Positions 1 to 64,000 of a stretch of 64,000 bases of DNA are shown one piece after another (the stretch's first letter is position 1; every line of letters starts with the position of its first letter). The notes below the pieces were generated by a model. It was given only the letters and a program-made list of their open reading frames with translations, searched no databases and was not told the origin of the DNA. This stretch comes from a virus. Its lineage: Duplodnaviria > Caudoviricetes. The translations under genes and the position numbers were made by a program. Location of the stretch: IMG/VR virus record IMGVR_UViG_3300028805_000037, positions 160,001-224,000 of that record. The stretch is one strand, 5' to 3'.

Positions 1-669
1 AAAATTTTTCTCAAATTTGGTAGTCAATGTTATTTTATTTATAATATCATTTAATTCAAATTCTGTTTCATCCAGAATTTCCTGATTGATTTCTAATGCA
101 TTATTTTTATTTACTTTAAGGTATATGTAATCTATTGAATTTGTCATTACTCCATACAATTTCTGCATTACTAATGCATAATATGTAAGTTGTTCTACAC
201 TTTTAGAATATTTACCAGTCTTCCAATCAAGAATTTTAATATTATTTCCATCTTTAATTATAACATCAATTAAACCATTAAAATATATATTATCTTTTAT
301 ATTATATGAAAAGTATTGTTCTGCAGCAATAAAATTAGGTTTAATTTGTTTATAGTAATTATTATAAAAATATGTTAAACAATTTTTACCTGTTTCTAAC
401 CATTGCGGAATAATAATAAGTTCTTTATTTTCAACTTTATCAAGATTCTTAATAAATAAATCTGGAAACATATTAAGAACTTCATTTAATTCTAATATTT
501 TTTCATTTTTTAATGTATCTTCTATCACTTTATGTGTACTCGATCCAAAACAAGTATAAATATTATCTTTGAATTCTGGTTGTAATTTCTTTATATGTTT
601 TAATTCAAAGCATTTAGGACATTGTTTATAGTCGCATATTGAACTATAACTTAGTTTAAATTTTTTCAT
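1..669 (-). CDS. PD-(D/E)XK (Cas4/RecB-like) exonuclease, truncated by the window edge
   Basis: Manual translation: MKKFKLSYSSICDYKQCPKCF...FGSSTHKVIE...AAEQ...FNGLIDVII...ILDWKTG...QLTYY, a typical PD-(D/E)XK motif order. Confidence 0.85.
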   Translation of the reverse strand, partial: MKKFKLSYSSICDYKQCPKCFELKHIKKLQPEFKDNIYTCFGSSTHKVIEDTLKNEKILELNEVLNMFPDLFIKNLDKVENKELIIIPQWLETGKNCLTYFYNNYYKQIKPNFIAAEQYFSYNIKDNIYFNGLIDVIIKDGNNIKILDWKTGKYSKSVEQLTYYALVMQKLYGVMTNSIDYIYLKVNKNNALEINQEILDETEFELNDIINKITLTTKFEKNF

Positions 670-856
670 ATTGTTTAAATGATTGTTTTGCACGTTCATA
701 TTTTTCTAATTGTTTTTGTTGTTCTATACTATGTTCATTCATTTTAAATTTTGTATATTCTTTACCATTAACACATTTCCAACAAAATCTTCTTACTACG
801 TTATCATTTACTACTTTTTCATCTTCACCACATATATAACATTTCATTTTCTTCAT
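656..856 (-). CDS. small zinc-finger protein (CxxC...CxxC)
   Basis: CYIC and CWKC motifs; likely start at 856 after a GGAG RBS. Confidence 0.65.
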   Translation of the reverse strand: MKKMKCYICGEDEKVVNDNVVRRFCWKCVNGKEYTKFKMNEHSIEQQKQLEKYERAKQSFKQYEKI

Positions 857-917
857 TTTATAAACTCCATGAATTTTTATGTATATATTATATAAAATTC
901 TCACAAAAATTTTAAAA

Positions 918-930
918 TTTAAATTTAAAA
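918..930 (+). promoter_or_regulatory. palindromic TTTAAATTTAAA(A) motif, putative late promoter
   Basis: Also at 4360, 5461, 5517, 7740, 9787, 11067, 18247, 30712, 34082, 39206 and 63186; lies upstream of structural genes, tnpB loci and the RNA copies. Confidence 0.65.
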
Positions 931-951
931 CAATATAGATAAAGGTGCATT

Positions 952-1524
952 ATGCCTAAAAAGTTTGTATATAAACCTAAAACAATTAATTTAGTTAAAC
1001 CTAGTAAAAAGAATTATAATACAAGTAAAATTGTTAAACCTAGTAATTCTTATAATATTACTCAGCCTAAAAAATCTCCTATTACTAGAATTAAACCTAC
1101 TAATAATACTAAATTAGTTAAACCTAATAAATATACAATAGTAAGACCTAAAAAATCTCCTATTACTAGAATTAAACCAAAAAGTGTTACTAAACTTGTT
1201 AAACCTAAAAAAAGAAAGATAAAAGTAAAAAGAATATATAAAGGTAGAATAGATCAAAGTTTACCAACATTAAAAAGATTATTACAAATAGGTTATGATG
1301 TATTAACATTTGAAGCAAGAAATACAGCTTGCCCTATTTGTCAAGGTTTAAATGGTTATACTTTTGATTTAAAATTTTGGTTAGGACAATTAAAACACAA
1401 ATCACCGATCTTCGAAATTTCCCACGTGCAATGTCTTGATTATGTTAGAGTTTGGGATTCTGAAAATATACTTCCACCTTTATGGGTAAATTGGACAGGA
1501 AATTATTTTGAACAACAGCCTTAA
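952..1524 (+). CDS. basic Lys/Pro-repeat protein with a C-terminal MuF-like (minor head) Cys/His motif
   Basis: PKKSPITRIKP repeated twice; CPICQGLNG...SHVQC resembles the MuF CxxC...HxxC motif. Confidence 0.5.
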   Translation: MPKKFVYKPKTINLVKPSKKNYNTSKIVKPSNSYNITQPKKSPITRIKPTNNTKLVKPNKYTIVRPKKSPITRIKPKSVTKLVKPKKRKIKVKRIYKGRIDQSLPTLKRLLQIGYDVLTFEARNTACPICQGLNGYTFDLKFWLGQLKHKSPIFEISHVQCLDYVRVWDSENILPPLWVNWTGNYFEQQP

Positions 1525-1539
1525 TTAAGGAGATAATAT

Positions 1540-2328
1540 ATGAAATTTTTTAAAATAAAAAAGATAGCAGAACAATTAAAACCAACAATGCCAAAACCTA
1601 CTACAGAACCAGCAAATGGTTATGAATGGTCTTGGGATGTAAATTCGGCACAATGGATTCAAGTTCCTGTAAATAACAATAAATCATATAATGTTACTGA
1701 TAGCAATTATAATAGTAATACAAATAGTCAATCTTCAAGCACAGCTACAAGTTATACTACAGCTTCATTAAGAGTTACTGATAATATAGTTGCATGTTTA
1801 AATCAATTTTTAGCTGGTGATGATTTTAATGATGGTATATTACTTGTTAATGGTTTAAAATTTAAACCTACTGCAAAAATGTATGATGATGGACTTGTTA
1901 AATATGCTGGTTATGATTTTGTAAATGGTAGTTTAGTTAAAATTACAGCAAAAGGACTTGATTATATTAAAAATCATGAACAAAAAATATATAACAAATT
2001 AAAGAAACAAATTGATGCAAGTGAGATTGATATAATACCATCAACAATTCCTGGATTTGACAATCCAGTAGGAAGCATACCTATAGTTGATGGAGCTTAT
2101 GATGCAGATGCCAAGAAATTTGCTAAAGATGAAGATATAATGAAGCCTGAACAAATGAGTCATGTCATTGATATGCTTGAAAATAAATATTATGATGAAA
2201 TTTATAAAGCTTATAAAGATAAAAATCTTGATAAAAAATTAAAAGAAATTTTAATTAATGAAGATTTAAGAGTAGATGATACAACTTTTGGCAGAATAAT
2301 AGAATATTTTGATGTATTATTTTTATAA
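1540..2328 (+). CDS. hypothetical virion-associated protein
   Basis: ORF with AAGGAG RBS inside the structural operon. Confidence 0.6.
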   Translation: MKFFKIKKIAEQLKPTMPKPTTEPANGYEWSWDVNSAQWIQVPVNNNKSYNVTDSNYNSNTNSQSSSTATSYTTASLRVTDNIVACLNQFLAGDDFNDGILLVNGLKFKPTAKMYDDGLVKYAGYDFVNGSLVKITAKGLDYIKNHEQKIYNKLKKQIDASEIDIIPSTIPGFDNPVGSIPIVDGAYDADAKKFAKDEDIMKPEQMSHVIDMLENKYYDEIYKAYKDKNLDKKLKEILINEDLRVDDTTFGRIIEYFDVLFL

Positions 2329-2343
2329 TTGGAGTAATAATTA

Positions 2344-3624
2344 ATGTTACTGACATATCCTGATAATATTTTAGTAATGAATAAATGTCAAGGAACTCAA
2401 GGAAAATATAAAATTCAATGGGATCCAGCTATACTTGCTGAATCATATAATATATATTGGAATTATGTTCCTTATGGTAGTTTTATGTTTTTAGCTAATA
2501 CCACTGATACATATTATATTCATTCTGACTTCTCGGTTATCGACGGAACTTATTGTTATTATAAAGTATCAGCAGTAAGAAATGGTAAAGAATCAGAATT
2601 ATCAAGACCACAAACAGCACAAAATACATCAGAATATATTAATAATAGTACTGGCACTTGGATTGATACCAATAATATGTTATTTGATCCACATACAAAT
2701 AAATATCCTACATCAAATAATAAAACATATAAAGGTGTAAATTATCTTCCATTAAATGTTTTACGTAGATATCAATTTAATAAAATACAACGTGATGAAA
2801 TGTGGATTCTTCAAGATAGAGGTGAACTTGTTTGGTTAATAAAACAAAAAAGAACAAACTATTCTCAACCAGATGACGATGATGCAAGAAGAATTGGTAA
2901 TAGTGAAATAGTAGAATATTATGAACCTATAAAAATATGTGTAGCATTAGCATCACCTAATCAAACTCATACTATTATTAAAGGTGGTATGGTACTTGAA
3001 AAGAATACAAGAAGTTGGACAATATATACACCAAGAATAGATGATAATGATATTATTATAGATAAAGAAAATAATAGATGGCAAGTTCAAAATGTAACTA
3101 GACAGAAATCATTTAGAGGCAGTGTTACTTGGCAACAATTTGATATTATACAAGTAGGAATAAATTCACCTATTTATAATAATGAAAAAATAAGAAATGT
3201 GGATGGATTACAATTATATCCACAAAAATGGAGTTTAATTATGGATGCAAAAGAAACTTTTGATATGATAAATGGATTTAAAAAACAAGATAATTTGACA
3301 AATGACGCATTATTTATAAGTACAAATAATCAGTTACAAGAAGCAATAGCAATTTCTTTTTCTGATTTAAAAGCTTTAATTTCAAATAATGAACAACAGT
3401 TAAACTTTGTAGTTGGAACACCTAAAGATAATTATGACGGTAATAAAAAAATATTTGATATAGGTGTTGATTTAAGTAATAGAATATATAAAGTTTTTGT
3501 TGGTTTATTAATGAAAGAAAATAGTGAAGGTGAACTTGATGGTGATTATAGTTATAATAATGGTATAATAACATTTAATGAAGATTTAGAAATTGGACAA
3601 AATGTAACAATATATTATATATAA
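2344..3624 (+). CDS. virion neck/head-closure-like protein with an N-terminal fibronectin type III-like domain
   Basis: IQWDPA...SYNIYW...YYKVSAVRNGKESELS Fn3 pattern; DIIIDKENNRWQV head-closure-like motif; position before the sheath gene. Confidence 0.55.
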   Translation: MLLTYPDNILVMNKCQGTQGKYKIQWDPAILAESYNIYWNYVPYGSFMFLANTTDTYYIHSDFSVIDGTYCYYKVSAVRNGKESELSRPQTAQNTSEYINNSTGTWIDTNNMLFDPHTNKYPTSNNKTYKGVNYLPLNVLRRYQFNKIQRDEMWILQDRGELVWLIKQKRTNYSQPDDDDARRIGNSEIVEYYEPIKICVALASPNQTHTIIKGGMVLEKNTRSWTIYTPRIDDNDIIIDKENNRWQVQNVTRQKSFRGSVTWQQFDIIQVGINSPIYNNEKIRNVDGLQLYPQKWSLIMDAKETFDMINGFKKQDNLTNDALFISTNNQLQEAIAISFSDLKALISNNEQQLNFVVGTPKDNYDGNKKIFDIGVDLSNRIYKVFVGLLMKENSEGELDGDYSYNNGIITFNEDLEIGQNVTIYYI

Positions 3625-3634
3625 GGATTTTATT

Positions 3635-4246
3635 ATGCTTTTTCGTGGACGTAGATTAATAAAAACTACATTTGTAAGTATATTACAACAATTATTTACA
3701 AATGATCCTAAATTTCCATGGAATAAAAATGTATTACAAACAAAAATCTTTCTCGATGAAAGTTTTATGAGAAGTGATCGTAAATTCCCCTATATAGTAG
3801 TAACTGATGTAACTAATGACAATTTTTTTAAAACAAGCTTTGATAGAAATTATCAAACAGAAGTATATGATGATGAAGGAAATCTTAAAGGTACTCGTTA
3901 TGGTGGTGCTATGCATCCAAGTTTTAGATTAGAATTTGGTGCACTTAATATTTATGATCTTGAGATTATTATTGATAAAGTTGAATCATTTTTCGAATTT
4001 ACTGGTGTACAAAAATTACATGATGCTGGAATAGTAATTGAAAATATAAGTGATAGTGGAATAAATACAGAAACTTATGGTAAAGATAATGTATATATAT
4101 TAAGTATAACTTTTAATATATATACTGAATGGGAAAAATATATTACAGTTGAAGAAGCCGAACTTATTAATCAAGTTGAAGTAGAAAATATAACTATATA
4201 TGATAAAGATGATAATGTTTTACATATTGATAAACCTGGTGATTAG
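3635..4246 (+). CDS. putative tail terminator/completion protein
   Basis: FPYIVV motif, size, and position immediately before the sheath gene. Confidence 0.5.
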   Translation: MLFRGRRLIKTTFVSILQQLFTNDPKFPWNKNVLQTKIFLDESFMRSDRKFPYIVVTDVTNDNFFKTSFDRNYQTEVYDDEGNLKGTRYGGAMHPSFRLEFGALNIYDLEIIIDKVESFFEFTGVQKLHDAGIVIENISDSGINTETYGKDNVYILSITFNIYTEWEKYITVEEAELINQVEVENITIYDKDDNVLHIDKPGD

Positions 4247-4263
4247 CAAAGTAAAATTTAAAT

Positions 4264-4353
4264 TTCTATGAGAATTATTTTCTCTATACATTTCAACGAT
4301 GTTGTTTTACTACCAACTATCTCGATGTACATTTATGAATGATAGACTCACCC
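4264..4353 (-). ncRNA. TnpB omegaRNA (reRNA)-like scaffold, copy 1, overlapping the tnpB 3' end
   Basis: Overlaps the last ~12 codons of tnpB; homologous to 5535-5624 and 39111-39199 with covarying stems. Confidence 0.8.
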
Positions 4354-5456
4354 AAACTTTTTAAATTTAAAGCTGCATTTAAATCTCTATTTATTAAAGA
4401 ACCACAATTAGGACAAGTCCATTGTCTATCTTTTAATTGTAATTCTTTATATTTATAACCACAATTATTACAAATTTTAGAAGAAGCAAAAAATCTATCA
4501 GCAAATATTAAATACTTTCCTTTTCTTTTTAATTTATATTGTAATTGCCATATAAATTGAGCATAACCAAGATCATTTACTGATTTACCAAAAATTTTAC
4601 TCATTCCTTTTAAATTTAGAGATTCTACAACTATTATGTCATTTTCATTAACTAATTTATTACTTAAATTATGTAAAAAATTAGTTCTTTCATTAGTAAT
4701 ATGATAATGAATTCTACTGATTGATTTTCTCAGTTTTCTAAATCTATTACTATTATGTTTTTTCTTACTTATTTTTTTATTTAATTGTTTTAAATATTTT
4801 TCATATTTTCTATATAATCGTATATATTCTGGAGAATTATTATTTGAATCTATAAAAAATGATTGTAAACTCATATCTAAACCTAAAATTTTAGATTCAT
4901 CATTAATTTGTACTTGTTTAATATTAATATCTTGTTCAACATTAAAAGAAATAAAATAATGTTCTGAAGTATCTTTACTTATTGTAGCATGTTTAATTTT
5001 ACCTATTATTTTTCTTTTATCTTTATAATTTATCCATCCAACTATAGGTATTTTAATTTTATGATTATCATAATTAATTTTGATATTATTATTTATAAAT
5101 GATGTAGTATAAGAACCACCATATTTTTTCTTTTTAAATTGAGGAAAACCAAAATTATTTTTTACCTTTAATGATTTATAAAAATTATTATAAGCATCTT
5201 TTAAATTAACAAAAGTCCACATAAATGATTGTGAATCAACTTCATCCATAAATTTATATTCATTTTTTATTTGTTTTATTGTTTTATACTTATATTTATA
5301 TAATGTATTTTTATCATTTTTATATTTTTGATATATTTCTTTTCTTTCAGCTAACATTAAATTATACATTAATCTATTACAACCAATAGTTTTATCTATA
5401 AGTTCTTTTTGTTTATTATTAGGATAAATTCTAAATTTATAAGCAAATTGTTCCAT
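4317..5456 (-). CDS. tnpB: TnpB RNA-guided endonuclease (IS200/IS605-IS1341 type, no tnpA)
   Basis: N-terminal AYKFRIYPN HTH; RuvC D (GLDMS), E (VVESL), D (NRDLNAALNL); zinc finger CNNC/CPNC. Confidence 0.95.
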   Translation of the reverse strand: MEQFAYKFRIYPNNKQKELIDKTIGCNRLMYNLMLAERKEIYQKYKNDKNTLYKYKYKTIKQIKNEYKFMDEVDSQSFMWTFVNLKDAYNNFYKSLKVKNNFGFPQFKKKKYGGSYTTSFINNNIKINYDNHKIKIPIVGWINYKDKRKIIGKIKHATISKDTSEHYFISFNVEQDINIKQVQINDESKILGLDMSLQSFFIDSNNNSPEYIRLYRKYEKYLKQLNKKISKKKHNSNRFRKLRKSISRIHYHITNERTNFLHNLSNKLVNENDIIVVESLNLKGMSKIFGKSVNDLGYAQFIWQLQYKLKRKGKYLIFADRFFASSKICNNCGYKYKELQLKDRQWTCPNCGSLINRDLNAALNLKSLGESIIHKCTSR

Positions 5457-5534
5457 AATTTTTAAATTTAAATTAAGTTGAATTTAATATTTTATATCAT
5501 TTAATTAAGTGCATAATTTAAATTTAAAAAGATA

Positions 5535-5624
5535 GGACGAATCCATCGCTCTTAAATGTACATCGAGATAGGAAGTATTAAATTCCATCAATGAAATGTA
5601 TAGAGAAATAAAATTCTCATGGAG
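5535..5624 (+). ncRNA. stand-alone omegaRNA-like copy 2, in the leader of the tail sheath gene
   Basis: Shares AAATGTACATCGAGATA...GAAATGTATAGAGAA...TTCTCAT with copy 1; compensatory stem changes. Confidence 0.8.
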
Positions 5625-5659
5625 ATTTAAAATAGATTTTTAAATGTGAGGTAAAATAT

Positions 5660-7402
5660 ATGACAAGATTAGGGCCGGGAGTTTATACAGAAGATGGAGC
5701 AAATGCAAATTTAGCTTCTTCTTTATCAGGATTTAATATAACAGCAGTTATTGGTTTAGGTAAAAATTGGAAATTAATTAGTGATGTTGAAATAGTTAAA
5801 TCTGAACCTGAAACAAATGAACCTACAGCAAATGAATTACTTTATAGTAATGTAGTTGATACATTTATTGGTGATAAATTAATTCCATATACAACTTATG
5901 TTTTACCTATAACTTCTTCAAATGCTGGTTATTATAGAGTTAATTCATCAATACAAGGTGCTTTAGAAGTTGTAAGTAATGATACTGAAAATCCTACAGA
6001 TAAACAAATAAAAATTGAAAATGTTACACCTTGGCAAGAATCAGATTCAGTTGTTATTGGTGATTATGTAATTGAATGTAATGATGGTGATTATCTTGAA
6101 AGAGATGAAGATGTAACTGGAGTAAAATTTGTTATACCTACATTAAAAAATAATGATATAATTACTGATGCAAATGGAGCTGCAATAGATTTTGATGTTA
6201 TACAAAGTATAGTAAGTTTAGGAACACTTCCTGGATTAAATCAATATAATATAAATCAAGATTATATAATAGAAAAAATTTCTTCAGAAGATGAATTAAA
6301 TGGCAAAGCTCAAATAACTTGGTTATATAATAATTATCCTGCAGTTGGTAGCTCATTTTATATTACATATAAGCAATTAAAAGATGATAAAGATTATTCG
6401 CCTAAATATAAATATTCTACTGAATCTATAACTAATGATTATGGAGCTGAATATGATAATGGTGTTGTAAATTCATTATCATTAGCAGCAGATCTTGTTA
6501 TTGAAGGCCAGACTGTATTTGGTGGTGGAGTTCTTTGTTGTCAAGTAAAAGATAATACTCTTCAAGGTTGGAAAGATGCAATAGATAAACTTGATAGTAA
6601 AGTATTTAATACATATATATTAACAAATCAGCAAGGCGAATTTGGACAACAATTACAAACATATTTAAAAAGTAAAATTGAAATGTTATCAAGTATAACT
6701 TATAAATCTGAAAAGACAGCATTTTATATTCCATTTGATAAAGATATGGAAATAGAAACAATTAATGCTTATAGAGAAGCTTTAAATTCACAAAGAATAA
6801 CATTATTTGGTAATAAAACTTGTACAGTAGAACTTGTTGATAATACAACATTAGAAACTGAATTTGTAGAATTACCTTCAATTTATGCTTGTGCAAATCT
6901 TTCTGGTATTGAAGGAAATCCTGAATATACATTTAGTGAACCTATGTTAAGAAAGCAATTATCACCAAGAATAACATTTAATGAAGAACAAAGATATAAT
7001 CCTTCTGAAATGACTTCACTTGATAATAATGGCGTTAGTATATTTGATATGGATTTATTAACAAATATTTCTTATGTATATGTTATTGGTACCACTGATA
7101 TGACTAATGTTATAACCGAAACTAGAGCTGTTAGAAGAGAAACTGATTTACTTAGACAAAATGTAAGAAGAAATCTTAATCAATACATTGGTAAAAAGAA
7201 TAAACCTATAACTGCTGCTAGTGCTACTGAAACAACAAAAGCGATGTTAAGAAATTTTGTTAATATTGATGAGATAGCTGGATTTAGAGATGTTACATCT
7301 TGGTTTGATGAACAAGATCCAAGATTATTAAAACAATCATTCTGGTATTTAAGTTATTTGGAAACCAGATGGATTCATGTAACTATTGGAGCAGAAATTT
7401 AG
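5660..7402 (+). CDS. tail sheath protein
   Basis: N-terminal PGVYTE motif, TAVIG, C-terminal VRRETD; 580 aa. Confidence 0.9.
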   Translation: MTRLGPGVYTEDGANANLASSLSGFNITAVIGLGKNWKLISDVEIVKSEPETNEPTANELLYSNVVDTFIGDKLIPYTTYVLPITSSNAGYYRVNSSIQGALEVVSNDTENPTDKQIKIENVTPWQESDSVVIGDYVIECNDGDYLERDEDVTGVKFVIPTLKNNDIITDANGAAIDFDVIQSIVSLGTLPGLNQYNINQDYIIEKISSEDELNGKAQITWLYNNYPAVGSSFYITYKQLKDDKDYSPKYKYSTESITNDYGAEYDNGVVNSLSLAADLVIEGQTVFGGGVLCCQVKDNTLQGWKDAIDKLDSKVFNTYILTNQQGEFGQQLQTYLKSKIEMLSSITYKSEKTAFYIPFDKDMEIETINAYREALNSQRITLFGNKTCTVELVDNTTLETEFVELPSIYACANLSGIEGNPEYTFSEPMLRKQLSPRITFNEEQRYNPSEMTSLDNNGVSIFDMDLLTNISYVYVIGTTDMTNVITETRAVRRETDLLRQNVRRNLNQYIGKKNKPITAASATETTKAMLRNFVNIDEIAGFRDVTSWFDEQDPRLLKQSFWYLSYLETRWIHVTIGAEI

Positions 7403-7411
7403 TTTTAAATA

Positions 7412-7550
7412 TAAAAAGGTATTGCGAACACCTTAGACTAGTTAAAAATATTAATTATTATATTTTTTAATATAATATATAAATGTAGCTTATAGAATCT
7501 AGTCTAAAGTTCGCAAAACTTAAATAAAATTCTATAGGCTATTTTTATTT
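7412..7550 (+). ncRNA. promoter plus hairpin-RNA element, family B copy 1
   Basis: TATAAT at 7471; stem TAGCTTATAGAAT/ATTCTATAGGCTA plus T-tract; loop complementary to 7422-7441; homologous to 38963-39097. Confidence 0.6.
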
Positions 7551-7564
7551 ATGGAGATATAATA

Positions 7565-7690
7565 ATGAATAAAGAAGAAATACAAAAAATTATTGATGAA
7601 TTTATTAAAGAAGATTTTATTGTTACAAATAGCCAAGGATGTTTAAATTTACGTAATAATAAAAATATAATAAATAAATATAATAATTGA
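7565..7690 (+). pseudogene. 41-aa ORF remnant truncated at the IS607 left end (possibly a former endonuclease gene)
   Basis: GGAG RBS then MNKEEIQKIIDEFIKEDFIVTNSQGCLNLRNNKNIINKYNN; runs into the AT-rich IS end. Confidence 0.4.
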
Positions 7691-7770
7691 AAATATATAA
7701 AATAATATAAAAAAATATAAAATTATTAAAACACTTTAATTTAAATTTAAAATAAATGAAGGAATAATAA

Positions 7771-8385
7771 ATGAAATCAAAACAAGTTTTAAAATTATTA
7801 CAAGTATCAAGAGTAACACTTTCAAAATATGTAAAGACTGGCTTAATTAAAGTAACAATGAAAAAAAATAAAACTTATGATTATGATGAAGATAGTATAT
7901 ATTCTTTTTTGGGAAAAAATAAAGTTGAAGAACAAAAATTAAATATAATTTATGCTAGAACTTCAAATCCACCTAAAAAATATGCTGAAGAGCAATCACA
8001 AAGAGTATTAAATTTTTGTACTTCTAAAGGTATACAAATAGATAAAATATTTATTGATGTTAAATCTGGAATGAATTTTCAAAGAATAGAATTTTTAAAA
8101 TTAATAGATTTAATAATTAATAATAAAGTAAAATTAGTAGTTATTGAAAATAAAGATAGATTAGTAAGATTTGGTTTTGAATTATTACAAGAATTATTTA
8201 AAAAGTTTGGATGTGAAATATTAATAGTAAACAATTTGTCTGAAAAAACTTATGAGCAAGAATTAACTGAAGATTTAATTTCAATAATACATTATTTTTC
8301 TATGAAATCATATTCTAATAGAAGAAAATTAAATAAAATTAAAGAAGAATTACAAAACAATGATAACATTAAAAATCAAATATAA
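7771..8385 (+). CDS. tnpA: IS607 transposase TnpA (MerR-like HTH plus serine recombinase)
   Basis: IIYARTS catalytic Ser; DVKSGMNFQR; ENKDRLVRFGFE; ELTEDLISIIHYFS. Confidence 0.95.
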   Translation: MKSKQVLKLLQVSRVTLSKYVKTGLIKVTMKKNKTYDYDEDSIYSFLGKNKVEEQKLNIIYARTSNPPKKYAEEQSQRVLNFCTSKGIQIDKIFIDVKSGMNFQRIEFLKLIDLIINNKVKLVVIENKDRLVRFGFELLQELFKKFGCEILIVNNLSEKTYEQELTEDLISIIHYFSMKSYSNRRKLNKIKEELQNNDNIKNQI

Positions 8386-9727
8386 CACTAATTTAAATAA
8401 TATAAATATAATTAAACAATATCAAAGACAATATACTATTTGTTATAAAGTTATATATAAATATTTAAAATTAGGTTTAAAATCTAATCAAATTAAAGAA
8501 AAATTAAAAAATTATAAAAATATTAATTTAATTATAAATAATTCTTGGTTTATAAATTGTTTATTTTATGATGTTAAATGCATTTTAAAAGAAACAAATA
8601 ATGTATGTTTTAATTATAATTTACATTTAAAAAGAAATAAAAATTTAATAACAAAACAAGAATTTAAAGAAAATAAGTATTTTCAAGTTTGTTCTAATGG
8701 AGAAATAGATAAAAAATGTAATAGATTCTTTAAAATTTTAAATATTAATCAAATTTTATTTAAGCCCAATAAATATACAAAAATATTATTAAATTTGCAA
8801 AGTTTAGGTAAAAATAGGATTAAAATATTACAACAATTATTAAATTTACAAAATAAAAATAATATTTTATCTATAACTTATAAATTAAATAAAGATTATA
8901 TTTATTTAACATTTGATGAATCTAATTTATCTTTAATTAAATTAAAACCAATAAATAATAGAATATTTGCTATAGATATGAATCCTAATTATATAGGTTA
9001 TTCTATTATAGATTGGAAAGATACTGAAAATTTAAAATTTAATCTTATTAATGCTGGCATAATTTCTTTAAAATCATTAAATGATAAATATTTTAGTTTT
9101 AAAAAATTAAAATTATCATCTAATAATAAATTAAAATTGCATTTAACTAATAAAAGAAAATTTGAAATCTTTGAAGTAAGTAAACAATTAATAAAATTAG
9201 CTAAACATTATAAATGTGAATTTTTTGCTATTGAAGATTTAAATATAAAATCTAATGATAAAAATTTAGGTAAAAAATTTAATAGTTTATGTAATAATTT
9301 ATGGAATAGAAATAAATTACAACAAAATATACAAAAAAGATGTAATTTAATAGGAATAAAATTTAAAAAAATAATTGCAAATTATAGTTCTATATTAGGT
9401 AATTCATTATATAGAAATTTAAAATTACCAGATATGATTTTATCTTCTATAGAAATTAGTAGAAGATGTCAAGAATTTAATTTACAATATATTAAAAAAA
9501 GTAAAAAAGTTACAAAAAATATTATTTTTCCAAATTTAACTGAAAAAGTAAGAAATTTATTAAATCAGACTATGGAAGTATTGGGAAATAAATTTCAATT
9601 TGAAACAATCAATAATTTTTGTTATTTTTTAAAAAAGAACTTTAAAAATAAATATAGAGTTCCTCTAGATTTAACTAGAGTCTTTAGACAAAAACATTTA
9701 AAATATCAATTAATAAATTTTATATAA
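8360..9727 (+). CDS. tnpB: IS607-associated TnpB-like nuclease, lacking a zinc finger
   Basis: AIDMNPNYIG (RuvC-I), AIEDL (RuvC-II), YSSILGN...PDMILSSIEISRR (RuvC-III). Confidence 0.85.
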   Translation: MITLKIKYNTNLNNINIIKQYQRQYTICYKVIYKYLKLGLKSNQIKEKLKNYKNINLIINNSWFINCLFYDVKCILKETNNVCFNYNLHLKRNKNLITKQEFKENKYFQVCSNGEIDKKCNRFFKILNINQILFKPNKYTKILLNLQSLGKNRIKILQQLLNLQNKNNILSITYKLNKDYIYLTFDESNLSLIKLKPINNRIFAIDMNPNYIGYSIIDWKDTENLKFNLINAGIISLKSLNDKYFSFKKLKLSSNNKLKLHLTNKRKFEIFEVSKQLIKLAKHYKCEFFAIEDLNIKSNDKNLGKKFNSLCNNLWNRNKLQQNIQKRCNLIGIKFKKIIANYSSILGNSLYRNLKLPDMILSSIEISRRCQEFNLQYIKKSKKVTKNIIFPNLTEKVRNLLNQTMEVLGNKFQFETINNFCYFLKKNFKNKYRVPLDLTRVFRQKHLKYQLINFI

Positions 9728-9827
9728 ATTTATATTGTTTTAAATTGTTTTTGTTATTTAAATCAATTTAAAAATTGGTATAATAATTTAAATTTAAAAT
9801 AGATTTGTATAAGAGAGGTAAAAATAT

Positions 9828-10361
9828 ATGTCAGATATTTTCCTAAAACCGGGAGTTTCGCGTTACAAACTTGCAACTAATTATGAATGGTATGCTGTTG
9901 TACCTGGTACACAAAAACGTATAAAAATTGGTGGTTGTCAATCATTAAATGATTCGCAAACAAAAAATGTTACAAGAACTCATGAATTGAATATGGAAGA
10001 ACCTAGATGTGTAGAATTAACTCAAGGTTTAGTTACAGATATAAGTGTTACTGTTTCTAGAATAGAATTAAATACATCAAATTTACTTGAGGAGTTTACG
10101 GGAATTTCGGGAATCGAGTCATTATATGATCAAAGTTTATATTTTGATATAGAAGCTGCAGTATATATACCAAGACAAAATGCTGATGGAACTTTTGATC
10201 CTAAAAAAGAAAATGCAACAAGAATAATACAAAGAACTTATAAGGATTGTGTTATTACATCTTATGGAAGAAATGTAGGAATAGAAGGGAATATACAAGT
10301 AACTGAAAATGCAACAATACAAGTAAGATATATACAACCTGGTAGTAAATCTGAAAATTAA
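9828..10361 (+). CDS. tail tube protein
   Basis: Follows the sheath gene; KIGGCQSL, YKDCVITSYGRN...VTENATI pattern; 177 aa. Confidence 0.8.
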   Translation: MSDIFLKPGVSRYKLATNYEWYAVVPGTQKRIKIGGCQSLNDSQTKNVTRTHELNMEEPRCVELTQGLVTDISVTVSRIELNTSNLLEEFTGISGIESLYDQSLYFDIEAAVYIPRQNADGTFDPKKENATRIIQRTYKDCVITSYGRNVGIEGNIQVTENATIQVRYIQPGSKSEN

Positions 10362-10376
10362 TTTTGGAGAAATAAA

Positions 10377-10733
10377 ATGAGACCTTGGACAAGAATAATA
10401 AGTAAAAAAGTAAATGCAACAATAAATTTTGCTAATATATTAAACCCTACATATTGGCCACTTGTTGGTGATAAAGCTAAACAATTTCATGTAGGTGATC
10501 AAGTTCAATTAAGTATACCAAGTAATTTTGGTCCTGCTCATGATGGTGGTGATATGCCTTCTAATATTGTTGATTTAAAAGATAAAAAGAATGGTACAAC
10601 TGGTAAAATAATTAGTATTGATGAAGTTCAAGGTATTCCTGGAAGTGATGCTTCGGCAATGACAATTATGCTTGATGATGGTGAAAGACTTGAAAATTTT
10701 CCAGCTGCATGGGTATTAAAAATAACTGAATAA
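10377..10733 (+). CDS. hypothetical protein (SH3/KOW-like beta fold possible)
   Basis: FHVGDQV...GTTGKII motif; GGAG RBS. Confidence 0.55.
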   Translation: MRPWTRIISKKVNATINFANILNPTYWPLVGDKAKQFHVGDQVQLSIPSNFGPAHDGGDMPSNIVDLKDKKNGTTGKIISIDEVQGIPGSDASAMTIMLDDGERLENFPAAWVLKITE

Positions 10734-10771
10734 GCTTTTTCTCGCTACTTTTTTCATATAAAAACCTCCTT

Positions 10772-10803
10772 AAATAGGATATACGACTGGGTATATCCTA
10801 TTT
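10772..10803. terminator. intrinsic terminator, probably bidirectional
   Basis: AAATAGGATATAC / GTATATCCTATTT 13-bp inverted repeat between convergent genes. Confidence 0.75.
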
Positions 10804-10974
10804 TAATTTATCTAAAAAATTATTTCTGTCTTTATCAAATATCAAAAATAAAGCAGCTTCTTTATTTAATTCAGCTTCATCATAATTTTTCTTATTTAGT
10901 TTTTCTATATAAATTTTGTTTCTATCAATAACAATTCTACAATGTGGTACTTTACATTTAAATACAAATTGCAT
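10798..10974 (-). CDS. 58-aa hypothetical protein with its own sigma70-type promoter (not in the ORF track)
   Basis: AGGAGG RBS; MQFVFKCKVPHCRIVID...; upstream TTTACA-N17-TATAAT on the - strand (~11001-11029). Confidence 0.6.
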   Translation of the reverse strand: MQFVFKCKVPHCRIVIDRNKIYIEKLNKKNYDEAELNKEAALFLIFDKDRNNFLDKLK

Positions 10975-11104
10975 ATATAACCTCCTTTATTTTATATAAT
11001 TATTATAATCAATTTTTAAAAAAATGTAAATAATGTAAATTTGTATTATATTATTCAAACTAAAAATTTAAATTTAAAATATGAGAAAAAAGGAGAGAAC
11101 AAAA

Positions 11105-11506
11105 ATGAATCCAATGGAAGAATTTAAACAGCAACAAACAAAAGAAGTAAAATTAGGTGATAAACTTACAATTTTATTTAAAGATTTAATGGCAAAAGAT
11201 TCAGCAGAAATTGAGAATCGTGTTGCTATGGTAAGTGTCAAAGATACTATGAGTGAATATCAAATGAGAAAAATTGAAACATTAAAAAGATGTATAGTAT
11301 CTATTAATAATGTTTTGCTTAAAGATTTTGATAATGTTAAAAAAGATTTGAGTAATTCTATTTCAGAAGATATTGCAATACAAAATGAAATAATGAGTTG
11401 GAATAGTATTATTACAGATAAAATATATAATTATTATTTGCAATTTTTAAAAGAAAGAAATGAGAAAATTGATAAAGATATCAATTTTCAAAACTCCCTA
11501 AGTTAA
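11105..11506 (+). CDS. tail assembly chaperone (gpG-like)
   Basis: Between tube and tape measure genes; IETLKRCIVSINN motif; AAGGAG RBS before ATG 11105. Confidence 0.75.
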   Translation: MNPMEEFKQQQTKEVKLGDKLTILFKDLMAKDSAEIENRVAMVSVKDTMSEYQMRKIETLKRCIVSINNVLLKDFDNVKKDLSNSISEDIAIQNEIMSWNSIITDKIYNYYLQFLKERNEKIDKDINFQNSLS

Positions 11507-11850
11507 GGTTTTATTGGAAATTACGTAAAATCTTTTCTAAAGAAGAAATAGATAAATGGGATTCTACTGATTATAATTGGGCTTATGATAATATAATTCA
11601 AGATAATAAAGAAGAAGATGATAAATTGAATTATATAATTGATTCATTAAAATTTTATATAAACCCTAAGATATATATTGAAGAAAAAGGTATAGATAAG
11701 AAAGAAGAACAAAAAGAAGTTGTACATAGTAATAAAGAAATAAATAAAATAGCAGAAGAAAAAGGTATTAAAAATACCGAATTCGTAATAAGTAATATAA
11801 ATAATTCTAGTGTATTTGATGATGAAATACCTATAATAATGGAAGAATAA
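11476..11850 (+). CDS. -1 frame extension of the tail assembly chaperone (gpGT-like)
   Basis: The -1 frame is open from 11476 to 11850 (SKLPKLRFYWKLRKIF...) with no good start of its own. Confidence 0.7.
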   Translation, partial: RYQFSKLPKLRFYWKLRKIFSKEEIDKWDSTDYNWAYDNIIQDNKEEDDKLNYIIDSLKFYINPKIYIEEKGIDKKEEQKEVVHSNKEINKIAEEKGIKNTEFVISNINNSSVFDDEIPIIMEE

Positions 11851-11852
11851 TA

Positions 11853-13469
11853 ATGGCAGATAATAATAACTTTGTAAGAGATTCTATTAATCAAGCACAA
11901 AGTACTCCACAAGTTATAACAAAACAAGAAGCAGCAACATTTAAAAAAGAATATGGTGCTGACTTATTTAATGATTTACTTAAAAATAATACTATAGCTA
12001 TAGAAGAAAATACAAAAGCTATAAAAGATATACAAAGTCAAGATAGAAAAAATGCTGAACAAACTAAAAAACAAGAAAATGATAAAAAATCATTATTAAA
12101 TACAATTGCAACAAAATTAGCTACTATTAATTTAAGTTATGAATCTTTAACACAAAAACAAGATATAAATAATGTTATTAATAAAACAGCAAATGGTTTA
12201 AAAACAATAACAGATAAACTTGGTATATTAAGTACTACTATGGGAATATTTATTGACACAATGAGAATTGCTGCTCAAGTATCATTTGCTGCCAATAAAA
12301 ATCAAATAGAAAATAATAGATTATATACACAATTATTTGGTTTTAGTTCTTTATCAGGTCAAGGAACTTATGCTGTTCCAGCAACATTATTTAAAAGTAA
12401 ATTGCATGCTGCTACTGGAGTAAATTTTGATGAAAAAGATGAAATTAATCCAATGTTAAATATAATGGCGCAATCATATAATACAGCAAATTTAAGTGAA
12501 AATACATTATTAACAAGATTAAGAAATTCATTGGCATATAATAGAGTAAATCCAAATTTAGCTAATATTTATAATACAATGTTAGGACAATCAGGTGGAA
12601 GTAATGAATTTATATTAAATAGTATGGCTTTATTTGCAAAACGTTTTGAACATAATAATTTAGGTTTAGATAAATCTTTACAACAAACTAAGGCTTTATA
12701 TGAATCTAATAGAAGATTTAATATGTCAATGGGTGAAGCTGCAGGATATATACAAAAATTTAATAAACAATTACAAGATGGAACTTTAACTCTTCAAGAT
12801 TTGACAACAATGAAAAATATGGTTAAAGGTAATTCAATGGGACAAAATGCTGGTTTAGGACAAATGTTATTAAATGCTGGTTTAGGAACACCTAAATTAT
12901 TAACAGCTGCTGGTAATCCTGCAAAAATGGCAGTGGTATTAAGAGAAGGTGGAAAAGAAGAATTAGATGCAATACAAAAATTACTTTGGGATATTGCTTC
13001 TTCTACTGGTTTAGGAACTGATCAACAAGCCATGGGAGAAACATTAAGAGATTTATACAGTAAATTTGGTATTAATTTATCTGATCAACAAGTAAAATAT
13101 ATTTCACGTGGTAGAAATTATTCTTTACAAGCTGGAGCATTAGCACCATCAAAAAAGCAACTTATAACAAATGAACCAAAAGAAGCAATGGCTGAAGTTT
13201 TAAGTGAATATATAAAACAAACAACTACAGAATCAGATAAAATAACTAATAAAATTAAACAAGATGTAAGTGATTTATTAGGTGTAGTCAATGTTATGGA
13301 AAATGATTTTAGTAATTCTTTAAATAATTTTTTAAATGAAAGAAGTTTTGGTTCAATGCTAACAAGAGTTCTTATAAGTACAATTAAAATATTTGGTGGA
13401 GATAAAGAAGAATTAAAAAATGCAATAACTAAAAATGAATTAATATCGTATATTAATGATAATATGTAA
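11853..13469 (+). CDS. tape measure-like protein
   Basis: Helical, A/Q/N/G-rich; directly after the chaperone pair. Confidence 0.7.
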   Translation: MADNNNFVRDSINQAQSTPQVITKQEAATFKKEYGADLFNDLLKNNTIAIEENTKAIKDIQSQDRKNAEQTKKQENDKKSLLNTIATKLATINLSYESLTQKQDINNVINKTANGLKTITDKLGILSTTMGIFIDTMRIAAQVSFAANKNQIENNRLYTQLFGFSSLSGQGTYAVPATLFKSKLHAATGVNFDEKDEINPMLNIMAQSYNTANLSENTLLTRLRNSLAYNRVNPNLANIYNTMLGQSGGSNEFILNSMALFAKRFEHNNLGLDKSLQQTKALYESNRRFNMSMGEAAGYIQKFNKQLQDGTLTLQDLTTMKNMVKGNSMGQNAGLGQMLLNAGLGTPKLLTAAGNPAKMAVVLREGGKEELDAIQKLLWDIASSTGLGTDQQAMGETLRDLYSKFGINLSDQQVKYISRGRNYSLQAGALAPSKKQLITNEPKEAMAEVLSEYIKQTTTESDKITNKIKQDVSDLLGVVNVMENDFSNSLNNFLNERSFGSMLTRVLISTIKIFGGDKEELKNAITKNELISYINDNM

Positions 13470-13480
13470 AGGTAATAATA

Positions 13481-14266
13481 ATGAATAGTACATTAGCAAA
13501 TTTAACAAATAGAATGATGATTGGTAATTATGATATACCATTAATTATTGTTATGCGTCCGAATCCTCAATCTTTTAATAAAAGAACACAAAAGATGAAT
13601 TCACAACAATATACAAATAGTGGTTGGATTACAAATCATTTTGGTAATGAGTTAGACGTAATATCAATAGAAGGTTTTACATCAGCAAAAGTACGTGAGC
13701 CTTTTAGACAATCAAATAAATCAACAAATATTGCTGCATCTATTGTAGATTCATTTACTGGTAAAAATAATACAGCAAATTATGGTCCAACTCAATGGGC
13801 TGATATTGATAGATTTATAATGAAGATGGAACAACTTGTTAAACTTGATAAAGAAAGATTAGGAAGTTTAATAGAAATGTTAAAATCTTCATTAGTCGGT
13901 TATGGTTTATCAAAAATTACAAATAAAATTAGTAATCCTTTAACTGGTGGAAGACAAGATTTTATTGCTTCTCAAAATACTACAGCATCACAAACGCATT
14001 CATTTATGATTTATCAATATGTATATTATTCTGGTTATTTTAATTCATTTGATTATAGAATTGATGTAAATGATCCAAGTAGATATAGATATAATTTTGA
14101 ATTTGTTGTTACTGAATCATCACAAGATTGGTTAACAAAAAATCTTATTACTAATTTCCCAGAAGCACGAGTATTAAATCTTTTCACCCAATTTAAAGAG
14201 CTTACAAATTATACTTCTAACTTAATTAGTAATGCTGACCAATTATTAAAAGGAATATTTTTATAA
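13481..14266 (+). CDS. baseplate/tube-initiator protein
   Basis: MRPNPQSF, FGNELDVISIEG, YSGYFNSFDY...YRYNFEFVV motifs; position. Confidence 0.65.
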   Translation: MNSTLANLTNRMMIGNYDIPLIIVMRPNPQSFNKRTQKMNSQQYTNSGWITNHFGNELDVISIEGFTSAKVREPFRQSNKSTNIAASIVDSFTGKNNTANYGPTQWADIDRFIMKMEQLVKLDKERLGSLIEMLKSSLVGYGLSKITNKISNPLTGGRQDFIASQNTTASQTHSFMIYQYVYYSGYFNSFDYRIDVNDPSRYRYNFEFVVTESSQDWLTKNLITNFPEARVLNLFTQFKELTNYTSNLISNADQLLKGIFL

Positions 14267-16654
14267 ATGAATATATTACAAGATTTTACTAATGATAATA
14301 AAATACAAAATCAAGAAATTCAAGTTTTTATAATTAAACAATTTGAGCGTAGAGATAAAAAAGATTTTGAGAATAAATATAGTAAATATATTAATGGTAA
14401 TAATATATTTCTTCAAAGTAATATATCTGATGCATTAGATGGTCTTATAAGTTCAAATGGAAGACAAAATTATTTAATACCATTAATATATGATGAAAAT
14501 AAAAAAGATGATATAATACTTCAAGAACATAAATTAAGTAATAATCTTTATTATTATACTGATAAATATATTGAAAATGTTAATGATGTTCAAATAATAA
14601 ATATAGATAATGGTAAAAAAAAGTATTATAAATATAAAATAAATAATTATTATTATTTTAGTAAATATTCATTTTTACTTGAATGCCCACTTCTTGATTA
14701 TACAAAATTAAGTTATGTTTATCAAATTAAACATAATAATATGTTAGGTATTGGTAATGTAACTGCAGTAAATACATCATTTAATGTAAATTCAAGCTCA
14801 AATTGTACAATAACATTTACTTGTGGTGATAATGATGAAATAAATAAAGAAATGTTTGATACTAATGATATTGTTATAATAAAAATATTAAAAAGTAATA
14901 AAGATCTTAATTTATTAAATAATAAAGATAAAGAATCAATAAATATATTTGAACAAGAATTTAATAAATATCAAAATATATTTACTGGTTATATTGACAA
15001 TATTAATTATACAATAAATTTTGGCGGTTTAAGTAAAACATTAAATCTTGTTTGTAGCGGTCCTACTAAAAAGATGTTATTTACAAGAATAATTTCTGGA
15101 CAAGCTTCAGCAGATATGGCTGATATAACAGCATCACTCAATCCTATAAGTGTTTATTCATTTCCACAAACATTAGGTTCTAATAATGAAGCTCAACTTG
15201 ATAATGAATCAATTGTTAAAAATATTGTAATAAGAACACTTTGTGATATTGATTCAATACCAGAAATAAAAGAAGCAAAATTAAATATAGAATATTATTT
15301 TAATAAAAATGCTATAGCTGTAACAAAAGATTCACAAACATATCAAGATTTACATAAGTATAAAAATCAATATAATGCAGCTATAAATGCACACTTTGAT
15401 GATTTTATTAATTATAAAGATTCATATATGGAAATTAATAAAAATTCTATATATGATAGCACTTTTGATACTGGACTACAATTACATGGATATAGTACTA
15501 TTCAATTACCAATTATGATGATTAAAGGTACAAAACAACCAGCATATCAAATGACTTTTAATACATTTACAAATACATTTATTACACAATATGATACATT
15601 ATTTCAATTTATAAGAAAAATTGCCAATACATTAGATTTTTGCTTTTATGATGATGCTGACGGAATAATACATTTTGAAACATATAATACAAGCTTAAAT
15701 CATCTATATAATTTAGATGATGCTAATCATTTAACAAATATTATTAGTTTTACTGAAAATCAAAATACTAATGAAATGTATAATATTATTCTGACATCAT
15801 CTTTAGGAACAATACAAGGACTTCCTGATTCTGCTGAATATGGAATATATAGTTTAATAAGAGATGAAAAATCAATTAAAAAATTAGGTGAAAGATTTCT
15901 TAACGCTGGATCAGTTACTGGTTTATATAGTACATTAGATAGGATAAAAGATAGGATAAATGATTCTAATACAAATATTATTGATGAAATGTATAAAAAG
16001 CCATTAACAATATATTCAAGATGTTTAATGCAAAGAATAAATAGTAAAGCATTATCTCAAATTAGTGTACAAATAACCGGAAATCCAATGATTAAATTTG
16101 GTAAATATGCATATATAAAACAATTAAAAAAACTTTTTTATATTGATAGTATTAGACATACTTGGTCTGCTAATAGTTTTTATACAAATGATATAACAGG
16201 AATTTATACAAGAGATATAATATGTAGTGTAGATGATATTAATAGTGGTTCATATAATTTATTTGAAAGTTTATTTACAATTCCAAATAGTAGAAAAAAT
16301 GGTAAAACATCAAGATTTTTATATGCGCAACAACAACTTAATAATAAATTAGATAAAGAATCAAAAAGTGGAAATATAATTAAAACTATAGAAGATTTAT
16401 TTAATAAAATAGATATATATAATAAAATTAAACAAGAATTAAAAAATAAATTTTATTATGATGACGATAATTTTCTTGAATTAATATATAGTAAAAATAA
16501 TAATTATGCATTTACTTTTTTAGATGGTTATTTTTGGACAATACCAGTGCAAAATGATGCATATAATTTAGCTATAGAACAAAAAGAAATAAATAAATAT
16601 AGAAATTTAATGCCATTTGCTAATTTATCTAGCAATAGCAAATTGAGTTTATAA
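14267..16654 (+). CDS. baseplate hub protein (gp27/VgrG-like)
   Basis: IFTGYID, FYDDADGIIHF, ITGNPMIKFG, FYIDSIRHTW motifs. Confidence 0.7.
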   Translation: MNILQDFTNDNKIQNQEIQVFIIKQFERRDKKDFENKYSKYINGNNIFLQSNISDALDGLISSNGRQNYLIPLIYDENKKDDIILQEHKLSNNLYYYTDKYIENVNDVQIINIDNGKKKYYKYKINNYYYFSKYSFLLECPLLDYTKLSYVYQIKHNNMLGIGNVTAVNTSFNVNSSSNCTITFTCGDNDEINKEMFDTNDIVIIKILKSNKDLNLLNNKDKESINIFEQEFNKYQNIFTGYIDNINYTINFGGLSKTLNLVCSGPTKKMLFTRIISGQASADMADITASLNPISVYSFPQTLGSNNEAQLDNESIVKNIVIRTLCDIDSIPEIKEAKLNIEYYFNKNAIAVTKDSQTYQDLHKYKNQYNAAINAHFDDFINYKDSYMEINKNSIYDSTFDTGLQLHGYSTIQLPIMMIKGTKQPAYQMTFNTFTNTFITQYDTLFQFIRKIANTLDFCFYDDADGIIHFETYNTSLNHLYNLDDANHLTNIISFTENQNTNEMYNIILTSSLGTIQGLPDSAEYGIYSLIRDEKSIKKLGERFLNAGSVTGLYSTLDRIKDRINDSNTNIIDEMYKKPLTIYSRCLMQRINSKALSQISVQITGNPMIKFGKYAYIKQLKKLFYIDSIRHTWSANSFYTNDITGIYTRDIICSVDDINSGSYNLFESLFTIPNSRKNGKTSRFLYAQQQLNNKLDKESKSGNIIKTIEDLFNKIDIYNKIKQELKNKFYYDDDNFLELIYSKNNNYAFTFLDGYFWTIPVQNDAYNLAIEQKEINKYRNLMPFANLSSNSKLSL

Positions 16655-16655
16655 A

Positions 16656-17513
16656 ATGAACACATTAGTTACTAATAAACAACAAAATACATTAAGATAT
16701 GGTAGAATAATTAAAGTAGATAATAATCTTACTACAAATTCTACTAAAAATGAAATTAATGTTGCTAATACAAATGGTTTTCAAACTATAGATATAAGTT
16801 GGTTAACTGGTCAAAATTATGTAAGTTTACAAGTACCATTACCATATTCTTATATTTCTAGACAAGGTTATGGAGTTCAATTTTTACCAAGTGTTGGTGA
16901 TTATGTTATAGCATATTTTTTACCAAGTGGTTTACCATTAATTTTAGGTTATAGTAAAGTTAATCCTCTTCAAAATGCTGGAGTATTAGATACTGAAAAT
17001 AAAGAAATAAAAAAGAATAATTTTGGTGATCCATTAAGTAATAATGATAATCTTCCATTTAGATATATTGAACCTGGTGAATTTAATATTATAAGTAAAA
17101 ATCAAGCTGAAATTTATTTAGATAAATATGGTAATATAAAATTAATAACTAGAAAACAAAATGAAAATAAGGGCTATCATGATAGATTATATGAAATAAC
17201 TATAGGTGAAAATATAATTGATGAAGCTACTGGAGAAAAGAAAGATTGTCAATTTGAAATTAAAAATTATGAAAATAATATAAGAATTTCTATAAATAAA
17301 GATGGACAAATTCAAGTTGAAGCAGAAAAAATACTTATTGGTAATAAAAATTTACAACCAGCTGTTTTAGGTAATGAATTAAAAGATTTTTTACATACTA
17401 TTATAAATACTTTTAATACACATACTCATGTATGTCTAGAAAGTACAACTGATATACCTACTCAACAATTACAAGAAAAAGATGTACTTTCTAAAAAAGT
17501 GGAGGTTGAATAA
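16656..17513 (+). CDS. baseplate spike (gpV/gp5-like)
   Basis: OB-fold LPSVGDYVI; C-terminal AVLGNEL...FNTHTH metal-binding HxH. Confidence 0.85.
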   Translation: MNTLVTNKQQNTLRYGRIIKVDNNLTTNSTKNEINVANTNGFQTIDISWLTGQNYVSLQVPLPYSYISRQGYGVQFLPSVGDYVIAYFLPSGLPLILGYSKVNPLQNAGVLDTENKEIKKNNFGDPLSNNDNLPFRYIEPGEFNIISKNQAEIYLDKYGNIKLITRKQNENKGYHDRLYEITIGENIIDEATGEKKDCQFEIKNYENNIRISINKDGQIQVEAEKILIGNKNLQPAVLGNELKDFLHTIINTFNTHTHVCLESTTDIPTQQLQEKDVLSKKVEVE

Positions 17514-18242
17514 ATGTTTGATTTAAAATTGACAAATCAATGTAATCATAGAATAATAAATGAAAAACTTACAATAAAAGGAACTTATCCTAATTATTAT
17601 GCGGTGTTAAAATCACCAGCTATTGGTAATAATCATAAAATAAAAATTGTTGATCAAAATAATTTATTTAAACAAAAACCTATATTAATAAATTATCAAT
17701 TAAATCAAAATAATAAATATATATATTTTAATATTATTAATGATTTAAATCCTGATTATGATGTAGATATAAGATCTGAAGTTTATCCTAAAAATTCATA
17801 TTATGCTACATATTATACAAATGCCGAACATTGTAATAAGTGTATTATGCATTCTAATTATAGTAATGATATAAATTTTGATGTTATAGGTAGACTTGAA
17901 ATTATTGATGGCAAACCATATTTAATACAAAAATTTAAAAAGAATCTTATTACAGAAAAAGGTAAAAATATATTTAATAATGAATATGGAAGTGAATTGA
18001 ATAAATATATAGGTAAAACAAAAACAGCTTTGGCTATATTAATGTGTCAAAATACTATTAAAGATACAGTAAATTTTATTAAAAATCAACAAATTAATTA
18101 TAGTGAAATACTTGAAAATAATCAAAAATTATTAAAAATTGATGATTTTCAAATTATGCCAACGAATGATGAAAGAATGATAAAATTTCAATTTTATCTT
18201 TTAACTTATGCAGATAGTGAACTTATAAATGTAACACTCTAA
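17514..18242 (+). CDS. baseplate wedge subunit (gp25/gpW-like)
   Basis: LITEKGKNIFNNEYGSEL motif. Confidence 0.75.
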   Translation: MFDLKLTNQCNHRIINEKLTIKGTYPNYYAVLKSPAIGNNHKIKIVDQNNLFKQKPILINYQLNQNNKYIYFNIINDLNPDYDVDIRSEVYPKNSYYATYYTNAEHCNKCIMHSNYSNDINFDVIGRLEIIDGKPYLIQKFKKNLITEKGKNIFNNEYGSELNKYIGKTKTALAILMCQNTIKDTVNFIKNQQINYSEILENNQKLLKIDDFQIMPTNDERMIKFQFYLLTYADSELINVTL

Positions 18243-18278
18243 TATATTTAAATTTAAAATACAAATAGGTATAAAAAT

Positions 18279-19730
18279 ATGAGAGATTTAAATGAAATTA
18301 AAGATAGTTTAGTAAATGAAATATTAGCAAAACAACCTAATGCTGATATTACAGATGGTTCTATGATTAGAGATTTAATGGTAGATCCACAAGCTACTCA
18401 AATTTATTTTCTTGAAGAACAAATTGATTACACAAGATTATTAAGTAGCTTTATTACTAATGCTGAAAAAATAATAAAAGAAGATCTTGATGAAATTGGA
18501 GCTAATTATAATATAGCTAGAGCAAAAGCTATGGCTTCTACTGGAGTTGTTACATTTAGAGCAACTTCTTTACCACAAAATGATATAAGAATTGGTAATC
18601 AAGATGGTACTGGCGGAATTCTTGTACAAACATTAAATATAAATGATGGTAGTGTAATAAGTTTTCTTACAACTGAAACAGTATATTTAAAAACAAACAC
18701 AACTTTTAATAGTGAAAGCGGCTATTATGAAGTATCAGCACCTATACAAGCAACATCCACTGGATTAGAAACTAATGTATCAATTGGTACAATTATTAAA
18801 TTAGGACAAATAATAACTGGCATAGATTCTTGTTATAATTATGTTGCAACAACAGGTGGTACAGATGAAGAAAATAATACAGATTATGCAACTGATATAT
18901 CAGTTGTTATACAAGGTGGTAGTGTTAATACATATAATGCATTATTAAAATTAATAGATCATTATGATGGTGTAATTGATTATAAAATTTATCATCCAAA
19001 TTCTTCTGATTATCCTTCAGAAAGTGGTTATGTATATGTTTATATTAGAGGAAGTCAATTAAGTTCAACAACTGAATCAATGACTTATAGTAATACTTTA
19101 CGTTATTATGGTTTAAAATATAAACCAGTTAATTCTATAATTTCAGTAAATGCTAAAGTTAATAATAATGATACTATATTAAGAAATAATATAGATTATT
19201 ATTTATTTAAAGATATTAATTCAATATACTCATATTCTAATCAAAGTAGTGATGGATTAGAATTTATTATAGATGATGAAAGTAAAAATCCTGATCCAAA
19301 TTCAAGCTTTACAGTAAGTTATACATATAATTCATTAATTACAAATATACAATCAACAATAAATGAAGCAATTAAAGATTTACTTATCTTAGGAAATATT
19401 ATTGTTAAAGAAGCAACTGGAATTAATATTATTATTAATATTGATATAAAATTAAAATATCAATATAATAATATTAATGTACAAAATACAATATTATCTG
19501 ACTTACAAAATTATTTAAATTCTACTGAAATTAATGGTACAATTAAACAATCAACAATATATAATTATATTTTTAATAAATTTAATACATATATTGAAAC
19601 AATAAACTATCCTTTTAATAAATTTAAAAGAGAAGATGATATATATAATTCAGTAGTTGATGAAATAAAATTAAATTATAATGAATTTGTAAATATAAAT
19701 AAATCACAAATAATTATACATTGGAATTAA
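18279..19730 (+). CDS. baseplate J-like wedge protein
   Basis: GSMIRDL, LDEIGANYNIAR, ATTGGTDEE motifs. Confidence 0.9.
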   Translation: MRDLNEIKDSLVNEILAKQPNADITDGSMIRDLMVDPQATQIYFLEEQIDYTRLLSSFITNAEKIIKEDLDEIGANYNIARAKAMASTGVVTFRATSLPQNDIRIGNQDGTGGILVQTLNINDGSVISFLTTETVYLKTNTTFNSESGYYEVSAPIQATSTGLETNVSIGTIIKLGQIITGIDSCYNYVATTGGTDEENNTDYATDISVVIQGGSVNTYNALLKLIDHYDGVIDYKIYHPNSSDYPSESGYVYVYIRGSQLSSTTESMTYSNTLRYYGLKYKPVNSIISVNAKVNNNDTILRNNIDYYLFKDINSIYSYSNQSSDGLEFIIDDESKNPDPNSSFTVSYTYNSLITNIQSTINEAIKDLLILGNIIVKEATGINIIINIDIKLKYQYNNINVQNTILSDLQNYLNSTEINGTIKQSTIYNYIFNKFNTYIETINYPFNKFKREDDIYNSVVDEIKLNYNEFVNINKSQIIIHWN

Positions 19731-19733
19731 ACT

Positions 19734-20903
19734 ATGATATTATGTAAAAATTTATTAGTTTGTCAAATTGATGATTATAATTATTCATTAAGTTGGGAAC
19801 TAAATATAAAACAAATAAAACAATATTTAAAAGAAAATTATAATATAACAAAAATATATAATTTTTATGCATTTATTGATTATATTATTGAAATAGACAA
19901 TGCTGATACGTTTGATAGTATAAATAAAAAATCATATATATTTAAAACACTTGAACATAATGTTGGTAAAATTGTTCAATCATGTATAATACATTTTGAA
20001 CCACAACTTGAAAAAACAAATTTTTATGTAAGAGTAAAAATTATAGATGATAATTATACATTTCTTGTTGATGTAAATAATATAAGACAAAATATAGATG
20101 TACAGTTTAATAATGAATTTGACAAACCTTATAATGTTATAGTAAATAAAAATTATACTTTAGATATAATAAAAGCGATGTATAATGGTATTCCTGATAG
20201 TTATGCTTATAGTAAAGGTGCTTATGATGCAAATTTTTATTATATTTTACAATGTTTTGCAGTTCAAGATAATTATCTTTATAATAAATTAAATAATGTT
20301 AAAAATAATTTCTTCTTATATAAATGTAATCCTAATAATTTAAATGAAAGTTTTGGTGGTATGCTTGGTTTTCAACAACCAACAAATATCACAGATGAAG
20401 AATATAGAAGATTAATTGCACAATTGTTTATATCTTTACAAAATGCTGGAACAGAAAAAAGTATAATAAATGTAATACAATATTTAATTGGTGATGAAGT
20501 TAATATACTTTATTATACCAATTTCTATCCTTGGATTTTAAGAGAGAAAAATTATCAAGAAATACCAGCACAACATAAATGGATTTATGAAAATATAAGT
20601 ATTGATGATCCAAATTCAGGTATAGATGATATTAATATTCCTCCTAATCCAAGTTATATAAATAATTCTTCAAATTATTTTTTATTTAAACAAAATGATT
20701 CACTAGGATTAAATTGGCAATTTGCAAATAGAAAAAATAAAGCTATATTATTAAATAAAAATTTTAAATTATTTAATTTTCAAATATCAAGTGAAAATTT
20801 TTTTAATAATGATATTAATATAAATGCAATAGAACAAATTGTAAATAAATTAAAACCTTTATATACAAAATATTTTTTAAATATAGATGCAATGGAGGAA
20901 TAA
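19734..20903 (+). CDS. baseplate wedge protein (gpI-like)
   Basis: TDEEYRRLI...AGTEKSI, VNKLKPLYT motifs. Confidence 0.7.
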   Translation: MILCKNLLVCQIDDYNYSLSWELNIKQIKQYLKENYNITKIYNFYAFIDYIIEIDNADTFDSINKKSYIFKTLEHNVGKIVQSCIIHFEPQLEKTNFYVRVKIIDDNYTFLVDVNNIRQNIDVQFNNEFDKPYNVIVNKNYTLDIIKAMYNGIPDSYAYSKGAYDANFYYILQCFAVQDNYLYNKLNNVKNNFFLYKCNPNNLNESFGGMLGFQQPTNITDEEYRRLIAQLFISLQNAGTEKSIINVIQYLIGDEVNILYYTNFYPWILREKNYQEIPAQHKWIYENISIDDPNSGIDDINIPPNPSYINNSSNYFLFKQNDSLGLNWQFANRKNKAILLNKNFKLFNFQISSENFFNNDININAIEQIVNKLKPLYTKYFLNIDAMEE

Positions 20904-22427
20904 ATGCCTAATAATGATAAAAATACAACATATCCTGTATTTTCAAATATGTTACCATATTCTGAAGATTTTCAATTAATTGTTGATTCATTAAGAGAAC
21001 AAATGAAATATAGATTAACCGGTGATATGATTTTTACTGGTGGTATCTGCTCTGGTAAACAAATTTATGTTCAATCTGGTAATGAACATGGTTATAATAA
21101 CAATACAATTATGATTTTACCATTTATAGGATATAATATTAATGGTGATAGAATAAGAAATTCTGAAACATTAATAAATTTGGCACCACAATCTAATGGA
21201 CAAATAGTAATAAATGATGAAAATATTGTTAAAAATCGTGAAGATATTCCTTATTGGAGACATTATACAACAAGTTATACACAATTATCTAATATAGATT
21301 CATCTTCAGCAGTAACACAATACAGTTATACTTTTGCTCAATTAAAAGCTGGAAGTATTCTTCAAGGTATAAAATTATTTTTATTACAAAGTTATCAAGA
21401 TATAGGTGACGTATATATGTCTATTGGTATTAATAATGATCTTGAAAAATATTATCCAATAACAAAAATATCTAATGAAGTTTCTAATATTGATATAGGT
21501 ACAGCAAATATGTCATATTCAGAAAATCAAGAAAATGAAACAGATATATTAATCACATTTTATTGTGATAGTGATAAAAATCTTAAAGATTTAATTAGTG
21601 GTAATTTGTCAATAGATTTATTAATAACAGATTTATCAAATATAAATCATAGTGAAGAACAAGATGCACAATCAAGTCAAAAGTTACAACCACAAACTTC
21701 AGCTTCATCTTGGCAAGCAAATACAACTTATTATATAGTTGCAAGATATAAACAATCTTCAAGTGATTTAAGATCAGGCTTTGTTATGAATGATGAAAAT
21801 GGTAATACAGTATCATCTAAACCATTTTATGCAAGAATAACTGATGATGTTGATTATTATGCATTAAGAAAAACTGGTGAAATAATAGATGCAAGTTATG
21901 ATACAGATATAAAATTAGCTGAAGTTATTACTGATACTAATGGCAATGTTTCAAGTGATTCACAAATATATGCAAATGGTTATAGTTCTATTTATAATCG
22001 TTATTATACAGATTATTTAACATTAAATCAAGATGTTTTACCATCTGAATTAAATAAATATGCTAGTAAAATTTATCAAGATGTTACTATAATTAATGAA
22101 GATAGTGATGGTAATGTAATAATTCCACTAAATGATAATTATGATGTATATGAATATCGTGCAACAAGAAATCCAGTTAAAATATCTATAAATATTGATA
22201 ATATAAATGTAGCTTTACCAAATTATATTACATTTGAATTTACTATTAATATGCAAGAAACATTATATACTATTAATTCTAGTTCTTTTGATAGTAATAT
22301 AAAATGGTTAGATAATACTGTTCCTGAATTTAATTCTACTGGTGTATATTATATGACTTTTAGAAGTAGAGATGCTGGACAAACATGGATAGCTAACTTC
22401 GAAGGTAAAGAAGTTACAAATATATAA
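20904..22427 (+). CDS. tail fibre/baseplate-attachment protein
   Basis: Last gene of the tail operon; C-terminal IKWLDNTVP...DAGQTW typical of fibre termini. Confidence 0.6.
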   Translation: MPNNDKNTTYPVFSNMLPYSEDFQLIVDSLREQMKYRLTGDMIFTGGICSGKQIYVQSGNEHGYNNNTIMILPFIGYNINGDRIRNSETLINLAPQSNGQIVINDENIVKNREDIPYWRHYTTSYTQLSNIDSSSAVTQYSYTFAQLKAGSILQGIKLFLLQSYQDIGDVYMSIGINNDLEKYYPITKISNEVSNIDIGTANMSYSENQENETDILITFYCDSDKNLKDLISGNLSIDLLITDLSNINHSEEQDAQSSQKLQPQTSASSWQANTTYYIVARYKQSSSDLRSGFVMNDENGNTVSSKPFYARITDDVDYYALRKTGEIIDASYDTDIKLAEVITDTNGNVSSDSQIYANGYSSIYNRYYTDYLTLNQDVLPSELNKYASKIYQDVTIINEDSDGNVIIPLNDNYDVYEYRATRNPVKISINIDNINVALPNYITFEFTINMQETLYTINSSSFDSNIKWLDNTVPEFNSTGVYYMTFRSRDAGQTWIANFEGKEVTNI

Positions 22428-22448
22428 AAATATATAAACATCAAAAAT

Positions 22449-22486
22449 AATTAAACCTGAGTTAACAGAATAACTCAGGTTTAATT
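22449..22486. terminator. bidirectional intrinsic terminator
   Basis: 16-bp perfect inverted repeat AATTAAACCTGAGTTA/TAACTCAGGTTTAATT between convergent units. Confidence 0.85.
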
Positions 22487-23122
22487 TTAATTGTTAGGAT
22501 ATGTATTCATTTCAAATAATCTATTCTTATTTATAACATTAAGATTAAGTGATTTCATTTCAATTGATTTTACTATAGATGTTAAATCATCAACTATTTT
22601 TTGCTGTTCTCTTATTGCATTCTGCCAATCTTGATAATCTTTTTTTCTATATTTAATTATTAATCTTAATTCTTTATTTTGAGTGCTATATTGAGCGCGT
22701 ATATCTTTTACCATTTTAGGATCCAATATATTTTTTGTTAAATCTTCATCAAGTTGCATAAAAGTTTCATTATACCAAATTGTATAGCCATCTTCAAGTA
22801 TTGATAACTTTTTTACTGCATCATTTTTTCTAAAACACCAATAGGAATATATATAATTTACTTCGGCAATTTGTTCTTCAAGATCACCATTATAAATATC
22901 ATCAATTAATTTTATATCATTAATTATTGAGCGTTCTTCACGAAAATCAAAATTATTTAATTCAAAATAAGTTATTGGTATATTTTTAAATGTTTGTAAT
23001 TTATTTTTAACATCAATAGCATTATCATATACATTTTCAACAATATAATTTTTATTAAGTATTAACATTCTTTCAAAATTATCATTTTTTACACATTTTA
23101 CAATATCGCCAACTTTAAACAT
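22487..23122 (-). CDS. hypothetical protein (N-terminal SH3-like, C-terminal coiled coil; UvsY-like possible)
   Basis: MFKVGDIVKC start; helical C-terminal half; GGAG RBS. Confidence 0.55.
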   Translation of the reverse strand: MFKVGDIVKCVKNDNFERMLILNKNYIVENVYDNAIDVKNKLQTFKNIPITYFELNNFDFREERSIINDIKLIDDIYNGDLEEQIAEVNYIYSYWCFRKNDAVKKLSILEDGYTIWYNETFMQLDEDLTKNILDPKMVKDIRAQYSTQNKELRLIIKYRKKDYQDWQNAIREQQKIVDDLTSIVKSIEMKSLNLNVINKNRLFEMNTYPNN

Positions 23123-23157
23123 TTTTCTTCTCCTTAATATTAATATATTATATAAAA

Positions 23158-23385
23158 TTATTTCTTTTTAGCTTTAGCTTCTGCAATAAATCTTGTTATT
23201 GTTTCATGATCTTGATCACAGCTAAACGAAGTTTTATTTTTTAAATATACTCTATAGTCTGTCCAAGCTGCAATTTCACTAATTCTAATACTAATTTTAA
23301 CAATATGAGTAAATCAACTAGTTCTAAATATTCCAGTTTTTACTTCATGTTCCTCTTTTCTTGTTACTGTAATAAATTCTTCCAT
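23158..23385 (-). pseudogene. small gene with an in-frame TGA
   Basis: MEEFITV...FRTS*FTHIVK...AKAKKK; stop at 23314-23316. Confidence 0.55.
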
Positions 23386-23840
23386 TAGCCTCTCCTATTA
23401 TAAAATTTAAAATATTCTTTTACTATACCTTCAAGATTATCTGCAAGATAACCAATTTTACAAACATAAACTGGATATTTTTCATTTAAAACTGATATTT
23501 GTAACCATCTTTCCCAATTAACATTAACATTTTCAATAAACTCTTTTGTATTGCCACGTTTTTTGTAATTTTCAATAAACTCTTCTTTTCTATCAATTGA
23601 AGGTATGACATAAATAAAGTTTAATTTTTCATCTAACATAGCATTACGAACTTCAATATGAGATGATGTTAAAATTATAAATTTTTTTGGTATCATCTTT
23701 TTAATGTGTTCAATATAATTTTTTGGAAAATCTTTCTTTTCAAATTTTGATGAATCTGAATCTGATAAATGTGCTTTATTAGACATCTCAAAAAGTTTAC
23801 TTTTACCAATTCCCGGAAATCCTGAAATAATCATAGCCAT
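23385..23840 (-). CDS. small P-loop NTPase/kinase-like protein
   Basis: IISGFPGIGKS Walker A, DSDSS. Confidence 0.8.
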   Translation of the reverse strand: MAMIISGFPGIGKSKLFEMSNKAHLSDSDSSKFEKKDFPKNYIEHIKKMIPKKFIILTSSHIEVRNAMLDEKLNFIYVIPSIDRKEEFIENYKKRGNTKEFIENVNVNWERWLQISVLNEKYPVYVCKIGYLADNLEGIVKEYFKFYNRRG

Positions 23841-23848
23841 AATATCTC

Positions 23849-24262
23849 CTATTTTAAGTTTTTATGTAAAATTTTCCCTAATTTGTGCCATCTTTCACTT
23901 TCTTCTTTATATGTATTTCTAAACCAAATATCATAGAGAATTTCACTTAATTTTCTATTATCTTGAACACGATTACCTGGTTCAATTTGAACATAATTAT
24001 CACAAGTAAATGGATTCCAAGTAGGAAAATCTATTTCTATATTAAAACCAAATTTTTCATTTTTTTGTTTATAATAAGATGTCCATTCTTGTGGATCTGT
24101 ATAAGAAATTATTTTTATATATTTTCTAAATCCAAAAATATTTCTTTTATTGAAATAAAGTTTAAACAACCAATAACTACCAGCAGATGTATAAACATCT
24201 GTAATAAATCTTATTTTATCTTTATTTTCTATTATACAACCTGTAATTGATGTTCCTAACAT
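23849..24262 (-). CDS. hypothetical protein
   Basis: ORF in a tightly packed - strand operon. Confidence 0.6.
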   Translation of the reverse strand: MLGTSITGCIIENKDKIRFITDVYTSAGSYWLFKLYFNKRNIFGFRKYIKIISYTDPQEWTSYYKQKNEKFGFNIEIDFPTWNPFTCDNYVQIEPGNRVQDNRKLSEILYDIWFRNTYKEESERWHKLGKILHKNLK

Positions 24263-24263
24263 T

Positions 24264-24482
24264 TTATTCTGCTCTCTTCTTTATCAATAATTTATATTCT
24301 TCTTCTTTAATTTTTTCAATATTTTTTATATAATAACTTTCAGATTGAATTACTGTATTCTTTACTTTAAAAGTTATATATTCACCTTCATTTAATGTTG
24401 AAATTACAACACAAAATTGTAATGCTATACCAGCTATTATCCCGATAAATCCAAATATAATTGCACACCAAAATTCTTCCAT
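24264..24482 (-). CDS. small membrane protein
   Basis: N-terminal hydrophobic helix; AGGAGG RBS. Confidence 0.6.
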   Translation of the reverse strand: MEEFWCAIIFGFIGIIAGIALQFCVVISTLNEGEYITFKVKNTVIQSESYYIKNIEKIKEEEYKLLIKKRAE

Positions 24483-24560
24483 TATTTATCCTCCTTTCAT
24501 TACCATTTAAACATTTCTTATAATATACATAAACTATTATATTTAGCCATTTATTTCTCT

Positions 24561-24857
24561 TTATTCGAATTCAGGTTCACAACCCTTATCTTTACCTTTA
24601 TATTCTCTTACTATTTTATTGTCTGATTTAGATATACAATCTTGTATCGTTTCACCATAAGGAATTTTTAAAAGGTTTATTAAATTTTTTATAAATCTTT
24701 TATTTTGTCTTTTTCTTTTCTCACTCATGTTCATTATCTGTCTATTTCTTTTTCTGGATAATTTAGGTATTCTGTTTCTGTTCTTCTTATAGAAGATTTG
24801 TTTCTTTTTTCTAATAATGTTACCATCATTATCAAGATATATTGGCATTAATTTCAT
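24561..24857 (-). CDS. basic hypothetical protein
   Basis: GGAGGA RBS, operon context. Confidence 0.55.
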   Translation of the reverse strand: MKLMPIYLDNDGNIIRKKKQIFYKKNRNRIPKLSRKRNRQIMNMSEKRKRQNKRFIKNLINLLKIPYGETIQDCISKSDNKIVREYKGKDKGCEPEFE

Positions 24858-24915
24858 TATTCCTCCCTAATTATTTTTGTTCCACATGTTACCACTACAC
24901 CACTTCCGAAATTAT

Positions 24916-25296
24916 TTACCATTTAAATATTTCTTGATAAGGTAAATCACAACTACATACTCCACCACCTGATGGATTATTTTTAAAATTATTTGGACAA
25001 TTTTTACAGCATTCAAATGGTGGCTCAAGCTTATCAAGTACTGTATTTCTTTGTGCATTATAAAAACTTTGATAATCTTTTATCTTTACTGCCCTCCCAT
25101 CACAAGGTGTTTCCTCTTGAGTTTTATTATCATAATTCAAATGTAAATCTAAATCACTATCACCTTTATAAACTTTATGTTCATTTGGATCATATTCATT
25201 CATTTTTATAAACCATTCTAACTTATCTATTTTCTTTCTAAGTTCCTTTACTTCTTCTTTCATTTTATTTATTTCTTCTTGAGAAAGTTTAAACAT
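24916..25296 (-). CDS. hypothetical protein with a Cys-rich C-terminus
   Basis: CCKNCPNN...CSCDLP. Confidence 0.6.
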   Translation of the reverse strand: MFKLSQEEINKMKEEVKELRKKIDKLEWFIKMNEYDPNEHKVYKGDSDLDLHLNYDNKTQEETPCDGRAVKIKDYQSFYNAQRNTVLDKLEPPFECCKNCPNNFKNNPSGGGVCSCDLPYQEIFKW

Positions 25297-27039
25297 AAAT
25301 ACCTCTTTTTGCTAAATTTTTTTCCACTTCTTTTGTATATTTTTCAGCAGCATCTATATTATCAAAGCTCTTATTTAGTGTTTCAAATGTAGGAAAAATT
25401 TTAAATTTTTCATCTATATAACTTATTTTTACGGTTATAGTTTCTTTTTCAAGTTTAAACATTTTATTTCTCCTATATAAATATTTATAAATTTTAAAGA
25501 ATAGGTATTTTTTCATCTTCTACATCAAAATTAGAAAATATAAAAAGTTTATTTAAATCTATTTTTAAAACAATAGAATGACTTTCAGTATTGAAACAAA
25601 CAAAATCTTCTTTGGCTAATTTTTTTATATATTCATGATTTACACTATATCCTTGTATAAAAGATAGAAATTGTTCTTTAATTTTTTGTTTTAACGAAAA
25701 ACTCCACATTTGCATGTAATATTTCTTATTCATATTATATATAAAATTTTTAATAGCTATTATAATTTCTTTGTTTTTCATTTTATTCTCCTTTTATTTT
25801 ATATTTTCAGGTATAAACCTATCTCCATATTCCATTATAAAATTTTTATCTTTATCTTGATCCAAACCATCTCCTACACCAATCCTAAACTTTATTTCTT
25901 CTTCTTCATTTTTATACTTTACAATACCTATACATTTGCCATCACAAGTATTATACCACCAAGTATTAATTATTTTTGACATTTTATTTCTCCTATGCAT
26001 CTTTTATTATAAAATCTACATAAATAAATCCATCTGCATTTCCACTAAAATGATATTCTTCATGTAATTCTTTTAATTCATTATTATATGATTTGAATTT
26101 TAATATTAAATCCGCAAAAAATTCTATATATCCATCTATATCGAAGTATCTGCCATGAATAAGTTTTATCATATGCCAACTTATAAATTGTGCAAATTCG
26201 AGTGCAGGATGTTCTTTATTAATATCCCATCTATCTTTTATAATGTCATCATATTTATAAGAAACTTCAAAATCTAAAAATTTATAATAATAACCATCTT
26301 GATCAACTTGTTTGACTTGAAATTTTGGACTATATTTCACATTTTTATTTTGCATTTTATAACTTATACTTAAACCAGATAAATTTTCTTTTTTATTCAA
26401 ATCCAATGATTTTTGTTCAAAACCAAAATCACCATCAGTAAAGATTTTAGTACTTTTTATTTTAAAAACTATTACTTTTTTCATCCATTTTCTCCTTAAT
26501 TAACCATGGACATTTAAAATTTTTATCTCCTGGATATTTATATTCATCATCTATTAAACAATAAAAATTTTGTCCATATTCATCTATATATTTTATACAA
26601 TTACTACAACATTTACAAATACCAATTATAATATCAGATTTATAAATTTTAGTTATTTTTATCTCCTTCATTTTATTTCATCCTCTATTATATCTTCACT
26701 AAGTGAAGGTTCAATATATATAATTATTATTTTATTTGATGCTACTTTAATATCAATAATATCTTTTTCACTTGTGAATTTATTTATTTCTTTTTCAGAA
26801 CGACCGTCATAAAACATTTTAACTTTGCAATTCTTATACCATCCTTCACCATTATTATAATTCATACCACCTAAAACTTTTTCTTGCTGTTTCTCTTTTT
26901 CTATTTTATATTCTTTTTTTACTGATTCTTTTCCCTTATTATAAAAATACTTTATACAAGCATCAAGCAATGTATTTACTATTATAAAAGTTATTAAAAA
27001 ACCAAGGCAAATAATTACTAATTTTGTTGTTTGTTTCAT
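25289..27039 (-). other. run of six small overlapping hypothetical genes (25289-25516, 25494-25781, 25794-26000, 25993-26484, 26462-26671, 26668-27039)
   Basis: Translationally coupled ORFs with GGAG RBSs; no recognisable families. Confidence 0.55.
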
Positions 27040-27048
27040 TTATTTTTC

Positions 27049-27303
27049 CTAATTATATTTTAATTTTGTATTATCATTTGTTGAACTATCTTGACTAATA
27101 TTATATTGTAAAATTGGTACATATGATTTTTATAAATCTGCAGGTGAAATCATTCCAATTTGATATATTCTTGGTCCAACATTTTGTTGCTCATAAAACT
27201 CTAAACGTTGTTTCAATATACTTAAAGTTTTTTCAAGTTCTTTTATTTGCTTTTTTAAATTTTCTAATTCTTCATCAGTTATTGGTTCAAATAAATTACC
27301 CAT
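27049..27303 (-). pseudogene. small gene with an internal in-frame TAA
   Basis: MGNLFEPITDEELENLKKQ...SPADL*KSYVPILQ...KYN; preceded by the TTTTATATAATATAT promoter motif. Confidence 0.45.
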
Positions 27304-27367
27304 ATTTTAATTCTATATATTTTTATAATATATTATATAAAAATTTTTAATTTTTTGTCTTACCATA

Positions 27368-27901
27368 TCATTTCTCAACTCTAATCTCACATTTAGGACT
27401 ATTTTCTGATGTTCGTTCAGTTTCTTCTTGTTTTAATTTTTTATCAAATTTTTTCTGTAATTCTGGTAATGCTTTTTCCGCATCTTCTTTAGTTTTAAAA
27501 ATCCTAAAGAACTCACTATTATATAGTCTATCAGTAAAATAATAACCCATTTGATTTTCTTTTGGATAACTGAGGTAAATTTCAACATTGTTTTTTATAG
27601 AATCATTAATTTCGATTTTTTTAATTCTAAACTTTTGAATAGTAAGTGTTCCACGTACTTTATCGTAATCATTCTTAAAACCTCTTCCCCAACATTTTGG
27701 GCAACTAATTGTTTTACCTGTTGTAGTTGTTATCTTACCAGTTGTTTCGCATAGGTCACAAGGTATAGTATATGAATTTTTATCAACATCACATTCTCTA
27801 ACTACTACATAAACTTCTTCATTAATTTCAAATGGTATTTCTCTTACTTTCATTATTTCTTTTGCTTTCATTTTATTATCTCCTTTTATTTTTCTAAACA
27901 T
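27368..27901 (-). CDS. protein with a DnaJ-type zinc finger (CxxCxxxG repeats)
   Basis: CDLCETTG ... CPKCWGRG. Confidence 0.7.
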   Translation of the reverse strand: MFRKIKGDNKMKAKEIMKVREIPFEINEEVYVVVRECDVDKNSYTIPCDLCETTGKITTTTGKTISCPKCWGRGFKNDYDKVRGTLTIQKFRIKKIEINDSIKNNVEIYLSYPKENQMGYYFTDRLYNSEFFRIFKTKEDAEKALPELQKKFDKKLKQEETERTSENSPKCEIRVEK

Positions 27902-30445
27902 TTAATTTCTTGAGAATTTAAATATTGCCAAATAATATTATCAAAATTATGTTTTCTTTTAAATTGTATATCCCTTCTTTGTTTTCTATTTAATTTCTTA
28001 GGAACATCAGTATTAGGAACACCAAAAGTAGATGTATCATTTTCATAAGTAAAATTATCTTTAAATGTACTAGTATCTTTATCCATTATCCCTCCATTTT
28101 TATATTTTTCAATTTTTTTCTTGTAATATTCTTTGTACTTTTATTCTATGAAATAATTCATCATTATTAACTACATAAGCAAAAATAAACTCTTCTGTTT
28201 TTTCTATTTTCTTTAAATTCTTTAAGTTCTTTAATGGCTTTATATTAATGTTATTTAATGTATGGTGAAATTTTTCATAATTTTCAGGTTTTATTTTTAT
28301 ATTCATCACTTTTTTATATTTAGTAATTTCAGCTTGATATTGTAAAATTTGTTTTGTGTTGTCATTAATTCTACTTTGGAAATAACCAATGCCATAATAA
28401 AGTTCTTTTATTTTATCTTCTAAATCTTTTTTATTATTATATATTGAATAACATTTTCTATAATTTTCTCTATTAGTAGGATTATCGTAATATTTATTTT
28501 TCTTAATCCAATCAAAATATACTCTTATATATGGCGTTAGATTTGCTGTTTCTTCTTTTTCATATTTATCAAGTTTTTGCCAATCAATATCATACTTTAT
28601 TTTTTCTTTTGTCATTTTATTCCCTCCAATCATCATATATTTCTATTTCTAATTGATATGGTAATCTATTATCATACGGTAAACTTGTAATCAAATCTAT
28701 ATTTTCTAAATCTCTTTGTAATAATACTAATTCTTCTAAATTACTTAATTCTATACAATCATCTTCATCAATTTTATATTTTTTTAAAATTGGATAATGT
28801 TTTTGTACATCAGAATGCCCTGTTGATGTTATTTTTATTTTCATTTTATCCTCCTGAATATTTTTAACCAAAATCTAATTAATTTATCGTATTCACAATT
28901 TGCCCATATTATTTCACTTATATCTTCACCAAGCCATATATCAATGAAATACTTTTTAGTATGCATATTTATAATTGGACATAATTCACATTTGTTACTT
29001 ATTTTCCTTAATAATCTACAAGGTAAACAATTAATTACTTTTTTTAATTTTCTTTTTAAATTTCTAAATTGTTGTTTTCTTCGTTTTTTCTCATCTTGAT
29101 AATTCATGAATTTAATTGTTGTTAAACCTTTACTTATACCTTTTGCTTTTTGTTGTGGTGTATTCATATTATTTCCCTATATTAATTATTCCTGGTTTAT
29201 GATTTAAGTTACTTAATTCTTTATGTATATTACTTAAATTTATATTTAACACCATTAAACTTCCTATAACAAATCCAATTAAAATTATAAATATTATCTC
29301 TTTAAAATTCATTGGCTTCCTCCAACTCATTTAGTTCTTGCTCTGCTTTATGTTTGATTTCTAAACATTTATCTAAATCTATATTAACATCATCATCTCT
29401 ATAAGTTAATAAATATGCAATTCTATGTATTTGTCTATCCATAATACTTCTCAACCTTTCAATATTTTCTTGTTTTGTTCCCATTAGATTACTCCTAAAA
29501 TAATAAGTGTTCGCACCATATTCTATTAAACATATTCATAGATATAGCTTTTCTACAATTACTCCAACACTTACAATCTCTACAAAAATTTCTCATTTCT
29601 AATACATCTTGTTTTCTTGCTTCATAATTTCTTTTAGTAGCTTCTTGTTGGGTAATGTATTCACTACCATACCAAACATATTTAGTTTCCATATTCCAAC
29701 TCCATTTCACAATATTGTATGAATTCTATTTTTGCATCTAATCGAGTTAATAATGGTTTTAATCTTTTAAATCCCTTTTTATCTACATCATAATTTTTTA
29801 TTTTGTTTAAAATATCTCTAGCTGTATTCTCACTTTTAACTTTCATTTCTTTATAATCTTTCTTGCTAAATATTGCCATTTCTTGTATTACACTCCTTTT
29901 CTGCTTGTTCTTTGGTTGCGAAACAATTTTCTTCTGCAACACAATCAGTATCATTTGCCCATTGTAAATCATGTATACTACAATTGATTTTAATAGTATT
30001 ATTGTATTCAACATAACAAGTTATATAATAAATTTTCATCTTTTTTATAAAATATTTTTTCTCATTTGTATTATAGTAAATGACATAAACTTTATCTCCA
30101 ACATTAAACTTAGTTCTTATTTCCATTATTCCTCCTTTGACATTCATTTCTTGCTTATTTTTCTGTTCTAAATATATTATTTTCAAGTATATCATCTAAG
30201 CAATCTAATTTATATCTTAATGTACATAAAAATTTAGTCCATACTATAACAACTGCTGTTATTTCTGCTTTGCCACTATAAATCCATTTTACACCATTTT
30301 CATCTTCAACAGATTCAATTACATGAATTATTTGACCAACCTTAAATTTAGTTCCAAGTTTTTCTTTATAATATTGTTGTAGATCTTTACCATTTATTTT
30401 AATTTTAAATTTATTTAAATCTACTTTACCTAATTGTTTATTCAT
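27886..30445 (-). other. cluster of small hypothetical genes (27886-28086, 28109-28636, 28617-28871, 28841-29167, 29302-29484, 29495-29710, 29682-~29879, 29866-~30126, 30155-30445)
   Basis: Coupled ORFs with RBSs; two carry TKFxVG YopX/SH3-like starts. Confidence 0.55.
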
Positions 30446-30647
30446 TTTTTATCCCTAATATTTTATCTATAATTAAACATAAATCTGATATACTTTCTAT
30501 TTTTGTATCTAATGATATACATTCGACTTTATTTTCTGCGATTACAAATGATAATTTTAATTCCCCTAAATTATCTGAAATTCATATATAACATCTATCT
30601 TTTACTGATCTATCATCAATTTCAATTCTATTATTGTTTTTATATAT
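30438..30647 (-). pseudogene. 3' part of a gene split by the tnpB insertion, also carrying an in-frame TGA
   Basis: IYKNNNRIEIDD...CYI*ISDN...GIKNE; candidate 5' part MKNIK at 31967-31953. Confidence 0.5.
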
Positions 30648-30749
30648 TAAAAAACTATTAAAAATCATTAAATTTAATTTTATAATATATTATATAAAAT
30701 TTTTATCTTAATTTAAATTTAAAAATTATAAAGGAAATATTTATATATA

Positions 30750-31937
30750 ATGTATAGAGCTTATAAAATTCAAATTAAAGAAAATGATTATTTAAAACAA
30801 ATTACTATGTCATCTAATAATTTGTATAATTATGCATTATATAATGTTAGACAAAATTTCTTTAAAAATAAAACATTTTTAAATTATTTTGGTTTATATC
30901 CTATATGTAAAGAAAATGAAAATTATAAAAATTTACCTTCTCAAGCTGCTCAACAAGTATTAAAACAAGTTGATAATTCATTTAAATCATTTTTTCAGAC
31001 ATTAAAAGATTATAAAAAGAATCCTAAAAAATATAAATCTAGACCTAAGATTCCTAAATATAAAGAAAAATGTTCTAAAAATATAATAACAATACCAGGA
31101 CAAACTGCTTATAAAAAAGGTAATTATTTACAGTTTCCAAAAACAGATTTTAAAATATTTTTAGGTAAATTACAAATTAATAAAATAATAGAAGTTAAAA
31201 TAAAACCTTATAATAAATATTATGAAGTTTTTATAATATATGAAAAGGAGGATAAAAAACATGTAGAACAAAATGAAAATTATATTGGTATTGATTTAGG
31301 TATTAATAATTTTGTAACTATTACAAACAATATTGATAAGAATCCAATTATTGTTAAAGGCAAAGTAATTAAAAGTATAAATCAATATTATAATAAGAAA
31401 AAAGCAAAATTAATGTCTTATATTGGTAATAAAGGTACTTCTAATAAAATTGAAAAATTATCAAGAAAAAGAGAAAATAAAATTAATGATTATTTACATA
31501 ATGTTTCAAAAAGAATAATAAATTATTGTATTAATAATAATATTTCTAATATTGTTATTGGTTATAATAAAGGATGGAAACAAAATGTAGATATTGGTAA
31601 AGTTAATAATCAAAAATTTGTTAGTATGCCTTTTAATAGATTTATTAATCAATTACAATATAAGTCTGAAGAAGTAGGAATAAAATTAATTTTAAATAAT
31701 GAATCATATACATCAAAATGTGATGCGTTATGTTTAGAAGATTTAAAACATAAAGAAAATTATTTTGGTAAAAGAATAAAAAGAGGTTTATTTAAAACTA
31801 AAAATAATGAATTAATTAATGCTGATATTAATGGTTCATTAAATATTTTAAGAAAAGTAATTGGGAATGACTTTATAAGTTTACTCAATAGAGGGTTAGT
31901 TAAAAGCCCATTTAAAGTGAATTTTAATTCATTTTAA
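30750..31937 (+). CDS. tnpB: TnpB with rearranged RuvC-II (G at the canonical E; alternative E in ESYTSK), degenerate zinc finger, no tnpA
   Basis: GIDLGINN; IVIGYNKGWKQ; NESYTSKCD; INADINGSLNI. Confidence 0.92.
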   Translation: MYRAYKIQIKENDYLKQITMSSNNLYNYALYNVRQNFFKNKTFLNYFGLYPICKENENYKNLPSQAAQQVLKQVDNSFKSFFQTLKDYKKNPKKYKSRPKIPKYKEKCSKNIITIPGQTAYKKGNYLQFPKTDFKIFLGKLQINKIIEVKIKPYNKYYEVFIIYEKEDKKHVEQNENYIGIDLGINNFVTITNNIDKNPIIVKGKVIKSINQYYNKKKAKLMSYIGNKGTSNKIEKLSRKRENKINDYLHNVSKRIINYCINNNISNIVIGYNKGWKQNVDIGKVNNQKFVSMPFNRFINQLQYKSEEVGIKLILNNESYTSKCDALCLEDLKHKENYFGKRIKRGLFKTKNNELINADINGSLNILRKVIGNDFISLLNRGLVKSPFKVNFNSF

Positions 31938-32067
31938 TAAAGTTAAATATTATTTAATATTTTTCATTTAATATTCTTTTTCTTTTTCATTAATTAAAAA
32001 TAATGCTCTTAAAATTATATATACTAGTAAAATATACAAAATTATTCCTAAAGCAATTAACATTGTC

Positions 32068-33066
32068 TTACTCCTTATTATATTTTGTTGGCATATGATC
32101 TTGTCCCCATTTTAATGTTGCACTTGTTTCATGCTCTTGAAAGTAACCGGTAAGATATGCACCAGTAGCATCATAAAGTTTATTTACTTCACCAATTAAA
32201 CCATCATGTATTTGTTTAACAAGAAAACTATTCTTTCTAACTTCAAGTACTTCTACTGCCTTGGAAGGCATAAATGAGCATCCACTACTCATATAAGCAA
32301 TATCTCCAATATTAACTAACTTTGGTTTTCCTTGTTTAAAATTTATATAGCTAACATCCTCAACAGTTTTAATATATCTTCTATCAATAACTGTACCCTC
32401 AACCCAAGTATTATCGTAATCATACGGATATTTTGATAGTAGTCTATCACAAATATTTTGATATTTTTCAACAATATCCTTATTAAGTCTGTTCAATGGA
32501 TAATATCCAATCTTTTCATTAGCAATTTGATTAATTTTTGTAAGGTAATTACCATATGCTTGTTCGTTTTCTTTTCTATAGTCTTTGGTTATCTTAATAA
32601 GTAGGGCATAATATTCTGAACAATTTATTTGGTCACGAAGTATTCTACCATCTAAATCTTTAATTTCTTTCTTTAATTCTCTTGCGTTTGATTCTAATAC
32701 TACAATATAATCACCTTCATAAATATTTCGGGTATGTTTTATCTTATTGGCAGACCTTGGGTTTAATTTTACCAAATCACTTGCATATCTATCTTGGCCA
32801 AATCGCATACTTGTAAACCAACCATCAAGCCAATAAATACCAACTATAGGAACATCGTATGTGTTCTTAATGATGGCAATAATAACATCATCCTTATCTA
32901 TTGCTTGCCCATTACTTTGACATGTCTTGTAAATTTTATTGTATTGCTCAATTTCTTGTGCACTCAACCCTATATTTGATTGAATATTTTTAACTTCTCT
33001 TTCTATATCTTCTTGTAAGATTAGATATCGTAATTTAGCGAAATATAGCTTTATTTTTTCAAACAT
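32068..33066 (-). CDS. hypothetical protein
   Basis: 332-aa ORF with GGAG RBS; visibly more GC-rich than its neighbours. Confidence 0.7.
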   Translation of the reverse strand: MFEKIKLYFAKLRYLILQEDIEREVKNIQSNIGLSAQEIEQYNKIYKTCQSNGQAIDKDDVIIAIIKNTYDVPIVGIYWLDGWFTSMRFGQDRYASDLVKLNPRSANKIKHTRNIYEGDYIVVLESNARELKKEIKDLDGRILRDQINCSEYYALLIKITKDYRKENEQAYGNYLTKINQIANEKIGYYPLNRLNKDIVEKYQNICDRLLSKYPYDYDNTWVEGTVIDRRYIKTVEDVSYINFKQGKPKLVNIGDIAYMSSGCSFMPSKAVEVLEVRKNSFLVKQIHDGLIGEVNKLYDATGAYLTGYFQEHETSATLKWGQDHMPTKYNKE

Positions 33067-33068
33067 TA

Positions 33069-33488
33069 TTATTCTCCTTTTAAAATTTTCTTTGCAGAAC
33101 TAACATAATAGTAACTATCACCAGACTTATATAACTGTTTTAATTTTAATCTCATAGCATTAAGGTGTTCTTCAATGAGTTTCTGATTTATTTCATCGGC
33201 TAATTTCTCAGCTTCTTCTATTGTTTTAGCACAATACTCATGTAGCCAGACACTATTAGTTTCATAAAATATCTTACCATTTATTTTTCTAATATTTTTA
33301 ATTATTTCTTTATCATAATTAACTCTAGTATAAGAATATTTAGTTAATCCGTTATTACAGCAACAACATTTAAAAGTATCAGTCATAATGTCAATACAAT
33401 ATATTTCATCACCTATTTTGTAATTACTAATATTTTTTATATTTTTCATTTTTTTATTCCTTATTAAATTTATAAAATTCTTCAACAC
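33069..33488 (-). CDS. hypothetical protein
   Basis: ORF in operon; true start probably MKNIK. Confidence 0.55.
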   Translation of the reverse strand: MLKNFINLIRNKKMKNIKNISNYKIGDEIYCIDIMTDTFKCCCCNNGLTKYSYTRVNYDKEIIKNIRKINGKIFYETNSVWLHEYCAKTIEEAEKLADEINQKLIEEHLNAMRLKLKQLYKSGDSYYYVSSAKKILKGE

Positions 33489-33837
33489 CTTTAGCTAATT
33501 TAATATATAATTTTAATAACTTTTTTAAACTTTCAAAATTACCATCATTGTATAACTTATAAACTAATGATCCAAATGGAGTAGCTACTAAAATTTCAAT
33601 ATAATCATCTTTATAATTTTTACCAAAAAACTTATTTGGAAAATAGTAATTAAATATAAACCACATTCTTTTAACTTTAAGAATTTTTGGATTTGATTTA
33701 ACTTTCAACCAACCATAAGACCAAGGTTCTATTACAACTTGTTTCTTTCCTTTTATTTTTTCTACACAATATATTTCAGCTAATTCTTTAAACCATTTTT
33801 GTACATTTGTTTTTGTTTCTAATTGATCTAAATACAT
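33454..33837 (-). CDS. hypothetical protein
   Basis: ORF with AAGGA RBS. Confidence 0.6.
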   Translation of the reverse strand: MYLDQLETKTNVQKWFKELAEIYCVEKIKGKKQVVIEPWSYGWLKVKSNPKILKVKRMWFIFNYYFPNKFFGKNYKDDYIEILVATPFGSLVYKLYNDGNFESLKKLLKLYIKLAKGVEEFYKFNKE

Positions 33838-33847
33838 ATTTTTTCCT

Positions 33848-34016
33848 TTATAATCTTACAACACTGATTATTTCAACATTAGTATAATATCTTTTAAATT
33901 TTTCATATAATTCATCAAAACAACTTGCTTCTAATGTAATATTACTTATTACCCATTTACTTAAATTATCTACATAACAAATATTATTTAATTTCCATTT
34001 AACTTTATAATATATT
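33848..34016 (-). pseudogene. 3' part of a gene interrupted by the tnpB 34094 element
   Basis: Joins in frame with MIKYKYKI at 35423-35400 through an ATATT microhomology. Confidence 0.55.
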
Positions 34017-34093
34017 ATATAAAATTTGTGCATAATTTTAATAATTTTTAAAATTTATTATAAATTTATAAAATACTTTAATTTAAATTTAAA

Positions 34094-35380
34094 ATGAAAA
34101 CAATAATTTTTAAAATCAAATTAAATAAAGAATTACAAAAAGTTATAGATGAAGATTCTAGAATATGTTCATCTATATATAGATTTGCGTTTAATAGATT
34201 TCAAGATAGATTATCAAATAAAGATAATTATATTTTAATATCTGAAAAATTTAAAGATGTTAATTGCCATTTAAGAAATTCTTCTTTACGAGCAGCTAAT
34301 AGTTTATTTAAAAAGTTAAAATTTACTAAAGGAGTAAAATTTGGCTTAGTAGATAAAATTAAAAAGGGCTTAATAACTAAAGAAGAATATAAACAATCTA
34401 GAAATGTAGGTATATTATCAGAAGGTGAATTCAATCAAAAAGGTAATAGATTATTTCAAATTGATTTAAAAAATAATTGTTTTATTTATAAAAGAAGTGT
34501 TAAAGAGCATTATAAATTAGAAATTATAGAAAAATTGAATAATAAAAGAAAACATATTTTACAAATTTTATATAATTTAATGATATCTAAAACAATTCCA
34601 GTAACTTTTAAATTAAAAAATGATTTAGTTTATATAACTTATGATGAATCTATAGTTGAAAAAGAAAAACAATTTAAAAATTTATTTAATAATAGAGTTT
34701 TAGGTATAGATTTAAATCCAAATTATTTTGGTTTATCAATTATAGAATTTAATCATAATAATAATTTTAAAATTATATTTAAACAAGTTATAGATTTAAA
34801 TGAATTACAAAATATTAATAATAAAAATAAAATTAAATATGAATTGCAACAAATAAATCATTATTTGATTAAATTATGTAAAAATTATCATGTTTCTAAA
34901 ATATCAGTTGAAGATTTAAAATTTAATCCTAAAAATAAATTTTGGAATAAAGATTTAAATAGATTATGTAAAAATAAATTTAGATATTCTATAATAAAAA
35001 ATCATTTAAAAACTTTATGTAATACTTATGGTGTTCAATATATAGAAGTAAATTCTTGTTATTCATCTATTATAGGTAACTTTAAATATGGCTCTGAAAA
35101 TTGTCCAGATATGATAGCTGCAAGTATAGAAATAGCAAGAAGATGCTATAAAAAGTTTGAAAAAGGTTGGTTCCAACCGATGTTTATTACTAAACAAAGA
35201 TTACAAAAAGTTTTAGGAAATCAATGGAAGAAAGAACTAAAACTAAGTTGTAAATCTTGGAAAGAACTAACTAGGAAAATTAAAGAACTTAAATTAAAAT
35301 ATAGGTTCCAGCTTATACCTTTAAATGCTGTCTTTAGTGTTTTTTATATAAAAAAGTTATATAAATTATATACTTTTTAA
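34094..35380 (+). CDS. tnpB: IS607-type TnpB-like nuclease without a zinc finger (paralogue of 8360-9727), no tnpA
   Basis: GIDLNPNYFG; SVEDL; YSSIIGN...PDMIAASIEIARR. Confidence 0.85.
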   Translation: MKTIIFKIKLNKELQKVIDEDSRICSSIYRFAFNRFQDRLSNKDNYILISEKFKDVNCHLRNSSLRAANSLFKKLKFTKGVKFGLVDKIKKGLITKEEYKQSRNVGILSEGEFNQKGNRLFQIDLKNNCFIYKRSVKEHYKLEIIEKLNNKRKHILQILYNLMISKTIPVTFKLKNDLVYITYDESIVEKEKQFKNLFNNRVLGIDLNPNYFGLSIIEFNHNNNFKIIFKQVIDLNELQNINNKNKIKYELQQINHYLIKLCKNYHVSKISVEDLKFNPKNKFWNKDLNRLCKNKFRYSIIKNHLKTLCNTYGVQYIEVNSCYSSIIGNFKYGSENCPDMIAASIEIARRCYKKFEKGWFQPMFITKQRLQKVLGNQWKKELKLSCKSWKELTRKIKELKLKYRFQLIPLNAVFSVFYIKKLYKLYTF

Positions 35381-35415
35381 TTAAATTTTATAAAAAACAT
35401 ATTTTATATTTATAT

Positions 35416-35655
35416 TTAATCATTATTTTTCTCCTCAAAATACATTGGTAGTTCTTCATCTCCTTCGTAGTTTAGTAATAAGCAATTATAATTATCGTTG
35501 TTATCTGCTTGTTCTAATGTATCAAACCAATATCCACACTTTACACATTTATAATGTTCTTCATTAGGATACTCTTCATCTTTTTTCAAAAATTTACAAT
35601 TTACACAACTATATCTATCATATTTAACCATTATTTTATCCTTTATAAAATTCAT
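35416..35655 (-). CDS. small Cys-rich protein
   Basis: CVNC, CVKC. Confidence 0.55.
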   Translation of the reverse strand: MNFIKDKIMVKYDRYSCVNCKFLKKDEEYPNEEHYKCVKCGYWFDTLEQADNNDNYNCLLLNYEGDEELPMYFEEKNND

Positions 35656-35902
35656 CTGCTACATTTTTTGAAATTGTTTCAACTATTTTTGTTATTTCAT
35701 TTGTTTTTGAATCTCTAAAATATATGTAATATTTACCTTCACCCTTTTCATAATGGTAACCACTACATACATTTCCTAATTCTACTTGTTGTTGACATTT
35801 TTGAATTGCTTTTGATTGATCTGAAGTTGTTGAAAAATACACTAATGAACAAAATCCTACTACTACTGCTACTACAATTGCTACACTAATAACGTTTTTC
35901 AT
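35636..35902 (-). CDS. small membrane-anchored/exported protein
   Basis: N-terminal hydrophobic helix; own TTTACA-N17-TATAAT promoter (~35938-35966). Confidence 0.6.
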   Translation of the reverse strand: MKNVISVAIVVAVVVGFCSLVYFSTTSDQSKAIQKCQQQVELGNVCSGYHYEKGEGKYYIYFRDSKTNEITKIVETISKNVADEFYKG

Positions 35903-35987
35903 TCTTCTTCTCCTTAACTTTTTTAATTTATATAATTATTATAATACATTTTCACTAAAATGTAAATATATACAAATATATTATATT

Positions 35988-36284
35988 TTAATCAATAAGT
36001 TTTTCATATTCTTTTTTATCAATATTTTGACTTACGAGGTATAAAATAAGATAGCCAATTAAATCGCAAACATCATTAAATCTTAAATGTTCGCTATTTT
36101 TAATTCTAGATAACTTATCATCAAGTCTTATTAATATTGAATTTGTATTATCACCTTTATAAAAACATTTGATAGGTTCAAGTGCACTATTTCCATATCT
36201 TAAATTTTTAGTTAAAAGTATACTTTGTATTGCTTCACATGTTTCAATAATTTTCTTTTGTGTATCTGTTAAAACTTGTGCCAT
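35988..36284 (-). CDS. DUF1599-like nucleotide-modification-associated protein
   Basis: KNLRYGNSA...IRLDDKLSRI...DLIGYLIL motif. Confidence 0.7.
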   Translation of the reverse strand: MAQVLTDTQKKIIETCEAIQSILLTKNLRYGNSALEPIKCFYKGDNTNSILIRLDDKLSRIKNSEHLRFNDVCDLIGYLILYLVSQNIDKKEYEKLID

Positions 36285-36295
36285 TTTATTTCTCC

Positions 36296-38056
36296 TTAAT
36301 TTGATATAAATTCAAGTAAATCTCTTTGTTTTAAACTAAATGTAAGTATTTCATCTGCACTTTTTACTCTTTTATTAATTTTTCTATATATATTATCTTC
36401 AATTGTATTTTTCATTACCAACATATAAATATTTACTTTACTTTTTTGTCCTCTTCTTATTATTCTACCAGTTCTCTGTTTCATTCCAGCACCAGTAAAA
36501 TTAAGATTAAAGTGTATCATATTAGAACAAAATTGAAGATTAGCACCAAAACTTAAACAATCACTACATATTAAAAATTTTACTTCATTTTGATTTTTAA
36601 ATTCATCTATAATATCATTTCTTTTTTTCTGCTGTATATCACCTGTAATAAGATAATATTTTATATTATTTTTATCAAATGTTTTACATATTCTATCTGT
36701 TGTTTTAGTTCTACTATCAAATATTATTGTTTTTTCGTTAAATTTATCTACATTATCTATAATCCATTTCATTTTGGGTGAATATGTTTCATCATATAAA
36801 TCTTCATAAACTATATTAGGAAAATCACAAAATTGAAATTTATTATTAGTTGTTTCAAACTGCATTTGTTCTTTAACTTGCTTTTTATATTCTGCAAGTT
36901 CATCTTGATTTGACATATCACCAGGAAATGGATGTTCATCAAGATACTTTTTTACTCTATCTTCAAGTATTCTATTATAATTTTTATAATCTTCTTCATA
37001 AAAATCAAGTTCTATTTTACATATATTTGATTTTACACCAAGATCTATTTCTTTAAAGAATATATATGGTTGTACTATTGATTTTAATTCATTTAATTTA
37101 TTATTTTTAAATAATACTTTATTACCATAATAATCTTCATAAAAATAACGTTCTCTAAAACGAGATAAACCACCACAAAATATATTTTCATTAATAACTT
37201 GAAATATACCAAATAAATTATAATATGAAGTTTCTATAGGTGTAGCAGTTAATGCAAATACATAATTAACTTTATCGCAAAGTTGTTTTACACTAAATCT
37301 ATTATTTAATGTTCCATTAGGTGTTTGTCTACCTAAAGATTTTAATTTTGATGCTTCATCAATAATAATATAATCAAAATGTATATTATCTAAATATTGT
37401 AAATCTATACGAACTTTTTCATAATTTATAACAAGACAAGAAAAGTCATCATAAGATTTAAAATCTTTATATACTTGTATTCTATCATTAGACGAACAAG
37501 CATTAAAAACTTTTAAATTTGGAAAAGCTTTACCTATTTCTTTTTCCCACTGTTTAACAATTGAATTTAATGTTATAATAAGAACTTTATTTAATTGAGA
37601 TTTTTCATTATGTATAAAATGTACAGCTTCTAATGAGGTAAATGTTTTGCCTACACCAGTTCCAAAAGATAGTATACCTTTTTGAATAAAACTTAACCAA
37701 ATAGCACCTTGTTTTTGTATGTCTGCCAATGGAAATTCTTCATTACAAAATTGTTTATAATTATCTATATTAATATCTTTAACTTTATCAGAATTAGATG
37801 AAAATTGTAAATAATTTTTATATTGATTATCAATATTGTTATCTATAATAATATTAAACTTATTATTATAATCTTCATAAAAATATTGTAAATAATGTAT
37901 TTTAAATCTATATTTTCTTAATTTAGAATCATATTGACAAGCAAAAAATTGTTTAATATAATTTTGAATTATATTAAAACTACCATCAATATATACCCAA
38001 TTATTAAAATATACTAATCTAATTATTGGTTTTGTATTATCCATATTCACTTCCAA
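36296..38056 (-). CDS. SNF2-family helicase
   Basis: GTGVGKT, IIIDEAS, LTATP, QRTGRIIRRGQ. Confidence 0.9.
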   Translation of the reverse strand: MEVNMDNTKPIIRLVYFNNWVYIDGSFNIIQNYIKQFFACQYDSKLRKYRFKIHYLQYFYEDYNNKFNIIIDNNIDNQYKNYLQFSSNSDKVKDINIDNYKQFCNEEFPLADIQKQGAIWLSFIQKGILSFGTGVGKTFTSLEAVHFIHNEKSQLNKVLIITLNSIVKQWEKEIGKAFPNLKVFNACSSNDRIQVYKDFKSYDDFSCLVINYEKVRIDLQYLDNIHFDYIIIDEASKLKSLGRQTPNGTLNNRFSVKQLCDKVNYVFALTATPIETSYYNLFGIFQVINENIFCGGLSRFRERYFYEDYYGNKVLFKNNKLNELKSIVQPYIFFKEIDLGVKSNICKIELDFYEEDYKNYNRILEDRVKKYLDEHPFPGDMSNQDELAEYKKQVKEQMQFETTNNKFQFCDFPNIVYEDLYDETYSPKMKWIIDNVDKFNEKTIIFDSRTKTTDRICKTFDKNNIKYYLITGDIQQKKRNDIIDEFKNQNEVKFLICSDCLSFGANLQFCSNMIHFNLNFTGAGMKQRTGRIIRRGQKSKVNIYMLVMKNTIEDNIYRKINKRVKSADEILTFSLKQRDLLEFISN

Positions 38057-38960
38057 ATTATTTTTATAATATATTATATAAAAATTTTTAATTTTTGTAA
38101 ATTTTTGAGTTTTGTATACTGGAGAGAAAAGTAGACGTGAATGAAGAAACCATTGTTTGTTAATGAGTTTGTTAAAAAATCAATTTCGACTTAACCATTT
38201 CTTTACTATTTCTAATATACTAAATATAATACAAATATATTATTTAAGGAATTCTTGACTATTATTCATAATACAAGCTTCAGCTTCAGACTTATACTAT
38301 ATAAGAAGTAGTAAGTAAGAATATCTATAAGTATTAGTAGATGAATTCTAATTCTAATTCTAATTCTAATTCTAATTCTAATTCTAATTCTAATTCTAAT
38401 TCTAATTCTAATTCAGACTTCTAATTTAGTTCTAGTATACCTTTGCTATACTTATTGATTAAGTTAAAATTAGTTTTTACTAATATATTTTCTTCTTATT
38501 CTTCTTATATATTTTACTCTGCAACAATAGTTATATATGTATGCATAGTAATTAGTCTTATATATTGGCATTATCTGTAGTCTTCACTTCGCCTATTAAG
38601 GTTACGTGCAACGGTTTTTACAGGTTACATGTCTATATATCTTTCTAATTTATAACCTAAGAGTACAACATTACTAGGATTTGCTTACCGAATAGCCTTG
38701 TTAGTATACTATTCTTAGGATCATTACTCCTTCATTGTTAGTAAGTAATCGCAATTAATAACATTATACCTATACCATTACTGGCATTCGTCTTTTGATT
38801 CTTTTTATAAAAAAGAATACTTACTATATATCAATTAAGATATATAATAAAGAAAAACGTTTAAACAAGAAAAAACAGTCATAATTACAAAGATCAGAAA
38901 TACTGATTTACTACAAATTTACTACTATTACTTCACAAACTACAATTATATATTATATAA
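38057..38960. other. long non-coding region at the divergent strand switch (candidate origin and/or large ncRNA)
   Basis: No ORF of 60 aa or more; hexamer array; several hairpins; flanking genes point away on both sides. Confidence 0.5.
38344..38414. repeat. (AATTCT)x11.8 tandem repeat
   Basis: Directly visible perfect hexamer array. Confidence 0.95.
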
Positions 38961-38962
38961 AA

Positions 38963-39097
38963 AATAAAAAAGCTTATAGAAATTTTGATTTTAAAACTTT
39001 GGTAAATTTTACTCAGCTTTCTATAAGCTTTATCAATATATTATATTAAATATATTCATTTTATATACTGAGTAAGGTTTTACCAATACCTTTTTAC
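38963..39097 (-). ncRNA. promoter plus hairpin-RNA element, family B copy 2
   Basis: 14-bp stem AAAGCTTATAGAAA/TTTCTATAAGCTTT plus T-tract; loop complementary to its upstream site 39068-39086; homologous to 7412-7550. Confidence 0.6.
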
Positions 39098-39110
39098 AAC
39101 TTTTTTAAAT

Positions 39111-39199
39111 TTCCATAAGAACTATTTTCTCTATACATTTCAACGATTCTATTTACTACTAGATATCTCGATGTACATTTAAGAACAATGGACTTGCCC
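39111..39199 (-). ncRNA. stand-alone omegaRNA-like copy 3
   Basis: Aligns end to end with 4264-4353 (one gap), with compensatory changes. Confidence 0.8.
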
Positions 39200-39250
39200 T
39201 TTATTTTTAAATTTAAATTAAAGCCCTCGGAGTTTCATTGATTTTGAAAA

Positions 39251-39272
39251 TTTTATATAATATATTATAAAA
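39251..39272 (+). promoter_or_regulatory. TTTTATATAATATATTATAAAA motif, putative early/middle promoter (extended -10)
   Basis: Similar copies before non-structural genes at ~44947, 47080, 50225, 54839 (+) and ~885, 23140, 27321, 30678, 34005, 38063, 38946 (-). Confidence 0.7.
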
Positions 39273-39291
39273 ATAATATATGGAGTAGTAT

Positions 39292-40809
39292 ATGGAAGAT
39301 ATAGAATCACAAGATTTACAAGAATCATTTTCTGATAATGAAATACAACTTTTAAATAAAATATATATAAAATTAGAAAAAGTATTAAAAAAAGATGATC
39401 TAGAAGTTTTAAGTGATATTTTAGATAAAGCTGGTGTAAATACAAATATATTTAAAGAAATAGAAGAACTTGATAATAATTATAATTCTACTGTAAAAGA
39501 AGAAGATAAAAAAGAAATAGAATATGAAATGTATAATGGTAAAAAGATTGAAATAAATGATGATTATAAAAAGGCATTTAAAATAATAGATAAAAATGAA
39601 AATATATTTATTACTGGTGAAGCTGGAACTGGTAAAAGCCAATTTTTAAAGATTTTAAAGAACAGATTAAGAAAGCAAGATAAAAGATATGTAGTATTAG
39701 CACCTACTGGAGTAGCTGCTTTGAATGTAGGTGGTGAGACAATACATAGTTTTTTTAAATTTAGTATACATAATATAAGACCACATATAGTAGAAAAGAA
39801 AAAAGAACTTTTTGAAAATCTTGATTGTGTTATAATAGATGAAGTGAGTATGTTACGCGCTGATTTAATGGATTATATTGATGAAGCATTACAAATTAAT
39901 AAAGGTAATAGTACACTTTTTGGTGGTTGTCAGATGATATTTATAGGTGATTTAAGTCAACTACCACCGGTTACAATGAAAGAAGAATTACCTTTATTTA
40001 CAGTAATATATAAAACACCATATTTTTTAAGTGCAAGGTGTATAGAAATACAAAAATTAAAAATGGTTAAATTTAGTAAGATATATAGACAAAATGATAC
40101 TAAATTTATTGAAATGTTAAATCAAGTAAGAAGAGGACAAGTAACTTATGATACAATAAATACTTTAAATACAAGATGTGGTTATTTAAATGAGAACAAT
40201 ATTTTAGTTACTACTACAAATAAAGTAGTTAAAAATCATAATAATAAGATGATAAATAAATTACCAGGTGAAGAAAAACATTTTAAAGCCGAATGTGAAA
40301 ATATAAGTTATGATGAACTTGATAAATATGGTATTGAAAAAGAAATTATTATTAAAAATGGTTGTAAAATAATGTTTCTTAATAATAATTATGAGCAAGA
40401 TTGGGTGAATGGTAGTCTTGGTAAAATAACACATATAGGTAATAATGAATTAAAAGCTGAACTTGAAAATGGAAGAACTGTGACAATTAATAGAGTAGAA
40501 AATGATATAAATAGTTATAAATGGGATGAAGAAAATAAAGAAATAAGTGTAGAAAAACAAGCAAGTATAATTCAATTTCCTATTAAATTAGCTTATGCAA
40601 CAACTATACATAAATGTCAAGGTATGACTTTTGATAAGATTAATCTTGATTTAAGTTTTGGCACATTTGCACCAGGACAATTATATGTAGCATTAAGTAG
40701 AGCAACTAGTCTTGAAGGAATAACATTAATAAGACCAATAAGACCTAAAGATATTATTCTTGATGGTAGAATTGATGATTTAATTAAAAATACTTGCGAG
40801 GTATTATAA
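39292..40809 (+). CDS. Pif1/RecD-like superfamily 1B helicase
   Basis: GEAGTGKS, LAPTGVAA, IIDEVSM, GDLSQLPPV, AYATTIHKCQGMT, YVALSRA. Confidence 0.93.
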   Translation: MEDIESQDLQESFSDNEIQLLNKIYIKLEKVLKKDDLEVLSDILDKAGVNTNIFKEIEELDNNYNSTVKEEDKKEIEYEMYNGKKIEINDDYKKAFKIIDKNENIFITGEAGTGKSQFLKILKNRLRKQDKRYVVLAPTGVAALNVGGETIHSFFKFSIHNIRPHIVEKKKELFENLDCVIIDEVSMLRADLMDYIDEALQINKGNSTLFGGCQMIFIGDLSQLPPVTMKEELPLFTVIYKTPYFLSARCIEIQKLKMVKFSKIYRQNDTKFIEMLNQVRRGQVTYDTINTLNTRCGYLNENNILVTTTNKVVKNHNNKMINKLPGEEKHFKAECENISYDELDKYGIEKEIIIKNGCKIMFLNNNYEQDWVNGSLGKITHIGNNELKAELENGRTVTINRVENDINSYKWDEENKEISVEKQASIIQFPIKLAYATTIHKCQGMTFDKINLDLSFGTFAPGQLYVALSRATSLEGITLIRPIRPKDIILDGRIDDLIKNTCEVL

Positions 40810-40868
40810 TTATGTTTGATTATTTAACATTATTATAAATTGTTTTAGTAATATATGAGGTATTGATA

Positions 40869-41056
40869 ATGTGGATAAAAGTCAATACAAATAACTTAAA
40901 AAAGTAGAGAAAATTCTTGAAGAAAATGGCTATGAGGTATTAGAAAATTATGATGATGAAATATTAAATAGACAAAAATGTTGTCCAAAATGTGGAGATT
41001 CAGAATTTTTTGATATTTATGAAAATAAATGTAATCATTATGGATGGGAAGGTTAA
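40869..41056 (+). pseudogene. small zinc-ribbon gene needing a -1 shift at A AAA AAG
   Basis: MWIKVNTNNLKK* then -1 frame VEKILEENG...CPKCG...CNHYGWEG. Confidence 0.5.
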
Positions 41057-41091
41057 TATATAATTAAAACAAAAATAGAGGTTAAAATAGA

Positions 41092-43353
41092 ATGAAAAAA
41101 ATAAGAGATAATATTTTAAGTTGGTGTAATAATCCAGAAGAAGGAGCTATTGAACAAGCACAGCATTTAGCTGAACATCCTTGGCTCGTTGGTAATGTTT
41201 GTTTAATGCCAGATACACATGCAGGAATGGGTATGCCAATTGGAGGTGTAGTTGCACTTGATAAAGCTATATGTCCTAATATGGTTGGTGTTGATATCGG
41301 ATGTTTTACTAAAGATACTAAAGTTGCTCTTGCTGATGGAAGAAATTTAACATTTGATGAATTAATAAAAGAATCTAACAAAGAACATTATGGTTATTCA
41401 ATTGATAAAAATGGAAATGTTCAAATTTCTAAATTAGAGTATCCTAGAAAAATTAGAAATGATAATAAATTATTGAAAATAACTTTAGATAATAATAAAA
41501 TTATTAAATGCACATTAGATCATATTTTTTATAAAAGAGATTGTTCACAAGTTGAAGCTAAAAATTTAAAAATTGGTGATTCATTATATCCATTTGACAT
41601 ACAATATGCTAAAAATGTTTTAAATAATGTTGGAAATGATGAGCATTTATGTATTTTTGATGGTAAAAAATCTGAATATGTATATATTCATATATTATCT
41701 GATGCTTATAATGAAAGACATAATTTAACACAAACATTTTATAAAAGAGGTTTTGTTAGACATCATAAAGATTTTAATAAATTTAATAATAATCCTACTA
41801 ATATAACAAGAATGTTATATGAAGATCATTTTAAAATACATGCAGATAATATTAAATATACTAATAAAATAGGTATTACTAGTTATATTGCAGCTAATAA
41901 AAAACATCCTGGACTTTATAAAAGAGCATCTATTAAAAGGGCACAGTCTACATGGCAAGGTAAAAATAAAATAATTAATAAAATTAAAGCTCAAAAACGT
42001 TTTGTTTTATTAAACAAATCGTATGAAATGAGAAGAAAAAATAGTGAAAGACAAAAATTATTTAATACTAATAAATTTTCAGAATTAAATTCACAAGAAT
42101 GGATGAAAAATAGAATAAAAATAGGTAAAATAAAAAAGATATTAAATTATTTAATACAAAATAATTTAGAAATTAATGAATACAATTATAATAATGCCAG
42201 AAAACATTTTTATAATTATAGTTTTTATTCTAAAGCAAAATCATTATTAAATTCTTTAGGTTTAACTTTTGAAAAAGTTGCTAATGGAGAAACTGTAAAA
42301 AATCATAAAATTATAAAAATTGAAGAAATTGCAGGTGAAGATGTTTATTGTTTAACTTGTAAAGAATTTGGAAATTTTGCATTAGAAGCAGGTGTTTTTG
42401 TACATAATTGCGGAATGTTGGCAGTAAGAACAAATTTAGAAGAAATATCAATAGAAAGTTTAAAACAAATATTAGGTAAAATAAGAGAAACAATACCATT
42501 AGGTTTTGACCATCATAAACAACCTCAACAACATGAAATTTTTGATTTACCTGATTGGGAAGAAACAATAATTTGTAAGCAAGAATATATTTCTGCACAA
42601 AAACAAATAGGAACTTTAGGTGGTGGTAATCACTTTATAGAGATACAAAAAGGTTCTGATGGTAATATATGGTTTATGATACATTCTGGCTCTAGAAATT
42701 TAGGGTATAAAGTTGCAAATTATTATAATAAAATTGCTAATGAATTATGTTTAAAATGGAAACAAGATAAAATAGTAAAAGATCAAATAGCTGTATTACC
42801 TATTGGAACAAAAGAAGCTAATGATTATATCAATGAAATGAATTTATGTTTAGCATTTTCTAATGCTAATAGAGAACTTATGTCAAATTTTATTAAAGAA
42901 ATATTTTATAAGGTTTTAGGTAATGATGTTCAATTTGATGAAGCTATAAATATTCAACATAATTATGCTATTATTGAAAATCATTATGGCAAAAATGTTT
43001 GGGTTCATAGAAAAGGTGCAACATTAGCAAGAAAAAATACTATTGGTATTATTCCTGGTTCACAAGGAACAAGTTCGTATATAGTTAAAGGCTTAGGTAA
43101 TGAAGCAAGCATGTGTTCTTGTTCACATGGTGCAGGTAGAAAAATGTCAAGGACTAAAGCAAAACAAGAACTTGACCTTAAAACTGAACAAGAAAAACTT
43201 GATAAAAAAGGTATATTACATGCTATTAGAGGTAAAAATGATTTAGAAGAAGCCAGTTCTGCATATAAAGATATAGATGTAGTGATGGAAGAACAAAAAG
43301 ACTTAGTTGAAATATTAATTAAATTACAACCACTTGCAGTGATAAAGGGATAA
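41092..43353 (+). CDS. rtcB: RtcB RNA ligase containing an intein
   Basis: MPDTHAG, VGVDIG[C], GTLGGGNHFIE, HSGSR, HRKGAT, SHGAGR, AYKDI. Confidence 0.95.
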   Translation: MKKIRDNILSWCNNPEEGAIEQAQHLAEHPWLVGNVCLMPDTHAGMGMPIGGVVALDKAICPNMVGVDIGCFTKDTKVALADGRNLTFDELIKESNKEHYGYSIDKNGNVQISKLEYPRKIRNDNKLLKITLDNNKIIKCTLDHIFYKRDCSQVEAKNLKIGDSLYPFDIQYAKNVLNNVGNDEHLCIFDGKKSEYVYIHILSDAYNERHNLTQTFYKRGFVRHHKDFNKFNNNPTNITRMLYEDHFKIHADNIKYTNKIGITSYIAANKKHPGLYKRASIKRAQSTWQGKNKIINKIKAQKRFVLLNKSYEMRRKNSERQKLFNTNKFSELNSQEWMKNRIKIGKIKKILNYLIQNNLEINEYNYNNARKHFYNYSFYSKAKSLLNSLGLTFEKVANGETVKNHKIIKIEEIAGEDVYCLTCKEFGNFALEAGVFVHNCGMLAVRTNLEEISIESLKQILGKIRETIPLGFDHHKQPQQHEIFDLPDWEETIICKQEYISAQKQIGTLGGGNHFIEIQKGSDGNIWFMIHSGSRNLGYKVANYYNKIANELCLKWKQDKIVKDQIAVLPIGTKEANDYINEMNLCLAFSNANRELMSNFIKEIFYKVLGNDVQFDEAINIQHNYAIIENHYGKNVWVHRKGATLARKNTIGIIPGSQGTSSYIVKGLGNEASMCSCSHGAGRKMSRTKAKQELDLKTEQEKLDKKGILHAIRGKNDLEEASSAYKDIDVVMEEQKDLVEILIKLQPLAVIKG
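41302..42408 (+). mobile_element. 369-aa intein with an HNH-like endonuclease, in RtcB
   Basis: Begins CFTKDT, block B CTLDHIF, ends VFVHN|C; internal HHKDFNKFNNNPTNI. Confidence 0.93.
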
Positions 43354-43559
43354 TTATTAAATAATTATTTTGTTTGTAATTGTAATCAAAAAATTTAAGG
43401 TAGATAAATGAAAGATTTAATTGAAATATTGATATATGGTTTAATTGCATTTTTAATTGTTTTTATAGGAATTGAATTAGCATCTGAGATGATTAGATTT
43501 ATAGTAATGAATAACATCTATTAAAATTTTTATATAAAATATATATGTGAGGTTATGTA

Positions 43560-43745
43560 ATGAAAGTAAAACAAATTATAGAAAAATTACAAAAATATGA
43601 TGGTAATTGTGAATGCGAAATTTATGTTGCTAGTGGTTGTGAATCACAAAAAATTTTAAAAGTTAAAAAAAGTATTGTTGATAAAAATAAAGTTATTATT
43701 TTTCCAAAATATGTAATGACATCACATTTAATGGAGATAAAATGA
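43560..43745 (+). CDS. hypothetical protein
   Basis: MKVKQIIEKLQKYD start common in small phage proteins; GAGG RBS. Confidence 0.6.
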   Translation: MKVKQIIEKLQKYDGNCECEIYVASGCESQKILKVKKSIVDKNKVIIFPKYVMTSHLMEIK

Positions 43746-44227
43746 AATACAAATTTAAAATAGATTATATGTCAGAAAATGATATTAGTATTTTTAAAGA
43801 TCAAATTGTTGATGTTAAAACTGTTTTTGATAATGAAAATAGTAAACCAGATTGTTTAATTGCTTGGGATGAAAAACAAGATGATGGATCATTTGTCAAA
43901 TATGAGACATATATTACATTAGAAGCATTACAATTTTGTACTGAACCTTATATAGATAAAGAAAAAGAAGTTAATTGCTATAAATGTATAAGATGGAAAA
44001 ATTGTTTAACAACAAATTATAATAATATGGGTGTTAAACATTGTGCTAGATATTTGGAGAATTGTTTTTATTTAACAGATAAAGATATCGAAAATGTATG
44101 TAAAAAATGTATGAAAAATCCTAATCAATGTTCTAACGCTAATCAAAGAGAAAAATGTAAATGGAATTTTGATGAAGAAGGCAAACCTAAAAAAGAAATA
44201 AAAGGTATAGATTATGTTTCAAGATAA
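43742..44227 (+). CDS. Cys-rich hypothetical protein
   Basis: CYKC, CKKC; coupled ATGA start. Confidence 0.6.
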   Translation: MKYKFKIDYMSENDISIFKDQIVDVKTVFDNENSKPDCLIAWDEKQDDGSFVKYETYITLEALQFCTEPYIDKEKEVNCYKCIRWKNCLTTNYNNMGVKHCARYLENCFYLTDKDIENVCKKCMKNPNQCSNANQREKCKWNFDEEGKPKKEIKGIDYVSR

Positions 44228-44945
44228 AATTTTAGATAAATATAAATTTTTATTAAAAAGTAATTGTCAAATATGTAAAAATTTAGATGAATTATGTCAA
44301 AATTGTTTTAACAAATTATTAAATGCACAAAGATATATTAATTCTGGTATACCTTTAAAATATATAGATTTACCTTTAGATGTATTTAATAAAAATGTTA
44401 ATGAAAATAATAAAACAGTAAGTGAAACTATAATTAGAAAAAGAAATGATGTTTATAATAATGTAGTAAATTATATTAATAATATACAATATAATATAAA
44501 TTTAGGTAAAGGTATATTATTTTATGGTAGTTTTGGAACAGGTAAGTCTACATTAAGTATGAACATAGCAAAAGTAGCTTGTGATATAAATTTTAAATGT
44601 AAAGTGAGAGAATTTAGTGAAATAGTTAAGATATCACAAACAGGAACAGAAATTGATAGTGAACAACCTTGTGATATACTTAATGAAATAACAAATTGTG
44701 ATTTATATTGTATTGAAAATATAGATTATGTTTATGCGAAAAAAGAATCTGATTTTGTTAAAATGTTATTTGATAATATAATAAGTTTAGCAAATAAGTA
44801 TTCAATATCATTAATAATAACTACAAATATGAAACCAATTGAAATGAATAAAAGATTTAATGAACATGTATATTCAGTTTTACATGAAATATGTAATGTA
44901 TATGAAGTTCCAGGCTTAGATGTAAGATTAAATAATAAAAAGTAA
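44214..44945 (+). CDS. DnaC/IstB-like helicase loader ATPase
   Basis: SGIPLKY, GILFYGSFGTGKS, LIITTN. Confidence 0.85.
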   Translation: MFQDKILDKYKFLLKSNCQICKNLDELCQNCFNKLLNAQRYINSGIPLKYIDLPLDVFNKNVNENNKTVSETIIRKRNDVYNNVVNYINNIQYNINLGKGILFYGSFGTGKSTLSMNIAKVACDINFKCKVREFSEIVKISQTGTEIDSEQPCDILNEITNCDLYCIENIDYVYAKKESDFVKMLFDNIISLANKYSISLIITTNMKPIEMNKRFNEHVYSVLHEICNVYEVPGLDVRLNNKK

Positions 44946-44992
44946 AATTTTATATAATATATAAATGTGGAAAATATAAAGGAGAATATAAA

Positions 44993-45193
44993 ATGGCCGA
45001 TAATATCAAAGATAAAGAAATTGATATGAAAGTAAAAGAAGCAGATGTTACAGTAACATTGTTTAATGATAAGAAAGAAGTTTTTAAACATGCAAATGTT
45101 ATATTTTCAGCTGCTAATTTTATTAGATTCACAACAGGAAATCAATACATAGCCTATTCTGGAAATTTTAAAACAGAAAGGGAATTAAATTAA
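44993..45193 (+). CDS. hypothetical protein
   Basis: AAGGAG RBS and promoter motif upstream. Confidence 0.6.
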   Translation: MADNIKDKEIDMKVKEADVTVTLFNDKKEVFKHANVIFSAANFIRFTTGNQYIAYSGNFKTERELN

Positions 45194-45207
45194 AAGGAGA
45201 AGAAGAA

Positions 45208-45927
45208 ATGGTAAAAACTTTAGAAGAAATGTTAAAAGAAAATGGTATTAACACAAATCAAGAACAAAAAGCAGCACAACCTCAACAGCAAGTAGTAAAT
45301 CAACAGCCTCCAAATTTTGTACCTTCAGCGGAATATGTTATTCCAACACAACAAGTTCCAACACAAGTTGTAACTCAACAAGCACAACAACCTCAACAAC
45401 CTCAACAACCTCAACAACCTCAACAACAAGTGGTTCCAGTACAAACTTATAATGGACAACCTCAACAGCAACAAGGTAATTTTTATAGACCAACTGTTTT
45501 AATGTCAAGTGAAGACGTAAGTAATCTTGATATAAAGAAATTTTTAGGAGATGCAACAGGTGGTGGAGTAAAATTAGAAGAAGATTTTTATCTTGTTGAA
45601 TGTGTAGGAATAGAATTGATAAAAGATAAAGATTTTAATTCTGGACTTGAAGTAAATAAATATAGATTTTCATTAAAAGTTTTATCTTCATCTAGTGGAA
45701 CACCAATTGATGGAGTAGTATTGCATAAGAAAACATCTTTAAGTTTCGGTGATAGATCAAATAATTATGCAATATATAAAGCTTTTATGGGACATGTTCC
45801 ACAAGGCAAATATAATATACTTGAATGTAAAGGTAAAAGGTGTATGATAAGAGTTGAAAATAAACCTTCAAATACTGGTGGAACATTTTCAGTTATAACT
45901 TTATTTGCACCAGCACCAAAAAAATAA
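45208..45927 (+). CDS. putative single-stranded DNA-binding protein with a Q/P-rich N-terminus
   Basis: OB-like C-terminal half; (CAACAACCT)x4 at 45385-45420; sits before recA. Confidence 0.55.
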   Translation: MVKTLEEMLKENGINTNQEQKAAQPQQQVVNQQPPNFVPSAEYVIPTQQVPTQVVTQQAQQPQQPQQPQQPQQQVVPVQTYNGQPQQQQGNFYRPTVLMSSEDVSNLDIKKFLGDATGGGVKLEEDFYLVECVGIELIKDKDFNSGLEVNKYRFSLKVLSSSSGTPIDGVVLHKKTSLSFGDRSNNYAIYKAFMGHVPQGKYNILECKGKRCMIRVENKPSNTGGTFSVITLFAPAPKK

Positions 45928-45937
45928 TAAAAATTTT

Positions 45938-45972
45938 ATATGGAAGAGAAAATAAAAAATTCTCTTCCATAT
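45938..45972 (+). terminator. stem-loop/terminator
   Basis: ATATGGAAGAGAA / TTCTCTTCCATAT 13-bp inverted repeat. Confidence 0.65.
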
Positions 45973-46000
45973 TTGTCAATTAAAATAGAAGGAGAAATAT

Positions 46001-47071
46001 ATGGAAAAGAATAATAAATTAATGGATGCAATTAAACTTATTAATAAAAAATATTCTAAAGAAAATGGTGGTGATGTAATAAGTTTAGATGTAAAACCAA
46101 TTAATAAAATTACATCTGGAAGTATAGCAATTGATGCTGCAACAAATTCTTGTGGAATTCCTGAAGGAAGAATCTATGAATTTTTTGGTAAAGAATCTTC
46201 TGGAAAAACAACAATAGCTTTAATTATAGCTCAAGAATATTTAAAAAATAATAAAAATGTTTTATATATAGATGCAGAACAAGCTTTTGATCCACAATGG
46301 GCAAAAAAGATTGGAGTAGATGTAAATAATGAAAATTTTATTTTAGTTCAAGAATATATACTCGAAAATGTATTTAATATAATACAAACAATGATTGAAG
46401 AAGGTGACGTTAAATTAGTTATTGTTGATAGTTTAGCGGCACTTGCTCCTAAAGATGATAGAGTTATGGATGATCCAGCATCAGGTGGTATGCCAATTAA
46501 AGCTAAAATATTAAATAGATTATTAAGAATATTAACTCCAATTGCAGCACAAAATAATGCAAATGTTATATTTATAAATCATGAAATGGAAGATATAGGC
46601 AAAATGGGTTTTGGTGAACGCACTACGACTCCAGGAGGAAAAGCGTTGAAATTCTTTTCTTCAATGAGATTAAGAGTAATAAGAATAGGAACAGAAAAAG
46701 ATAAAAATGATGTAAAAATACAAAATAGAATAAAACTTAGTTTTGTTAAAAATAAAGTTGGTAAACCTTTCGGAGAAAGTGAATTAACATTAAATTTTGA
46801 TAAAGGCTTAGATAAAGTTAGAGAAATTATTGATTTTGCTATAAATTATGATATAATACAGAAAAAAGGAACAAGATCATATTTGTATAATAATGAACAA
46901 ATAGCTAGTTCATTTAAAGAATTATATGAAAAGATTAATAGTGACATAAATTTTCAAAAAGAGCTTAAAGATAAGATTTATATTATAATGAAAGATAAAG
47001 TTGTTTTAAATAATGAATCTGAAGTTCAGGATGAAAAAGAAGAAGTAATAGAACAAATAGAAAAGGAATAA
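46001..47071 (+). CDS. recA: RecA recombinase
   Basis: GKESSGKTT, YIDAEQAFD, VIVDSLAAL, TTPGGKALKF, VKNKVG. Confidence 0.96.
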   Translation: MEKNNKLMDAIKLINKKYSKENGGDVISLDVKPINKITSGSIAIDAATNSCGIPEGRIYEFFGKESSGKTTIALIIAQEYLKNNKNVLYIDAEQAFDPQWAKKIGVDVNNENFILVQEYILENVFNIIQTMIEEGDVKLVIVDSLAALAPKDDRVMDDPASGGMPIKAKILNRLLRILTPIAAQNNANVIFINHEMEDIGKMGFGERTTTPGGKALKFFSSMRLRVIRIGTEKDKNDVKIQNRIKLSFVKNKVGKPFGESELTLNFDKGLDKVREIIDFAINYDIIQKKGTRSYLYNNEQIASSFKELYEKINSDINFQKELKDKIYIIMKDKVVLNNESEVQDEKEEVIEQIEKE

Positions 47072-47119
47072 GAATAAGAATTTTATATAATATATTATAA
47101 AATTAAATAGAAACAATTT

Positions 47120-50100
47120 ATGGAAAATACTTATAGTTTAATTCATTGTCATACATATTTTTCTTTTGCTGATTCAGTAATAGATCCAAAAAGATTAGTG
47201 AAAAGGTTAAAAGAGTGTAATATTAATAAAGTAGCTTTAACAGATCATGGTAATTTACACTGTATATATAGATTTGGCAAAGTATTAAAAGAAAATAATA
47301 TTACATATTTTCCAGGTTGTGAATTTTATTTTACAAATGATGTAAAACTTAAAGATAATGAACATAGAAAATCATATCATTTAATTATTATAGCAAAATC
47401 TGAAAAAGGCTTAAAGAATCTTTACAAATTATCATCGTTATCATATATTGATGGTTTTTATTATAAACCAAGAATTGATTATGAATATCTTAAACAATAT
47501 AATGAAGATTTAGTATGTTCTTCTGCTTGCATTCAAGGTATTATTGGTAGTTTAATACTTGAAGATAAATATGAAGAAGCTAAAATTGAAGCACAAAAAT
47601 TTAAAGATATTTTTGGAGATAGATTTTATATTGAAATAATGCCACATAATCTTCCAGAGCAAGTAAAAGCTAATATACAATTAATTAAATTATCACAAGA
47701 ATTAAATATTAAATTAGTTGCTAGTAATGATTGTCATTTAATAAATAGAGAAGATGCAGAATATAGAAGATTTTTAATGTTAATGTCAAAAGCAAGTTGG
47801 GCTAAAACTGATGAAGATCTTGGTAAATTAGATTCTATATGTATAATGAATAAAAATGATTTAAAAAGAGAATTTATTATAAATAATTCAGAAATTAATG
47901 AAAATATTATTGAAGAAGCTATTAATAATACAAATGAAATGTTAAGTGGTGAACAAATTAAATTAGTAGATGAACAAATTAAATTACCATCTTATGGAAC
48001 TGAACAAGAAATAGAAAAAAAGATGTTAATTTCAATAATGAATTCATTAAAAGAAAAAAATCTTTTTAATAATAAAAAATATACTGAAAGAGCAGCTTAT
48101 GAATTTGAAGTAATTAAAAAAGCAGGTTTTATTAATTATTTTTTAGTTGTTCAGGAATTATTTGATTGGTGTAGAAAAAATAATATAATAACCGGATTCG
48201 CAAGAGGGAGTTGTGGGGGTTCTTTAATTGCATATCTTTTAGGTATAACAAAAATAGATCCGTTAAAATTTGATTTAATTTTTGAAAGATTTTATAATGC
48301 TGGTAGAACTGGTATTGGAGCAGCTCCAGATATTGATAGCGATTTTGAAGATGAACGTAGATCTGAAGTTATTAAACATCTTGAAGATAAATATGGAAAA
48401 GAAAATATATCACAAATATGTAATATAAGTGAAATAAAAATAAAAACTGGTATAAGAGATTGTGCAAGAGTTTTAAATATACCATTAAATATAGTTAATA
48501 AAATTTCTTCAGATGTTGAATGGGATTCTTTTGAAGCATTAGAAGATGCAGAAGAAATGAATCCAAAAGCAGCTGAATATATAAAACAATATTCTGAATT
48601 ATTTTCAAAAGTTAGATATTTTTTAAATTTTCCAAGACATATAGGTAAACATGCTGCAGGAATTGTTATATCATCAGAAAATATTGGTAATGTTTGTCCT
48701 ATGATGATAACAAAAGTAAAAGATGAATCTTTTTCTTTAAGTCAATTTGATAAAATAGATATCCCAAATACAGGTTTAATTAAATTTGATATTTTAGGTC
48801 TATCAACTTTAACATTTTTAAAACATATAATAAAAGCTATAAAAGAAGACTGTAATAAAGTTATTAATATGGATGAGATAGATTTAAATGATAAAAATAT
48901 TTATAGAGTTGTATTTAGTAATGGTATAACAGATAATGTTTTTCAGTTTGAATCTCCAGGAATGAAAATGTATTTACAAAAAATGAAACCTGAAACATTT
49001 GAAGATATAACAGTTTTAAATTCATTGTATAGACCAGCTGGTTTAATATCAGGTGCACTTGATAATTATATTAATAATAAATTGACTGGAACAGAAGTTA
49101 AAACTGGAATAAATGAACTTGATGAAATATTACGTAAAACAAGATATGTTATAGCTTTTGATGAACAAAAAATGCAAATAGTATCTAAATTTGGAGATTA
49201 TGATCCTGCAGAAACAAATTATTTTAGAAAACATTCAGATGAATTTCATGAAGATAAATATTTAGAAGATGGTAAAAAATATAAAGAAAAATTTATAAAC
49301 AATGCAATAAAGCATGGTTTAGATTCAGAAATGGCAAATAGATTATTTGAGGGTATGTGTGGTTATGCATTTTGTAGAGCTCATTCAGTTGCATATTCAA
49401 TATTAAGTTATTTATGCGCATGGTTTAAATATTATTATCCTTTACAATTTTTAAAAGCATCATTTTATATGTCAAAAAATGTAGATGATTCAAAATATAG
49501 TACAATAACTGCATTAAAAATGGCAAGACAATTTAATTTAAAGATAAAATCTCCAGATATTAACAAATCAAAAATGAGTTTTAATTTTATAGATGATAAT
49601 ATTTATTGGGGTTTAGTAAATGTTAAGGGTATAAGTACAGAAACAGCAAAGAAAATAGTAGAAATGCAACCATTTAGTTCATTTAATGATTTTGTTAGTA
49701 AATGTAAAGCAAAAAAGATAACAAAAAGAACAATACAACCATTAATTTTAATAGGTGCTTTTAATGAATTACCAAATTATAAGCAAGAAATAATTGAATG
49801 GTATAAAAATAGTAAATATAAAGAAAATATTGAAGAAATGTTACAAAAACCTTCTATGACTTATGAAACCGAATATTTAGGTTTAGTATTAAATAGTGAT
49901 ATTGATAGAAGTGATCCAAGATTAATGAATTGTATAAATCCAGATAAAATTAATGATCTTCCAGATAATTCTGAGTGTATAATTGTAGGTTATCTTGTAG
50001 ATATGAAAATTTTAAAAAGTAAATCTAATAAAATGTATGGTAAAATATTTATTGTAGATGATTATTTTAATAATTATGAATTAATTACTAGTGATAAATC

Positions 50101-50215
50101 AATAGAAGATATACAAATGAGGTGTGAAATAGGTGATTTAGTATTATGTGGAATAAAAAAATTAGAAACTAATAGATATTCATTAAATCGTTCACAATTA
50201 GTAAAATTTCAATAA
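47120..50215 (+). CDS. dnaE: DNA polymerase III alpha subunit
   Basis: PHP HCHT/TDHG; RGSCGGS; PDIDSDF; KHAAG; KFDILGL; AFCRAHSVAY. Confidence 0.96.
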   Translation: MENTYSLIHCHTYFSFADSVIDPKRLVKRLKECNINKVALTDHGNLHCIYRFGKVLKENNITYFPGCEFYFTNDVKLKDNEHRKSYHLIIIAKSEKGLKNLYKLSSLSYIDGFYYKPRIDYEYLKQYNEDLVCSSACIQGIIGSLILEDKYEEAKIEAQKFKDIFGDRFYIEIMPHNLPEQVKANIQLIKLSQELNIKLVASNDCHLINREDAEYRRFLMLMSKASWAKTDEDLGKLDSICIMNKNDLKREFIINNSEINENIIEEAINNTNEMLSGEQIKLVDEQIKLPSYGTEQEIEKKMLISIMNSLKEKNLFNNKKYTERAAYEFEVIKKAGFINYFLVVQELFDWCRKNNIITGFARGSCGGSLIAYLLGITKIDPLKFDLIFERFYNAGRTGIGAAPDIDSDFEDERRSEVIKHLEDKYGKENISQICNISEIKIKTGIRDCARVLNIPLNIVNKISSDVEWDSFEALEDAEEMNPKAAEYIKQYSELFSKVRYFLNFPRHIGKHAAGIVISSENIGNVCPMMITKVKDESFSLSQFDKIDIPNTGLIKFDILGLSTLTFLKHIIKAIKEDCNKVINMDEIDLNDKNIYRVVFSNGITDNVFQFESPGMKMYLQKMKPETFEDITVLNSLYRPAGLISGALDNYINNKLTGTEVKTGINELDEILRKTRYVIAFDEQKMQIVSKFGDYDPAETNYFRKHSDEFHEDKYLEDGKKYKEKFINNAIKHGLDSEMANRLFEGMCGYAFCRAHSVAYSILSYLCAWFKYYYPLQFLKASFYMSKNVDDSKYSTITALKMARQFNLKIKSPDINKSKMSFNFIDDNIYWGLVNVKGISTETAKKIVEMQPFSSFNDFVSKCKAKKITKRTIQPLILIGAFNELPNYKQEIIEWYKNSKYKENIEEMLQKPSMTYETEYLGLVLNSDIDRSDPRLMNCINPDKINDLPDNSECIIVGYLVDMKILKSKSNKMYGKIFIVDDYFNNYELITSDKSIEDIQMRCEIGDLVLCGIKKLETNRYSLNRSQLVKFQ

Positions 50216-50265
50216 TTTTAAAAATTTTATATAATATATTATAAAAATATTTAAAGGAGTAATAT

Positions 50266-50808
50266 ATGGATAATTTTGTAATTGTAAAACAATATACATT
50301 TAACCCTAAATTTACTAGTAATATTGATTTTTTAGTTAAAAATCAACAAAAAACATTTACAACAAAAGGTTTAAATCCAGTACAAGTTAATAATAAATCA
50401 GAAACATTAAAGAATTATAATTTAACTTGGGAATATGATTGCAAAAAACGTTTGACTTTTATTACTGGTAAATTAATTAATATAGCTAATTGGATTACTA
50501 ATTATTATGATATTAATTGTTCACTTTCAGATACAATAAAATATATTAATAAGTTGCAAAAGCAACAGAATGAAAATAAAATAAAAAAGGAGAAGAAAGA
50601 AATGGTTAAAAAACAGCAAACAAAGTTAGAAAAAGTATTTAATTTATTAAAAAGCGGTAAAAAGGTAAAAATTCAAACGATTGCTAAAAAAGTTTATGGT
50701 AGTGATAGTGAATATTCTATAAAGAAAGCAAGAACAGCTATTTCTGATTTAAGGACAAGTAAAGGTTATGAAATTCAACTTGTAGGAAAAGGAATTTATC
50801 AACTCTAA
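50266..50808 (+). CDS. protein with a C-terminal winged-HTH-like domain
   Basis: KVFNLLKSG...IAKKVY...ARTAISDLRTSKGYEI; internal RBS and start (MVKKQ). Confidence 0.6.
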   Translation: MDNFVIVKQYTFNPKFTSNIDFLVKNQQKTFTTKGLNPVQVNNKSETLKNYNLTWEYDCKKRLTFITGKLINIANWITNYYDINCSLSDTIKYINKLQKQQNENKIKKEKKEMVKKQQTKLEKVFNLLKSGKKVKIQTIAKKVYGSDSEYSIKKARTAISDLRTSKGYEIQLVGKGIYQL

Positions 50809-52016
50809 TGAAATACATTAAAGAATTACAATTAACTAATTTTGAATCTTGGTTAAATAATAATATTCAATTTAATAAAGGATTGAATATTATTATAGGT
50901 AATTCTGATAGTGGTAAAAGTGCCTCATTTAGAGCAATAGATGCAGTTTTAAATGGAAAATTTAAAGATTCTTCAATAACATTTGGTAAAAAGAAGTCAG
51001 AAGTTAAAATAATATTTGAAGATAATCATTTTGCAACAAGAATTAGAAGTAAAAAAGAAAATATTATACAATATGATGATTTACTTTTTGAAAGAGTAGG
51101 AAAAGAAATACCAAATGAATATTTTGAAGCATTAGGTAAAACAAAGTTAGAGTTAAATGATGATAAAAGTATAGATTTATGTTTATATTCACAATTTGCT
51201 AATCATTTTTTTATAACATCATCTGATATTGAAAAAAGTAAAATTATTGGCAGCGCTTGTGGTATAAATATAGTTGATAAAATTGTAGATAATGTTAATA
51301 ATGACATTAGACATAATAATTCAGAATTAAAACATCTTAAGTCTACTGTTGACGAACAGCAGCTTAAGTTAAATCAATTGCAATTGGATGTCGACATAAA
51401 ACGTAGGAAATTAGAACAGTTAACAGTTCTAATAGGTAGGGTCAATACTAATTATAATAAATTAGTTAAAATTGATCACCTTTTTCAAAATATTAAAAAT
51501 AAATTAACTCAAATTTCTAATTTAAAAAATCAAATTTCTAAAAATCAAATTCAAATTTCTAAAATTCAAAATTCTAAATTAAAATTTCAAAAATTAAACT
51601 CATTATATCAAATTTTTCTTTATCAAGTTAAAATTAATACAATTAAAACTTTAATTTCTGAAAATCAAATTAAAATTTCTAAATTTCAAAACTTTAAATT
51701 AAAATTTCAAACTTTAAATACTTTAATTAAAATTTTTAAAAATCAAATTCAAATTTCTAATTTAAAAAATCAAAATTCTAAATTTCAAACTTTAATTTCT
51801 AAAATTCAAAATTCTAAATTAAAATTTCAAAAATTAAATTTATTAAATGAAAAAGCACAAGTAATTAAAAATTCTCTGCTTAATATTAATAGTATTAAGC
51901 AGAGAATAAATGATGTAAATAATAAATTAGCAATAAAATTAGAACAAAAAAATAATTTTCATAAAGAAACTGGAATTTGTCCACTTTGTGGAAGTGTTAT
52001 AGGAGAACATAAATGA
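50808..52016 (+). CDS. SbcC/Rad50-like ATPase, N-terminal half (Walker A, coiled coil, zinc hook)
   Basis: LTNFES, GNSDSGKSA, C-terminal CPLCG. Confidence 0.88.
   Translation: MKYIKELQLTNFESWLNNNIQFNKGLNIIIGNSDSGKSASFRAIDAVLNGKFKDSSITFGKKKSEVKIIFEDNHFATRIRSKKENIIQYDDLLFERVGKEIPNEYFEALGKTKLELNDDKSIDLCLYSQFANHFFITSSDIEKSKIIGSACGINIVDKIVDNVNNDIRHNNSELKHLKSTVDEQQLKLNQLQLDVDIKRRKLEQLTVLIGRVNTNYNKLVKIDHLFQNIKNKLTQISNLKNQISKNQIQISKIQNSKLKFQKLNSLYQIFLYQVKINTIKTLISENQIKISKFQNFKLKFQTLNTLIKIFKNQIQISNLKNQNSKFQTLISKIQNSKLKFQKLNLLNEKAQVIKNSLLNINSIKQRINDVNNKLAIKLEQKNNFHKETGICPLCGSVIGEHK
51510..51840 (+). repeat. ~120-bp (40-aa) degenerate triple repeat, almost free of G, inside the SbcC coiled coil
   Basis: CAAATTTCTAATTTAAAAAATCAA at 51510 and 51750; ISKIQNSKLKFQKLN-like unit three times. 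Confidence 0.8.
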
Positions 52017-52930
52017 AATTATTAATAGTTGGCGATTTACATTTAAGATATACTGCTCCTATAAATAGAAAAGAAACTTTTTATAATGAATTATTAAATA
52101 AATTAGAAGAAATTAAACAAATACAATTACAGAATAATATTGAAGATGAAAATGTTATATGTTTAGGTGATGTTTTTGATGATTTTATTGTAGATTACGC
52201 TGAAAAAATAATTTATGATGTAGCAAATTATATTAAAGGTTGGACATTTCTTATTGGAAATCATGATTGCAAAGAAAAAAACGGAGATGTAAGAGGTACA
52301 ACTTTTGGTATGTTAGTTCAATTAGGTATAATTAAAATTATTAAAAGAAGAATCATTAATTATAAATATTTATTAGATTTTTATCATTATTATAATAGAC
52401 AAAATATTTATAATACAGATTTAAAAGAATATAATGATAAGTTAAAAATTGCATTTATTCATGATTATATTGTACCTAATAAAATAGCTAATAAATATCA
52501 TGCTAAAGATGTAGTAACTTGTGAAAATATGAAATCAAAATATGATTATATATTTTGTGGACATTTTCATTATTCTTATGATTTTAGTTGTAATGGAACC
52601 AGATTTATTAATCCAGGTTCGTTATTAAGAAAAACAATAGCAGATGATGATATGAAACGTAAAGTAAAAGTTTGTATTTTTGATTCAGATAAAATAGATA
52701 ATGATCCAATTCAATATATTTATTTAAAATCTTGTAAAGATTATAAAGATGTATTTAATATTAATAATGATGATATAATTAAAAAAGATTTTGATTCACA
52801 ATTTATACAAAAATTACAAAATGTAAAACTTTATGGTAATACATTTGATGATGTGATAAATCTTTTAAAAGATAATAAGGTTGATAATGATGTAATTGAG
52901 TATGTTGATACAATGAAACAAAATATATAA
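52013..52930 (+). CDS. SbcD/Mre11-like metallophosphoesterase nuclease
   Basis: GDLH, LGDVFD, GNHD, GHFH, NPGS. Confidence 0.92.
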   Translation: MKLLIVGDLHLRYTAPINRKETFYNELLNKLEEIKQIQLQNNIEDENVICLGDVFDDFIVDYAEKIIYDVANYIKGWTFLIGNHDCKEKNGDVRGTTFGMLVQLGIIKIIKRRIINYKYLLDFYHYYNRQNIYNTDLKEYNDKLKIAFIHDYIVPNKIANKYHAKDVVTCENMKSKYDYIFCGHFHYSYDFSCNGTRFINPGSLLRKTIADDDMKRKVKVCIFDSDKIDNDPIQYIYLKSCKDYKDVFNINNDDIIKKDFDSQFIQKLQNVKLYGNTFDDVINLLKDNKVDNDVIEYVDTMKQNI

Positions 52931-52940
52931 GGAGAAGAAA

Positions 52941-53198
52941 ATGGATATAAATAAAGTAAATGAGGTTTTAAATAAGTATAAAATTATTGAAAATGAAGTA
53001 AATAATCTTGAACAGCGGCAACAACAATTAAATAATGAATTAATTAAAGAACAAACATTACTTCAACAAAATCTTGATGAATTAAAACAATATGATATTT
53101 TACCACAAAATGTAGAAAAAGAAATAGAAAATATAACAATAGAATTAGAAAAGGATATAAAAGAGTATGAACAACTCTCTGGAACAACTTCAATATAA
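52941..53198 (+). CDS. short coiled-coil protein
   Basis: Heptad-rich; between SbcD and the SbcC C-terminal half. Confidence 0.65.
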   Translation: MDINKVNEVLNKYKIIENEVNNLEQRQQQLNNELIKEQTLLQQNLDELKQYDILPQNVEKEIENITIELEKDIKEYEQLSGTTSI

Positions 53199-53832
53199 AA
53201 TTCAAAATATTAATAATAATTATAAAATTTTTGAACAAGATTATTATAAAATTAAAGGTGAATTTGAGCAATTAAATTCAATTTTAAATAGTAATATTAA
53301 TAAAATAGATATATGTAATAAAAATAATGAATTATATTTAAAAACAAAAAAGATTATTAATGACATTATATTAAGTATAAGAGATAATGCATTAAAATTT
53401 ATTGAAGATGTAATTACTAGTGCATTACAAGAAATATTTATTGATAAAAAATTAGAATTAAAATTAATTTTAAATAATGAAAATGTAAAGACTTCTGTAT
53501 CTGTTTATATTAAAGAAAATGATAATCTTTTTGATATTGAAAGTTCTAGAGGTGGTGGATTAAGAGATATAGTTAGTTTTGGTTTTTTAATATGTTTAAG
53601 AAAATTATGTAATATACAACTTCCTTTAATTTGTGATGAAAGTTTTAAGTTCATTAACAGCGTAGATTCAAATGAATATAATAAAAATGCTTTTAGATTT
53701 GTAAAAAATATTTGTAATAAATTAAATGAGCAAATTATATTCATTACTGGTAAAATTAATAAAGATGCTATAGCAAATGCAGATAAAGTTATATATGTAG
53801 AACAAAAAGATGGAAAATCATATGTGAGGTAA
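53167..53832 (+). CDS. SbcC/Rad50-like ATPase, C-terminal half
   Basis: SRGGG signature, LICDE Walker B, QIIFIT. Confidence 0.85.
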   Translation: MNNSLEQLQYKIQNINNNYKIFEQDYYKIKGEFEQLNSILNSNINKIDICNKNNELYLKTKKIINDIILSIRDNALKFIEDVITSALQEIFIDKKLELKLILNNENVKTSVSVYIKENDNLFDIESSRGGGLRDIVSFGFLICLRKLCNIQLPLICDESFKFINSVDSNEYNKNAFRFVKNICNKLNEQIIFITGKINKDAIANADKVIYVEQKDGKSYVR

Positions 53833-53837
53833 TAAAT

Positions 53838-54077
53838 ATGTTTGTTCAATTTCATAATGAAGTAGGACCATTTACGATAAATAAAGATGAAATAGTTATG
53901 GCAGCACCAAATTTGAATTTAAATGAAAATTTTAGTAAAACGACATTTAATTCTAGTTTTGATTATTCTGAATTAAAAACTTATTTAACATTAAAAAATG
54001 GTATGGTAATTATGATTAAAGAAGAATATAGTTATGTTGATTCTTTATTAAGACCAGAGGTAAAAAATGAAGGATAA
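53838..54077 (+). CDS. hypothetical protein
   Basis: GAGG RBS; operon context. Confidence 0.6.
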   Translation: MFVQFHNEVGPFTINKDEIVMAAPNLNLNENFSKTTFNSSFDYSELKTYLTLKNGMVIMIKEEYSYVDSLLRPEVKNEG

Positions 54078-54411
54078 ACCAAGAAGATTAACTAAAGAAC
54101 AATTTATAGAAAGAGTTAAAGATTTATATATTAAATTTAATTCTTATTTATATGATGAAAATAATGTTAAAATACCATTTGAAGTGTATTATAATGATGC
54201 ATTAAAAGAATATCAAAAACAAAATAATATGTCAGATGATGAATTAAGACAATATAGAAATATACAATTTGAAGAATTAGTTAATGATGTAAATCAATTA
54301 ACTACAGATAAAGAACGTGAAAAATATAAAAAAGAAGAATTACAAACATTAACTGAAGAAGATTTGATAAGGTATCAATATGAAAAAAGTAAAAAAGAAA
54401 AAAGTCAATAA
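54067..54411 (+). CDS. hypothetical protein
   Basis: GAGG RBS; operon context. Confidence 0.6.
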   Translation: MKDKPRRLTKEQFIERVKDLYIKFNSYLYDENNVKIPFEVYYNDALKEYQKQNNMSDDELRQYRNIQFEELVNDVNQLTTDKEREKYKKEELQTLTEEDLIRYQYEKSKKEKSQ

Positions 54412-54838
54412 AGCAAAATTAATAAAAAAAATAAAAAAACAAAATTTTGAATTATGGTCAAAATGTGTAAGATTAAGAGATAAAAGATGCATAGTTTGTG
54501 GTAGTACTGAAAATTTGCAAGCACATCATTGTTTTGTTAGAGCGGCGGCTAGTTTAAGAACAAGGTTTATGACAATTAATGGTATTTGTGTATGTTTTCG
54601 TTGCCATTTAATTCAAATTCATAAAAATGGTGATAAAAGATTTTTTGAAAAATATATTAAAATATTAGATGAAAAAATACCAAAAGAAAAACAACAAGAA
54701 ATATATAAAATAGCTGAAAATAAAGAGCCAATAACTTTAGAAGATTTACAGATAATAAATGAAAATTTAAAAAAAGAATTGCAAAATTTACAGCAATCTC
54801 AAGAAAAACAAGAAATATTACCTAAAATAATCACATAA
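54380..54838 (+). CDS. NinG/Rap-like HNH endonuclease
   Basis: VRLRDKRCIVCG...AHH...NGICVCFRCH. Confidence 0.8.
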   Translation: MKKVKKKKVNKAKLIKKIKKQNFELWSKCVRLRDKRCIVCGSTENLQAHHCFVRAAASLRTRFMTINGICVCFRCHLIQIHKNGDKRFFEKYIKILDEKIPKEKQQEIYKIAENKEPITLEDLQIINENLKKELQNLQQSQEKQEILPKIIT

Positions 54839-54882
54839 TTTTATATAATATATTATAAAAAAATATTGGAAGGGATATATAA

Positions 54883-56256
54883 TTGGCATTTCAATTTAGT
54901 TCTATTTCACTTGAAATTGAGTTATTAAATCATTTAGTAAAAAGTGAAGATAATTTAGAAAAAGCTTTAATTAAGATTAGTAATGATGATTTTACAACTG
55001 ATATAACTAAAGTTTTATTTTATGAAATAACTCAGTTTTATAAACAATATAATAAAATTATATCTAGATTAGAATTACAACAAAAAGTAATTGATACTTA
55101 TCAAAATAAAGATATAATTTTACAATATATTGTACAAATTTATGATATTAATAATAATACAAATTTTGATAATATTGTAGAAAGTATAAAACAAAAAACA
55201 AAGGCAAGAAAAGTAGCAAGATTAATAGAAGTATTAGCAAATGCAGTAACATCTGGCGATATATCAAAGACTGATGTAATTATTAATGATTTTATGAATA
55301 ATTACGATGAATCAAATGAATTTTCAAAAACGCCAATGTTACAAAAAACAAATGATTTTTTACAAAAAATTATTGATGAAAGAAATAATCCAACAAAATT
55401 TGATGGCATTGAAACTGGTATACAAGAAGTAGATAAAGTTATAAGAGGTTTAAAAAAATCAGAGTTAGCTTTAGTTCTTGGTAAAACAGGTGGTTATAAA
55501 ACAACTACATTAATAAATTTAGCTTGTAATGCTTTATTAATGGGTAAAAAAGTAGCATTTTTTATAATTGAATCTCCAGTTGAACAATATACATATAATA
55601 TTCAATCATATTTTTCAAATATACCAGCAGAAAAGTTACAAAAAGCAACATCAACAGATCAAGAAATTATACAAGTTTATCAAATAATGAATAAAGTTAA
55701 ACAACTTGGTGGTGAAATAATATTTATAGATTGTCCTCAGGATTTAACACCAACTAAATTTCAAATTGAAATTAAAAAAGCAAAAAGAAAATATGGTAAT
55801 ATTGATTTAGTTATATTAGATTATATGCAAATTATGAATGACGAAAGTGGAAACAAAACAGATCCGTACGATTGGAAAAGATTAGCAACAATAAGTAAAC
55901 AATTAAAAGCAATAGCAAGGGCAGAACAGGTTCCAATATGGACAGCGGCACAAAAAGTAAAAAATAGAGTAAATCCAAATTCTAAAAAAGGAAATGAAGA
56001 AACACATGGAGTAGAAGATATAGCTTTTTCAAAATCAATTTCTGATAATTGTGATCTTGTATTAGAAATATATCAGTCTGATCAAGATAAATTAATGAAT
56101 ATTATAGAATTATATTTTTTAAAAGCAAGAAGAAGTAATGTTAAAACTGGTTATGGAGTAAAATTGCAATCTAATATTAATTATCAACAAATTGATGTAT
56201 TAGGAACAAAAATATTAAAAGAAAAATATTTAAATGGACAACAAACAAATAATTAA
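54883..56256 (+). CDS. dnaB: replicative DNA helicase
   Basis: GIETG, GKTGGYKTT, ILDYMQIM, LKAIAR, WTAAQ; TTG start with GGAAGG RBS. Confidence 0.92.
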   Translation: MAFQFSSISLEIELLNHLVKSEDNLEKALIKISNDDFTTDITKVLFYEITQFYKQYNKIISRLELQQKVIDTYQNKDIILQYIVQIYDINNNTNFDNIVESIKQKTKARKVARLIEVLANAVTSGDISKTDVIINDFMNNYDESNEFSKTPMLQKTNDFLQKIIDERNNPTKFDGIETGIQEVDKVIRGLKKSELALVLGKTGGYKTTTLINLACNALLMGKKVAFFIIESPVEQYTYNIQSYFSNIPAEKLQKATSTDQEIIQVYQIMNKVKQLGGEIIFIDCPQDLTPTKFQIEIKKAKRKYGNIDLVILDYMQIMNDESGNKTDPYDWKRLATISKQLKAIARAEQVPIWTAAQKVKNRVNPNSKKGNEETHGVEDIAFSKSISDNCDLVLEIYQSDQDKLMNIIELYFLKARRSNVKTGYGVKLQSNINYQQIDVLGTKILKEKYLNGQQTNN

Positions 56257-57175
56257 TTCATATTTTAATTATGAAAAAATGTTAATAATACTTGAAAATT
56301 ATGGTATAAAAAACATAAAAAAGTCAGGCAATTATTTTATGTGTTCATGTCCTTGGCATAAGGATGATAAACCATCATTTTCAATATCATTTTTAAATGG
56401 TAGTTATAGATGTTTTTCTTGTGGAGATTTTGGAGATTTTTTTAAATTTAAGTCAAAGATAGAAGGAATAACTTATGATGAAGCAAAAAAGAATATCTTA
56501 AATAATTTTAAACATATATATTATCAAAATGTAATAATGACATCATTAAATAAATTAAAATATGAAGATAAACCTAAACAAAATATAACTGAAGTATTAA
56601 ATGTTAAAAAGTTAAATAAATTTAATAATTATGAAGTTATATTAAAATATATTAATATTAGTAAAGAAGTTGCAAATAAATTTAATTTAGGTTTATGTTT
56701 AGAAAAAAGATATTTAGGTCGATTAGCAATTCCTTTATATAATGATAAACAAACTTTTTGGGAACTACGTGATTTGACTAAAACTAGTGATAAAAAAGTT
56801 TTATATACAAAAGGAACACATGTTGGTGATATACTTTATTATAATAAAGTTGATGAGAATAATGATTCAGTGTTTTTATGTGAAGGAACAAAAGATGTAC
56901 TTACAATGAATAGTTATGGTTTTAATGCAATGTGTTGCTTTGGTATAAATATAAGTATGAAGCAAATAGAATTAATGTTAAATAAAGGAATAAAATTTGT
57001 ATATTTACTTTATGACAATGATACTGCCGGTCAAGATGCGACAAAAAGAAATTACCCTATATTAAAAAAATATATAGATTGTCAAAAAATAATATGGAAT
57101 AATACATTCCCTAAAGATCCAAATGAATGTAGTAAACAACAAATTTTACAATTATTAAAGAATAATTTAAATTAA
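56234..57175 (+). CDS. dnaG: DNA primase (CHC2 zinc finger plus TOPRIM)
   Basis: CPWH...CFSCG; CEGTKD; YDNDTAG; KDPNE. Confidence 0.92.
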   Translation: MDNKQIINSYFNYEKMLIILENYGIKNIKKSGNYFMCSCPWHKDDKPSFSISFLNGSYRCFSCGDFGDFFKFKSKIEGITYDEAKKNILNNFKHIYYQNVIMTSLNKLKYEDKPKQNITEVLNVKKLNKFNNYEVILKYINISKEVANKFNLGLCLEKRYLGRLAIPLYNDKQTFWELRDLTKTSDKKVLYTKGTHVGDILYYNKVDENNDSVFLCEGTKDVLTMNSYGFNAMCCFGINISMKQIELMLNKGIKFVYLLYDNDTAGQDATKRNYPILKKYIDCQKIIWNNTFPKDPNECSKQQILQLLKNNLN

Positions 57176-57178
57176 AAA

Positions 57179-58513
57179 ATGTTAATAGATATTAATAAAG
57201 ACATCACTTCTTTTAAAAAAGGTATAGATGAAGCAATTAAGAATTTTAAGATTTGCTTTCAGAATGATTCTAATGTCATAATTTTTAATGAAAGTAAAAA
57301 TTATATAAATAATATTGATTTACTTTTAAAACATCAAAATACGTCAAATAGGATATATAATTTAGGTTATAATTTAATAGTTGATAGTGTAGATAATATA
57401 AGAAAACAAATATGTATAAAGCCAATATTATATTTACTTTTTATAGAACAAATATTTAAAGAAATAAATTATAAAATTCTTAAAAATTATCAAAAAATAA
57501 TTACAGATTTTTTACATTTTATAATTCAATATAGTAATAAAAGTAATTTGAGCAAAGTTAGAATAACTGAACAAGATTTGTTATCATATTTTAATTATAA
57601 TAATGAATTTTATAATGATATAATTAAGATAAGTTATAAAATTAATAATATTGAAATTAATGAAAATAAATTTAATTTAATAGAAAAAGATGAAAGTTAT
57701 ACAATTAAAGCAACTTGGTATGCAGCACAAAAATATTATCAAAATGTAGAATGTATGATATGGTATTCTAATTTAACAGTAGATGATTTAAAACAATTAA
57801 CAAATTTTGCACTTGAGATGAATAAAAAAATTGTTTTATTTTTTACATATTGTGATGAAAAAGTATCACATTATATAGATGAAACAAAAATTCTTGGTAG
57901 AATAATTTATGTTAAAATATTTGATATGTTTTATGATAAATTAAGAGATATTAAATATATAACAAGAAGTGATGACTTCTTTTATGATAAAAATTTTAAA
58001 ACATTTTTATCATACAGGTTTGGTAAAATTAAAGATATAGAATATAAAGAAGGTTTTGTTAAAATTATTGGTAAAGCGAAATATGAAGATTTTAAATACC
58101 ATATTAACTATCTTAATAATATTGTTAATTTAAAAAGATTAAATATGGTAAAAGGCAATTCATATATAATTAATTGTGAAGATAAAGATCTTGAAAATGT
58201 AAGAAATATTGTAAGTTTTTGCAAATCATCAGTGTTATATGGAATATTTTTTGGTATAACAAAAACGCTAAATATATTGAATTACCAATATAAAAATCAA
58301 CAAATTATAAATAATTTATATATTAAACTATTAAAATTTTATAATACAAAAATACTATATTTACAAAATATTAAAAATAATATAAAATATTCTTATAATT
58401 TTTCATTAAATGATTTTACAAATGATTTTGTTCCAATACAATTATATGTAGAAACATTTAAGATGCTTATTAGTAATATTGTAAATGTAATAAAGATTTT
58501 AGATAAGAAGTAA
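57179..58513 (+). CDS. highly degenerate GroEL-like chaperonin homologue
   Basis: Colinear weak matches to GroEL segments; no GDGTT ATP-binding motif. Confidence 0.5.
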   Translation: MLIDINKDITSFKKGIDEAIKNFKICFQNDSNVIIFNESKNYINNIDLLLKHQNTSNRIYNLGYNLIVDSVDNIRKQICIKPILYLLFIEQIFKEINYKILKNYQKIITDFLHFIIQYSNKSNLSKVRITEQDLLSYFNYNNEFYNDIIKISYKINNIEINENKFNLIEKDESYTIKATWYAAQKYYQNVECMIWYSNLTVDDLKQLTNFALEMNKKIVLFFTYCDEKVSHYIDETKILGRIIYVKIFDMFYDKLRDIKYITRSDDFFYDKNFKTFLSYRFGKIKDIEYKEGFVKIIGKAKYEDFKYHINYLNNIVNLKRLNMVKGNSYIINCEDKDLENVRNIVSFCKSSVLYGIFFGITKTLNILNYQYKNQQIINNLYIKLLKFYNTKILYLQNIKNNIKYSYNFSLNDFTNDFVPIQLYVETFKMLISNIVNVIKILDKK

Positions 58514-58546
58514 TAATATAAAGTAAATTTTTAAAGGAGAAGAAGA

Positions 58547-59392
58547 ATGATGAATTTACAAAGTAGTATTAAAATTTTAAGGTCAGATTCACAAAATCAG
58601 TTAGCCTGGAATTATTTAATGAAAAGAATGAATGGACAAATTGTTTATCAAATTTCACATCATTTAAAAGCTTTAAATATGGAAAAAGAAGATTTAAAGC
58701 AAGAAATTGGTATATTTTTACTTGATAGAATTATTCCTCGTCCATCACTTCGTAATAGAAATAATAATGGTATAAGAAAAGAAATTGATATAACGAAATC
58801 TGAAGGCCAAATTTATAATTGTTTATGTTTTGAAATAAATAATTTTGTATTAAGAAAAATCAATAAAAATATAACAAATAAAGATACAAAAATTTCATTT
58901 AAAGATGATAATGGTAAATTTTATAAAGATTTAAATAATAAGAAAATTACATTGTATTTAAAATGGGATAAAGAGAAAAAGCAATTTTATTTTATAGATA
59001 AAAAAAGATATATTTATTTAGATTTGAATATAAAAAGAGATAATGTAATTAATAAAAATCCATTAAGTACGAATTATTTTGAATTAACTGATAAACATGA
59101 AGATCACTGTGATGAAAATAAATATGATAAATTTTTATATGATAATAGATTATATACAGATAATAAAAATCATGATAGTTATAAAGAAATAGAATTTGAA
59201 ATTGATAATACATTTAAAGATAGTGATGAAGCTCAAAAAATATTAAATTATATTTTAGAGCATGATTATAAACAAGGTCGAAATTTTGTAAGAAGTCAAG
59301 AAGCCAACAAAATTTGTAATAAAAAAATAAAACCTATTTTACAACAAATTTATGGCTTGGGAACAAATAAAAGATCTTACAGAAAGAAATAA
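58547..59392 (+). CDS. sigma-factor-like protein 1
   Basis: QLAWNYLMKRM...MEKEDLKQEIGIFLL region-2-like segment. Confidence 0.55.
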   Translation: MMNLQSSIKILRSDSQNQLAWNYLMKRMNGQIVYQISHHLKALNMEKEDLKQEIGIFLLDRIIPRPSLRNRNNNGIRKEIDITKSEGQIYNCLCFEINNFVLRKINKNITNKDTKISFKDDNGKFYKDLNNKKITLYLKWDKEKKQFYFIDKKRYIYLDLNIKRDNVINKNPLSTNYFELTDKHEDHCDENKYDKFLYDNRLYTDNKNHDSYKEIEFEIDNTFKDSDEAQKILNYILEHDYKQGRNFVRSQEANKICNKKIKPILQQIYGLGTNKRSYRKK

Positions 59393-60089
59393 AAATCAGA
59401 AAAAAGTTTATATTAATTTAGATAATGTAGACATTTTATTTAATAAGAATAAGAACGAAATTTTATGTCATGATAAGATTTTTAATTTGTGTCAAAAATA
59501 TGTGACACAATATATGAAATTTACATCAAATTTTGAATTAAAAAAAGAATTAGCAACAAGCGCTTTATGTAAATTATATATACATTTTAAAAGAACACTT
59601 TTAAAAATGCAAGCAGCTAACCCTGATAAAAAACCAGAATTAGTTTTTTATTTAAGTCAATTTTATTATTATGTTCATTTAACAGCTAGAAATGAAATAT
59701 ATATGCATAATAATAGACTCAAAAAATCACCACAATTTATTGAATTTAGACAGGATGTTGATTATACACAACCAATAGAAAAATATATTAATAGTCTTGA
59801 AGATATTGATGGTTATATACAAGTAAATGAAAAGATAGTTTTAACATCTAATGATTATAATAGAGATAATAGAAAAATAGAAGATAATAGTAGTTATGAA
59901 AGTAAATTTGATTTTGATAGAATACTTGTTAAAATTAAAAATTATTTTACAGATGATGAAATAAATGTTATTAAAGACATTTATAATGGTAATGAAAATA
60001 AAATTAATAGTTCAATATTAATTTCGATACAAAATAAAATAGCTAATAATGATGAATTAAAAACTATTTTAATGGATTTTATTCAATAG
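59352..60089 (+). CDS. sigma-factor-like protein 2
   Basis: FYYYVHLTARNEIY region-2-like; FTDDEINVIKDIY region-4-like. Confidence 0.5.
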   Translation: MAWEQIKDLTERNKNQKKVYINLDNVDILFNKNKNEILCHDKIFNLCQKYVTQYMKFTSNFELKKELATSALCKLYIHFKRTLLKMQAANPDKKPELVFYLSQFYYYVHLTARNEIYMHNNRLKKSPQFIEFRQDVDYTQPIEKYINSLEDIDGYIQVNEKIVLTSNDYNRDNRKIEDNSSYESKFDFDRILVKIKNYFTDDEINVIKDIYNGNENKINSSILISIQNKIANNDELKTILMDFIQ

Positions 60090-60098
60090 GAGTAATTA

Positions 60099-60926
60099 AT
60101 GGCTAAAAAGTATCAAAGAATTTTAAATATGCAAAATGGAATAACTTCAACAAAGTTATTTAATTCTCCATATTGGACTGATGTTGTAGATATGGTAAAA
60201 AATGCAGCAAATCCATATTCAGTATATAGATATTTGAATGAAGATAAAAAATTTAAAGTATCTTATCCTACAGTTTTAACAGCTTGTCAATATATTAGAT
60301 TAAATGGTGATAAAGCATTAGCACTTTTTAAAGAATCTGAAAAAGCTGTATTAAAAGAAAATGAAGAAATAAAAAAGATAGCACCTTCATTAACAAATAT
60401 GTTTACAAGAAGAACAAATTTGATAACTGAAATTTTAAAACGTAAAATGGAATTATTAAATTTACAAAAAGAAGGTGATAGAGTATTAGATTTAATAAAA
60501 ATGTTAGATATTTATAATAATGAAATAATTAAAAATCTTAAACCTAATATAACTAGTCAAGAATTAACTGATTTTAGTAAAAAATATACAAAAATAATGG
60601 ATTATATAAAAGGTAATTTTACAAGTTATAAAATTGATACGAATGTTGAAGGTTTAATAAGAAATTACATTAAAGATTTACATGATATTTATAAATATGT
60701 TGAAGAATTTACTGGTAAGTATGATATAATGAATGTAATTGATAATTTATCTTTAGATATAACACGTTCAGCTGTAGAAACATTTGGTAAATTTATTAGG
60801 CAAGAAACTCCAGAAGTTAGAAGTGAAATTCTTAATAAGTTTAAACAATCTATTAAGAGTATAGTAAATGATATAAAATTAAATAAATTAGATATTAAAG
60901 AAGACGAAGTGGTTTATAATGAATAA
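60099..60926 (+). CDS. putative terminase small subunit
   Basis: Helical protein overlapping the terL start. Confidence 0.5.
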   Translation: MAKKYQRILNMQNGITSTKLFNSPYWTDVVDMVKNAANPYSVYRYLNEDKKFKVSYPTVLTACQYIRLNGDKALALFKESEKAVLKENEEIKKIAPSLTNMFTRRTNLITEILKRKMELLNLQKEGDRVLDLIKMLDIYNNEIIKNLKPNITSQELTDFSKKYTKIMDYIKGNFTSYKIDTNVEGLIRNYIKDLHDIYKYVEEFTGKYDIMNVIDNLSLDITRSAVETFGKFIRQETPEVRSEILNKFKQSIKSIVNDIKLNKLDIKEDEVVYNE

Positions 60927-63168
60927 TTTAGATTCTAAATTAGATAATATATTTGATGATATTTTAAATGTAAAAGAAGAAAGTAATAATCTTATTGAAT
61001 GGGAAGAAGAACCAGTAACTTTTAGAGAATTTCTTACATCAAAAGATCATCTTGATTTTCCAGAATATTCAGATAGACAATATGAAGCTATTACAGCATT
61101 ATTTGGTGATGATCCTAAAAATATATTTTTTAGTGATACAACTGCATTTTTATGTATTTTAATTTGGGGAAAAGGTTGCTTAGCTGGAGAATCAATTCTA
61201 GAAGATGCATTAACACATAAAAAATATACAATTGAAGAACTTTATAAACAGAATAAAAGTATATTAGTTAATAGTTATAATGAAGAAAAACAAAAAGTTG
61301 AAATCTGCGCAGCTTCTGTTCCTTGGATTTCAGGTAAAGGTGAAATTTACGAAGTATTAACAGAAACAGAGCATAAGATAAATGTATTTAAGCATCATCA
61401 ATTTTATACTGAAAAAGGTTGGCAAAGGCTTTCAGATTTAAAAGTTGATGATAAAATATTAAACGATGTACTACTATTTGAAAAGATAAAGTCAATTAAT
61501 TATTTACGTAAAGATAATTATTATGATTTAGAAGTAGATAAATATCATAATTATTTAGCACATGGTTTATATAATCATAATTCTGGCAAAGATACAATAT
61601 GTTGTCATTGTATTCTTTATTGTATTTATGTTTTATTATGTGTAAAAGTTCCACAAAATATGTTTAAAGGTATTGATAGTAAAACTGTTATAGATATATT
61701 GAATGTTGCATCTACTGCACGTCAGGCGAATTCAATATTTTTTACAAAGATGAAAAATCATGTTAAATCTTGGAAGTGGTTAAAAAATAAATATGTAATT
61801 AAAGATTCTGGTAAAAAAGTACAAAAAGATAAAAAAGAAGATGAAAATATTGTATCTATAAAAGGTGATGAAATAATGTTTCCTAAAAGAATCAGAGCAT
61901 TATCAAAACACAGTCAACAAGAAGCAGCTGAAGGTTGTTCACCTTTATTATGGATTGCAGATGAATTCGATTCATTTTCAGATAAAAATCAAAAATCTAA
62001 TGCAATGGCTATGTATAGTGCATTAGAAACTTCAATGAGAACAAGATATGGACAGCAAGGAAAAGGTTTTATTATATCATGGCCAAGATATGATGGTGGA
62101 CCAATACAACAATTAGCAAAATTACATAAAAATAATTTAAGAGCATATATTGATGTAGCTCCAACATTTGAAGTAAAACCAAAAAGATGCTTTGTAGATA
62201 AATGGATAAATTGGCACGGACATGAAATTCCAGAAGATTATCTTGAAGAATTTGAAAGACATCCTGAAGATTCAAAAGCTAAATTTTTATGTTTACCACC
62301 AAAAACTTCTGATCCATTTTTTACTGAATTAAGTAGAATTGATGCTTGTATAGATGTAAATAAACAACCTATGTTTACTTATAGAGAAAAAGTTATTGAT
62401 AGTATGAATGGTAAATTAATTAGTCTTGAAATAATTTCAAGAAATTATAATATGCAAGATGTAAGTTTTGTTGTAGCTGGAGATATTGGATTAAGTAATG
62501 ACTTAACTGCTGTATCAATTTGGCATACTGAAACACTTAATCTTGCCGATGGTACAACATATAATACATTTGTTCAAGATTGTTTATTTAAATGGAAACC
62601 AGATAAAAGTAAGAATATAAAAGTTGATGTAGATAATATACAAACTATAATAGATACATTAATAAATGATTATAAATTACCTATAAATGGAATAATTTTT
62701 GATCATTATAATAGTGCTACTTTACTTACACATTATTCTAAAAAAGGTATAAATGCACAAGCTTATACATTAAAAACACAAGATTTTTATGATATTAGAG
62801 CCAAGATTTATGATAATAAAGTTAGATTTTTAGATGATAAATATCAAAATGATGAAATAAAAAGATTAACAAATACAACATCTGGTAAGCCTGATCATCT
62901 TCCTGATGAACATGATGATGTATTTAGAGCAAATTGTTTAGCTATAGTATCATTATCTGGATTTAAAAATCAGAGTGTTATTGTAAATGATGATGGTATG
63001 TTTTTTCAAAAAAAGATGACACCTCAATTAATGGAAAATAGTTTAGACAATTTTGAACCAGTTACTGTAAAAGCTAAATTACATACTGGTAGATCTCAAA
63101 TGGATTTTAATCCTTTTAGTGATGATGATTATGGTAGTTTTGATGATGAAATAGACTTCAGAAACTAG
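60919..63168 (+). CDS. terL: terminase large subunit with a mini-intein
   Basis: WGKG[intein]SGKD Walker A; WIADEFD Walker B; GDIGLSNDLTA and HDDVF nuclease motifs. Confidence 0.92.
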   Translation: MNNLDSKLDNIFDDILNVKEESNNLIEWEEEPVTFREFLTSKDHLDFPEYSDRQYEAITALFGDDPKNIFFSDTTAFLCILIWGKGCLAGESILEDALTHKKYTIEELYKQNKSILVNSYNEEKQKVEICAASVPWISGKGEIYEVLTETEHKINVFKHHQFYTEKGWQRLSDLKVDDKILNDVLLFEKIKSINYLRKDNYYDLEVDKYHNYLAHGLYNHNSGKDTICCHCILYCIYVLLCVKVPQNMFKGIDSKTVIDILNVASTARQANSIFFTKMKNHVKSWKWLKNKYVIKDSGKKVQKDKKEDENIVSIKGDEIMFPKRIRALSKHSQQEAAEGCSPLLWIADEFDSFSDKNQKSNAMAMYSALETSMRTRYGQQGKGFIISWPRYDGGPIQQLAKLHKNNLRAYIDVAPTFEVKPKRCFVDKWINWHGHEIPEDYLEEFERHPEDSKAKFLCLPPKTSDPFFTELSRIDACIDVNKQPMFTYREKVIDSMNGKLISLEIISRNYNMQDVSFVVAGDIGLSNDLTAVSIWHTETLNLADGTTYNTFVQDCLFKWKPDKSKNIKVDVDNIQTIIDTLINDYKLPINGIIFDHYNSATLLTHYSKKGINAQAYTLKTQDFYDIRAKIYDNKVRFLDDKYQNDEIKRLTNTTSGKPDHLPDEHDDVFRANCLAIVSLSGFKNQSVIVNDDGMFFQKKMTPQLMENSLDNFEPVTVKAKLHTGRSQMDFNPFSDDDYGSFDDEIDFRN
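61177..61581 (+). mobile_element. 135-aa mini-intein (no endonuclease) in the TerL Walker A
   Basis: CLAGES...HHQFYT...YYDLEV...YNHN|S. Confidence 0.93.
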
Positions 63169-63251
63169 TCTTGGTAATTCCAAAATTTAAATTTAAAAAT
63201 TAGGACTTATAGAGTCCTTTTATATATAAATTTAATTTAGAGGTATATTTT

Positions 63252-64000
63252 ATGAACGATTCCATTATTGATTTTTTACAATCTGTAAGATTAATTAAAG
63301 CAAATGTTAAAGATTTGATTAATATTTATAGATTTCTTGAGAAAAAGTATATATCTGCGAATAAAAATACACTTTTAAATAGTTTATTAAAAGAAAAGAA
63401 AGTAATTTTTTCATATTTTGATAAATATAAAGATTATTCATTAAAACAAGTAAAAGCATATATAAATGAACTTGAAGATTCTTATATAGATATGAATGAA
63501 TTTGATGAATTATATAAACCTACAAAAGATATTAATCTTATTAAACTTGCATATCAGAATAATATGTATAAAATAGAAAATGAAGCATTGTCTAATCCTA
63601 TAACTACTAAAAATCAAATATATGCTATGCAGTATCTTAGAGATTTAGCACCGAGATTAAGCTATCAAGATTCTATGGATATTCTAAATCATACTCAAAA
63701 TAGTGGAAAATTTTGTATAGCAAGAGATTATTATATATCTAATAAAAATGATATTACTCAAACAGAATTTGATACAAGATATTTAAGAGAAACACCTAAT
63801 ACAAGTGCTACATTTGAAGGAACGTCAATTGGAACGAATGCAGATCCATATATGCCAGTATCTAGACAATTTGCAGCAGAAAATGATGATATTAGAACTC
63901 AAGATCTAAAAAATAAATCTTTAGGTAAAATTGACGTAGAACAAACTCCTGAAAAAACTAATGAACAAAAGTTAGAACAAGAAGAAAATTCAATAAATGT
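63252..64000 (+). CDS. hypothetical (probably virion/head) protein, truncated by the window edge
   Basis: GAGG RBS; MNDSIIDFLQSV... open to the end; preceded by TTTAAATTTAAAA at 63186. Confidence 0.65.
   Translation, partial: MNDSIIDFLQSVRLIKANVKDLINIYRFLEKKYISANKNTLLNSLLKEKKVIFSYFDKYKDYSLKQVKAYINELEDSYIDMNEFDELYKPTKDINLIKLAYQNNMYKIENEALSNPITTKNQIYAMQYLRDLAPRLSYQDSMDILNHTQNSGKFCIARDYYISNKNDITQTEFDTRYLRETPNTSATFEGTSIGTNADPYMPVSRQFAAENDDIRTQDLKNKSLGKIDVEQTPEKTNEQKLEQEENSIN

What the first reader, a model, noticed from the sequence alone, without database searches (positions are those of the whole stretch)
4244..5644. One TnpB, three compact guide-RNA scaffolds: stand-alone omegaRNA cassettes whose guides begin with the phage's late-promoter motif
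Seen in sequence: a ~90-nt element overlaps the tnpB 3' end (4264-4353, -) and recurs without any ORF at 5535-5624 (+) and 39111-39199 (-). Differences are largely compensatory. The 5' stem reads GGGTGA/TCATTC, GGACGA/TCGCTC (one mismatch) and GGGCAA/TTGTTC. The inner stem reads GTTG/CAAC, GGAA/TTCC and TCTA/TAGA. TACAT/ATGTA and GAGAA/TTCT(C/T) are constant. The 5' loop (TCTA, TCCA, TCCA) covaries with the 3' end (TAGA, TGGA, TGGA), giving a pseudoknot. Established: in TnpB reRNAs a pseudoknot with the last scaffold nucleotides immediately precedes the guide, and the target is TAM plus guide match. Inference: the guides are ATTTAAATTTTACTTT, ATTTAAAATAGATTTT and ATTTAAAAAAGTTGTA. Removing each insert (4264-5467, 5522-5624, 39111-39212) leaves TTTAA|ATTTAAA, i.e. 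TAM TTTAA plus the guide match, which is the palindrome found before the structural genes. This would be an RNA-guided homing or phage-exclusion system aimed at late promoters, with ~100-bp guide cassettes served in trans by a single catalytically intact TnpB. The scaffold/guide boundary is inferred; ATTTAAA could instead belong to the scaffold.
Basis: partly seen in the sequence, partly recalled or inferred. Interest (0 to 1): 0.92.

Follow-up and report, generated by a model that had tools for sequence, protein, structure and literature searches.

The report
Phage TnpB with solo guide RNAs
A 300-kb phage from ruminant gut carries an RNA-guided nuclease gene (tnpB) and three copies of its 90-base guide-RNA scaffold, two of them gene-less. 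All sit in inserts that split a palindromic phage promoter at its centre, as close relatives without the inserts show, so this is a well-documented new variant of a known selfish "homing" element, not a new kind of system.

Summary
Three ~90-nt copies (4264-4353 -, 5535-5624 +, 39111-39199 -) are the only ones in the 300-kb genome. They fold into four helices plus a pseudoknot, and these covary across 16 relatives. This is the omegaRNA scaffold of an intact ISDra2-like TnpB (4317-5456).

Close relatives supply real empty alleles. L083 has one intact TTTAAATTTAAA motif where the window holds a single ~1.36-kb composite insert: scaffold A, tnpB, filler, then inverted scaffold B. L084 has one intact motif where the window holds the 102-bp solo C.

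- A, tnpB and B are one insert, not two.
- The window holds a second, divergent TnpB-family gene (30750-31937), and the genome holds four.
- In relatives the guides are mostly not promoter halves.

The most likely mechanism is TnpB homing into uninterrupted promoters of co-infecting relatives, with solos using TnpB in trans. This is inferred, not shown. Caveats are 15/16 guide matches elsewhere in the phage's own genome and the absence of RNA data.

Stand-alone omegaRNAs acting in trans are already published, and this scan has found them in phages on other DNA. Verdict: new variant of a known kind, moderate interest.

The parts
4317..5456 (-). tnpB, 379 aa, ISDra2-like RNA-guided nuclease with intact RuvC triad and zinc finger
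   Evidence: Pfam PF12323, PF01385 and PF07282. Full-length alignment to ISDra2 TnpB 8bf8, E 9e-64. D194, E278 and D358 are invariant in 16 homologues.
4264..4353 (-). omegaRNA scaffold A, overlapping the last 12 codons of tnpB
   Evidence: Model R1 gives 103.6 bits. The MFE fold gives the same four helices, z -3.4.
4244..4263 (-). Inferred guide A: the flank reading into the left half of the split promoter and the end of the 203-aa gene
   Evidence: Sequence similarity among copies and relatives ends at GAA. The flank is collinear with the left arm of the empty allele L083.
4360..4372 (-). Perfect promoter-like motif inside the tnpB codons (A-L-N-L-K), 6 nt upstream of scaffold A
   Evidence: The motif is imperfect in the 69%-identical relatives L013 and L017.
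5461..5473 (-). Promoter-like motif 4 nt upstream of the tnpB ATG, with no Shine-Dalgarno sequence
   Evidence: The same arrangement is seen in L012, L013 and L207.
5474..5516 (.). Filler between the two motifs. It is absent from the empty allele and partly resembles the left-end region of the L012 element.
5517..5529 (+). Promoter-like motif 6 nt upstream of scaffold B. After the insertion it is the only full motif left in front of the sheath-paralogue gene 5660-7402.
5535..5624 (+). Solo omegaRNA scaffold B, inverted relative to A
   Evidence: R1 gives 95.4 bits. Strain variants in two runs carry structure-preserving changes at 5539/5547, 5550 and 5564.
5625..5644 (+). Inferred guide B: the right half of the split promoter plus the 5' leader of gene 5660
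   Evidence: Collinear with the right arm of L083.
4263..5625 (.). Composite insert relative to the empty allele. Boundaries are ambiguous by up to 4 nt because of the short repeat ATTT.
   Evidence: In L083 the 203-aa and 580-aa genes, 94-97% identical in nucleotides, lie 45 nt apart with a single motif. The contigs of P0122 and P0124 also have the two genes adjacent.
39205..39217 (-). Promoter-like motif 6 nt upstream of scaffold C
39111..39199 (-). Solo omegaRNA scaffold C
   Evidence: R1 gives 102.4 bits. It is 86% identical to the solo in L012.
39091..39110 (-). Inferred guide C
   Evidence: Collinear with the empty allele L084.
39110..39211 (-). 102-bp solo insert relative to the empty allele L084
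   Evidence: BLAST gap at 39113-39204 with a 10-nt overlap. L084 has one intact motif and no R1 hit.
9787..9807 (+). The phage's own promoter that matches TTTAA plus 15 of the 16 nt of guide B: a possible self-target
11067..11078 (+). Intact motif at the site where relative L013 carries a tnpB element (empty in the window)
   Evidence: Synteny of the tail genes and collinear flanks.
63169..63251 (+). Intergenic region, with the motif at 63186, where relative L012 carries its tnpB element (empty in the window)
58514..58546 (+). Intergenic region where relative L012 carries a solo scaffold (empty in the window, with no motif here)

Best explanation
**What the repeat is.** It is the ~90-nt omegaRNA (reRNA) scaffold of an ISDra2-like TnpB lineage living in AT-rich jumbo phages of ruminant gut. 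Copy A is the right end of the intact tnpB. Copies B and C are gene-less solos.

**Shown.**
- Both loci are insertions at or next to the dyad of the palindromic promoter-like motif TTTAAA|TTTAAA.
- Locus 1 is a single ~1.36-kb composite with inverted scaffolds at both ends, their 3' ends facing outward.
- Locus 2 is a 102-bp solo.
- Every scaffold has a full copy of the motif 6 nt upstream.

**Inferred.**
- Each RNA is transcribed from that motif. B then also forms the 5' leader of the sheath-paralogue mRNA, which keeps that gene expressed.
- Each RNA is bound by the one cognate TnpB, and B and C are bound in trans.
- Each RNA carries as its guide the flanking half-promoter plus locus-specific sequence.
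- The complex would recognise TAM TTTAA(A) plus that flank, which is the uninterrupted promoter of a related phage lacking the insert. It would not recognise the occupied allele, where the TAM is displaced.
- In a mixed infection the cut would be repaired from the occupied genome, copying the insert (homing) and penalising the competitor.
- Solos probably began as incomplete copies or deletions between the junction motif and the identical motif inside the tnpB 3' end. They have since persisted as a lineage of their own.
For: **Scaffold identity and structure.** Three copies only, with strong covariation and a pseudoknot. ISDra2 omegaRNA has the same logic, with a pseudoknot just 5' of the guide (PMC10097598).

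**Intact nuclease.**

**Real empty alleles.** L083 for A/tnpB/B and L084 for C. Conversely, the window is empty where L013 and L012 carry elements.

**TAM-like flank.**
- The left-end flank ends in TTTAAA in L012, L207, L013, L017, L024 and solos B and C, and in ATTAAA for the window's tnpB.
- TTTAA is an experimentally known TAM for ISAam1 (PMC12908284).

**Motif spacing.** 6 nt in all three copies.

**Solos are a conserved lineage.**
- They share A(-1)/T18 where tnpB-linked copies have T(-1)/A18. This is a covarying seventh P1 pair.
- B and C are only 78% alike, yet every helix is kept.
- In two other runs, B carries G5-C13 to A-U and C30.A58 to U-A changes.

**Insertion-site bias.** Only about 24 of 171 intergenic TTTAAA hexamers are promoter dyads, yet both insertion sites here and the L013 site are dyads.

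**Published precedent.** Stand-alone omegaRNAs working in trans are published (PMC10691335 citing Altae-Tran 2021; Meers 2023, 10.1101/2023.03.14.532601).
Against: - There are no RNA data, so no transcript, RNA ends, RNA-protein complex or cleavage has been shown.
- The TAM is inferred only from flanks.
- With TAM TTTAA the phage's own genome has near-perfect targets. Guide B matches 15/16 at window 9792 and guide A matches 15/16 at genome 260595. Guide A also has 12/12 seed matches at five more of the phage's own promoters.
- The only empty alleles found do not match the guides beyond nt 8 (B and C, one-base indel at position 9) or nt 11 (A). These particular phages would probably not be cut.
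- The filler at 5474-5516 and the actual left-end boundary of the window's tnpB unit (flank ATTAAA) do not fit a clean single insertion.
- The L012 solo sits at a site without the motif and is followed by about 40 nt of extra DNA.
- B and C are 76-82% identical to A, so compatibility with this TnpB is assumed.
Confidence: 0.6

Rival explanations
1. B and C are inert relics. They are right-end leftovers of tnpB elements that lost the gene by deletion between two copies of the 13-nt motif, and they are neither loaded by TnpB nor selected.
For: - The solos begin exactly at the motif that also lies inside the tnpB 3' end, as a direct-repeat deletion would leave them.
- Solos are rare. Only one more was found in the flanks of about 70 related loci: L012:13335-13423, in a messy context.
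- Other follow-ups in this scan judged some phage orphans to be relics.
Against: - All helices and the pseudoknot are kept in three solos that are only 76-86% alike.
- Strain variants of B change both sides of pairs.
- The three solos share A(-1)/T18, which argues for one propagating solo lineage and against three separate deletions.
- Each solo in the window retains a full motif at the same 6-nt spacing.
Confidence: 0.2
2. The inserts are placed by a recombinase or transposase rather than by TnpB-driven homing. Candidates are the phage's IS607-type serine recombinase (7771-8385) or a host Y1 TnpA acting in trans. TnpB would at most help retention.
For: - A 204-aa HTH plus Resolvase protein lies 2.1 kb from the composite insert and has its own motif (phrog_6620 'transposase' 1e-46, PF00239).
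- If the scaffolds end at GAA/GAG, both junctions share the central dinucleotide AT of the palindrome. A serine-recombinase crossover would leave this pattern.
- Spread of solos to new sites, where the old guide cannot match, needs some non-homing step.
Against: - The recombinase gene sits at the same place in L013, which differs in its inserts, and apparently in L083 (partial gene; homology not tested), so it is not part of the element.
- The genome has no intact Y1 TnpA, only a 39-residue fragment beside another tnpB.
- The solos have no inverted or subterminal repeats that would mark two recombinase-bound ends.
- The AT overlap disappears if the scaffolds end one base later.
Confidence: 0.15
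3. The RNAs serve regulation rather than cleavage. Through 11-12-nt partial matches, TnpB-omegaRNA complexes bind the phage's own late promoters without cutting and so tune late transcription.
For: - Guide A matches 12/12 seed positions at six of the phage's own promoters.
- In ISDge10 TnpB, indel formation falls as the guide is shortened from 14 nt, and a 10-nt guide binds without detectable cutting (PMC13507860).
- TnpB-derived RNA-guided repressors (TldR) exist in phages (10.1101/2023.11.30.569447).
Against: - The catalytic triad is intact and invariant in the lineage, unlike TldR.
- The matches follow simply from insertion into a consensus motif.
- The insertion polymorphism points to a mobile, selfish element.
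Confidence: 0.05

Closest known systems
ISDra2 TnpB with its omegaRNA/reRNA (IS200/IS605, tnpB-only IS1341-type elements)
   Same: - Full-length homology, E 9e-64, with the same domains and triad.
- The RNA overlaps the gene's 3' end.
- The scaffold has several stems and a pseudoknot pairing a 5' loop with the nucleotides just before the guide (PMC10097598).
- The guide is the flank outside the right end.
   Different: - The scaffold is about 90 nt against 116 nt.
- Only 37 nt overlap the ORF.
- There is no TnpA in the genome.
- The left end is very short and carries a phage promoter-like motif 2-4 nt from the ATG.
- The likely TAM is TTTAA(A), not TTGAT.
Stand-alone omegaRNAs and PATE-like gene-less IS200/IS605 elements (Altae-Tran 2021 as summarised in PMC10691335; Meers 2023)
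   Same: These are gene-less copies of the scaffold with their own flanking guide, in a genome that also has the effector. Published work shows that such RNAs can work in trans.
   Different: - The solos here have no recognisable left-end palindrome.
- They carry a 12-18-nt leader that regenerates a phage promoter.
- They sit in promoter dyads.
- One forms an inverted pair with the tnpB-linked copy at a single palindromic site.
Free-standing homing endonuclease genes of T4-like phages (intronless homing, marker exclusion)
   Same: They are present or absent between close phages at fixed intergenic sites. The expected action is against the empty allele during co-infection (review PMC13565253).
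   Different: Target recognition here would be RNA-guided and encoded by the flank. The self allele is protected by the loss of the TAM, not by sequence differences in a nearby gene.
ISAam1 TnpB
   Same: Compact TnpB of similar size with an experimentally determined TAM of 5'-TTTAA (PMC12908284).
   Different: It is bacterial, IS-borne and not linked to promoters.
TldR, nuclease-dead TnpB-derived RNA-guided repressors encoded by prophages
   Same: A phage-borne TnpB relative whose guides match promoter DNA.
   Different: TldR lacks RuvC catalysis and targets host promoters. Here the triad is intact and the matched promoters are the phage's own kind.

Membership tests
TnpB (OMEGA RNA-guided nuclease) | HTH_OrfB_IS605, OrfB_IS605 (RuvC) and zinc-ribbon TNB domains | tested here: met
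   PF12323 1e-16, PF01385 2e-17, PF07282 2e-20.
TnpB (OMEGA RNA-guided nuclease) | RuvC D-E-D catalytic residues present | tested here: met
   D194, E278 and D358 align with the ISDra2 catalytic motifs and are invariant in 16 homologues.
TnpB (OMEGA RNA-guided nuclease) | Structured RNA overlapping the gene's 3' end, with a pseudoknot next to the guide | tested here: met
   Covariation. Five complementary pseudoknot variants.
TnpB (OMEGA RNA-guided nuclease) | RNA-guided, TAM-dependent DNA cleavage | not testable with these tools
   Only the flank pattern is available: TTTAAA lies 5' of the left end in most contexts.
IS200/IS605 transposon mobilised by Y1 TnpA | Y1 (HUH) transposase in the element or the genome | tested here: not met
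   Only a 39/121-position fragment with a stop codon, beside a different tnpB.
IS200/IS605 transposon mobilised by Y1 TnpA | Insertion 3' of a fixed short motif without target duplication | tested here: inconclusive
   The empty alleles allow either a clean insertion at TTTAAA|TTTAAA or a 2-nt AT overlap. The boundaries are ambiguous by up to 4 nt.
IS200/IS605 transposon mobilised by Y1 TnpA | Subterminal hairpins at both the left and right ends | tested here: inconclusive
   The left end is only about 10-16 nt plus the motif. No dedicated search for a hairpin was made.
Stand-alone omegaRNA / PATE-like gene-less element | Complete scaffold, no ORF, own flank as guide, and a cognate effector elsewhere in the genome | tested here: met
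   B and C are full-length R1 matches with no ORF. tnpB lies 80 nt from B and 34 kb from C.
Stand-alone omegaRNA / PATE-like gene-less element | Presence/absence polymorphism showing mobilisation | tested here: met
   Empty alleles L083 and L084. The L012 solo is absent from the window.
Stand-alone omegaRNA / PATE-like gene-less element | Use by the effector in trans | not testable with these tools
   Indirect only: structure is conserved within the solo lineage.
TldR (nuclease-dead TnpB repressor) | Loss of RuvC catalytic residues | tested here: not met
   The triad is intact.

The most novel reading that the evidence does not exclude
The phage runs a small distributed guide set. One nuclease gene serves several separately transcribed guide genes, each driven by the phage's own late promoter and each planted in a late promoter. 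The purpose would be to cut the matching uninterrupted promoters of competing relatives late in mixed infections. The insert brings its own promoter, so it costs the carrier nothing. This would be a natural step between a transposon's fixed guide and a CRISPR-like array of trans-acting guides, used for phage-against-phage conflict.
Probability: 0.2. Interest if true: 0.8.

Novelty: new variant of a known kind. Interest (0 to 1): 0.55.

Why it matters
If the inferred mechanism holds, this is a compact natural case of a TnpB element behaving as an RNA-guided homing gene between lytic phages without any transposase. It would have three unusual features:
- It targets the dyad of the phage's own promoter palindrome.
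- It restores the promoter it splits.
- At one site it carries a guide RNA at each end, so that both arms of the empty site are addressed.

It also offers a ~90-nt natural omegaRNA, well defined by covariation, for a 379-aa nuclease. That is of practical interest for compact genome editors. Finally, the matched occupied and empty alleles make a homing test straightforward.

Tried and rejected
- **Rfam.** No hit at gathering thresholds in the window.
- **Single-protein scans of IMG/VR** with TnpB and with the sheath paralogue found nothing. An alignment-based scan gave 56 loci at 53% identity or less. Only L027, L028 and L038 among them gave R1 hits, and these were weak and tnpB-linked.
- **Exact 17-mer of the scaffold in IMG/VR.** No match.
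- **Loose 14-base solo pattern.** It gave 116 or more chance hits, and none of the 80 loci returned fits the model.
- **Stricter gapped pattern.** It found two more tnpB-linked copies (L207, L210) and a distant orphan present on three IMG/VR contigs (L215-L217).
- **Genome contigs** was not scanned.
- **Sequencing runs.** No RNA holder is listed. The runs laid were contigs only, so they showed no reliable joints for empty alleles. The many low-side joints came from unrelated AT-rich contigs and were ignored.
- **No DNA held.** The contigs carrying P0122 and P0124 showed gene order only.
- **Helix 30-32/55-57.** Proposed by me, it is only 60% paired on 16 sequences and should not be counted.
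- **Clean left-end boundary for the window's tnpB unit.** I tried to define one and could not. The 5474-5516 filler remains unexplained.
- **The two other tnpB genes outside the window** have unrelated 3' ends and no R1 hit, so I rejected them as partners of B and C.
Full report
**Setting.** The window is bases 160,001-224,000 of a 300,445-bp IMG/VR phage record that is estimated 98% complete. GC content is about 22% in the window. Near-identical DNA occurs in sheep and bovine gut metagenomes. The window encodes tail, baseplate, helicase, DNA polymerase and terminase-like genes.

**The repeat is real.** The three copies align over about 90 nt, and pairwise identity is 76-82%. BLAST over the genome and a covariance model built here (R1) find exactly these three copies, at 95-104 bits. 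The ORF at 4317-5456 is a TnpB.
- It has all three Pfam domains.
- It aligns over its full length to ISDra2 TnpB, E 9e-64.
- The RuvC Asp, Glu and Asp and both CxxC pairs are in place. D194, E278 and D358 are invariant among 16 homologues.

**Structure.** I fetched homologous tnpB loci of 55-88% protein identity from public assemblies and compared their 3' ends.
Slid controls give at most 45%.
- On 16 distinct sequences, including distant relatives, P1, the long-range P2 and the inner P3 pair in 99-100% of cells. Eighteen pairs change on both sides, and the covariation score is 0.60 against 0.23 for shuffles.
- The 5'-loop/3'-tail pseudoknot occurs as TCTA/TAGA, TCCA/TGGA, CAGA/TCTG, GGTC/GACC and GGCT/AGCC.
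- Single-sequence folding reproduces the four helices in A, C and the L012 solo. In B the pseudoknot pairing displaces P1.

This is the architecture solved for ISDra2 omegaRNA, where a pseudoknot pairs a 5' segment with nucleotides -5 to -3 before the guide (PMC10097598). Similarity among all copies stops at GA(A/G).

**The motif.** TTTAAATTTAAA occurs 12 times in the window against about 1 expected and 27 times in the genome. In 24 cases it reads TTTAAATTTAAAA on the + strand. It precedes tail and baseplate genes among others, and most copies lie 0-55 nt upstream of the next start codon. The only three in minus orientation are the one before tnpB, the one inside the tnpB codons ahead of scaffold A, and the one ahead of C. 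All three scaffolds have the motif exactly 6 nt upstream. That it is a promoter, and a late one, is inference from position.

**Empty alleles.** This is the decisive evidence.
- *Locus 1.* Contig L083 carries the 203-aa and 580-aa genes at 94% and 97% nucleotide identity, separated by only 45 nt with one intact motif. Its left and right arms are collinear with the window's flanks at 4262 and 5626. Everything from about 4263 to 5625 is therefore inserted: reverse-complemented scaffold A, tnpB, a motif, a 43-nt filler, a motif and scaffold B. The two scaffolds form an inverted pair with their 3' ends outward.
- *The reverse cases.* L012 (TnpB 88% identical) is syntenic with window 57.6-64 kb. 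Its tnpB element lies where the window has the intact intergenic region 63169-63251. It also holds a fourth solo, L012:13335-13423 (83.5 bits), where the window has a 33-nt intergenic region without any motif. L013 has a tnpB element at the site of the window's intact motif at 11067.

**Ends and TAM.** Comparing elements in different contexts (L012 with L207, L013 with L024, L017 with L024) places the left end about 25-40 nt upstream of the ATG. It is always preceded by TTTAAA, except for ATTAAA in the window's copy. The right flanks vary: TTTAAA three times in the window, then TTAAAA, TTTTTA, TTCATA, TGATAC, TGAAAT and TTGTTA elsewhere. This is the usual pattern of a fixed TAM and a free guide. 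TTTAA is the measured TAM of ISAam1 TnpB (PMC12908284). Only about 24 of 171 intergenic TTTAAA hexamers are promoter dyads, so hitting dyads at both sites here and at the L013 site is not explained by the TAM alone.

**Are the solos functional?**
- B, C and the L012 solo share T at scaffold position 18 and A at -1. All close tnpB-linked copies have A18, constrained by a His codon, and T at -1. This is a seventh P1 pair that covaries.
- C and the L012 solo are 86% alike, while B and C are 78% alike with every helix kept.
- Contigs from two other studies carry B with G5-C13 changed to A-U, G2.U16 to G-C and C30.A58 to U-A.

This favours a solo lineage under selection for structure and therefore use in trans. 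Gene conversion from linked copies cannot be excluded, because B shares its P3 with the L012 tnpB copy. A distant orphan of the same family, with no tnpB within 6 kb, also exists on three IMG/VR contigs of 44% GC.

**Mechanism.** The most economical reading is TnpB homing between co-infecting phages. The complex would recognise TTTAA(A) plus flank in the uninterrupted promoter, while the occupied allele lacks the TAM at that spot. Because the insert brings a full motif, the downstream sheath-paralogue gene keeps a promoter. Solos would arise when copying or recombination jumps between the junction motif and the identical 13 nt inside the tnpB 3' end. That internal motif is perfect only in the window/L012/L207/L210 lineage, which is the only AT-rich lineage in which solos were seen. 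All of this is inference.

**Caveats.**
- With TAM TTTAA, guide B matches 15/16 at the phage's own promoter at 9792 and guide A matches 15/16 at genome 260595. Guide A also has 12/12 seed matches at five more of the phage's own promoters. In ISDge10 TnpB, indel formation falls as the guide is shortened from 14 nt and is undetectable with a 10-nt guide (PMC13507860). The 12-nt matches may therefore be harmless, but the 15-nt ones are a problem for an active nuclease.
- The empty alleles found differ from guides B and C by a one-base indel at position 9, and from guide A from position 12. This fits surviving resistant alleles. It equally means that no cleavable natural target has been seen.
- No Y1 transposase is present. 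An IS607-type serine recombinase at 7771-8385 is a possible alternative agent of insertion.
- The window also holds a second, very divergent TnpB-family gene at 30750-31937, and the genome holds two more. None has a related 3' end.

**Comparison with the literature.** Stand-alone omegaRNAs that are mobilised and work in trans with compatible effectors are described (PMC10691335, citing Altae-Tran 2021). PATE-like gene-less IS605 elements encoding omegaRNAs are noted by Meers et al. (10.1101/2023.03.14.532601). Homing into co-infecting phages is discussed as a concept (PMC13565253). My searches found no paper on a phage TnpB element that targets promoter dyads or carries a guide RNA at each end. 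Other reports of this scan describe solo omegaRNAs in phages on other DNA.

**Verdict.** This is a new variant of a known kind, of moderate interest.

Noticed in passing
window 30750-31937 (+): A second TnpB-family gene of 395 aa (PF01385 4e-23, PF07282 2e-10, phrog_506), with the motif at 30712 upstream. It is only 28% identical to the first TnpB over the RuvC part. In the pairwise alignment the RuvC-II Glu and the zinc-finger cysteines do not line up, so it may be nuclease-impaired.
   Followed up: partly
window 7771-8385 (+): A 204-aa HTH plus Resolvase protein with the architecture of an IS607-type serine transposase (phrog_6620 1e-46). The motif at 7740 precedes it. A 204-aa gene occupies the same place before the sheath gene in relative L013.
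   Followed up: partly
genome C1:251522-251638 (outside the window): A fragment of a Y1 transposase (39 of 121 profile positions, one stop codon) directly upstream of another tnpB at 251635-252726: a decayed IS605.
   Followed up: no
window 38057-39110 (-): About 1 kb without ORFs downstream of solo C. It contains a (GAATTA)n array near 38345-38420, a GC-richer stretch at about 38560-38800 and a terminator-like hairpin at 38960-39025. The sequence just after guide C resembles the AAGGTATTG...ACCTT leaders seen after motifs at genome 257688 and 262428.
   Followed up: no
L215:8187-8274, L216:64-151, L217:7817-7904: The same orphan scaffold of this RNA family (48 bits, pseudoknot GGTC/GACC kept) on three IMG/VR contigs of about 44% GC, with no tnpB within 6-7 kb.
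   Followed up: partly
L014:7276-7290 versus L013:11216-11225: Two otherwise identical tnpB loci differ by a 10-nt insertion (AGAAGTTATA) exactly at the scaffold/guide junction, which gives them different guides.
   Followed up: no
window 34082-34096 and 5454-5473: The motif abuts the start codon (0 nt at 34094, 4 nt at tnpB) with no Shine-Dalgarno sequence. This suggests leaderless mRNAs and a transcription start inside or just after the motif.
   Followed up: no
window 5625-5640 versus run X4: The strain in run X4 has several small deletions in the guide-B region (at 5626, 5630 and 5637). The inferred guide is therefore more variable between strains than the scaffold.
   Followed up: no

Follow-up and report, generated by a model that had tools for sequence, protein, structure and literature searches.

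A short element present twice in a 64-kb stretch of viral DNA raises the question of what a hairpin RNA does when its loop repeats, in antisense, a site lying upstream of the same hairpin. The stretch, hereafter the window, comprises bases 160,001–224,000 of a 300,445-bp virus record (26% G+C) in IMG/VR. A preliminary description offered two readings, namely an early/late attenuation switch and a small programmable guide with which a protein encoded downstream would recognise its own flank. The comparison of 19 copies of the element presented below bears on both.

Layout of the element in the window

The two window copies lie at 7416–7552 on the plus strand (copy 1) and at 39092–38959 on the minus strand (copy 2), and are built in the same order: a small hairpin (P1, with AAGGT, a 9-nt loop and ACCTT) is followed by a segment B of 8–9 nt, an AT-rich spacer, a 12–13-bp hairpin (P2) with a loop of 30–35 nt, and a T-tract. 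In copy 1, P1 spans 7416–7434, with AAGGT at 7416–7420 facing ACCTT at 7430–7434, and its 9-nt loop consists of a single A followed by segment A, TTGCGAAC, at 7422–7429. Segment B, TTAGACTAG, occupies 7433–7441, and the spacer holds a hairpin, Ps (ATTATATT / AATATAAT, 7457–7476), which has modest energy support and whose 3' strand includes the sequence TATAAT at 7471–7476. P2 is formed by 7486–7497 and 7530–7541, and its loop contains B' (CTAGTCTAA, 7499–7507), A' (GTTCGCAA, 7509–7516) and an A-rich linker (7517–7529). The T-tract at 7542–7552 follows directly on the 3' side of P2, and is succeeded by a Shine-Dalgarno sequence, GGAG, at 7553–7556 and by an ORF of 41 aa that starts from the ATG at 7565 (7565–7690).

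Copy 2 (38959–39092, minus strand) contains P1, all of the helices and the T-tract, with A (TTGGTAAA) at 39086–39079, B (TTACTCAG) at 39075–39068, B' (CTGAGTAA) at 39016–39009, A' (TTTACCAA) at 39006–38999, and a P2 of 13 bp between 39030–39018 and 38982–38970. It is an orphan: no endonuclease remnant was detectable in the 900 bp downstream of it. The ORF-free stretch of about 900 bp at 38057–38958 (minus strand), between this copy and the gene for an SNF2-type helicase, holds a run of GAATTA repeated in tandem about 16 times, together with several stretches of higher G+C, which could be other non-coding RNA or a decayed gene.

In both window copies, B' is the exact reverse complement of B, and A' that of the eight P1-loop bases that make up A, so the loop is indeed, as first described, a bipartite antisense copy of the upstream site. 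The three bases ACC that seemed to be skipped between the two halves are the 3' strand of P1, and the AAGGT/ACCTT fold that had been proposed for the upstream site is this same hairpin, which covaries across copies. A and B are unlike between copies 1 and 2, and A' and B' are altered to match; this covariation of site and loop, which had also been noticed from the two window copies, holds in the further homologues.

Copies in the genome and in related phages

A profile of the two window copies located three further ones beyond the window in this genome, at 257,697, 260,610 and 262,432 (locus L003). By nhmmer profile and covariance model the 300,445-bp genome holds exactly five copies, the covariance model finding none beyond these in the whole genome. 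Another 14 copies were found in relatives (L156, L190, L513, L515, L516 (two), L517, L532, L534, L535, L541, L542 (two) and L548). The related contigs were reached via the sheath protein, the endonuclease protein and DNA patterns, with which the sequence collections were scanned, and the 14 copies are those reached by these routes.

The patterns differed in yield. A degenerate P1–A…A' pattern gave four additional copies, an exact 17-mer search gave one real copy (L532) and one chance match in coding sequence (L531), and a framework-motif pattern gave one real match (L190) in metagenome contigs and no real copy in GTDB genome contigs. When applied to IMG/VR, the framework-motif pattern returned chance matches only in its loose form and no real copy in its strict form, and a pattern combining promoter and P2 likewise returned no real copy. 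The sheath, used as a single-protein locus query, had no match in IMG/VR, while GenBank phages contained no DNA similar to the locus and, by tblastn, no sheath homologue. Distant sheath relatives (68–71% identity) have compact sheath–tube junctions, and only L513 among them carries a copy, which is located elsewhere; the upstream regions of more distant endonuclease homologues (L144–L155) are without the element. The leader family occurs in a lineage of uncultured jumbo phages.

The absence of a named family, suspected from the outset, was borne out by Rfam 15, which assigned no family to the 64-kb window at gathering thresholds; with copy 1 and one copy of a relative (L516a), lowering the stringency to E values of up to 10 gave only chance matches of miRNA or snoRNA type, far below threshold. 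A tRNA scan found none, and the literature search found no paper describing such a leader.

Covariation and the fold

Pairing was assessed on a model-guided alignment of 19 rows, in which four helices in pseudoknot brackets were counted. Of the alignment cells, 95.3% pair compared with 77.4% in shuffles, compensatory (both-sided) change is seen in 26 of 32 pairs, and the covariation score is 0.50 versus 0.19, a level that 0 of 500 shuffles attained. When the 3' partners were shifted by 1–3 columns, pairing fell to 27–51%. The alignment was fitted to A:A' and B:B', which favours those two helices, and register slips among the most diverged copies make the pair counts conservative; P2, though outside the model, shows compensatory change in 12 of 12 pairs.

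All of the pairings vary in this manner. P1 occurs as AAGGT/ACCTT, TAGGT/ACCTA, CAGGT/ACCTG and, in L516b, TAGGC/GCCTA, its outer pair thus covarying between UA, AU and CG. Ten or more different sequences are found for B:B' (among them GGGTAG, GGACAG, GATGGT, GCCCAT, AGTGGT and GGGAAG), each matched in the loop, and all seven of its counted pairs change on both sides across the 19 copies. A:A' pairs in 98% of cells, with both-sided change in six of its eight pairs, and its sequence is unusually conserved, being TTGAGAAC in seven copies and TTGGAAAC in four, which hints at a specific partner. P2 ranges from 11 to 17 bp.

Among the cells that depart from Watson–Crick pairing there are nine G-U and no A-C combinations (one misaligned row was set aside), which indicates that the pairing has been selected not in DNA but in an RNA transcribed in the same orientation as the downstream gene. 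The A-B and B'-A' inverted repeats flank an AT-rich segment with TATAAT, and a gene for a serine recombinase follows copy 1 at a distance of 200 nt, an arrangement that could also be read at the DNA level, as an invertible promoter switch, a cruciform or a recombination site. The wobble cells, which would be G-T in DNA, fit only one transcribed strand, however, and repeats serving one recombinase should be conserved, not covarying. Moreover, the repeats are only about 55 bp apart, and the recombinase is part of a later IS607-type insertion absent in the other 18 copies, leaving a DNA-level role with next to no probability.

The covarying pairings make up a double pseudoknot, in which A in the P1 loop pairs with A' and B, located just 3' of P1, with B', both partners lying in the P2 loop. 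A hairpin loop pairing with a downstream strand, backed by covariation, is what defines an H-type pseudoknot, and the geometry would fit such a pseudoknot whose third loop accommodates an additional helix. One base separates the 5' strand of P1 from A and none separates A from the 3' strand, an invariant AAA stands between B' and A', and the A-rich linker following A' measures 9–17 nt and is shortest where B:B' is shortest. Apart from A- and U-runs, few unpaired bases are conserved.

Two further helices are likely. A spacer hairpin of 6–9 bp is located just before P2 in 18 of the 19 copies and carries a GNRA loop in L516a/L532, L534, L535 and L542a, though its energy exceeds that of shuffles only in the diverged copies. 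The other, P3 (AAGTT with AACTT inside the P2 loop, recognised by inspection of the alignment), is possible in all copies; it overlaps A' and varies together with it, such that where A' starts with TTT the linker has AAATTT (L535 and copy 2). This covariation of P3 with A' is what would be expected if the two pairings compete and exclude each other.

Two candidate assignments were rejected on the way. P1 does not represent a sequestered Shine-Dalgarno sequence, since L516b has TAGGC in place of AAGGT, and a topology of the HDV-like or pistol ribozyme kind was discarded because the order of helices differs and Rfam gives no match.

Promoters and the probable start of the leader RNA

In the preliminary description the upstream site was placed ahead of the element's own promoter, recognised by TATAAT, but this did not hold across the copies. 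The box lies 7–10 nt before P2 in about 12 of the 19, is missing in L516a, L517, L532, L534, L535 and L542a, where a hairpin takes its place, and is degenerate in c3; in the close clade it forms the 3' strand of the spacer hairpin. No usable −35 box was found for it, and promoter-like matches were not enriched over shuffles.

A promoter-like box does, however, end 0–8 nt before P1 in nearly every copy. The palindromic 12-mer TTTAAATTTAAA has 27 sites in the genome compared with about two expected, all of them in the structural half (genome 154–296 kb), and 22 of the 27 precede a plus-strand ORF within 70 nt. In two cases the ATG follows 0–2 nt past the motif, which places the start of transcription at about the motif's end and would imply leaderless or near-leaderless late mRNAs. 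This 12-mer abuts P1 in c3 and c4 and lies 4–8 nt from it in L513 and c5, while L516a, L532, L534 and L535 share a conserved TTAGTATAAT 7–8 nt before P1. With these boxes immediately 5' of P1, and with the capsid gene upstream of c4 having its own canonical terminator, the leader RNA probably starts at P1.

These observations weigh against a two-promoter switch, in which a sigma-70-type promoter (TATAAT at 7471) would make a short hairpin or terminated RNA, whereas longer transcripts would pair with the loop and read through, or the short RNA would act in trans. The frequent presence of TATAAT before P2 speaks for such a switch, as does single-sequence folding of copy 1, whose long transcript folds best with the site:loop helix replacing P2 (in copy 2, P1 together with P2 is best). 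Cognate duplexes are, in addition, far stronger than non-cognate ones among the five co-resident copies (−17 to −26 versus −4 to −15 kcal/mol). The absence of the box from six copies and its degeneration in c3, with a hairpin at the same position, and the lack of a −35 and of enrichment argue the other way, and in a pseudoknot geometry the helices need not exclude each other. An early/late switch between two promoters is thus unlikely as it was stated, and we consider it improbable.

A terminator-like end

The proposal that the second hairpin and its T-tract resemble a terminator applies to every copy: 6–9 of the 10 nt after P2 are T in 19 of 19, against a genome T fraction of 0.35, and P2, folded alone, has an energy of −16.8 kcal/mol in copy 1 and −20.0 kcal/mol in copy 2 (z −4.6 and −5.2). 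The leader thus ends as an intrinsic terminator does, with a stable hairpin followed by a U-tract. The stem, on the other hand, is AU-rich, with 2–5 G-C pairs in place of a GC-rich stem, and its loop of 25–35 nt is far from the 3–8 nt of canonical terminators; a consensus terminator scan of 7300–7800 called none. Attenuation by a terminator-like hairpin is accordingly the part of the early/late proposal that survives, and is the best reading of the element, while the two-promoter form of it is unlikely. A ribosome-binding site is present in about half of the copies and is not sequestered in those; in the copies devoid of a Shine-Dalgarno sequence, such as L516a and L517, the start codon lies 9–14 nt from P2.

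Downstream nuclease genes and the cassette

All copies except the orphan copy 2 and the decayed copy 1 sit directly 5' of an ORF, and most of these ORFs are PHROG 3339/DUF7487 homing endonucleases. The three genome copies outside the window each directly precede an ORF of 422–622 aa that matches PHROG 3339 ('homing endonuclease') and Pfam DUF7487, L542b precedes a NUMOD3/PHROG 655 endonuclease, and two copies precede proteins without a family. The leader serves at least two unrelated nuclease families. The suggestion that the element belongs to a protein gene once located downstream is upheld by this tally, and its proposed remnant in the window could be identified as well: the first ~13 codons of the 41-aa ORF at 7565–7690 match the N-terminus of an intact endonuclease behind the same leader in L156 and of a paralogue at L003 6756.

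Most of the endonuclease gene of copy 1 has been replaced by an IS607-type insertion at 7771–9727 (plus strand), composed of TnpA and a weakly TnpB-like ORF. TnpA (7771–8385, plus strand) is a serine recombinase of 204 aa with Resolvase and HTH_17 domains; the overlapping ORF of 455 aa has no Pfam or PHROG match and shows a weak pairwise likeness to the TnpB at 4317–5456 around an RuvC-like IEDLN motif. The unit has a late-promoter motif of its own at 7740. The 3' end of the cassette is preserved at 9758–9827 (plus strand), where a C-terminal remnant of the endonuclease, QFKNWYNN (~9758–9790), is followed by a late-promoter motif at 9787–9798 and the Shine-Dalgarno sequence of the tube gene. 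The late-promoter motif of the tube gene is fused to these surviving last nuclease codons.

Other nuclease-related features were observed in the same genome. Three leader-plus-endonuclease cassettes lie between the major capsid gene and a gene for a 596-aa structural protein (L003 3842–9852; genome 257.8–263.9 kb), and since these two genes are adjacent in L515, the three-cassette cluster marks a hotspot at which nucleases have been gained. Outside the window, two further endonuclease genes of PHROG 3339-like type are preceded by a structured leader of a second, unrelated kind (genome 83,700–83,910 and 81,700–81,910, minus strand); it has a closing stem around two hairpins, and a loop, CAACTCA, that is complementary to TGAGTT beside the hairpin holding a GGAG ribosome-binding site. 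Within the window, an RtcB-like ORF of 753 aa (41092–43353) is apparently interrupted by an intein-sized insert with endonuclease-like sequence.

Mobility of the cassette

The phage L156, whose sheath protein is 98% identical to that of the window, allows an empty site to be compared with an occupied one (window 7402–7441 and 9787–9827 versus L156 6884–6913 and 7444–7470). Its sheath–tube junction is empty, consisting of 30 nt (6884–6913) with neither A nor B, and an empty site in L158 is likewise without A or B. In L156 it is the junction behind the tube gene that is occupied, by a near-identical leader 1 whose A and B are unchanged and which leads into an intact nuclease N-terminus; in the window this second junction, between the tube gene and the next, is empty. 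The empty sheath–tube site, together with the same leader after the tube gene, shows that site, hairpin and nuclease move together. Late-promoter-like sequence is found at both cassette ends, and the comparison suggests that the cassette may hop from one late-gene junction to another, through short homology or ectopic homing.

This comparison is decisive for the proposed programmable guide, a bipartite RNA that would direct the downstream protein to DNA in the manner of bridge or omega RNAs. The idea drew on the two loop segments of 7–9 nt, which vary from copy to copy and have their match in DNA close by, but the matched site lies inside the cassette and travels with it, being missing from the empty sites of L156 and L158, and the guide reading therefore fails. 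Several other observations also contradict it. Several insertion sites unrelated to one another share the identical A word TTGAGAAC, the two loop segments correspond to one and the same strand, and a genome-wide word scan found the bipartite A+B word only at each copy's own upstream site, leaving no other genomic target. The G-U pairs point to RNA–RNA pairing, and the partners, from at least two families, are homing endonucleases of the classical kind, guided by protein. No link to an RNA-guided enzyme family (IS110 recombinase, TnpB or IscB) was found, as the TnpA/TnpB-like pair at copy 1 was inserted later and none of the other copies has it. The probability of a guide function is therefore vanishingly small, and the leader is not a new kind of RNA-guided system.

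A probable cis-acting leader of a nuclease cassette

Expression of free-standing homing endonucleases must suffice for their spread yet spare the phage. On balance, we favour by a modest degree of confidence the explanation that the leader is a cis-acting RNA limiting homing-endonuclease expression. The cassette would be a self-contained expression unit, in which a phage-type promoter starting transcription at or a few bases from P1 would be followed by a leader RNA of ~125–135 nt, by a ribosome-binding site in about half of the copies and by the endonuclease gene, with the late promoter for the displaced downstream gene apparently written into the nuclease's last codons. P2 and the T-tract would act as an intrinsic terminator or attenuator before the nuclease gene, and where the ATG is only 9–14 nt away from P2 the hairpin may also impede the loading of ribosomes. 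Nuclease would thereby be made from only a minority of transcripts, and the cassette would be shielded from the strong expression of the adjacent structural genes. How easily P2 forms would be set by the long-range pairings, and because P3 competes with A:A', the leader may switch between two states.

A more far-reaching version of this cis-acting role is conceivable, though we hold it only tentatively. The alternation between A:A' and P3 might constitute a two-state switch that times nuclease production by a phage or host signal (a small molecule, a protein or the stage of infection), and the leader might belong to a broad, undescribed class of kissing-loop or pseudoknot leaders of mobile nuclease cassettes across phage lineages.

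Alternatively, the RNA could stand alone, as a stable non-coding RNA of ~125 nt that hitch-hikes with the nuclease gene and is made in excess, with the nuclease produced by read-through; it might then bind and neutralise the nuclease, or be a riboswitch aptamer or a small ribozyme. The order of promoter, RNA, terminator and gene is compatible with this, type III toxin–antitoxin loci being similarly composed of a promoter, a structured RNA, a terminator and a toxin. The orphan copy 2 keeps every helix with neither a nuclease gene nor a remnant of one, so the RNA could have an independent function; structure extends over its entire length, down to the GNRA-capped spacer hairpins of diverged copies, and the A:A' sequence is conserved more than pairing requires. 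A protein-specific partner is nevertheless unlikely, as genes of two or more unrelated nuclease families, and of unknown proteins besides, stand behind the leader. The leader is also without tandem repeats, which known type III antitoxins have, its few conserved unpaired bases beyond A- and U-runs are unlike the cores of ribozymes and aptamers, and Rfam returned no known RNA even at the permissive E values. Overall, we judge a stand-alone RNA to be rather unlikely.

With regard to the cis-acting leader, the controls known to us for homing endonucleases come from T4-type phages throughout and take the form of simple hairpins, terminators and borrowed promoters. Here, a strongly covarying fold with about five helices accompanies nuclease genes of different families, and so defines an RNA family suitable for Rfam. 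Its natural compensatory mutants offer a clean system for studying how read-through is governed by a pseudoknot that involves the loop of a terminator. The window and L156, near-identical phages with the whole promoter–leader–nuclease–promoter cassette at two different late-gene junctions, bear on how such cassettes hop.

Comparison with known systems

Regulatory hairpin loops that pair with an upstream hairpin loop are familiar from the cobalamin riboswitch, where the L5-L13 contact is a regulatory kissing loop in the expression platform. The leader resembles it in this pairing and in the competing local helix, which suggests two states. In contrast to a riboswitch, a conserved core resembling a ligand pocket is not visible and the gene context suggests no ligand, and membership is not claimed.

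The bipartite complementarity resembles, by logic only, that of the c4 antisense RNA. According to what Citron and Schuster are said to have described in 1990, its segments a' and b' are complementary to bipartite sites in the same transcript, some of them upstream of the RNA, and differ between phages P1 and P7 by covarying changes in RNA and sites; c4 reportedly acts on a second site pair over the downstream icd ribosome-binding site, after being excised by RNase P. The c4 RNA of phages P1 and P7 is represented by the C4 family of Rfam (PMC8201110). As in c4, two exposed segments of the leader are complementary to a bipartite upstream site and covary with it. Unlike in c4, a genome-wide search found no downstream copy of A and B, hence no second site pair over a translation start, and there is no match to the Rfam family.

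The PeSL elements of T4-type phages consist of a terminator hairpin followed by an early promoter (PMC2839356, PMC4122927). Like them, the leader is a short regulatory module repeated at many intergenic sites and travelling with accessory genes, and its repeated promoter-bearing ends could mediate cassette hopping, given that the window has the cassette behind the sheath gene and L156 has it behind the tube gene. The order here is different, however, with a promoter-like box, the structured RNA, and then the hairpin with its T-tract, so that only the repeated, mobile character is common to both. PeSL elements, furthermore, have no long-range pairing, whereas the fold of the leader is under clear selection.

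A match in presumed function is provided by the free-standing endonucleases of the T4 family. [quoted passage not shown] The cassette described here is likewise a selfish nuclease unit with its own regulatory RNA structure and promoter, in which a terminator-like hairpin lies 5' of the nuclease, the promoter of the displaced gene lies within the nuclease ORF, and the presumed purpose is a low level of nuclease that spares the neighbours. It differs in that the T4-family structures are single local hairpins, while the leader is a double pseudoknot of about five helices and about 130 nt, and in that it is a homologous RNA family at no fewer than 19 loci and with several nuclease families, with its ribosome-binding site not sequestered and with no sequence similarity to those controls. 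The conclusion that the leader represents a new RNA family with a known type of job would, on the strength of these sequence comparisons, appear to be well supported.

Follow-up and report, generated by a model that had tools for sequence, protein, structure and literature searches.

Late-promoter paralogy as the probable source of a TAM-flanked self-match of an orphan omegaRNA guide in a jumbo phage

The guide of a gene-less omegaRNA remnant lying upstream of the tail sheath gene of a jumbo phage matches, directly beside the correct TAM, a second promoter of the same genome, close to the tail tube gene. This self-match is real, and in our judgement it probably stems from promoter paralogy, which would make the tube-proximal site a near-cognate off-target of a homing TnpB nuclease (TnpB-1) and not the product of evolved regulation. 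The self-match mostly follows from the element's choice of insertion site, and its context is more interesting than the match: within the late-promoter consensus of the phage lies the motif that a TnpB family is predicted to use both as TAM and for insertion. For this element family, the promoters would be both landing sites and potential nuclease targets. The case also advises caution against reading guide-to-genome matches as regulation, since the guide here is a split promoter.

The window analyzed here, a stretch of 64,000 nt, corresponds to bases 160001-224000 of a 300,445-bp jumbo phage genome with 26% G+C, whose sequence is nearly complete in sheep-gut metagenome runs and which is 98% complete as assembled. 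Throughout the genome (300 kb) the motif AATTTAAATTTAAAA occurs in 24 exact copies, 22 of them on the + strand; 10 exact copies fall within the window, where 15 copies with at most one mismatch compare with 2.65 expected. Almost all copies lie 0-70 nt upstream of start codons in gene orientation, and the genes behind them include those for the tail tube, the tail chaperone and the baseplate wedge (phrog_6), as well as many at 243-296 kb. From position and strand bias only, we read AATTTAAATTTAAAA as the late-promoter consensus of the phage. TTTAAAT, the candidate TAM and insertion motif of the TnpB-1 family (Table 1), is part of this consensus, and every late promoter would thus present a TAM followed by a short seed. 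The motifs also form subgroups in the window and the genome whose next 4-6 bases are identical, such as a TATGAG subgroup (window 11065 and genome 157299, with TATG at genome 260587) and an ATTAT subgroup (window 30710 and, on the minus strand, 5460); as a result, guides derived from promoters can match other promoters over as many as 12 nt.

Table 1. Features of the sheath and tube-proximal regions (window coordinates)
Feature	Position	Strand	Evidence or remark
Guide of omegaRNA copy 1, TTAAATTTTACTTTGC	4246-4261	minus	Flank of right end 1
OmegaRNA scaffold copy 1, overlapping the tnpB-1 3' end, ending ...CATAGAAAT	4262-4358	minus	Repeat families, alignment
tnpB-1, 379 aa, RuvC triad intact	4317-5456	minus	Pfam and structure match
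Left-end region of the tnpB-1 element	5457-5514	minus	Homologous left ends in L004, L005 and L100
Complete late-promoter motif at 5' edge of orphan copy 2	5515-5529	+	Motif search
Orphan omegaRNA scaffold (copy 2), ending ...CATGGAGAT	5530-5626	+	Stems and pseudoknot TCCA/TGGA kept
Predicted copy-2 guide, TTAAAATAGATTTTTA	5627-5642	+	L096 empty site, right-end boundary
Tail sheath gene, 580 aa	5660-7402	+	Weak Pfam Phage_sheath_1C match; relatives
Accessory cassette: hairpin leader (7417-7564) and small-ORF 5' part (7565-7670)	7417-7670	+	Absent from L096
IS607-type element	7671-9761	+	L098 copy at another locus; inserted at AAAATAT[AA]
Serine tnpA	7771-8385	+	Pfam resolvase domain; phrog_6620 transposase
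RuvC-like ORF, 455 aa	8360-9727	+	96% identical protein in L098
Small-ORF 3' part, ...NQFKNWYNNLNLK, stop TAG 9800-9802	9762-9802	+	Reading frame
Late-promoter motif copy before tube gene	9785-9799	+	One of the 24 exact AATTTAAATTTAAAA copies
TTTAAAT, candidate TAM of the tnpB-1 family, within the motif	9787-9793	+	L096 empty site and left-end flanks
Near-cognate target of the copy-2 guide	9794-9809	+	13 contiguous bases, 15/16, mismatch at 9807
Tail tube gene, 177 aa	9828-10361	+	Homology; phrog_985 virion structural protein

In TnpB-omegaRNA systems the guide RNA is formed by the right end plus ~16 nt of flank, TAM and insertion motif are one and the same, and the unoccupied site is the target (PMC8612924; bioRxiv 10.1101/2023.03.14.532601, 10.1101/2023.11.20.567912). 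Judging from its sequence, the system in the window is such a TnpB-omegaRNA (OMEGA) system with solo right-end RNA remnants. TnpB-1 carries the Pfam domains HTH_OrfB_IS605, OrfB_IS605 (RuvC) and Cas12f1-like_TNB (zinc ribbon), matches ISDra2 TnpB structures with an E value of 9e-64, and has a D-E-D triad (D194, E278 and D358) that is invariant among 28 relatives; the scaffold runs over the tnpB 3' end and the guide varies between insertions. Four canonical tnpB genes are encoded in the genome in total. Its transposases comprise one serine transposase and a weak Y1 transposase remnant; the ends and target of the serine transposase's element differ from those of the tnpB-1 family, and no matching transposase for this family was identified in the genome. 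Because a right end ending in AT reads like a duplicated AT core, the junctions appear compatible with IS605 and IS607 mobilisation alike. The Y1 remnant, which contains stops, lies at genome 251522-251638 and 252493-252696 beside another tnpB. A late-motif copy at 5460-5474 (minus) is situated 3 nt from the tnpB-1 ATG, a start codon without a Shine-Dalgarno sequence, and the motif-to-start spacing is 1-3 nt for tnpB in the relatives L004, L005 and L100; the tnpB mRNA may be leaderless. Protein searches of IMG/VR with the tube protein and TnpB-1 returned no close relative for either, and in the phage collection the tube protein had no match and TnpB-1 only matches of at most 40% identity.

The omegaRNA repeat is present in the window as copy 1 (4262-4371, minus), copy 2 (5515-5631, plus; 80% identical to copy 1) and copy 3 (39104-39219, minus). 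Copies 2 and 3 are gene-less, retain the complete scaffold and align solely to the last ~115 nt of the element; upstream of them, on their own strand, there was no left-end homology and no left-end hairpin was recognised. Their sequence suggests solo right ends that are immobile. Each begins with a complete late-promoter motif and is placed where it would lead a downstream transcript; for the sheath transcript, the 5' leader would be a gene-less omegaRNA. An alignment of nine sequences, namely the three window copies and six related elements from metagenome contigs, gives a fold with three hairpins, and the first loop pairs with the 3' end in a pseudoknot; each of these helices shows compensatory changes. 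In total, 85% of cells are paired, both partners have changed in 10 pairs, and none of 500 shuffles reached the observed covariation score. Paired at 94%, the pseudoknot helix appears as TCTA/TAGA in copy 1 and L004, as TCCA/TGGA in copies 2 and 3 and the L007 group, and as CAGA/TCTG in L005, where the pairing was read by eye and the 3' part is misaligned in the alignment. Rfam contained no family at the gathering threshold for the whole window and no meaningful match in E-value mode for 4100-10000, and the exact omegaRNA pattern had no occurrence in IMG/VR.

Where the guide begins determines how long the self-match is. Copy 1, L004, L100 and L101 have near-identical right ends at four loci, with unrelated sequence directly after ...ATAGAAAT, and the 3' strand of the pseudoknot ends 3 nt before this boundary, (A/G)AT being those three bases. 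From this divergence and the pseudoknot covariation, we place the start of the copy-2 guide at 5627 (±2), with a length of 16 nt assumed by analogy with ISDra2 (PMC8612924). The initial annotation had proposed a start at 5625 and the TAM TTTAA, for which 5627 and TTTAAAT are the better choices: the left-end flanks read T(T/A)AAAT in L100, L004, L005, L007 and L088, the left-end boundary being ambiguous (inner or outer), and TTTAAAT precedes the guide-matching target in the empty site of L096. It had also considered a guide that starts after ATTTAAA. In that case ATTTAAA, which follows all three window copies, would be scaffold, the guide would start at 5632 and the match would shrink to 8 nt. 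This reading fails on inspection and is scarcely credible, since L100, L101 and L004 share the same right end with different bases after ...GAAAT, the pseudoknot finishes before this boundary, and ATTTAAA(A) is promoter DNA according to the L096 empty site.

This empty site is found in a relative, L096, whose sheath protein is 98% identical to that of the window and which carries no TnpB block upstream of the sheath gene. The order in L096 is the stop codon of a 203-aa gene, an intact motif, ATAGATTTT, and then a ribosome-binding site and start identical to those of the window. These flanks lie apart in the window, with 4264-5626 between them, a block of 1363 nt made of right end 1, tnpB-1, its left end, the motif copy and copy 2, with outward-reading omegaRNA right ends on both of its outer sides. 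The block splits the sheath promoter between TTTAAAT and TTAAAA, at a palindromic AT. Comparison of the L096 empty site with the split promoter thus identifies the copy-2 guide as the half of the sheath promoter that lies downstream of the split, followed by the sheath leader. Relative to window 5625-5659, the empty promoter in L096 (4956-5000) has an extra A (AAAAAT vs AAAAT), so the copy-2 guide would pair with only six bases there; escape from the guide or simple drift may account for the extra A.

The match itself was described correctly: ATTTAAAATAGATTT occurs exactly twice in the window (5625-5639 and 9792-9806), as it does in the 300,445-bp genome, and TTTAA at 9787-9791 precedes the second copy. 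The next base differs, T at 5640 vs G at 9807. Of the matched bases, 6-8 are fixed by the late-promoter consensus, the number being eight for the 15-base match. As the insertion motif is at once the TAM and a part of the promoter, guides made at such sites start with the promoter's last six bases. The sheath and tube-proximal leaders then both continue with TAGATTT, a string that follows no other motif copy, and this extends the match beside the correct TAM to the length given in Table 1; the tube-proximal site mimics the empty site across 22 bases. The next best site of the copy-2 guide in the genome has only 8 matching bases. Seed matches reported at 7740, 11067, 18247 and 34082 do exist, and all of them are copies of the AATTTAAATTTAAAA motif. 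Paralogy of the leaders, already offered by the initial annotation as a possible cause, accounts better for the match, and in a sharper form: the TAM belongs to the consensus, while the split sheath promoter itself supplies the guide.

How unusual the match is can be judged from 24 mock guides, each consisting of the 16 bases after TTTAAAT at one motif copy, for which TAAAT-flanked matches elsewhere were collected. Their best contiguous match elsewhere in the genome was 8-12 nt, with 12 nt in 3 of the 24. The observed 13 contiguous bases exceed all 24 but are not far outside this range, and represent the upper tail of late-promoter likeness, not an outlier of a different kind. One may ask whether the additional TAGATTT has simply arisen by chance, the genome being AT-rich, so that meaning attaches to no more than the 8 consensus bases. 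Apart from the 12 matches reached by promoter-derived control guides, the copy-1 guide TTAAATTTTACTTTGC also matches 13 contiguous bases (14/16) beside TAAAT at genome 1804-1819, where the match has no plausible meaning, and base frequencies give a probability of roughly 2% that, of the ~10 promoters with TTAAAATA in common, one carries GATTT as well. That estimate is low, however, both promoters serve neighbouring, co-expressed tail genes, and their leaders are similar as far as the ribosome-binding site, which together make coincidence a very unlikely account. The TAGATTT as such is compatible with shared descent and with chance alike; a copy event or a shared constraint may tie the sheath leader to the tube leader in a way that promoter likeness does not explain. 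The copy-1 match, outside the window and within a coding region (...YYKFKFYF...), is apparently accidental.

The surroundings of the tube-proximal site bear on its possible function. The site had been taken for the tail-tube promoter; it is not, however, native to the tube gene, sitting as it does in an accessory block missing from the 98% relative. In L096, the sheath-tube spacing is 30 nt without a consensus motif, and window 7417-9812 amounts to 2396 extra bases between sheath and tube. The tube protein itself is 58% identical to the ORF directly after the sheath gene in L005 and 51% identical to an L090 ORF with a faint Phi812_tail_tube match. Within the block lies an IS607-type element. 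It encodes a serine recombinase TnpA, repeats a core dinucleotide at either junction and has not duplicated its target. In L098 the same element lies inside the 3' end of a homologue of the 203-aa gene, and comparison of this filled site with the intact 203-aa gene of the window defines the junctions as AAAATAT[AA]/ and ...TTT[AA]/. Excision of the element restores a 48-codon ORF (7565-7670 plus 9762-9802), whose last codons, ...NNLNLK followed by TAG, contain the late motif. A stretch paralogous to 9762-9802 lies upstream of the motif at genome 263846, and the leader and N-terminus of the ORF are part of a repeated cassette also found at genome 257.7, 260.6 and 262.4 kb. Since L096 lacks 7417-9812 and the motif lies inside the restored small ORF, the "tube promoter" is part of an accessory cassette and not of the ancestral tube gene.

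Several other observations concern this block. The 17-nt repeats at 7738 and 9785 raised the possibility that 9787-9806 was the IS607 right end or its own guide, which was rejected as the right end stops at 9761 according to L098. The insertion sequence AAAATAT[AA] is also present in the L096 sheath-tube spacer. Besides the three genomic copies, the repeated leader cassettes include window 7417-7564 and 38963-39097 (minus), the latter directly after the guide of copy 3. Their order is late motif, hairpin arm, TATATAATATATA palindrome, second arm, GGAGATATAATA and ORF, and (M/V)NKEEIQKI opens two of the ORFs, the one at window 7565 and the one at genome 260.6 kb.

How could such a self-match have arisen? 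In the explanation we favour, copy 2 is the omegaRNA right-end remnant of a tnpB-1-type element inside the sheath late promoter, and a guide made at such an insertion consists of the promoter's last six bases and then the leader. On the published TnpB model, the RNP would recognise TTTAAAT plus a guide match, that is, an unoccupied sheath promoter. TnpB-1 with the copy-2 RNA may thus act in homing or retention by cutting the unoccupied sheath promoters of sibling genomes, and cleavage followed by recombination would favour retention or spread of the element. The tube-proximal promoter would then be a collateral near-cognate site, not an evolved target, and would presumably be poorly cut or repaired from sister genomes. 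Against this explanation, the stems and pseudoknot kept by copy 2 are what a functional guide RNA would have, and with such an RNA the tube site would be a genuine liability.

As the initial annotation held, a TnpB RNP could, by sequence, recognise the tube site; the tuning that it suggested is not supported as an evolved role, and no indication of selection for the match was found. Overall, we regard it as unlikely that TnpB-1 with the copy-2 RNA acts on 9787-9809, whether by throttling tube transcription or by cutting the allele with the cassette and IS607. Were the site bound or cut, it would present a natural active TnpB acting on a promoter of its own genome.

Binding without productive cleavage would amount to RNA-guided tuning, in which TnpB-1 and the copy-2 RNA damp tail transcription from the tube-proximal promoter and may also bind all late promoters transiently through the TAM and a 6-8-nt seed. 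The TAM and 13 contiguous bases span the 3' half of the promoter and the start of the leader, and the TAM followed by TTAAAA is present at every consensus promoter. Furthermore, an engineered ISDge10 TnpB with 10-nt guides is reported to bind without cutting (PMC13507860), TnpB binding is reported to be strongly TAM-dependent and mismatch-tolerant (bioRxiv 10.1101/2023.03.14.532601), and phage-encoded TnpB-like repressors (TldR) are known; weak TnpB occupancy of all late promoters is conceivable. However, the RuvC triad of TnpB-1 is intact, unlike that of TldR, 13 matched bases exceed the length reported for binding only, and the match is close to the range of likeness between promoter pairs. 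In addition, the accessory block that holds the promoter is recent and missing in the 98% relative, so that a dedicated circuit would have to be very young. Taken with these objections, tuning is decidedly improbable.

Cutting, on the other hand, would turn the site into a conflict between mobile elements: the RNP would cut at ~9808-9815, and in mixed infections repair from an L096-like genome would remove the cassette and IS607. The nuclease appears competent and the scaffold intact, the TAM is accompanied by 15/16 matches, the one mismatched base being distant from it, and the target exists only in the allele with the cassette and IS607. If true, this would be a case in which the guided nuclease of one mobile element polices the insertion of another in a jumbo phage. 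Yet the arrangement persists in an assembled genome that is 98% complete, and any cutting is therefore not lethal. We consider self-cleavage of this kind quite unlikely, and collateral recognition by a homing TnpB-1 the better reading of the site.

Comparison with known systems helps to place the case. TnpB-omegaRNA elements of the IS200/IS605 and IS607 groups (ISDra2, ISGst, CboIStron) resemble it in the RuvC nuclease, the right-end guide and a scaffold with stems and a pseudoknot at the 3' end, and probably also in the joint TAM and insertion motif. Unlike those systems, the host here is a jumbo phage, and the candidate TAM TTTAAAT is within the phage's own late-promoter consensus. PATEs, gene-less IS200/IS605 derivatives that supply omegaRNA in trans, are similar to copies 2 and 3, which have no ORF and would need TnpB in trans. 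But PATEs keep both subterminal palindromes, whereas copies 2 and 3 keep the right end only, and with the left end absent from their sequence they do not qualify as PATEs. TldR proteins, nuclease-dead TnpB-like phage repressors, share with the present case a phage-borne TnpB-family protein and a guide matching a promoter region. They have lost RuvC residues or are truncated at the C-terminus, whereas TnpB-1 keeps its full length and its three catalytic positions, and because the triad is kept TnpB-1 is not a TldR or any other nuclease-dead repressor. Moreover, unlike with TldR, the promoter that is matched here belongs to the phage itself, and the history of the insertion site accounts for the match. 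In CRISPR-Cas systems, self-targeting spacers are likewise near-perfect, motif-flanked matches in the genome that encodes the guide, but the copy-2 guide is a transposon-end flank that was not acquired, and promoter paralogy is the probable source of its match. What makes the setting noteworthy is that, in a jumbo phage, the TAM is coupled to the promoter consensus; the match is best filed as a promoter-paralogy off-target.

Two further loci of the window deserve mention. The 455-aa ORF at 8360-9727 has a 428-aa paralogue at 34094-35380 (33% identical), the two carrying the motifs IDMNPN/IDLNPN and IEDLN/VEDLK. Neither had a match in the Pfam copy used or in the PDB; 928 homologues were found at E <= 1e-10, some tagged PF27229, and the ORFs probably belong to a divergent RuvC (TnpB-like) family. 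The gene neighbouring tnpB in L004 was tried as a sheath gene with a copy-2 empty site and rejected, since tblastn maps it to window 63252 onwards. Window 63169-63251, an intergenic segment between an MJ0330_N-like gene and the next gene, has an intact late motif at 63184 and is the unoccupied counterpart of a tnpB-1-type insertion place that is occupied in L004 (88% TnpB identity) and L089 (69%).
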